Assembly (NCBI GenBank): GCA_037443365.1
Contig: JBBIOM010000013.1
Location: forward strand, 1-26,795
DNA length: 26,795 bases
Source of the DNA: Armatimonadota bacterium
Lineage (GTDB): Bacteria; Sysuimicrobiota; Sysuimicrobiia; Sysuimicrobiales; Humicultoraceae
Direction: 5' to 3'
Shown here: one piece after another, positions 1 to 26,795 of the stretch
Layout: each line of letters starts with the position of its first letter
Position numbering within the stretch: position 1 is the stretch's first letter
Program-made: the position numbers and the translations under genes
Notes under the pieces: generated by a model
What the model saw: only the letters and a program-made list of their open reading frames with translations
Database searches by the model: none
Told to the model about the DNA's origin: nothing

Positions 1-43
1 TTTCAAGCCGGTAACGCGGGTTCGAATCCCGCTGGGGGCACCA
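1..43 (+). tRNA. tRNA-Glu(TTC), 5'-truncated by window edge
   Basis: Anticodon loop remnant T-TTC-AA at 1-6, T arm GCGGG-TTCGAAT-CCCGC, acceptor 3' strand TGGGGGC, discriminator A and encoded CCA at 41-43. 5' half lies outside the window, so anticodon register is inferred from spacing. Confidence 0.85.
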
Positions 44-70
44 AAGCCAGTCAGGACTGCGGACCTTGCG

Positions 71-1732
71 TCAGCGGGCGCGCAGCACGGCCCCCTCGCT
101 CGCTGACCCTACGAGGGCCGCGTACCTGGCGAAGACACCGTCGCGGTACTTTGCCGGCGGCGGCTGCCAGGCCGCTCGACGGCGCGCGAGCTCCTCGCCG
201 TCGACCTCCAGACGCACCTCGCGCCTCTCGACGTCGATATCTATGAGGTCCCCTGTGCGTGCGAGGGCGATGGGGCCGCCGGCGTGTGCCTCGGGCGCGA
301 CGTGGCCTATCATCAGGCCGCGCGTGCCACCTGAGAAGCGGCCGTCGGTGACCAGCGCTACCTCGGGCCCCAACCCCTCGCCGACGATCGCGGCGGTCAC
401 GGCCAGCATCTCTGGCATACCGGGCGCGCCCCTGGGCCCTTCGTTTTGGATCACCATCACGTCTCCGGGCCTGATCTGCTTGCCCAGGATGGCCCCGAGC
501 GCGGCCTCCTCACCGTCAAACACCCGGGCCGTGCCGCGCATGCGGGTGCGCTCGGTTCCGGCCAGCTTGAGCACCGCGCCTTCCGGAGCGAGAGAGCCGC
601 GCAGGATCACCAGCCCTCCGTGCGGCTTCAGCGGGTGGCCGGCTGCGCCCACCACCCGCTGGCCCGGGGTCTCGCGGGCCCCTGCCACCTCCTCGGCCAG
701 GGTCCTCCCGGTGACGGTCCGCTGCTCCCCATCGAGCAGCCCGGCTTCGAGCAGTCTCTTGACGACGAGGGGCGTTCCCCCTGCCTCGTAGAGTTCCCAC
801 GCGGTGTAGGTCCCCCAAGGGCGGAGATCGGCCACAACCGGCGTCCTTTGGCTCACCGCGTCGAAGTCGTCGAGCGATAGCGCAACGCCTGCCTCGCGCG
901 CCATCGCCAGGAGGTGGAGCACGGCGTTGGTGGAGCCGCCGGTCGCGGAGACCGCCGCGATGGCATTCAGGAACGAGGCCCGCGTCAGGAAGTCGCGCGG
1001 GGTCCGATTCGCCCGCTGCGCCTCTCCCAGCACGTGCGCGGCCAGACGGACGGCGCGGCGCTTCTCGGGAAGGATGGCCGGGATGCCGTTGGTTCCCATG
1101 GGAGACAGCCCCAGAACCTCCAGGACCATGGCCATCGTGTTCGCGGTGAACTGGCCGCCGCACGCCCCTGGCCCTGGGATCGCGCGCCGCTCTATCGCGG
1201 CGAGCTGGGACTCGTCGATCCTGCCTGCTGCGAGCTCTCCCACCGCCTCGTAGACGTCAACGATGGTCAGCTTCCTGTCCCCGAGCGTACCCGGCGCGAT
1301 CGACCCTCCGTAGAGCACCAGCCCGGGCACGCCGCTGCGAATCACCCCCATCGCCCCGCCCGGGATCGTCTTGTCGCACCCGACGACGGCGACCATCGCG
1401 TCGTAGAGGTAGCCCTGGGCCACGATCTCCACGCTGTCTGCGATGACCTCCCGGCTCACGAGGCTTGCCCGCATGCCCTGCGTGCCCATTGCGATGCCGT
1501 CCGCTATGGCAGGGGCGCCGAACTCGAACGGTACCATCCCGGCCTCGCGCAGTCCTTCCTTGAGGTCGGCGGCGAGATCGCGGAGGTGGACGTTGCAGGG
1601 CATGCCGTCGGTCCACGTGTTGACCACGCCAACGAACGGCTTCTGGAACTCATCGTCGCCCAGGCCCACGGCGCGCAGCATGGCGCGTGCGCCGGCCCGG
1701 TGCGCCCCGGACTTCAACACGTCGCTTCGCAT
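71..1732 (-). CDS. ilvD: Dihydroxy-acid dehydratase
   Basis: 553 aa; motifs MPCN, DGIAMG, SREVIADS, GCDKT, GACGG, GGSTN, GPRGAPGMPEM, TDGRFSG, GHVAPEA; SD GGAGGG upstream. Confidence 0.97.
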   Translation of the reverse strand: MRSDVLKSGAHRAGARAMLRAVGLGDDEFQKPFVGVVNTWTDGMPCNVHLRDLAADLKEGLREAGMVPFEFGAPAIADGIAMGTQGMRASLVSREVIADSVEIVAQGYLYDAMVAVVGCDKTIPGGAMGVIRSGVPGLVLYGGSIAPGTLGDRKLTIVDVYEAVGELAAGRIDESQLAAIERRAIPGPGACGGQFTANTMAMVLEVLGLSPMGTNGIPAILPEKRRAVRLAAHVLGEAQRANRTPRDFLTRASFLNAIAAVSATGGSTNAVLHLLAMAREAGVALSLDDFDAVSQRTPVVADLRPWGTYTAWELYEAGGTPLVVKRLLEAGLLDGEQRTVTGRTLAEEVAGARETPGQRVVGAAGHPLKPHGGLVILRGSLAPEGAVLKLAGTERTRMRGTARVFDGEEAALGAILGKQIRPGDVMVIQNEGPRGAPGMPEMLAVTAAIVGEGLGPEVALVTDGRFSGGTRGLMIGHVAPEAHAGGPIALARTGDLIDIDVERREVRLEVDGEELARRRAAWQPPPAKYRDGVFARYAALVGSASEGAVLRAR

Positions 1733-1748
1733 GGCTATCCCTCCGTCC

Positions 1749-2246
1749 TCAGGTGTCCTGGGCGCCGCGCACCAGCGTCACCTGTCCGGTGCGGGCCATC
1801 TCGCGGATGCCGTGCCTGGCCAGCAGCGAGATGATCGCGTCCACCTTGTCGGTGCGCCCCGTCACCTCCAGGGTCATGGTGAGGTCAGTGAAGTCCACGA
1901 CGGCCGCCCTGAATACGTTGGCGATCTCGATGATTTCCATGCGCGACTTGGAGGTCGCGTTCACCTTGATCAGCGCGAGCTCACGATCCACCGTCGGGGT
2001 GCCGTCGATGGCCGTGGCCCGAAGCACCTCCACGAGCTTGCCCAGCTGCTTGGCGAATGACTCGGTGCGCTCGGGCGACGTGTCTACAACAATAGTCATG
2101 CGCGATATGCCGGGGTTCTCCGTGGGCCCCACCGAGAGGCTGTGGATGTTGACGCCGCGCCGCCGAATCAGTCCGGCGACGCGAACCAGTACTCCGGGCT
2201 GGTTGTTCACCAGTACCGAGATCGTGGCAGCATGCGGTTGACTCAC
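1749..2246 (-). CDS. ilvN: Acetolactate synthase small regulatory subunit
   Basis: 165 aa; ACT-domain start ISVLVNNQPGVLVRVAGLIRRRGVNIHSLSVG, RELALIKV, C-terminal EMARTG; GTG start with AAGGAG upstream. Confidence 0.95.
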   Translation of the reverse strand: MSQPHAATISVLVNNQPGVLVRVAGLIRRRGVNIHSLSVGPTENPGISRMTIVVDTSPERTESFAKQLGKLVEVLRATAIDGTPTVDRELALIKVNATSKSRMEIIEIANVFRAAVVDFTDLTMTLEVTGRTDKVDAIISLLARHGIREMARTGQVTLVRGAQDT

Positions 2247-2286
2247 GGGTCACCAGCTCCTTCTTCTTGCGGCATGCGAGCGGGCA

Positions 2287-3849
2287 TCAGCGGACGGCGA
2301 TGTCCACTGATGGCCGCATCGCGGCCAGCTTGGCGAGCACGCCGTGGATCGGGTGCATCCGGAATGCCTCGAGGAGCGCTGATGAGGCTTGCTCCACGCC
2401 GCCGCCGCCGCGCTCCGCCTGGTATTCGCGCATCGCCCCGTCGGCGGCCGGGAAGGCGATCTGGGTCAACTGGGCCTCGAACCTGGGTCCCCACTTGCGC
2501 GCTCCCAGACGCGCCGTGGTAGAGCAGTTGTCCACCATGTAGGCGACGCCGCGGGCGTGCATGTAGGGAAGCAGGGAGTCCACCGCCTCGATCACCGACT
2601 CGTTGGCGATCTCCGAGTAGGGATGCCCCCTTTCCATCAGCAGATCGATCTGCGCAACCATCGTTCCGATGAAGACGCCTGCGGTGAAGGCGTGGACCTC
2701 GGCCGGGTGGCGGTGGCGCTCGCGGCGCACCCCGGCGCCGGCCTGCCACATGCGGCTGCCATCTATGGGCGGCAGCGGAAACTCGGTGAGCCGTCCTCCA
2801 GCCAGGATAACGCTGCGCAGTTCGTTCCCCGATTCGACCTCGTCGTAGATCTCGACCAAGAGCGGCTTGGTTGCGCGGTAGGCCGCGGCGTAGGCCCGCT
2901 CGAACTCCGGTCTCTCCGGAGGGGAGAGCCTCTGGTATACCGCCAGGAGCCCGTCACGAGAGATCGTGCGCGCGATCGGCCCGGTGATGCTCTCGCAGGC
3001 GTGCACGAACGCTTCGCGTTCCGAGTGGCCCTCGGAGGAGTACCGTCTGTAGAGACTCTCGACGATACCCCACGTTGCGCCGAGCAGGATCGCCCGCTCG
3101 CCGAAGACATCGGACAGGTACTCCGAGGATAGCGTTGTCTTGAAGGTGTAGGGTGCCCCCAGCGCTACCGACCACGCCAGGGCCACGTCGGTGGCGCGCC
3201 CGCTCGCGTCCTGCTCGACCGCAAAACTCGTGTTTATGCCCGCGCCGTTGGCCTGTCGGCCCTGCTCGTAGAGGCGCCGCACCGACGGTCCCATTCCCTT
3301 GGGGCAGACCCCCACAACGTCTATGCCTGCCGGGAACCCGTCGCCCACGTTGCGCAGGTGGCCGAGGAGGAACCCGTGCGATAGGCCGAGCGTTGCGCCC
3401 GGGCGGAGCGCGCGGAAGACCCTCGGATAGAGCCCGGCCTGCGCGGCGTCAGAGATCAGCAGGAGCACCAGATCGGAGCGCCCGATCACCTCGAACATCT
3501 CCCCCAGCGTCCCCTCCTGCTCGGTGAACCCCGCCTTCCGCGCCTCATCGAAGGAAGGCGAGCCCTCGCGCAGCCCGACCAAGACACGGATCGGAGCACC
3601 CTCGAGGGATTCGCGCAGGTTCTGGGCCTGCGCGGGCGCCTGAGACCCCCACCCTATCACGCCTATGGTCCCGATCCCCTCCAGCGCCCGGGGCAGGAGA
3701 GGGAAGAGATGCCTGCCACCGCGCACGAACGACTCACGGCGCCCTGCCAGTTCCAGTGTCTCCACCGGGAAGACGGCCGAGGTGAAGGTGGAGTCGCCCC
3801 TCCGTGCCTCACCGGCCTGAGAAGAGACCGCCACCATGGGATCACTCAT
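2287..3849 (-). CDS. ilvC: Ketol-acid reductoisomerase, long (class II) plant-like form
   Basis: 520 aa; GVIGWGSQAPAQAQNL Rossmann motif, GLREGSPS cofactor loop, LGLSHGFLLGHL, CPKGMGPSVRRLY, SDVFGERAILLG, NESVIEAVDSL, DNCSTTARLG; start overlaps ilvB stop by 8 nt. Confidence 0.95.
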   Translation of the reverse strand: MSDPMVAVSSQAGEARRGDSTFTSAVFPVETLELAGRRESFVRGGRHLFPLLPRALEGIGTIGVIGWGSQAPAQAQNLRESLEGAPIRVLVGLREGSPSFDEARKAGFTEQEGTLGEMFEVIGRSDLVLLLISDAAQAGLYPRVFRALRPGATLGLSHGFLLGHLRNVGDGFPAGIDVVGVCPKGMGPSVRRLYEQGRQANGAGINTSFAVEQDASGRATDVALAWSVALGAPYTFKTTLSSEYLSDVFGERAILLGATWGIVESLYRRYSSEGHSEREAFVHACESITGPIARTISRDGLLAVYQRLSPPERPEFERAYAAAYRATKPLLVEIYDEVESGNELRSVILAGGRLTEFPLPPIDGSRMWQAGAGVRRERHRHPAEVHAFTAGVFIGTMVAQIDLLMERGHPYSEIANESVIEAVDSLLPYMHARGVAYMVDNCSTTARLGARKWGPRFEAQLTQIAFPAADGAMREYQAERGGGGVEQASSALLEAFRMHPIHGVLAKLAAMRPSVDIAVR

Positions 3850-5575
3850 CGAGAATCATCTCCTTCACCGACTGCCCCGAGGGGATCATGGGCAGGCAGT
3901 TCTCCTCTGGATCGGTTACCACATCGACAACAACAGGGATGCCGTCTGCGGAGAAGGCGGCGCGAAGCGCCGGCTCCACCTCCTCCGGACGCTCCACACG
4001 GATGCCGCGGGCGCCGAAGGCCTCGGCGATGCGGGCGAAGTTCGGATTGTCCAGCAGCGACGACGACAGACGTCCCCCGTAGAAGAACGACTGCCACTGC
4101 CTGACCATCCCCAGTGCCCCGTTGTTGAGCACGACGACGACGAGGCTCTGCCTGTACTGCACGGAGGTGATGAGGTCCTGGAGCGTCATGATGAACCCGC
4201 CGTCCCCAACGACCGCGACTACCTGGTCGTCGGGGCGGGCGAACTTGGCCCCCATCGCGGCCGGGAACCCGAAGCCCATCACGCCCAGGCCGCCAGAGGA
4301 GATGAACGACCGCGGCCTACGCGGCCTGTACCACTGGGCCATCCACATCTGATTCTGGCCCACATCGGTCGCCACGACGGCCCTGCCGTCGGTGATTCGG
4401 TTGATCATGTCGCACACGTAGGCGTTGCTGATGCGGTCCCCTTTCTGACGGTAGCGGAACGGGTGGCGCTGGCGCCACTCGTCTATCTGCCGGAGCCAGG
4501 CCTCGATCCTTGGCGGACGGATCCGGGCGGCCATCGCTGCCATGACCCTCCGCGCGTCTCCAACGATGGCGACGTGGGCGGGCTTGTTCTTGCCGATCTC
4601 GGCGGGGTCGATGTCGACGTGGATGAAGCGCGCCCGTGGCGCGAAACCGTCGAGCCGGCCCGTGACCCGGTCGTCGAACCTCACCCCCACGGCCAGGATG
4701 ACGTCAGCCTCGCTGACGGCCCAGTTGGCGGCAGCGGCGCCGTGCATCCCCAGCATGCCGAGGCAGTGCCGGCTGCTCTCGTCCACGGCGCCCTTGCCCA
4801 TCAGCGTCACCGTAACGGGGATCCGCGTGGACTCCACCAGCCCGGTCAACTCGGGCGTGGCGTTGGCGCTGATGACGCCGCCGCCTGCGTAGATGACCGG
4901 GCGCTGTGCAGCCGAGAGCGCCTCTGCGGCGGCCGCGATCTGGCCTGGGTCGCCGTCGGTTGGGGGATGATATCCAGGAATCGAGATCTCGTCTGGGAAC
5001 TTTGGTTCGACGATCTCCTGCGATATGTCGCGCGGGATGTCAACAAGGACCGGGCCCGGGCGGCCGCTGCGTGCCAGGTAGAATGCCTCGTGGACCGTCC
5101 TTGTGATGTCATCCGCATCCATGACCAGCGCGTTGTACTTGGTGATGGGCATCGTGATGCCGGTGACGTCCGCTTCCTGGAAAGCGTCGTTGCCAATGAC
5201 CGGCCGGGCTACCTGCCCCGTTATCAGGACCAGCGGCACGGAGTCGGCCATCGCATCGGCGATCCCGGTGACGAGGTTGGTCGCTCCTGGCCCGGAGGTG
5301 GCGGTGCAGACGCCCACGCGGCCCGAGGCACGCGCATAGCCCACCGCGGCGTGGGCGGCCACCTGCTCGTGGCGAACAAGCACATGGCGCATGTCGCGGG
5401 CGTCGTAGAGGGCATCGTAGATAGGCAGCGTGGCGCCGCCTGGGATGCCGAATATCACCTCCACGCCCTCTCTGCGCAGGGCCTCCAGCAGAACCTCAGC
5501 CCCCCTCATTCTCACCCCGCGCGGGACGGCGCCCCTGGGAGGAGCCTTTCGTGGTGCGAGCGTCTGCCGGGCCAT
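3842..5575 (-). CDS. ilvB: Acetolactate synthase large catalytic subunit (biosynthetic type)
   Basis: IFGIPGGA, VRHEQ, TSGPGATN, DAFQEAD, TDVGQNQMW, SGGLGVMGFG, ThDP motif GDGG...LNN, MVRQWQ. Start set at ATG 5575 (SD AGGAGGGAG); ATG 5509 is an alternative. Confidence 0.96.
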   Translation of the reverse strand: MARQTLAPRKAPPRGAVPRGVRMRGAEVLLEALRREGVEVIFGIPGGATLPIYDALYDARDMRHVLVRHEQVAAHAAVGYARASGRVGVCTATSGPGATNLVTGIADAMADSVPLVLITGQVARPVIGNDAFQEADVTGITMPITKYNALVMDADDITRTVHEAFYLARSGRPGPVLVDIPRDISQEIVEPKFPDEISIPGYHPPTDGDPGQIAAAAEALSAAQRPVIYAGGGVISANATPELTGLVESTRIPVTVTLMGKGAVDESSRHCLGMLGMHGAAAANWAVSEADVILAVGVRFDDRVTGRLDGFAPRARFIHVDIDPAEIGKNKPAHVAIVGDARRVMAAMAARIRPPRIEAWLRQIDEWRQRHPFRYRQKGDRISNAYVCDMINRITDGRAVVATDVGQNQMWMAQWYRPRRPRSFISSGGLGVMGFGFPAAMGAKFARPDDQVVAVVGDGGFIMTLQDLITSVQYRQSLVVVVLNNGALGMVRQWQSFFYGGRLSSSLLDNPNFARIAEAFGARGIRVERPEEVEPALRAAFSADGIPVVVDVVTDPEENCLPMIPSGQSVKEMILDE

Positions 5576-5654
5576 GTCGCTCCCTCCTGCAACCCCAGTC
5601 CCCTGTGCGGCGCGAGCCCCCACAAGCCGCCTGGGAAACGCGAAGCGGGAGACA

Positions 5655-5868
5655 CCCTAAGGGCGGATGCTCCCGCGGTACCACCTTAGTTCCCCTACGG
5701 CCAACCAGGCCGGGGGCCCTCACACCCTTATCGCGGGCAGACGGCGGATCCTACTTTGAGTTCAGATCCGCTGCTCTGGGACGAGGTTCGGCAGGTGTGG
5801 AGGCCGGCTTGCACCTGACCCGGCTCGCTCGACTCCGCGAGCCCGCCTACTGCTTCCCGTCATTGCGG
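5655..5868 (-). promoter_or_regulatory. T-box riboswitch leader of the ilv operon, Leu (CUC) specifier
   Basis: Minus strand: Stem I start GCAATGACGGGAAGCAGTAGG, apical GAGCGAG and GGTGCAAG elements, specifier loop GAA-C-CTC-G (CTC at 5785-5783) closed by GGGA/TCCC; T-box AAGGTGGTACCGCG at 5687-5674 with antiterminator pairing CTAAGG/CCTTAG and GCGG/CCGC. Confidence 0.92.
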
Positions 5869-5948
5869 CTTCGCCGCTATGGTCCTCGCGTCAACCGCGT
5901 CGCGGCCCTGACGGCACGCACGCGAACCGCGTGGGGTAATTGGGTGAA

Positions 5949-5977
5949 ATCCTACTGGGCGCGCGGGGTCCTGTCAA
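5949..5977 (-). promoter_or_regulatory. Sigma70-type promoter for T-box/ilv operon
   Basis: TTGACA (5977-5972), 17-nt spacer, TAGGAT (5954-5949) on minus strand; the -35 box overlaps the TGA stop of the upstream gene. Confidence 0.8.
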
Positions 5978-6870
5978 GTGTCAGCCCTGTAGAACCCGTA
6001 CTTCTTTCGCATGAACGACAGGACCTCACGATCCACGAGATCGTCGTCCCGCCAGCGCTCCTCGAAGTTCTCGACGCCACACCACCGTCGGAACGCCGCT
6101 TTGGTCTCGGGGCCGTAGATGCCATCAACGGGACCCGCATAGAACCCGGCCCTGGCGAGCATCTCCTGGAGCATCCTCGTGATGTTGCCGGCCAGCCGTG
6201 TGAGGTTCGCGGCGACGGTAGCGCCGAAGTATAGGCGGTGCAGGTCGAGCAGGCGGCGCAGTTCGTCTATCGGCGTCGCGTGGTCGTCCACCCGAAGGTC
6301 TATGTAGCGATCGAGGTACCCGCCGTAGGATCCCTTTTCCTTGGCGACGCATAGCGCGGCCGACTGCTGGCCGCGGCTGTCGCCACCTTCGACCTGACCT
6401 GCGGCCAGGGCGCACAGCAGGCGCTCAGGCAGCGGCCCGGCGGCGCCCTCGAACGCGCGGGCCATCGCGCTCACCACGGCTTCTCCTGTCAGGATGTTCC
6501 CCTGGCACGAGTACCCGTCGCCGGTCTGGTGTCCGGCCCAGGGCATGCACTCCCTGCCGGTCCAGGCCGCGGATCGTCCGGCCGCATCCACGACGCCGAG
6601 TTGTCGGTGCTCGCGTCCTTCATCCGCGCTGGTCAGCCGCGTCACGACGTCGGCGGCTGACAGACTGCCTTCAAGCAGCGCCAGCCCCTGGGGACCGTAC
6701 GAAAGGTTTGCCCATGCCTGGGTCGCAATGGCGCCCGCGCCTGCCCTGGCCCAGGGCACCACGGCGCCCACGGCCAGGAACTTGCTGGCGACCGCGACAC
6801 CGAACTCGCCGGTTGAAGCATCACGCGCGGCGATTGAGAAGGTCGAGAGGGGCTCTTGGCAGGTGGCCAT
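5974..6870 (-). CDS. DUF1028 (Ntn-hydrolase-like) protein with C-terminal putative peptidoglycan-binding domain
   Basis: 298 aa; TFSIAARD...FGVAVASKFLAVGAVVP, GAIATQ, HRQLGVVD, QGNIL, GGDSRGQQSAAL, DLRVDDH; C-terminal LQEMLARAGFYAGPVDGIYGPETKAAF resembles PG-binding helices; SD GGAGGG. Confidence 0.88.
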   Translation of the reverse strand: MATCQEPLSTFSIAARDASTGEFGVAVASKFLAVGAVVPWARAGAGAIATQAWANLSYGPQGLALLEGSLSAADVVTRLTSADEGREHRQLGVVDAAGRSAAWTGRECMPWAGHQTGDGYSCQGNILTGEAVVSAMARAFEGAAGPLPERLLCALAAGQVEGGDSRGQQSAALCVAKEKGSYGGYLDRYIDLRVDDHATPIDELRRLLDLHRLYFGATVAANLTRLAGNITRMLQEMLARAGFYAGPVDGIYGPETKAAFRRWCGVENFEERWRDDDLVDREVLSFMRKKYGFYRADT

Positions 6871-7006
6871 TGCGTGCCCTCCAGCGGGGTCTTCAGAAGG
6901 ATTCGGGCGGATGGTGCCGGCTCCTTGTATGCCTCGATCTCCCCGCAGGATGATTCAATCTGATGTAGAAGGCTCCCGGCGAGACGCTTCTGGGGAGGTG
7001 GTGGGT

Positions 7007-7363
7007 GTGGAAAAGCTCCGATTGCCCGTGATGCTGGACGCCATCTACACCATTCTTCTGGGCCTTGCTACCCTCTCTCCGTCCCTTGCGGCCAGCATAT
7101 TCGGCCATGAGGCCAAGGACCCGGCCTTGCTCCTCACTCTTTCTAGCCTCTTTATCGCTTTCGGCGTGGTCATCTGGATCATCGCAGGTGACATCGAGAA
7201 GTACGGCGGTCTTGCCACCGCGCTGGTGCTGGCCTTGCTGATCACCGCCGTGTTCCTCGTGTGGGCCTGGGCCACGGCTCTGTTCACGGCCCGGACCGCG
7301 CTCGTTCCGGTGATAATCAACCTGGTCCTGGCGATCTGGATCTGGTCGGCGAAGCCGAAGTAA
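7007..7363 (+). CDS. Small integral membrane protein (about 4 TM helices), function unknown
   Basis: GTG start after GGAGGTG; 118 aa with four hydrophobic segments; the upstream part of the tracked ORF (6494-7006) overlaps the DUF1028 gene and is not credible. Confidence 0.75.
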   Translation: MEKLRLPVMLDAIYTILLGLATLSPSLAASIFGHEAKDPALLLTLSSLFIAFGVVIWIIAGDIEKYGGLATALVLALLITAVFLVWAWATALFTARTALVPVIINLVLAIWIWSAKPK

Positions 7364-7371
7364 CGAAAGCA

Positions 7372-7400
7372 GGGGAGGCCCCCAATGCGGGGGCCTCCTC
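7372..7400. terminator. GC-rich hairpin between convergent genes, probable terminator
   Basis: GGGGAGGCCCCC-AATGC-GGGGGCCTCCTC, 12-bp stem with one G-U pair; weak U tract (TGCTTTCGTT) on the minus strand only. Confidence 0.6.
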
Positions 7401-7412
7401 CGCTGCCATTCC

Positions 7413-10400
7413 CTACTTCCCGTCTCCCGGCTCCACGACTCCTTCGGGCACGGCGCGCCTGTCGCGGCCGCGCACCCACTGGATTGCGCTGTCCACCATC
7501 ACGTACAGCGCCGGGATGAGCAGAAGGCTCCCGATCGAGGAGGTGATCAGTCCGCCCACGATCGCCCGCGCCATCGGTGACTGCATCTCGGAGCCTTCCC
7601 CGATGCCGATCGCCAGCGGCAGCAGCCCGAACACCGTGCTCAGCGTCGTCATGAGAATCGGGCGCAGGCGTCGCTGGCCGGCCCGAGCGACCGACTCCCG
7701 CAGGGGCACGCCCTCGGCCTGCAGCTGCAGCGAGTAGGTCATGAGCACGATGGCGTTGTTGACCGCGATTCCCACGAGCACAATGGTGCCCAGGCCTGAT
7801 TGGACGTTCAGCGTGGTGCCCGTCAGCAGCAGCGCGGCCGCCACCCCGACCAGCGCGAACGGCACGGCCGCCATTATGAGGAGAGGCTCCAGCAGCCGCT
7901 CGAACTGCGACGCCATGACCATGTAGACCAGGACGAGCGACATGAGGAATCCCGTGAGCAGCTGCGCGAAAGACTCCTGCTGATCCTGGAACTCGCCACC
8001 GAAGGTGACCGAGAAGCCTCGCGGCAGGCGCTCCGCGAGCAGGGCGGCTCGGACGTCGCGCAGGGCGGCGCCGACCTCGCGCCCGCTGATGTTGCCGGTC
8101 AGCGTGATGATGCGCTCGCGGTTGCGTCGCTGGATCTGCGTGGGCCCGGGCGCGCCCGTGATCGCGGCGAGCTGCCGCAGTGGCACGATGCCCCGCGGCG
8201 TGTTGATGGGCAGGCCGCCCAGCTGGTCCGGCGAGGTCCGGTCAGACTCCTGCAGCCGCACCACAACGTCGATGTCGTCGCCTTCGCTGCGGAACAGCGC
8301 CACGGTCGTTCCGCCGATGTACGTCTTGACCGAGCTCGCGACCGCGGCCGCGGTCGTCCCGAAGGACGCGGCCCTGGCGGGATCCACCTGAACGACGAAC
8401 TCCTCGGCGCTCTCCTCGCGGCTGACCTGAAGGTCGGTGACTCCCGGTACGGCCTCCAGGACGCTGCGCAGGCGGCGCGCGGTCGTGTTCCCCACGTCGA
8501 GGTTGAATCCCCGGAGGTCGATGCTGATCGGATCCGGTGACCGGAAGATGAACAGCGAACTCGCCGGCCGATAGATCAAGGTTGCGCCCGGCACCTGGAT
8601 ACGGCGCCTCAGGTCGGCGATGACCGTCCGGGTGGGCGGGGCGCCGGGCTCGAGTGCGACCCGGAAGTTTGTGCTGTGCGACGACGACAGCCCGCCGAAG
8701 CCGCCGCCCACGGACGTGGCGACCATCCTCACGCCCGGGGTCTCCTCGACGAGCGTCTGCTCGATCCGGCGGGACATGCGGTCCGATGCCTCGAGCGAGC
8801 TGCCGCGCGGCAGGTTCACGATCATGAACAGCTCGCGCTCGTCCGCGCTGGGGAAGGTCTCGCGGCCCACGAGCGGCAGCGCCGCCCAGGCGAGCGCCAC
8901 CACGGCGATGGAAGGCAGCACCACGAGCCCGGGCCGCCGCATCACGGCCATGAGGAGGCGCCTGAAGGCGTCCTCGAATGCCGCGAGCCTCCGCTCCACC
9001 GCGGTTGCCATGCGCCCGGCCAGGCCCCTGCCATGCCCGATCGTCAGCCTCCGCGAAGCCAGCGACGGTATCAGGGTCAGCGCGATGACCAGCGAGCAGG
9101 CCAGCGAGAAGGTCACGACGTAGGCCAGCGGGCGGAACATGACGCTTGAGATCCCGGTGGTGAAGAACATCGGCAGGAACACGACGATCGTGGTCAGGGT
9201 GCTGGCCACTATCGCGGTGCCGACCTCGCGCGTGGACTCCTCGGCGGCCAGCCGCGGGGGCCGCCCTTCCTCCCGGTGGCGGAAGGTGTTCTCGAGCACC
9301 ACGATGGAGCTGTCCACCAGCATGCCGATGGCCAGCGCCAGCCCGCCGAAAGTGATCAGGTTGAGCGTGAGCCCGCCCGAGAACATCAGCAGGAACGTCG
9401 CCAGCACCGATACGGGGATGGCCGTGGCGATAATGAGCGTGCTGCTGACGTTGCGCAGGAAGATGAGCAGCACCGCAACCGTTAGCACGGCCCCGATCAT
9501 GGCGGCCTGCTGGACGTTCTGCACAGACCGGCGGATGAACCGGCTCCCGTCGCTGACGATGGTGAGCTGCGCCTGGGGGAACTGCTCGCGAAACTGTGCA
9601 GCGACACGCAGGACCCGGTTGGCGATGGCCACGGTGTTCGTTCCGGACTGCTTGGACACCGCGACCATGACCGCCGGGCGGCCGTTGATCCGGAAGATCG
9701 ATGTGGCATCGGCCAGGGTATCCTCGACGCGACCCACGTCCACCACCCGCACGGGCACGCCCCCGCGCACGCCCACGACCGTCCGCCCTATCTCATCGGG
9801 CGAGGTGAAACGGCCGACCGTCCGGACTATCCGCCGCTGTGCTCCGACCCGCACGTCTCCCCCGGGGTCGCTCGTGCTCTCGGCGCGCAGCGCCGCCGCG
9901 ACGTCCCGGTCCGACACCCCGAACGCCTCCAGCCGCCTGGCATCCAGGCGCACCTGGATGATCCTGGACCGCGCCCCGCGCACGTCCACGTTGGCCACGC
10001 CCTCGATCTGCTCGAGGCGGGGGCGCAGCTCGTTCTCGGCCAGGTCGCGGACGGCACCGAGATCGCCCCGGCCCTCGAGGGCGACCTGCATGATGGGCAT
10101 GAGGTTGGGATCGAACTTGGACAGCCGCGGCGCCTCCGCGCCGGTGGGCAGTCGGCTGCGCACCCTGTCTATCGCCGGCCGCACATCGTTGGCCGCATCG
10201 GCGAGATTCGTACCCCACGGGAACCGCAGCGTGATAGAACTGCGTCCCTCGACCGAATTGGAGGAGATCTCGGTGACGCCAGGCACGGTGCTGAAGGCGT
10301 TCTCCAGCAACACCGTGACCTCGCGCTCGACCTCCTGCGGCCCGGCACCGGAGTAGTTCGTGATCACGGACAGCGAGGGGTACGAGATGTCGGGGAGGAG

Positions 10401-10505
10401 ATCCACCGGGAGCCGCAGGAACGCGACCAGGCCCAGGAAGGCGAGGGCCAGATAGGCCATCGCCGTTGTGACGGGCCGGGCAACGGCGAAACGCGAGAGA
10501 TTCAT
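7413..10505 (-). CDS. RND efflux transporter permease (AcrB/AcrD/AcrF family)
   Basis: 1030 aa; FAVARPV N-terminus, GAGPQEVEREVT, TM4 GMLVDSSIVVLEN, TM10 GIAVNNAIVL, RRLRPILMT, PMARAIVGGL. Confidence 0.95.
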   Translation of the reverse strand: MNLSRFAVARPVTTAMAYLALAFLGLVAFLRLPVDLLPDISYPSLSVITNYSGAGPQEVEREVTVLLENAFSTVPGVTEISSNSVEGRSSITLRFPWGTNLADAANDVRPAIDRVRSRLPTGAEAPRLSKFDPNLMPIMQVALEGRGDLGAVRDLAENELRPRLEQIEGVANVDVRGARSRIIQVRLDARRLEAFGVSDRDVAAALRAESTSDPGGDVRVGAQRRIVRTVGRFTSPDEIGRTVVGVRGGVPVRVVDVGRVEDTLADATSIFRINGRPAVMVAVSKQSGTNTVAIANRVLRVAAQFREQFPQAQLTIVSDGSRFIRRSVQNVQQAAMIGAVLTVAVLLIFLRNVSSTLIIATAIPVSVLATFLLMFSGGLTLNLITFGGLALAIGMLVDSSIVVLENTFRHREEGRPPRLAAEESTREVGTAIVASTLTTIVVFLPMFFTTGISSVMFRPLAYVVTFSLACSLVIALTLIPSLASRRLTIGHGRGLAGRMATAVERRLAAFEDAFRRLLMAVMRRPGLVVLPSIAVVALAWAALPLVGRETFPSADERELFMIVNLPRGSSLEASDRMSRRIEQTLVEETPGVRMVATSVGGGFGGLSSSHSTNFRVALEPGAPPTRTVIADLRRRIQVPGATLIYRPASSLFIFRSPDPISIDLRGFNLDVGNTTARRLRSVLEAVPGVTDLQVSREESAEEFVVQVDPARAASFGTTAAAVASSVKTYIGGTTVALFRSEGDDIDVVVRLQESDRTSPDQLGGLPINTPRGIVPLRQLAAITGAPGPTQIQRRNRERIITLTGNISGREVGAALRDVRAALLAERLPRGFSVTFGGEFQDQQESFAQLLTGFLMSLVLVYMVMASQFERLLEPLLIMAAVPFALVGVAAALLLTGTTLNVQSGLGTIVLVGIAVNNAIVLMTYSLQLQAEGVPLRESVARAGQRRLRPILMTTLSTVFGLLPLAIGIGEGSEMQSPMARAIVGGLITSSIGSLLLIPALYVMVDSAIQWVRGRDRRAVPEGVVEPGDGK

Positions 10506-11779
10506 GGCTGCTTCTGCGCCGGGGCGCCGCTGCCGGTGCGCACCTTCATGCCGTCGCGCAGCCCCTGCTGGCCCACCGTCACGATGGTCTCGCCGGCGGA
10601 TAGCCCTTCTGCGATCTCGGAACGGCTGCCCTCGACGTATCCAACGCGCACCGGTCGCTCCTCCACCGCGCCGTCCTGGATCACGAACACCACCGTGACA
10701 TCGCCGCGCCGCAGGACGGCGTCAGAGGGCACCACGATGGCCTGGCGCTCGTCGAACACGATCGTCACCCGCGCGAACATCCCAGGGCGGAGTGCGCCGT
10801 CGGCATTCCCGAGCACCACCACCGCGCGGGCGCTCCTGGAACCCGCATCCAGGGCCGGGGCAACGCGGGCTATCGCTCCCTCAAAGAGGCGGCCCGGCAG
10901 CGCGTCCACCAGGATCTTTGCCGTGCTGGTGCCGCGCAGCCGGACCAGGTCGGTCTCGGGCAGCGGCACGTGCACCTCTATAGGCCGCACCTTTGCCACG
11001 GTGGCGACCACGGTCGTGGTGGAGATCACGGCGCCGGGCTCGACGCCGACGCGGGTGACCACGCCGCTGATCGGCGACGTGATGCGCAGTTCCCGCAACC
11101 TCGCGCGGATCTGGGCGACGGTCGCCTCCGCCTGCCGTATCTGCGCCACCTGGGCCGCGATGTCCTCGGCGCGTGGGCCGTGGCGGACGAGGGCGAGCTG
11201 CTCCCGCGCTCCCCGCACGCGAGCCCGCGCCAGCTCGACGTCGGTCTGGGCGCGGTCCACTGTCGCCCGGGCCACCAGTCCGTCGGCGAACAGCTGCTGG
11301 GCACGCGCCAGATCGCGCTCGGCCTGCGCCAGCGATGTCTCGGCCTGGGCGACGCTTGCCTCCACCTGGGCCACCTCGGGCGCGCGCGGCGCGGCCTGCA
11401 GCTGCGCGAGGCGAGTTCGCTGCACCTCCACCGATGCCTCGGCCTGCCTGATCGTCAGCTCGAGCTCGGGGTCGTCTATGCGCGCCAGGAGCGCGCCGGC
11501 GGCCACCATCGTGCCTTCCCTCGCCGGTACCGCGCCGAGCCGGCCAGAGACGCGCGAGACCACGTCCACCACGGCCGAGGCCCGCACCTCACCCGGCAGG
11601 CCAACCTGCTCGACCAGGTTGGTGGGATCCACGGTCTCGGTGCGCACGAGCGGTGCGGGCCGCTCGCGCACAGGCGCGGCCTCGCGGTCGGTCGAGCGCC
11701 TTGATATCCACTGGACGGCGCCGACGACCAGCGCGGCCGCCACCGCCAGAACGACAAAGGAACGGAACCGACCCCACAT
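10502..11779 (-). CDS. RND periplasmic adaptor (membrane fusion protein)
   Basis: N-terminal TM anchor, lipoyl half-motifs (SRVSGRL...EGTMV; ITSPISGVV), long coiled coil, LRPGMFARV, GLSAGETIV; ATGA overlap with the RND gene. Start set at ATG 11779 (MWGRFRS), not the ORF-track start. Confidence 0.9.
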   Translation of the reverse strand: MWGRFRSFVVLAVAAALVVGAVQWISRRSTDREAAPVRERPAPLVRTETVDPTNLVEQVGLPGEVRASAVVDVVSRVSGRLGAVPAREGTMVAAGALLARIDDPELELTIRQAEASVEVQRTRLAQLQAAPRAPEVAQVEASVAQAETSLAQAERDLARAQQLFADGLVARATVDRAQTDVELARARVRGAREQLALVRHGPRAEDIAAQVAQIRQAEATVAQIRARLRELRITSPISGVVTRVGVEPGAVISTTTVVATVAKVRPIEVHVPLPETDLVRLRGTSTAKILVDALPGRLFEGAIARVAPALDAGSRSARAVVVLGNADGALRPGMFARVTIVFDERQAIVVPSDAVLRRGDVTVVFVIQDGAVEERPVRVGYVEGSRSEIAEGLSAGETIVTVGQQGLRDGMKVRTGSGAPAQKQP

Positions 11780-11859
11780 ACGGCATTCACCCTCACTCGT
11801 TGCCCCCGGGCGCCCGCGGATGCTACGATGGCGGCACGCAGGGAGTCCACTGGGGCGCG

Positions 11860-12354
11860 ATGGCGACCGACCAGTATCCAGGAGATTATACACCAGAGGG
11901 CGCAAGCGCGGCGGCTGCAATCGGGCGCGCCGCCCGGCTCCGGCGGGCCGCGGCGGCCCTACGCGCCCGCGCCTCCCGCACACGGGGCAGTTCCCGCGCA
12001 TGCGAGGGGCCAGGCGGCGGGGCCGATCTGCCATCGCTCCTGGACGACGTTGACCAGATGCTGAGGGCGATTCAGAAGGGCGCGCACGAGCGGGCCCTCG
12101 GCGAGGAGACAGCGCGCGCCCTGCACGCGGGCATCGAGCAGGCCGCGCAGTCCACCCAGGCGGCGGTGGCCGCACAGCGAGAGATGCTCCTCTCGCCTGA
12201 TCGCGGGACGACCGACGCGCCCTACGGCCACGGCGCTCCCTTGCACCTCCACCCCGGGGCGATCTGCTCCATCATAGCCGAGCGCGCCGAGGCCCTGGCC
12301 GCCGCGATCGAGGCCGCGGCGATCGCCAAGGCCAACGCTACTTCAGTCCCCTGA
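11860..12354 (+). CDS. Hypothetical Ala-rich helical protein
   Basis: 164 aa from ATG 11860; fills the gap between the adaptor and glycosyltransferase genes; amphipathic helical pattern; no family recognised. Confidence 0.55.
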   Translation: MATDQYPGDYTPEGASAAAAIGRAARLRRAAAALRARASRTRGSSRACEGPGGGADLPSLLDDVDQMLRAIQKGAHERALGEETARALHAGIEQAAQSTQAAVAAQREMLLSPDRGTTDAPYGHGAPLHLHPGAICSIIAERAEALAAAIEAAAIAKANATSVP

Positions 12355-13753
12355 AGCCGAATCCCGGATAGAGCAGAAACGCACGGTCCCCGGCGATCGG
12401 CACCACCGTGGGCGCGCCCATGCGCGCGAACGCGTGCGGAAGGCGGTCCTTGGGCGGCGCGCTGGTATCGTGCACGTAGACACCGTTCCTGCCCAGCCAC
12501 ACCTCCGGTGGCTCCCAGAGGTCGAACCCGCGAAACGGCACGACCACCGGCGCCCGGTTGCGCATGGCGTAGATGAGCTGGCTTCCCGATTGGTATGTCT
12601 CGGCGAGGACGAAGACGCTCCCCTCGGGCCCTTGCTCCCTGAGGAGGGACTCCACCTCGCGCGCGATCCTGGGCCAGTTGCGCGCCTCAGCCTGAAAGAC
12701 CCCCAGCGCGGGATTGGGCACGAGGGCCAGCACGAAGACGAGCACCGTGAACGCGGCGCTGCTCATCACGGCGCCCTGCAGCCAGCGCCTCGTCTTCCAG
12801 GTGTCCCAGAGCCCGGATGTCGCGACCGCGGCGGCGAGCATCGCCGGGGCCGTGTAGTGGGGTTTGGCCCATCCCGGGAAACTGCCCGCGATCATCAGCG
12901 CCAGCGTCGGGACGGCGCACCAGAGGAGAAAGCCGAACCGCTCATCGCCGCGCGCGCGCCGGGCCGATCCGGCCAGTCCCGCGATCAGCGCCGCGAATCC
13001 CAGCGGCGCGTAGTAGAGGAACTGGGATCCCACGTACACCGCCAGGCTGGCCAGCGGCGTGGCGGGCGCCACCCACGGCTCGATCACCCCGGCGCGCACC
13101 ACCGAGGCCCACGCGTGCTCCAGATTCCACCAGATCAAGGGCGCCAGCACGCCCGCGCCCGTGAGGGCCGCAATGTAGGGGCCTGGCGTGCGCAGCCAGC
13201 GCCACTGCCGGGGCGTAGCCACGACGTACCCGGCCAGCGAGAGAGCCAGCGCGCCGCCGGCGAGCTTGCTCTGGATGGCCAGCCCGATCGCCAGGCCGGC
13301 CGCGGGCCAAGCCCACCACGCCCCGCGGGTGGCTTTCCAGGTGAACAGCATGGCCAGCAGCCAGAAGAACGCGAACGGCGCATCCGGAAACGCCATGACG
13401 CCACCCACGGCAAAGGCCGGCAGGACGGCGAAGAGGACCGCGGCGCGCAGCCCGGCGCCGGGGCCGAAGAGGCAGCGCGCCAGCGCGTAGATGCCTGCGG
13501 TGGATGCCGCGCCCAGCAGCAGCGGGAAGAACCGTATGGCCGCGACCGAGTCGCCCAGCAGGCGCGTGCTCGCGGCCACCAGGCCTGCGATCACGGGAGG
13601 GTGATCCGGATAACCCCACATCAAGTGCCTGGACCAGACCCAGTAGTGGGCCTCGTCGTACACGATCGGTACGCCGAACGCCACGGCGGCACGGACGAGC
13701 GCGGATGCCGCGATGACGGCCAGCAGGCCGCGGATCGAAGCGTCCGCCCTCAA
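12338..13753 (-). CDS. GT-C fold membrane glycosyltransferase (GT39/ArnT/PMT-like)
   Basis: YDEAHYWVWSRHLMWGYPDHPP after the first TM, FPDAP, SKL, many TM helices. Start inferred at TTG 13753 overlapping the udg stop (TTGA); start uncertain. Confidence 0.85.
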   Translation of the reverse strand: MRADASIRGLLAVIAASALVRAAVAFGVPIVYDEAHYWVWSRHLMWGYPDHPPVIAGLVAASTRLLGDSVAAIRFFPLLLGAASTAGIYALARCLFGPGAGLRAAVLFAVLPAFAVGGVMAFPDAPFAFFWLLAMLFTWKATRGAWWAWPAAGLAIGLAIQSKLAGGALALSLAGYVVATPRQWRWLRTPGPYIAALTGAGVLAPLIWWNLEHAWASVVRAGVIEPWVAPATPLASLAVYVGSQFLYYAPLGFAALIAGLAGSARRARGDERFGFLLWCAVPTLALMIAGSFPGWAKPHYTAPAMLAAAVATSGLWDTWKTRRWLQGAVMSSAAFTVLVFVLALVPNPALGVFQAEARNWPRIAREVESLLREQGPEGSVFVLAETYQSGSQLIYAMRNRAPVVVPFRGFDLWEPPEVWLGRNGVYVHDTSAPPKDRLPHAFARMGAPTVVPIAGDRAFLLYPGFGFRGLK

Positions 13754-14460
13754 GCGCGCTTCCCCGCAAGCAGCGTTGCCCGGCGCACCACGCGGTCGAG
13801 CATGCGTGGGGTCAGCCGGCCGGTCTGGGTATTCTGCCGGCTGGGATGATACGAGGCGAGCAGCACGATCCGCCTGCTGTCCGGCCGCGCCAGCGCGATC
13901 TCGGCCCCGTGCGCAAACACCGGCCGCCTGCGCGGCCGCGCCCACGCGAGGTCGGTCGCCGCGCGCAGCACCGCGTCGAATGCTACCCGTCCCAGCGCGA
14001 TGATCACCCTGAGGTCTTGCAGGATGAGGAGCTCCCCGACCAGGTACTCCCGGCAGGCACGCAGCTCATCCGGCAGGGGCCTGTTGCCGGGCGGCGCGCA
14101 GCGGGCCGCCGAGGTCAGGTAGGCACCGCGGAGGAGCAGCCCGTCGTCGCGGTGCTCCGAGGTAGGCTGGGAGGCAAGTCCTCGCCGGTGGAGCGCCGCG
14201 GTCAGGAACTCCCCTGACCCGTCGCCGGTGAACATGCGCCCGGTGCGGTTGGCGCCGTGCGCGGCCGGAGCCAGGCCCACCAGCAGGACGCGGGCGCGCG
14301 CATCCCCAACCCCGGGCACCGGCCGGCCCCAGTAGTCCCACGAGCTGTAGCGCGCCCTGCGTAGCCGGGCCACGGACTCCCTGTAGGCCACCAGGCGCGG
14401 GCACCTGCGGCATGCTACCACGGCGGAGTTGAGCGCGGCGAGGGAGGGATGCGGGTTCAT
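13750..14460 (-). CDS. Uracil-DNA glycosylase, family 5 (UdgB-like), Fe-S cluster type
   Basis: 236 aa; CRRCPRL, motif A GLAPAAHGANRTGRMFTGD, RCAPPGNRP...C, motif B YHPSRQN. Confidence 0.92.
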   Translation of the reverse strand: MNPHPSLAALNSAVVACRRCPRLVAYRESVARLRRARYSSWDYWGRPVPGVGDARARVLLVGLAPAAHGANRTGRMFTGDGSGEFLTAALHRRGLASQPTSEHRDDGLLLRGAYLTSAARCAPPGNRPLPDELRACREYLVGELLILQDLRVIIALGRVAFDAVLRAATDLAWARPRRRPVFAHGAEIALARPDSRRIVLLASYHPSRQNTQTGRLTPRMLDRVVRRATLLAGKRA

Positions 14461-14466
14461 GTTCCG

Positions 14467-14496
14467 TTGACGCTAGTTTTGCCGTGGGCCTATAAT
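14467..14496 (+). promoter_or_regulatory. Sigma70-type promoter for tRNA-Val/aminopeptidase
   Basis: TTGACG (14467-14472), 18-nt spacer, TATAAT (14491-14496), 18 nt before the tRNA. Confidence 0.75.
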
Positions 14497-14514
14497 ATCC
14501 TTTGCCGTCTCTGT

Positions 14515-14589
14515 GGGCGGTTAGCTCAGTGGAAGAGCGCATCCTTCACACGGATGAGGCCGCAGGTTCAAAACCTGCACCGCCCACCA
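14515..14589 (+). tRNA. tRNA-Val(CAC)
   Basis: Acceptor GGGCGGT/ACCGCCC, D arm GCTC/GAGC, anticodon arm CATCC-TTCACAC-GGATG, T arm GCAGG-TTCAAAA-CCTGC, encoded CCA. Confidence 0.95.
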
Positions 14590-14605
14590 CCCCTGGAGGT
14601 ATGCA

Positions 14606-15709
14606 ATGACAGACCCGCGCCTTTCCAAACTCGCAGAGGTACTGACGCATTACTCGCTCAAGGTGCAGCCGGGCCAGCTCGTCCGCATCTCAGGGCCGGC
14701 ACTGGCCGCGCCGCTCATCGTCGAGGCGTACCGCTGCGCGCTTGAGGCCGGCGCGCATGCCTACACGCGCGTGCACATAGACGCCCTCGACGAGCTGTTC
14801 CTCAAGAAGGCGACCGATGAGCAGCTGCGGTACATCTCGCCGGTGTCCGAGTGCGAGGTCGAGAAGATCGACGCCGAACTTGGGATCTGGGCGCACTACA
14901 ACACCCGGTCCCTGACCGGCGTGGATCCGGCCCGCCAGGCGATCCGCCGCGAGGCCACCCGGGTGCTATCCCAGCGGTTCCTCGAGCGCGCCGCAACAGG
15001 GGCGCTGCGCTGGTGCGGCACGCAGTACCCGACGCAGGCCGACGCGCAGGACGCCGAGATGTCGCTCTCTGAGTACGAGGAGTTCGTGTTTTCGGCGGGA
15101 TTGATCGGCCACCCCGATCCCGTCGCGGCCTGGGAGAAGGTGCGCCGCGATCAGGAGCGCATCGTGCGCCTGCTGGAGTCGAAGGACGAGCTGCGCGTCC
15201 GGGCCCCGGACGTTGACCTCGTTGTGCGCACGGGCGGCCGGCGCTGGATGAACTCGGCGGGCGAGCACAACTTCCCCGACGGCGAGGTCTTCACGGCACC
15301 GATCGAGGACGCCACCTCTGGCCGGGTGAGGTTCTCGTTCCCCGCCATCTACAGCGGGCGCGAGGTGCACGGGATAACGCTGACATTTGCCGAAGGGCGC
15401 GTGGTCGAGGCGACGGCAGAGAAGGGAGAGGATTTCCTGCGCGCGATGCTCGACCTCGATGCCGGCGCCCGTGTGCTCGGCGAGTTCGCCTTCGGGACGA
15501 ACTACGGCATCGCGCGGTTCACGAAGAACATCCTGTTCGACGAGAAGATCGGCGGCACCGTGCACGTGGCCGTGGGCGCGGCATACCCGGAGACCGGTGG
15601 GGTCAACAAGTCGGGGCTGCACTGGGACATGATCTGCGACCTGCGCGCCTCGAGCGAGGTCCAAGCCGATGGCGAGGTGATCTACCGAAACGGAGCCTTC
15701 CTGATCTAG
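14606..15709 (+). CDS. Aminopeptidase, peptidase family M29 (AmpS/AmpT-like)
   Basis: 367 aa; DPRLSKLAEVL, NFPDGEVFTAP, LGEFAFG, LFDEKIGGTVHVAVG, SGLHWDMI; SD GGAGG. Confidence 0.93.
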   Translation: MTDPRLSKLAEVLTHYSLKVQPGQLVRISGPALAAPLIVEAYRCALEAGAHAYTRVHIDALDELFLKKATDEQLRYISPVSECEVEKIDAELGIWAHYNTRSLTGVDPARQAIRREATRVLSQRFLERAATGALRWCGTQYPTQADAQDAEMSLSEYEEFVFSAGLIGHPDPVAAWEKVRRDQERIVRLLESKDELRVRAPDVDLVVRTGGRRWMNSAGEHNFPDGEVFTAPIEDATSGRVRFSFPAIYSGREVHGITLTFAEGRVVEATAEKGEDFLRAMLDLDAGARVLGEFAFGTNYGIARFTKNILFDEKIGGTVHVAVGAAYPETGGVNKSGLHWDMICDLRASSEVQADGEVIYRNGAFLI

Positions 15710-15720
15710 GCGGTGTCTCG

Positions 15721-15993
15721 CTAGGAGCGCTCGATATCCTCGATCAGCTCGTCGAACATGAGGTGGGTTTCCTCGCTGACCTGATCGGCCATGTCGGCGT
15801 AGCGCTGGTGCTCCAGCGCCTTCGTCTGGATGTTGTTGAGCATGTTGGCTTCGATCTCGCGCAGCAGCGCCACGACGTCACCCCGCGGGAACTCGCCGAA
15901 CTCCTTGTTCCTGAGACGGCGCACGAACTCATCGAGGCCCAGCATCTCGACCTGACAGAGCTGCTCATATATCTGCCAAAGCCGCTCAGTCAC
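15721..15993 (-). CDS. Small acidic helical hypothetical protein
   Basis: 90 aa from GTG 15993 (GGGGG upstream); host-like GC3-rich codons and globular composition, unlike the Arg/Pro-rich shadow ORFs. Confidence 0.7.
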   Translation of the reverse strand: MTERLWQIYEQLCQVEMLGLDEFVRRLRNKEFGEFPRGDVVALLREIEANMLNNIQTKALEHQRYADMADQVSEETHLMFDELIEDIERS

Positions 15994-16104
15994 GATGAAC
16001 CCCCACGCAGGTTCTCGTGGCGAACTTCGCGCGCCTCCTGCGTATTCCTTCTGCGCGCTGCTTGGAAGCATCATGTTCCCTCTGATGCGGGGCATGGTGC
16101 GGTC

Positions 16105-16113
16105 TGCTACAAT
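16105..16113 (+). promoter_or_regulatory. Extended -10 element upstream of tRNA-Thr
   Basis: TG-C-TACAAT, 12 nt before the tRNA 5' end; no clear -35. Confidence 0.55.
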
Positions 16114-16125
16114 GTGTCTGCCTGG

Positions 16126-16200
16126 GCCGGCGTAGCTCAGCGGTAGAGCAGCGCACTCGTAATGCGCAGGCCACGAGTTCGAATCTCGTCGCCGGCTCCA
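16126..16200 (+). tRNA. tRNA-Thr(CGT)
   Basis: Acceptor GCCGGCG/CGCCGGC, anticodon arm GCGCA-CTCGTAA-TGCGC, T arm ACGAG-TTCGAAT-CTCGT, encoded CCA. Confidence 0.95.
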
Positions 16201-16208
16201 GAGGCCGC

Positions 16209-17591
16209 TCAGAAGTGCGTGGGATCTCTCCGGACGAACTGACCGCGGCCGATGGTTCCCACGAAGACACCGTCCCGGACGGCGACCTGGCCCCGCACCG
16301 TCACCACACAGGGACGTCCCCGGATCGTCCAGCCCTCGAAGGCGTTGTAGTCTATGTTCATCTGATGGGTGGCCGCGGAGATCTTGCCCTCGTAGGCCGG
16401 ATCGTACACAACCAGGTCGGCGTCGCTGCCCGCGGCTATTGTGCCCTTGCGGGGAAGAAGCCCGAAGAGCCTGGCCGGCTGGGTGCTGGCTATGTCCACG
16501 AAGCGGTTCAGGTCCAGCCGCCCCTCCGTGACCCCGTGCGTGTAGAGGAGGTTGACCCGGTCCTCGAGCGCCGGGATGCCGTTTGGGATCTTGGTGAAGT
16601 CATCCCTGCCCATCTGCTTCTGAGTATGGAAGTCGAACGGCGCGTGATCGGTGGCCACCGTGTTGATCAGCCCGTCGCGCAGCGCCCGCCACAGCACGGG
16701 CTGGTTGCGCGCATCGCGCAGCGGCGGCGACATGACGTACTTGGCGCCCTCGAACCCCGGGCGCTCGGCGTAGGTCATGTCGAGTGTCAGGTACTGGATC
16801 AGCGTCTCCACCCAGGCCCGCACGCCCCGGCTCCTGGCCGCCAGCACCTCCCGGAGGGATTCCTCACAGCTCAGGTGCACGATGTACACGTGCGCGTCGT
16901 GCATCTCGGCGAAGGTCATCAGGTGGTGCGTGCCCAGGGCCTCTACCTGCGGCGGCCGGCTCCAGTAGTGCCACTGGGGTCCGGTCTTGCCCTCTGCGAG
17001 CAGCCGCTGCTGCAACAGGATGATCGCATCCGCGTTCTCGCAGTGGGCGCAGGTGAGCACGCCCAGTTCCTTGGCTAGGCGCAGCACCTGATACAGCTCG
17101 CTGTCATCTATGCCCAAGGCGCCCTTGTAGGCCAGGAAGATCTTAAACGATGGCACGCCCGCATCCACGATCTCCCGCAGTTGATGCTCCACCGCGGCGT
17201 CGAACCGCGCGACGCCCATGTGATAGGCGTAGTCGCAGGCCGACCGGCCCTCGGCCTGCGCCCGCCACGTCTCGAGGGCGGCCAATGGCTCCTCGGAGCG
17301 CGAAGGGCAGCACATTTCGATGAAGCACGTCGTGCCGCCGACCAGGGCGGCCCGGCTGGCCGTCTCGTATGTCTCCTTGGCGAACGTTCCCATGAAGGGC
17401 AGGTAGACGTGCACGTGGGGATCGATGAACCCGGGGAAGACGTACTTGCCCCGCGCGTCGATGACCGTGGTGTCGGGCGGCGCGTCCAGATCGCGCCCGA
17501 TGCGCGTGATCTGCTCGCCCTGGCAGTATATGTCGGCCACATAGCGGTCGGTGGCCGTGACGATCTCGCCGTTCTTCACGAGGAGACTCAT
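16209..17591 (-). CDS. hydA: Dihydropyrimidinase / D-hydantoinase
   Basis: 460 aa; PGFIDPHVH, GGTT, SFKIFLAY (carboxylated Lys site), AHCEN, IVHLS, YVMSPPLR, TDHAPF, IPNG, GSDADLVV. Confidence 0.95.
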   Translation of the reverse strand: MSLLVKNGEIVTATDRYVADIYCQGEQITRIGRDLDAPPDTTVIDARGKYVFPGFIDPHVHVYLPFMGTFAKETYETASRAALVGGTTCFIEMCCPSRSEEPLAALETWRAQAEGRSACDYAYHMGVARFDAAVEHQLREIVDAGVPSFKIFLAYKGALGIDDSELYQVLRLAKELGVLTCAHCENADAIILLQQRLLAEGKTGPQWHYWSRPPQVEALGTHHLMTFAEMHDAHVYIVHLSCEESLREVLAARSRGVRAWVETLIQYLTLDMTYAERPGFEGAKYVMSPPLRDARNQPVLWRALRDGLINTVATDHAPFDFHTQKQMGRDDFTKIPNGIPALEDRVNLLYTHGVTEGRLDLNRFVDIASTQPARLFGLLPRKGTIAAGSDADLVVYDPAYEGKISAATHQMNIDYNAFEGWTIRGRPCVVTVRGQVAVRDGVFVGTIGRGQFVRRDPTHF

Positions 17592-17597
17592 GGATTC

Positions 17598-18470
17598 TCA
17601 GGACGCCTCCGGGTCGGCGATATCGGCGTACATCTCGGGCCGGCGATCGCGGTAGAACTGCCAGGTGTTGCGCACCTCGCGGATCAGGTCGAGGTTCAGG
17701 TCGCAAACCAGCAGCTGCTCGCGCGTGTCGCTGGCCACAAGTTCGCCGGTCCGCGCGTCGGGCACGTACTGGCCGCGCGGATCGGCGAAGTACGACGAGC
17801 CGTAGTAGTCGTTCGAGCCCAGCTCGGGTTCCTTTCCCACGCGGTTGATGGTGCCCACGAACACGCCGTTGAAGATCGCGTGCGCCCGCTGCTCGATCTC
17901 CCAGAGGTGCGTGGAGAGCCCGCGCGACGTCGCGCTGGGGATGAAGATGATCTCCGCGCCGCGCAGTCCGAGCACGCGCGGCCCCTCGGGGAAGTGCCTG
18001 TCGTAGCATATGTAGACGCCCACCCTGCCGACGGCCGTGTCAAACACCGGGTAGCCCAGGTTGCCGGGCTTGAAGTAGAACTTCTCCCAGAAGCCCGGCA
18101 GGTGAGGGATGTGGGTCTTGCGGTACTTGCCCAGGTACGCGCCGTCGGCGTCGATCACCGCGGCGGTGTTGTAGTAAATGCCGGCGTGCTCGACCTCGTA
18201 GGTCGGAACGATCAGCACCATGCGGTGCTTGCGGGCCTGGTCTTGCATCAGGCGGGTCGTCGGGCCGTCGGGGATCGGCTCGGTGAGGTCGTAGTGCCTG
18301 GTGTCCTGCTCCTGACAGAAGTAGGGCCCGCTGAACAGCTCCTGGAAGCACATCACCTGCGCGCCGGCCCCTGCCGCCTCGGCGATGTAGGCCACGTGCT
18401 TCTCGATCATGGACTGCCGGTCGCCGGTCCAGGTGGCCTGCAGCAACGCGCCTCGTACCACTCGTCCCAT
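17598..18470 (-). CDS. Nitrilase-superfamily hydrolase, probable beta-ureidopropionase
   Basis: 290 aa; triad motifs FQELF, KYRKTHIP, ICYDRHFPE; FWEKFYF; 6 nt upstream of hydA; SD GGAGGGAG. Confidence 0.88.
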   Translation of the reverse strand: MGRVVRGALLQATWTGDRQSMIEKHVAYIAEAAGAGAQVMCFQELFSGPYFCQEQDTRHYDLTEPIPDGPTTRLMQDQARKHRMVLIVPTYEVEHAGIYYNTAAVIDADGAYLGKYRKTHIPHLPGFWEKFYFKPGNLGYPVFDTAVGRVGVYICYDRHFPEGPRVLGLRGAEIIFIPSATSRGLSTHLWEIEQRAHAIFNGVFVGTINRVGKEPELGSNDYYGSSYFADPRGQYVPDARTGELVASDTREQLLVCDLNLDLIREVRNTWQFYRDRRPEMYADIADPEAS

Positions 18471-18612
18471 ATCTCCCTCCCGTGGCCCGATAATGATTTC
18501 TTGTCCTGCCCCTGGCTCCCTGCTTCTCTAAATGCAGCACCATCTGGCCGTTCCCGTCAGGAATCAGGTATGCTCGCATTGGCGGCGGCGCGCCGCCAGG
18601 AGGCAGGAGGGA

Positions 18613-20757
18613 ATGACACAGGATCAGGTTCACAAGATCATCACCGAGGACCGCCCCGAGCGCCTGACCGACCCAGGCAAGCGTCCGATCCCCGAGGACC
18701 ACGCCGCCCACGTGGTCCAACTCGCCGGCTGGGGACACTGCGCCCTGGCGGCCGACCACCTACTGTTTCCCGAGATCACGGGAGCGCTCCCAGCGGTGGT
18801 CGCCGCGGTGATCCGGCGGCTCGGTTTCCTTCTGGCCGCGCAACGCTACGGCGAGGCCCAGGGCCCAGACGCCATCGAGGCGTACGTCCGGACGCGGCAG
18901 CGTGCCTACGAGACGCTGCTCGAGATCGCGCTCAACTTCACCGGCATGGAGAGCCGCTGGCTCGACGATGGCGAGAAGCGCGAAGCGCTCCGGTGCGTGC
19001 GCAGCGCCCTGGCGGAGTGGGAGGCGGAGGAGTGGGAGACCCAGGATGCCGCCGGGGCCCGCATCTCCGTGGCGGCCGAGGTGGTGCGCCACTTCCTCGG
19101 CCGGATGAAGCTGGTCCAGAAGGGGACCAGCATGGCTGCCAGGACCGCGGTCCGGATCGAGCAGGCCCTCGACTTTGGCCGTCCCGTGCTGCTTGCCTTC
19201 CTGGATCGGGCGCGCGACGAGATCGAGGGCAACGTCTATGCGCGCATGGTGCGAGCGGGCTACTGCCGGTTCGGGAACGACTACGCCCTGGGGCTGCGCT
19301 GGCTGCGCCACCTGGGGTTCGAGCAGGTGTCCACCAATCCGGTGCTGGCAGCCCTTGCCTATCAGGACGACCCCGGGCTTGGGCGGCTCTTCCAGGCCGA
19401 GGTCCGCGCGCACCGCAGGTTCAATGAATGGGCGAAGGCGCCCGAGAGTCTCGGCGACGAGATCGCTCTCTACGCCACGCTGCTGGCCCTGTGGGACAAC
19501 CTGCACGTCTTCCGTCCCATATTCTTCAACCTGGCCGCGGAGTCGGGCGGCGGCGTGGTCTCGTTCCAGCTGAACCCCAACATCGCGCACCTGGCGAAGG
19601 AGAGCGTTCGGGACGTGCTCGCGGCCGCGGGCGAGGCCGCGACCGATCTTGCGGTCTACGACGACTACCTGCTGGCAGGATACCCGGCCACCCGCGAACG
19701 GGCGCGGCCCAACATGGTCATCAAGGTGGCGGCCTCCTCGCCGGCGGCAAGGGAGATCGCCCGGACCATCAACGGGTTGGGCATCGGCTCCAACATCACG
19801 GTGAGCTTCACCGCGGCGCAGCAGGTCACGATGATCCTCGAAGAAATGGCCGGCATGGCCGCGGCGGTCAAGAAGGGGATCATACCCACCCAGCTCTACA
19901 TGACGAACATGGGCGGGCGGTTCGAGAGCCACCTGCGCGAGGTGAAGCTGGAGGAACTGTTCGGCCGGCTCAAGGCGAAGGTCGGCGAGGCCGCGGCGTT
20001 GGAGCGAGTGCGCCAGCTGGCCGCCGCGAACGGGACCAGCGGCCTAGTGGACCGAGCCCTGGGGTACGAGGCGAAGGTGATCGCGGCCACGCGCTACGCG
20101 GCGCAGCGGACGATCGACGCCAACGCCGCAACCGCGCTCGGCGAGGTGGCCTGTGAGGACGATCTCGCGGCATGGGAGGACGCAATCGGGAGGGCCGGCA
20201 CGCTGGTGGCCCGGCGGGTGTGGGGCATCTTCTTCTCCCCAGGGCACCGCGAGAAGTGGCTGGACTACCTCTGCCGGACGCACGCGATATCGCGCGAGCA
20301 GGCAGGGCTCATCCTCAGGCGGATCCACTACCTGCCGGCATCCAAGCGCAAGCCCGAGGATACCTACTGGACGCTCGCCGGCTCAAACCTGGTCCACACC
20401 GAGTTCCCCAACCACCAGGAGAACGTCCGCCGCGCGGCCGAGGCCGAGGGCTTCCGCCTGGAGGACCACCGCGAATCCATCGCCGGGGATCTCCCAGCGC
20501 ACGCGCTCGTCCGCCTCAACGAACTCCCGGACTTCCGTGCGGGCTACGAGCTCACCCCAGGGCTCAACGCCATCATTCTCCAGGCCGGCGTCGAGGGCGA
20601 CTTTGGGAACGGCGGCCACGAGCCCGAGCAGTGGCCGGAGTTCGGCTCGGTCCGCAAGACCCTAGCTGAGTTCAAGGGCGCCTACGACACCTTCAGGGGC
20701 GAGATGCTGAGACTGCTCAGGGAAGCGGTTCAGGGGAGCCCCTCGGTGGGGTCATGA
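18613..20757 (+). CDS. Large divergent transaldolase-family protein
   Basis: 714 aa from ATG 18613 (GGAGG upstream). Transaldolase barrel motifs in order: GND, STNP, VSFQLNP, PNMVIKV (Schiff-base Lys), NITVSF, MGGR, ASKR; about 215-aa N-terminal extension and helical insertions. Confidence 0.78.
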   Translation: MTQDQVHKIITEDRPERLTDPGKRPIPEDHAAHVVQLAGWGHCALAADHLLFPEITGALPAVVAAVIRRLGFLLAAQRYGEAQGPDAIEAYVRTRQRAYETLLEIALNFTGMESRWLDDGEKREALRCVRSALAEWEAEEWETQDAAGARISVAAEVVRHFLGRMKLVQKGTSMAARTAVRIEQALDFGRPVLLAFLDRARDEIEGNVYARMVRAGYCRFGNDYALGLRWLRHLGFEQVSTNPVLAALAYQDDPGLGRLFQAEVRAHRRFNEWAKAPESLGDEIALYATLLALWDNLHVFRPIFFNLAAESGGGVVSFQLNPNIAHLAKESVRDVLAAAGEAATDLAVYDDYLLAGYPATRERARPNMVIKVAASSPAAREIARTINGLGIGSNITVSFTAAQQVTMILEEMAGMAAAVKKGIIPTQLYMTNMGGRFESHLREVKLEELFGRLKAKVGEAAALERVRQLAAANGTSGLVDRALGYEAKVIAATRYAAQRTIDANAATALGEVACEDDLAAWEDAIGRAGTLVARRVWGIFFSPGHREKWLDYLCRTHAISREQAGLILRRIHYLPASKRKPEDTYWTLAGSNLVHTEFPNHQENVRRAAEAEGFRLEDHRESIAGDLPAHALVRLNELPDFRAGYELTPGLNAIILQAGVEGDFGNGGHEPEQWPEFGSVRKTLAEFKGAYDTFRGEMLRLLREAVQGSPSVGS

Positions 20758-22004
20758 TGATCCTTCCAAGGTACAGCATGGGTATCGGCGATCGGTTCGC
20801 CCGGCAGGGCCAGGCGCAACTGCGAGCGTTCGCGCAGGCCAGGGCGCTGGGCGTTGACATTACGCCGGTCTGGAACAAGTCCAACCGCGAGCACATGATC
20901 GTGGGAAGCGGCCCTGACGCCGTGCGCGCCGAGGCCGATGCCGCGGTCAGGGCGCTTCGCTGGACCGGTCCCTACTACGTGGACGCCGACCACATCACCC
21001 TACAGACCGTCGAGGCGTTCATCTGTGCCTGTGACTTCTTCACCATTGACGTGGCCGACTTCGTGGGCCGGCCGGCCCCCGACGAGGAGGTCTGGGATTT
21101 CGCAGACCGGCACCGGCGGGTCGCATCCCGAGGCATCCCTGGCACCGCACTCGCCGACCCCGTCTCCCCCGATGATGTCGCCCGGATAGGGCGGCAGTAC
21201 CTTCTGGCGGCCCGCGGGGCCGGGGCAATCTACCGCCGCATCGAGGCGGCGAAGGGGCACGGCCGGTTCATCACCGAGGTGTCGATCGACGAGACCGACT
21301 CGCCCCAGACGCCGGTGGACCTGTTGCTCATCCTGGCCGCGCTCGCCGACGAGAAGGTCCCGGTGCAGACCATCGCGCCCAAGTTCACCGGCCGATTCAA
21401 CAAGGGGACCGACTACGTCGGCGACGTGGCGCGGTTCGAGCAGGAGTTCAACGACGACCTGGCGGTCGTGGCGTTCGCGGTCCGGGAGTTTGGCCTTCCG
21501 CCGGATCTCAAGATCAGCATCCACTCGGGCAGCGACAAGTTCTCGATCTACGCGCCGATCGCCCGCGCGATCCAGAAGCACGACGCCGGCCTGCACCTCA
21601 AGACCGCTGGTACGACCTGGCTGGCCGAGGTGGAGGGGCTGGCGGCCTCAGGCGGCGAAGCGCTCGGGCTGGCGCAGGAGATCTACGCGCAGGCGTACGC
21701 GCGCACCGACGAACTCACCGCGCCGTACGCGGCCGTGATCGACATCGCCCGGGAGCGCCTGCCGGCGCCTGAGATCGTCCGGCGCTGGTCGAGCGCCCAG
21801 TTCGTGGCGGCCCTGCGCCACGACCCCACATGCCCGGCCTACAACCCGCACCTGCGGCAGTTGCTCCACGTGGCGTTCAAGGTGGCCGCGGGGATGGGGC
21901 CGGAGTACCTCGGGGCCCTGGACGATCACGCGGACGTGATCGGCCCGCTGGTGACCGAGAACCTGCTCGACCGGCACATCCGGCCGGTCTTCATCCCCGG
22001 ATAG
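20754..22004 (+). CDS. uxaE: Tagaturonate/fructuronate epimerase family protein
   Basis: 416 aa; GIGDRF, VDADH, EVSIDET, APKFTGRFNKGTDY, KISIHSGSDKF, HLKTAGTTWL, RQLLHVAFK; ATGA overlap with the upstream gene. Confidence 0.88.
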   Translation: MMILPRYSMGIGDRFARQGQAQLRAFAQARALGVDITPVWNKSNREHMIVGSGPDAVRAEADAAVRALRWTGPYYVDADHITLQTVEAFICACDFFTIDVADFVGRPAPDEEVWDFADRHRRVASRGIPGTALADPVSPDDVARIGRQYLLAARGAGAIYRRIEAAKGHGRFITEVSIDETDSPQTPVDLLLILAALADEKVPVQTIAPKFTGRFNKGTDYVGDVARFEQEFNDDLAVVAFAVREFGLPPDLKISIHSGSDKFSIYAPIARAIQKHDAGLHLKTAGTTWLAEVEGLAASGGEALGLAQEIYAQAYARTDELTAPYAAVIDIARERLPAPEIVRRWSSAQFVAALRHDPTCPAYNPHLRQLLHVAFKVAAGMGPEYLGALDDHADVIGPLVTENLLDRHIRPVFIPG

Positions 22005-23154
22005 CCCGCTCGATCCGGTCGAGGATCTCCTGGAGGATCGCCGGCGTCGTCGCGAAGTTGAGCCGGGCGCAGCAACTGTCCCCGCCGAAGTCGGCGCCGT
22101 CGTTGAGCGCCACGCCGGCCCGGTTGCGCAGGAACTCCGCGGCCGGGCGGTCGAGGCCCAGCGCGCCGAAGTCGAGCCACGCCAGGTACGTGCCCTCGGG
22201 CGTCCGGTGCCGCACGCCGGGAAGCCGGTCCCGCACGCGCGCGGCCACCGTGTCGCGGTTCGTGTGGAGTTGCCGCAGCACGGCGTCGAACCAGGGGCCG
22301 CCCGCGGCCCAGGCGGCGACCGATGCCCGCATCCCCAGCACGCTCACGGTGCCCCGCATGCGCGCCGGCAGCGCATCGAACCGCGCGCGCAGTTCTGGGC
22401 TGCCGAAGATCGCCAGGGCGCACCGCGTTCCTGCAATGTTGAACGACTTGCTCGCCGAGGTGAGCGTGATCGTCCGGCGCGCCACCTCATCGCCCAGCGT
22501 CATGAACGGGATGTGCCGCCCCCCTGGATAGATGATGTCCATCCAGATCTCGTCGGATATCACCACGAGATCGTGCTCGACGGCTATCCCGGCGATCGCA
22601 TCCAGCTCGTCGCGGCGCATCACGCGCCCCGAGGGGTTGTGCGGGTTGCACAGCAACATCAGTTGCGTATCGCGGTCGGCGGCCAGACGACGCAGGCCTT
22701 CCAGGTCGAACACGGCCTCGCCGCAGGGGTCGATCATCCGGTTGTCAACGACCCTGCGGCCAAGGGTCGTGATGCTGGTGAGAAACGGCGGGTAGATCGG
22801 GCCCTGGACGATGACCCCGCCGCCAGGAGCGCTGAAGGCGTGTATCGCCACCATGATCCCCGACACGAGGTCGGTCAGCGCCGCGAAGGCCCCGGGGTCG
22901 TTCTCCCAGCCGTGCCGGGCAGCCAGCCAGCCGGATGCCGCCTCGAATAGCGCCTGGGCGTCCTCTTCACCGCCGTACCCCAGGGCGGAGTTCGCCGCCG
23001 ACCAGGTCAGTACGTCGCGCACCGGCTCTGGCACGGCGAAGTCCATGTCGGCCACCCAGGCGCCGAGCACGCCGTCGCCGTACTTGCTCCACTTGGCTCC
23101 GCGCCGGGCGCGGACCGACGCTTCGGTGACGCCCGCGCAGGGATCGATGGTCAT
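21991..23154 (-). CDS. PatB/MalY family PLP-dependent C-S lyase/aminotransferase
   Basis: WVADMDF, LCNPHNPSGRV, ISDEI, SASKSFNIAG (PLP Lys), EGTYLAWLD, RLNFAT; ATG 23154 with SD GGAGGT. Confidence 0.92.
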   Translation of the reverse strand: MTIDPCAGVTEASVRARRGAKWSKYGDGVLGAWVADMDFAVPEPVRDVLTWSAANSALGYGGEEDAQALFEAASGWLAARHGWENDPGAFAALTDLVSGIMVAIHAFSAPGGGVIVQGPIYPPFLTSITTLGRRVVDNRMIDPCGEAVFDLEGLRRLAADRDTQLMLLCNPHNPSGRVMRRDELDAIAGIAVEHDLVVISDEIWMDIIYPGGRHIPFMTLGDEVARRTITLTSASKSFNIAGTRCALAIFGSPELRARFDALPARMRGTVSVLGMRASVAAWAAGGPWFDAVLRQLHTNRDTVAARVRDRLPGVRHRTPEGTYLAWLDFGALGLDRPAAEFLRNRAGVALNDGADFGGDSCCARLNFATTPAILQEILDRIERAIRG

Positions 23155-23187
23155 GATTACCTCCACTTGTCGGACTCTACCTGTGCA

Positions 23188-24197
23188 TCAGAACGACAGA
23201 CGGACGCTTGCCGTGGCTACGATCTGCGCCGGTTCCGGGCCCAGCATGGTCACCAGGGCAACGCTGTACGCCGCGTTCCCGACTGCCCTGGTGATCTCCA
23301 GGACCGCCTGCCCACGGCGGGCGTCGGCGTCGAAGAAGACGCGCCCTGTCCCTGAGATGGTGATCTCGTCGCTGAGCCGGCGCATCACCTGTCCTGCCAC
23401 CTGCAGGCGGACCGGCGCGACGCCCGGCTGCAGACGCGCCAGCGCACCGGCCAGCGACGCAGCACGTCCGGCCTCGATAGTCCACAGCCCACCCGCGATG
23501 CTGCCGCTCAACCCGGCGGCGTAGCGCGTCTCGGACGGCGCGGACAGCGTCCAGACCTCGCCGTAAGCCACAAGATTGCCCACCAGGCCGCTCGCGCCAG
23601 CGCCAAGCGCCGTGCGTCCTTCGCCGAACGCCAGGGCATGTGCCTCGACCTCAAATGAGGTGAACGCGCGACGCAGGCTCACCAGCGGCTGCACTCTTCC
23701 TTCGTCCTCAAGCATCGCCAGGCGCAGCCGCGTGGCCTGATCCGCATACCAGTTGAGCCGGGCGCCCAGGCGGCCCTGCCGCGTCCCAAGGGTATCCGCG
23801 GCCTCGATCGAGAACGGCACGGTCAGCCGTGCCGTTTCCAGCGGGATGCGCTCGACCCCGGCCCGGAGATCGAACGTGGGCCGTCGCCACTCGAGATAGG
23901 CCTCTGTCAGCCCCCACGTGCCAAGCCCGACCGGGCCTGCCAGGATCCCGGGATCGAGCCGCAGGACCAACGCCGACGTGGCGTACGACAGCCGCACATC
24001 CAGGTGGATCAGCGCGACCCAGAACGTGGTGAGGGATCCTCCTGTCGGCGCCGCGGCGATCACCGCCAGCTCGATCTCGGTGCGCGTCGCAATTCCCGGG
24101 GCGGCGCGGGCCTCCCTCGCCGCCGGTCCGGCGATCGCCAGCCCGGCGATCGCCAGCGCGAGGGCCAGAACGAGGGCGGGGAGCCGACTGGGGCTGC

Positions 24198-24201
<4 letters not shown>
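23188..24201 (-). CDS. Exported protein, putative outer-membrane beta-barrel
   Basis: 337 aa; N-terminal signal peptide (ending near ARAA), alternating hydrophobic beta-strand patterns (LTEAYLEW, FDLRAG, LVAYGEVW), C-terminal SVRLSF; ATGA overlap with the ATPase. Confidence 0.65.
24128..24157. repeat. Perfect tandem 15-bp duplication in a signal-peptide coding region
   Basis: CCGGCGATCGCCAGC at 24128-24142 and 24143-24157, encoding LAIAG-LAIAG on the minus strand. Confidence 0.85.
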
Positions 24202-24875
<674 letters not shown>

Positions 24876-24885
24876 CCCCGTCCTC

Positions 24886-26112
24886 CTAAGCCACGAATCG
24901 CATGGCCTCGACCGGAGCCAGCCGGCCGGCCACCCGCGCCGGCCACAGGGCGGCGAGCACCCCGGTCGCCAGCGCAAATCCCAGGATGATGGCTATCTCG
25001 GCCGGCTCGATGCTCGCGTACATCACGGCGGGCAGGCCGAACTGCTCCATGACCTCGTCCAGGCCCGGATACGAGAACCCGCGGGCCAGGCGCGCGACCG
25101 TGGCGAGGCCGAGCGCCAGACCGATCACCGAGCCCGTCCCGCAGAGAAGCAGGCTCTCTGCGAGCACCATCCGGATGACGCGCCCGCGGCGCGCGCCCAG
25201 CGCTATCACCACTCCGAACTCGCGCGTGCGTTCGACCACTCCCAGGTAGATGGTGTTCACCACGAACAGCCCGGCCAGCACGAAGAAGAGGCCGACGAAG
25301 AACATGACCAGCGGCCGCATCAGCTGCTCGAGCTGGCTCACCGCGGGGAAGGCCTCGCGCCACGTCTCCACCACCACAGAAGCGCCCAGCGCCTCCTGCA
25401 GGCGCGCGGATAGGGGAGCGAGCGCCGCGTCATCGGTGGTGCGGCGGAACTGGGGGAAGTGCAATTCAAAGCGCGAGGCCGCCCCGGGCGCGGCCAGTTC
25501 CTGCGCGGCGGGCAGCGAGAGCACGCCGGCGCGCGCATCCTGCGTTGGCTCCGGGAACCGCAGCAGGCCCACCACGGTGTAGGCCGATGCTCCGGCGCCC
25601 TCGGTCCCCGGAGCGTAGGCGTAGACCACATCGCCGATCCCCACCTGCAAGGTGCGCGCGAGCCCGCCTCCGAGCGCGATGCCATCCGGCTCGTCAGGGC
25701 CGGGCAGGCGGCCCTTGACGAGATGCCGCGCCGTGAAGCGCTCGCGCAGCGTAGGCGACTGGGCCAGCCCGACGAGCAGCATGCCGCGCGAGCGGTCCTC
25801 GCCCGCCAGCAGCGCCGGCACCTCGAGCGCGGCCGCGACCTCGGTCTGTGGAAGCACGGCGGCGATCCGGCGGCCCAGCGCCGCGGCGTTGGGGATCAGG
25901 GCGTCGCGGAAGTCGCGCACGCTGCGGTAGTCGCGGGTGCGGACCTGGATGTGCCCGACCGAGCTGGTGAGGTTCAGGTACAGCCCGTCGCGCGCCGCGG
26001 CCACGACCCCGAAGTACGCCAGGCCCAGCCACACCACGAACGTAACCGCGATCATCGCGGCGAGGCTGCGGGCGCGCTGTCGCCAGGCGTTCCGCCAGGC
26101 CAGGGCGAGCAC
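24886..26112 (-). CDS. ABC permease, LolC/E/F-MacB (FtsX-like) family
   Basis: LAWRNAWRQRARS, TM1, large periplasmic domain, NTIYLGVVERTREFGVVIALGA, ALWPARVAGRLAPVEAMR. Start GTG 26112 (alternative GTG 26121). Confidence 0.9.
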   Translation of the reverse strand: MLALAWRNAWRQRARSLAAMIAVTFVVWLGLAYFGVVAAARDGLYLNLTSSVGHIQVRTRDYRSVRDFRDALIPNAAALGRRIAAVLPQTEVAAALEVPALLAGEDRSRGMLLVGLAQSPTLRERFTARHLVKGRLPGPDEPDGIALGGGLARTLQVGIGDVVYAYAPGTEGAGASAYTVVGLLRFPEPTQDARAGVLSLPAAQELAAPGAASRFELHFPQFRRTTDDAALAPLSARLQEALGASVVVETWREAFPAVSQLEQLMRPLVMFFVGLFFVLAGLFVVNTIYLGVVERTREFGVVIALGARRGRVIRMVLAESLLLCGTGSVIGLALGLATVARLARGFSYPGLDEVMEQFGLPAVMYASIEPAEIAIILGFALATGVLAALWPARVAGRLAPVEAMRFVA

Positions 26113-26795
26113 TACTCGCACCCCTGCTCGAGCGCCCGCTGCGTGAAGCACGCCTCGGGCACCGGAATGCCGAACTTGAAGTCGGAGTACGCGGCCTCGG
26201 TGCGGTATCCGGGCCGCAGCAGATCAACAAGGACGGTGCGGGTGGGGAACTGGCGTGTCCCGACCTTCGTGTGCGCGGAGAACGTAATGCGCTTGGTGGC
26301 CTGATCCCGCTGGTCGTAGAGCAGCCACTCCAGCGGCGCGTACGTCCGCGCGTCCGCGCGCACGACGACCTTGCCGTAAGGTGTGGGCGCCCCGGGCTTG
26401 GGAAGCAGCTCCAGGACGACCGTGGCGGCGTCCTCGCTCACGATGCGCGGGGTGTAGTCGGTCTCGACGTCTCGCCCGCTCAGGTCGCTGTAGGAGATGT
26501 CGGAGCCGAGGAAGCTCTCGCTGCGGCCGCTGGGCGGAAGCCGCAGCGCGCGCTTGAGCCTCGGGTTGTAGATCCACAGGTTGTCGCCGATCTTGAGGAA
26601 CGCCTGGCCGGCCTCGCGCGCCGGCGCCTTCACCTGCACCAGGCCGCGGTCCTGCCCGTCCGTCCAGATCGCCAGGACATACTCGGTCTGCCGGTCGGGG
26701 CGCACGACCGTCAGCGTGATCGTGGCCTTGCCGGCCCCGCCGCGCTGGTTGTCCGTGATCGCGCGCAGCAATGCCTGGGGATCGGCCGCCGCCGC
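26112..26795 (-). CDS. LolA-like outer-membrane lipoprotein-sorting family protein, 5'-truncated by window edge
   Basis: Frame open to the window end; APAREAGQAFLK, LWIYNPRLKRALRL, SFLGSDISYSDL, FT..AL C-terminus typical of LolA-like proteins. Confidence 0.85.
   Translation of the reverse strand, partial: AAAADPQALLRAITDNQRGGAGKATITLTVVRPDRQTEYVLAIWTDGQDRGLVQVKAPAREAGQAFLKIGDNLWIYNPRLKRALRLPPSGRSESFLGSDISYSDLSGRDVETDYTPRIVSEDAATVVLELLPKPGAPTPYGKVVVRADARTYAPLEWLLYDQRDQATKRITFSAHTKVGTRQFPTRTVLVDLLRPGYRTEAAYSDFKFGIPVPEACFTQRALEQGCE

Follow-up and report, generated by a model that had tools for sequence, protein, structure and literature searches.

The long transaldolases, exemplified by E. coli TalB and by the enzymes of Neisseria gonorrhoeae and Corynebacterium glutamicum, combine a barrel with C-terminal helices. 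They carry a Schiff-base lysine, the residues Asn35, Asn154 and Thr156 (TalB numbering) and a distal Arg/Ser/Arg site. Fructose-6-phosphate aldolase (FSA, E. coli fsaA) belongs to the same superfamily, is a decamer of 220-residue subunits and uses Tyr131 as the catalytic acid-base. It presumably carries Gln59 where TalB has Glu96, an equivalence with which the PDB titles 'FSA Q59E' and 'TalB E96Q' are consistent. The sulfofructose transaldolase BmSF-TAL (8bc3, 8bc4 and 8c4i) is short, decameric and a canonical TAL_FSA protein encoded among sulfoquinovose genes. Its Schiff-base complex with sulfofructose (PDB 8bc3) establishes a fructose analogue with a non-phosphate anion at C6 as a proven donor for the TAL fold.

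IolJ of the classical inositol pathway cuts a C6 acid of the keto-uronate type at C3-C4 (ketose numbering), leaving a dihydroxyacetone unit and a three-carbon aldehyde-acid. It is a metal-dependent class II enzyme whose substrate must first be phosphorylated by IolC, and its products are DHAP and malonate semialdehyde. In the inositol route of Thermotoga maritima (Rodionova et al. 2013, as cited in PMC5931981), IolG, IolM, IolN and IolO are followed by UxaE, UxuB, UxuA, KdgK and KdgA. For UxaE, PMC11194214 describes roles for Glu126 and Asp159 and a mechanism that proceeds by a transient retro-aldol reaction at C3-C4, the same bond that is proposed below to be cleaved by a large protein encoded beside a UxaE homologue.

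The BIG-UxaE gene pair

The window analysed here comprises 26,795 nt of contig JBBIOM010000013.1 from an Armatimonadota bacterium whose genome is 97.7% complete. It encodes a 714-residue protein of the transaldolase fold, referred to as BIG, at 18613..20757 on the forward strand. The enclosing reading frame extends from 18532 to 20757; ATG 18613 is the likely start since MTQ(D/E)Q also opens homologous proteins, and a Shine-Dalgarno-like GGAGG/AGGAGGG is read directly 5′ of it in the divergent intergenic region (18471..18612, forward strand). The 714 codons of BIG end with TGA at 20755-20757, and ATG 20754 opens a 416-residue UxaE-family gene (20754..22004, forward strand), creating an ATGA overlap at 20754..20757. 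The pair is flanked by unrelated genes. Upstream and on the reverse strand lie a CN-hydrolase (17598-18470, its frame starting at 18470) and a dihydropyrimidinase (16209-17591; TIGR02033, 540.9 bits). Downstream, a PatB-like C-S lyase gene on the reverse strand (21991-23166; TIGR04350, 335.7 bits, under the cut-off of 340) converges on the UxaE frame and shares 14 bases with it. Reading frames, orientations and family matches thus bear out the layout given in the sequence-only reading, namely a two-gene unit with an ATGA overlap that diverges from pyrimidine genes and converges with patB.

The 416-residue protein matches Pfam UxaE (PF16257) with 151.7 bits (cut-off 27.1) over profile positions 80-431 of 475, and aligns to the UxaE of PDB 6il9 from chain residue 94 onwards (E 1.3e-24). 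Relative to the canonical enzymes of Cohnella laeviribosi (6IL9/6ILA) and Thermotoga it lacks about 80-90 N-terminal residues. Both catalytic residues, Glu in SNRE and Asp in DADH (counterparts of Glu126 and Asp159), are retained, together with the SIHSGSDKFS motif. Within the phylum of the window BIG occurs in 11/94 genomes and UxaE in 18/94; the short UxaE type adjoins BIG in 9/9 genomes that have it and is found only there. The coupling to uxaE that had been suggested from the single locus is seen again across several phyla, with the genes in either of two orders: a UxaE homologue lies in the flank of BIG at 36 of 60 bacterial loci, downstream in 13 and immediately upstream in 23. Of 21 genomes lacking a nearby copy, 19 encode UxaE elsewhere, compared with 1 of 14 control genomes positive in the same search. 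BIG is genetically tied to UxaE in many bacteria and archaea, and frequently lies within clusters for inositol breakdown.

Fold and predicted active site of BIG

The AlphaFold2 model of BIG (pLDDT 92.8, pTM 0.91) shows a helical domain at the N-terminus (residues 1 to about 204) followed by a complete transaldolase barrel of the long type (205-700), with a helical insertion of about 135 residues between strands 6 and 7 (434-570). BIG is thereby about twice the size of a long transaldolase, whose barrel and C-terminal helices superpose on it. The best Foldseek matches are transaldolases (E 7.7e-8, TM(target) 0.70). By VIA, residues 205-699 align with 7bbx at Z 34.4 and an rmsd of 2.6 Å over 333/352 residues, and BIG scores Z 17.8-18.0 with sulfofructose transaldolase and 17.0 with FSA. 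Sequence identity to solved transaldolases is only 14-17%. Pfam TAL_FSA (PF00923) gives no match to the BIG of the window at E up to 1, is matched by 21 of 32 relatives, and the NCBIfam transaldolase profile matches marginally (E 0.0044). The earlier label 'transaldolase-like' therefore holds for the fold and is only marginal at the level of sequence.

The transaldolase fold is also what speaks for BIG as a long-form pentose-phosphate transaldolase lying next to UxaE by chance, a reading that is hardly credible. The genome encodes a separate canonical transaldolase (208.6 bits on PF00923), the patchy occurrence of BIG in the phylum marks an accessory protein, and its linkage to UxaE repeats across phyla in both gene orders. 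The genes around BIG belong to inositol and uronate metabolism rather than to the pentose-phosphate pathway. An ordinary pentose-phosphate role is contradicted by these observations.

Conservation was counted over 148 full-length BIG relatives, bacterial and archaeal. The predicted Schiff-base lysine, Lys371 (19723..19725, forward strand as for all residues below), lies on strand 4 in the motif VIKVAAS; hhalign pairs it with TalB Lys132 and it is K in 148/148, in agreement with its initial assignment. The same method pairs Asn242 with TalB Asn35 and Asn394/Thr396 with Asn154/Thr156, and both Asn242 and Thr396 are invariant (148/148). Asp223 (19279..19281; motif FGND), at the end of strand 1 (219-223), is D in 148/148 and is proposed from its position as the counterpart of TalB Asp17; this pairing lies outside the hhalign coverage, and MAFFT set Asp223 against TalB Asp20. 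A distal anion site would be formed by Arg436 (19918..19920) and Ser577-Lys578-Arg579 (20341..20349). Arg436, R in 148/148, is the proposed counterpart of TalB Arg181 from a comparison of the motif TNMGGR with TalB SPFVGR in a family alignment. The Ser577/Arg579 region, in the motif LPASKR at strand 7 (571-576), is proposed to correspond to TalB Ser226/Arg228 (ASFR), with which ASLR of a related family aligns; the three residues are kept in 147, 148 and 148 of the 148 relatives, respectively.

Two positions depart from the transaldolases in essentially all members. Gln319 (19567..19569; motif VVSFQLNP) is placed by hhalign at TalB Glu96 and is Q in 148/148. Met433 (M in 147/148) takes the position of Phe178 in transaldolase and Tyr131 in FSA by motif comparison; an invariant Tyr429 lies four residues ahead of it. 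BIG is thus atypical both as a transaldolase and as an FSA, and the acid-base machinery of both is incomplete in it. This removal of known acid-base residues would fit a BIG that carries out other Schiff-base chemistry (isomerisation, epimerisation or decarboxylation) on a UxaE-related intermediate, or that serves UxaE as a partner or scaffold without catalytic activity. The about 350 additional residues of the N-terminal domain and the insertion, which have no assigned role, point the same way, as does the co-translation suggested by the ATGA overlap. The chance of this is slim, as the retention of Lys371, Asp223, Asn242, Thr396 and the anion site in 147-148 of 148 relatives argues for a working TAL-type site. 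The reading is further disfavoured by Thermodesulfobacteriota-type loci, in which the two genes stand in opposite order and do not overlap, and by genomes in which they are far apart.

Pathway genes around BIG and in the host genome

In a distant archaeal-type clade of 80 loci, neighbours were counted as loci carrying each neighbour cluster, with scores and annotations taken from one representative per cluster. An IolO-like TIM barrel is near BIG at 30 loci, a glyoxylate/hydroxypyruvate reductase at 17 (593.6 bits, cut-off 455), UxaE at 14, IolG at 14 (472.4 bits, cut-off 355), a distant UxaC-like protein at 10, IolM at 7 (567.9 bits, cut-off 450), IolB and glycerate 2-kinase at 5 each, and an IolN-like protein at 4. 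At least one pathway neighbour is present at 49/80 loci, a count that has no formal background, the set having been picked after the data were seen; at least two are present at 34/80 and none of those chosen at 31/80. The anticipated linkage to uxaC, a reductase or a kinase is thus found in part, within this clade and in the form of glycerate 2-kinase, the glyoxylate/hydroxypyruvate reductase and the distant UxaC-like protein. Among 31 other BIG genomes IolN exceeds its cut-off in 19, and the search gave no match in 12.

The genome of the window itself encodes the Thermotoga-type enzymes IolM (552.6 bits), IolN (530.2) and IolO (313.4), all above their NCBIfam equivalog cut-offs. It also encodes tartronate-semialdehyde reductase (369.4 bits, cut-off 340.75) with a Hyi-like barrel beside it (342.9 bits, under the cut-off of 353.45), the DHA kinase Dak1 (404.5 bits) and a glycerate-kinase homologue (45% identity). 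A UxaA/GarD-family dehydratase, also encoded, could serve a different route or provide a further supply of tartronate semialdehyde. UxaC, UxuA, Mannitol_dh (UxuB/UxaB) and Eda-type aldolase have zero matches across the genome, so that their absence from the window, noted from the start, extends to the whole assembly, uxuA and uxuB included. IolN (68/94 genomes) and tartronate-semialdehyde reductase (80/94 at E 1e-90 or better) come close to being universal across the phylum and are therefore without discriminating value; BIG and UxaE are missing from most of its IolN-positive genomes.

These neighbourhoods bear on whether the substrate is phosphorylated. BIG might act, as an aldolase or transaldolase, on a ketose that bears phosphate (F6P, tagatose 6-phosphate, S7P or a keto-uronate phosphate), and the short UxaE might epimerise sugar phosphates or neutral ketoses at C4 instead of uronates. 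Arg436, Ser577 and Arg579, joined by Lys578, would match the phosphate-binding residues of TalB; PMC11907403 describes UxaE enzymes as accepting fructose and tagatose; and a PfkB kinase lies beside BIG at 4/80 loci, an FGGY kinase at 2 loci of the first set, a class II FBA at 5 and a DeoC-type aldolase at 6. This reading is nevertheless unlikely, because a kinase is never a conserved partner of BIG and the recurrent ones (UxaE, IolO-like, IolB/KduI, IolG, IolM, IolN and UxaC-like proteins) use unphosphorylated intermediates of inositol or uronate metabolism. In some NC10 loci BIG is flanked by TRAP genes for carboxylate transport and by a GntR-FCD regulator (DctP near BIG in 5 loci, DctM in L020), and a canonical transaldolase is already present in the genome.

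The main substrate of BIG might instead be the IolB product 5-dehydro-2-deoxy-D-gluconate (5-deoxy-fructuronate), which shares the D-threo C3/C4 configuration of fructuronate and would be cleaved to dihydroxyacetone and malonate semialdehyde. A KduI/IolB-family gene adjoins BIG at 9 loci of the first set (one representative annotated; also L005) and at 5 of the distant clade with no UxaE in view, immediately downstream in L130, L131, L132 and L135 and upstream in L140 (219.9 bits on IolB for the representative, cut-off 205). The genome of the window has one IolB-like gene below cut-off (169.5 bits). It lies on another contig with no IolD or IolE identified next to it, and UxaE, not IolB, is the invariable partner in the window and the phylum, leaving only a small likelihood that this is the main substrate. 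The idea is a variant of keto-uronate cleavage rather than its opposite, and BIG could take both substrates. If correct, it would let IolC and IolJ of the classical pathway be replaced without any kinase.

A proposed cleavage of keto-uronates

The pair is best explained as a functional unit for the breakdown of myo-inositol and/or hexuronates, and its likely feed is the Thermotoga-type inositol route (IolM/IolN/IolO) rather than uxaC. There is about an even chance that BIG cleaves keto-uronates of the fructuronate type at C3-C4; the sequence-only reading, which first suggested such a cleavage, is partly supported. The substrate, bond and products that we infer for it would be as follows. D-tagaturonate, probably formed here by IolM, IolN and IolO, would be interconverted with D-fructuronate by the short UxaE. 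BIG, acting as a TAL/FSA-fold aldolase or transaldolase of class I (lysine Schiff base), would bond C2 of the fructo-configured keto-uronate through Lys371, and its distal anion site (Arg436, Ser577, Lys578 and Arg579) would hold the carboxylate at C6. Rupture of C3-C4 would let the C4-C6 part depart as tartronate semialdehyde, which may be converted to glycerate by tartronate-semialdehyde reductase, or by a Hyi-like isomerase and hydroxypyruvate reductase, and then to phosphoglycerate by glycerate kinase. The bound dihydroxyacetone unit would either be freed and phosphorylated by DHA kinase, or, in the transaldolase mode, be transferred to an accepting aldehyde, for example glyceraldehyde 3-phosphate. 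The FSA-like Gln319 favours the aldolase mode, suggesting free release of dihydroxyacetone rather than obligatory transfer.

The proposed reaction would be the carboxylate analogue of that of BmSF-TAL, an enzyme not linked to UxaE or inositol genes. It resembles IolJ in the bond cut, but IolJ has no fold relationship to BIG and the proposed reaction dispenses with phosphorylation. In the Thermotoga pathway UxuB, UxuA and an Eda-type aldolase act downstream of UxaE, whereas here BIG is proposed instead. If the proposal is true, BIG would stand in for the UxuB/UxuA/KdgK/Eda steps and would split a C6 keto-acid sugar into two C3 units through a hitherto undescribed route.

The gene pair and the fold of the large protein

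The large transaldolase-fold protein, BIG (18613-20757, + strand), is encoded directly ahead of a short member of the UxaE family. The ORF scan gives reading frames at 18532-20757 (+) and 20754-22004 (+). Since a ribosome-site-like GGAGG/AGGAGGG stands directly before the ATG at 18613 and the homologues begin at MTQ(D/E)Q, at the same residues, 18613 is the better start, as the sequence-only reading had it, and yields a protein of 714 amino acids. Bases 20754-20757 read ATGA, the overlap described in that reading between the BIG stop and the start of the 416-residue gene. Upstream of BIG, on the opposite strand, are genes for a CN-hydrolase and a dihydropyrimidinase; downstream, a convergent gene for a PatB-like lyase shares 14 bases with the 3′ end of the short UxaE gene (21991-22004). 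A relative, L001, carries the same dihydropyrimidinase/CN-hydrolase pair downstream of its BIG-UxaE pair rather than upstream as in the window. The other ORFs covered by the scan, which passed over some small ones, encode IlvD, IlvC, an IlvB-like ThDP enzyme, a DUF1028 protein, an RND efflux pair, a PMT_2 glycosyltransferase, UDG, an M29 peptidase and an FtsX-type permease. None of these is related to sugar acids, so the two genes form a self-contained unit, in agreement with the earlier description.

According to its structural model, BIG is a complete long-type transaldolase barrel with an additional N-terminal helical domain of about 200 amino acids. The AlphaFold model, built on an alignment of 32 relatives, has a pLDDT of 92.8 and a pTM of 0.91, and transaldolases rank first in a Foldseek search with it (E 7.7e-8, probability 1.00). 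In VIA-align, model residues 205-699 superpose on the Neisseria gonorrhoeae transaldolase 7bbx with Z 34.4 and an rmsd of 2.6 Å over 333 of 352 residues; the Z scores are 29-30 for TalB, 17.8-18.0 for sulfofructose transaldolase and 17.0 for FSA. The model thus displays the transaldolase TIM-barrel fold of the TAL_FSA superfamily (PF00923), in which about 135 inserted amino acids, helical in the model, separate strand 6 from strand 7. At the sequence level BIG falls below the Pfam gathering threshold, with no PF00923 match at E up to 1, and reaches 16.1 bits against a cut-off of 367 with the NCBIfam transaldolase model (marginal E 0.0044). PF00923 is matched by 21 of the 32 aligned relatives (best E 3.3e-14). 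Comparison by hhalign of the family profile with the single TalB and FSA sequences aligns the expected motifs at probabilities of 3.7% and 4.7% (E 0.011 and 0.0086), and because these are low the fold comparison was required to settle homology. In the ESM Atlas, BIG neighbours clusters named as TAL/FSA-domain proteins. A relation to pectate lyase was discarded, the phmmer match of BIG among PDB sequences (E 0.062) being due to chance.

The family is large. Among 8000 scored candidates, 988 proteins match BIG at E ≤ 0.001, and the best 120 homologues are 703-785 amino acids long and named at source only as 'hypothetical protein'. When representatives clustered at 50% identity were searched exhaustively, 137 matched, about 16 of them full-length proteins. 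In two relatives the gene may be a pseudogene or an assembly error: one copy is split into two frames (G033:C16:12929-15041) and the other reads through one TGA and one TAG (G052:C54:2-1624).

The active site of BIG and its partner

Alignment of the family profile with E. coli TalB by hhalign equates Asn242 with Asn35, Gln319 with Glu96, Lys371 with Lys132 and Asn394/Thr396 with Asn154/Thr156. Lys371, the partner of the Schiff-base lysine of TalB, lies in strand 368-372 of the model and provides the strand-4 lysine expected of this fold. Asp223 ends strand 1 of the model outside the hhalign coverage; MAFFT aligns it with TalB Asp20, and motif and strand position suggest that it is the counterpart of Asp17. 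By the same reasoning, Thr431, Met433 and Arg436 would correspond to Ser176, Phe178 and Arg181, and Ser577 and Arg579 to Ser226 and Arg228. The motifs TNMGGR and LPASKR of BIG, conserved among relatives, resemble SPFVGR and GASFR of TalB both by eye and in the alignment.

Conservation was assessed in 148 full-length relatives of at least 640 amino acids, a set from which shorter ones such as P0153 were excluded. D223, N242, Q319, K371, T396, Y429, R436, K578, R579 and E597 are invariant (148/148), and S577 and M433 are kept in 147 of 148. Because the predicted catalytic and anion-site residues are invariant or nearly so, the site looks functional, and it looks distinct from those of known enzymes. 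The Glu96/Phe178 combination of transaldolase proper (EC 2.2.1.2) is replaced by Gln319 (148/148) and, by motif, Met433 (147/148). The corresponding residues of FSA are Gln59 and Tyr131; a glutamine at the Glu96 position is the FSA state, with which PDB titles are consistent. BIG has this glutamine, but Tyr131 of FSA and Phe178 of TalB are both Met in BIG, so the FSA pair is incomplete as well. Some other Schiff-base chemistry, or a scaffold role, would also fit a transaldolase fold with an altered site; set against the conserved lysine and putative anion-site residues, this is improbable.

A second extended transaldolase-like family of 324-590 amino acids (P0214, P0221, P0223, P0226, P0228, P0249, P0254, P0255 and P0257) has a different N-terminal region and the same motifs: GNDYA, VSLQVNPK with Gln, MNGR with Met, ASLR and TVFPN. 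Since these unusual motifs are shared, the Gln/Met type is a wider branch of the transaldolase superfamily.

The product of the second gene is, by its profile matches, a UxaE-family protein and is predicted to be an epimerase acting on tagaturonate/fructuronate. It scores 151.7 bits with PF16257 (cut-off 27.1) and matches the PDB chain of Cohnella laeviribosi UxaE at E 1.3e-24. The matches begin at profile position 80 and PDB residue 94, so the N-terminal 80-90 residues of canonical UxaE are missing. A review describes for UxaE a metal-assisted retro-aldol/aldol mechanism with Asp159 and Glu126 in acid-base roles (PMC11194214). Both acid-base residues have counterparts in the short protein, their Cohnella numbers being assigned by manual counting along the alignment: SIRE of the PDB chain pairs with SNRE, and GADGDH with VDADH. 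The two proteins also share the motif SIHSGSDKFS without any change.

Linkage to UxaE and other gene neighbours

Sixty loci were taken from species-representative genomes assigned by their record titles to Armatimonadota, Methylomirabilota/NC10, Chloroflexota and Thermodesulfobacteriota/Syntrophaceae. By tblastn, 36 of the 60 have a UxaE homologue in the fetched flank, in two arrangements. UxaE is downstream of BIG at 13 loci, with 65-73% identity to the short UxaE of the window, and immediately upstream at 23 loci, with 28-43% identity; the one annotated representative of the upstream type is a full-length UxaE of 502 amino acids (Pfam E 2e-160). Three of the 24 loci lacking a flanking UxaE are contigs of about 2 kb and were left out. 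A genome-wide search for the other 21 found a UxaE-family protein over the cut-off elsewhere in 19 of 21 genomes, in some cases 10-46 kb from BIG on the same contig, and in 1 of 14 control genomes. These counts include related, non-independent genomes. Among the 94 genomes searched in the phylum of the window, BIG occurs in 11 (once as a 136-residue fragment and twice split or interrupted) and UxaE in 18. Nine of these genomes have the short UxaE type, and in every one of them it follows BIG directly and in the same orientation. A canonical UxaE accompanies BIG, though on another contig, in one further genome and occurs without BIG in eight. The coupling to uxaE on which the sequence-only reading had staked its proposal is thus clear, both in the flanks and within the phylum. 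The occurrence of BIG in so few genomes of the phylum also bears on the possibility that, as its fold might imply, it is a plain pentose-phosphate transaldolase. The genome of the window encodes a separate canonical short transaldolase, and this housekeeping reading was rejected as extremely unlikely.

Other neighbours vary between bacterial groups. The common order in Thermodesulfobacteriota-type loci is a KduI/IolB-like gene, UxaE, BIG and a xylose-isomerase-like TIM barrel, joined at some loci by a GFO/IDH/MocA oxidoreductase; the KduI/IolB-like, TIM-barrel and GFO/IDH/MocA neighbours are found in 9, 16 and 5 of 61 bacterial loci, respectively. Among NCBIfam models that TIM barrel matches IolO best, though its 104.5 bits fall short of the cut-off of 300. 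Of the NC10 loci, five have a gene for a DctP TRAP solute-binding protein, accompanied at L020 by DctM, and three have one for a GntR-FCD regulator; all of these are divergent from BIG.

Metagenome contigs with distant BIG members (30-47% identity to the window protein) supplied a second set of 80 loci, which are of archaeal type since TBP and a eukaryotic-type topoisomerase I are among the neighbours. Neighbour counts come from ORF clusters, possibly heterogeneous, with one representative annotated for each. The most frequent is an IolO-like TIM barrel (30/80 loci; a weak representative, 37.8 bits), followed by a glyoxylate reductase equivalog (17/80; 593.6 bits, cut-off 455), UxaE (14/80; Pfam E 1.6e-29) and IolG (14/80; 472.4 bits, cut-off 355). 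A distant UxaC-like protein is found at 10/80 loci (Pfam E 2e-7), IolM at 7/80 (567.9 bits, cut-off 450), IolB at 5/80 (219.9 bits, cut-off 205), the glycerate 2-kinase family at 5/80 (303.3 bits, below cut-off) and an IolN-like protein at 4/80 (231 bits, cut-off 245). At least one gene of this pathway set, which was chosen after annotation and has no matched background, is present at 49 of 80 loci and at least two at 34; among loci of at least 8 kb the proportion with a pathway-set gene is 36 of 47. Further neighbours are a DeoC-type aldolase (6 loci), class II FBA (5), a PfkB kinase (4), a sugar ABC ATPase (10) and glycosidases of GH20 (5) and GH42 (5).

The UxaC-like protein, of 427 amino acids, adjoins BIG at L091, L092, L093, L096, L101, L107, L125, L126, L128 and L144; it scores 37.5 bits against an NCBIfam cut-off of 387 and may be a divergent uronate isomerase. 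AmmeMemoRadiSam genes recur near BIG in two very distant clades (L024-L051; L091, L107, L128, L144 and others): 12 of the 61 bacterial loci have a Memo-like protein B encoded on the strand opposite to BIG, and in the distant clade a radical-SAM protein is found in 12 and AMMECR1 in 4 of 80. This proximity may be chance synteny or a real link. Four distant-clade loci (L078, L080, L081 and L123) have genes for a PfkB kinase and a GDPD-family phosphodiesterase upstream of BIG and divergent from it. Glycerophosphoinositol as a source of inositol would fit this arrangement, and so would an intermediate that is phosphorylated. A phosphorylated substrate for BIG itself is unlikely, if less so than the other alternatives to the fructuronate cleavage discussed below.

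Inositol and uronate genes and a possible aldolytic branch

Rodionova 2013 is reportedly the original paper on the inositol route of Thermotoga maritima. IolG, IolM, IolN and IolO are steps of this route, which leads via 5-keto-L-gluconate to D-tagaturonate; these intermediates are named in PMC5931981. In the 2.22-Mb, 97.7% complete genome of the window, a Thermotoga-type inositol cluster is found at C3:69500-79300. IolM (552.6 bits, cut-off 450), IolN (530.2, cut-off 245) and IolO (313.4, cut-off 300) on contig C3 all reach equivalog level; the GFO-family oxidoreductase of the cluster does not reach that of IolG (154.2 bits, cut-off 355). The cluster further holds a TIM barrel, a HAD phosphatase and ABC transporters. 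A second IolN (532.2 bits) is on contig C6, in the region C6:74000-79300, next to two Zn-dehydrogenases, a 2-hydroxyacid dehydrogenase, a TAXI-TRAP transporter and a GntR regulator (the two regions are covered by L157 and L164). Genes for a tartronate-semialdehyde reductase, over its cut-off (369.4 bits against 340.75), and for a Hyi-like barrel, below its own (342.9 bits against 353.45), stand about 13 kb away from the C3 cluster. Dak1 (404.5 bits) and a glycerate-kinase homologue (45% identity by tblastn) are also encoded. The genome has 13 xylose-isomerase-like TIM-barrel genes, a high number for 2.2 Mb, which fits a lifestyle on rare sugars and inositols.

Searches of this genome for family homologues of UxaC, UxuA, Mannitol_dh (UxuB/UxaB) and Eda-type aldolase gave no match; uxuA and uxuB, which the sequence-only reading had proposed to look for beyond the window, are thus both without a family member here. 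The downstream steps known for the Thermotoga-type route (UxuB, UxuA and KDPG aldolase) thus have no representative of their families, and as judged from its gene content the classical way from tagaturonate/fructuronate to KDG and pyruvate is incomplete. On paper, tagaturonate could be made, and all genes for the use of dihydroxyacetone and tartronate semialdehyde are present. One UxaA/GarD-family dehydratase is a possible alternative source of tartronate semialdehyde. For glyoxylate carboligase only ThDP enzymes below the cut-off were found, the better being the ilvB-like gene of the window (334.2 bits, cut-off 711.2). No further aldolase candidate appears around the IolB-like gene or the Hyi/reductase pair.

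Distribution across the phylum limits how far the pathway can be read from gene content. IolN occurs in 68 of 94 genomes; the tartronate-semialdehyde reductase, counted at E values no higher than 1e-90, occurs in 80 of the 94 (62 over the cut-off). Both are present in all 11 BIG genomes and also in most BIG-negative ones; being near-universal, their profiles are uninformative on the predicted products. UxuA occurs in only 3 of 94 genomes, so that replacement of UxuA by BIG is not demonstrable by complementary distribution. The tallies include two unpublished genomes (G038 and G046), BIG- and UxaE-negative and IolN- and reductase-positive, without which they become 66/92 for IolN and 78/92 for the reductase. 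With IolN so much commoner than UxaE or UxuA, most IolN-positive relatives must dispose of the product, 5-keto-L-gluconate or tagaturonate, by means other than BIG or UxaE. Outside the phylum, IolN is over the cut-off in 19 of 31 other BIG genomes (1 of 14 controls), and the 12 of 31 with no IolN over the cut-off are of unknown completeness. In many genomes of the phylum, including ones lacking BIG, the reductase and IolN genes share a contig and are 7-15 kb apart. Examples are G000:C3, a contig of the window's own genome (IolN 77466-78386; reductase 92155-93021), G113:C23, G035:C1, G031:C3, G033:C6, G029:C43, G037:C6 and G051:C33. This arrangement may be synteny kept by descent; alternatively, tartronate semialdehyde and the inositol route may be functionally connected.

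In transaldolase-fold enzymes the lysine binds a 2-ketose at C2 and cuts D-threo (fructo) donors between C3 and C4, and in TalB and FSA a distal Arg/Ser/Arg site holds the anion of the tail. D-fructuronate, fructose with a C6 carboxylate, would be a suitable substrate for BIG. D-tagaturonate, the IolO product, has the wrong configuration at C4, and UxaE could convert it to fructuronate, which would account for UxaE being the constant partner of BIG. Cut between C3 and C4, fructuronate would yield tartronate semialdehyde and a dihydroxyacetone unit. Gln319, which is FSA-like, and Dak1 lean towards free dihydroxyacetone, in an aldolase mode; transfer to glyceraldehyde 3-phosphate would be equally possible. 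Where IolB rather than UxaE adjoins, the substrate could be the IolB product 5-dehydro-2-deoxy-D-gluconate, a 5-deoxy analogue of the same configuration; as the main substrate of the family, a deoxy-fructuronate has a small chance. Judged from fold, conserved residues and context, the proposed fructuronate cleavage itself stands at about even odds.

A broader proposal, to which slightly less than an even chance is given, is that inositol and hexuronate catabolism has, in several bacterial phyla and the archaeal-type clade, an undescribed 'aldolytic' branch that needs no kinase and has BIG and UxaE at its core. D-fructuronate, and perhaps 5-deoxy-fructuronate, would be split by the Schiff-base lysine to dihydroxyacetone and tartronate (or malonate) semialdehyde, bypassing mannonate, KDG and the Entner-Doudoroff-type aldolase. 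Within the transaldolase superfamily, BIG would then represent a new branch of the Gln/Met type, of double size and with specificity for a C6 carboxylate.

BIG has a known fold and a known Schiff-base chemistry; what is new is its size, its Gln/Met active site, its partner and the substrate that it probably uses. Full-text searches, covering main texts mostly from outside the subscription journals, found no paper linking a transaldolase or aldolase to cleavage of fructuronate or tagaturonate. If the proposal is true, C3-C4 cleavage of a keto-uronate by a class I aldolase would be a new reaction, with which hexuronate catabolism and the Thermotoga-type inositol pathway would both gain a new final part. 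The transaldolase scaffold would have been retuned for a carboxylate tail, in a similar way as for a sulfonate in sulfofructose transaldolase. Formation of C-C bonds between dihydroxyacetone and acidic aldehydes might find biocatalytic use. The proposal would also give a reason for the divergent, N-terminally shortened UxaE, and a function to a widespread family so far called only 'hypothetical protein'.
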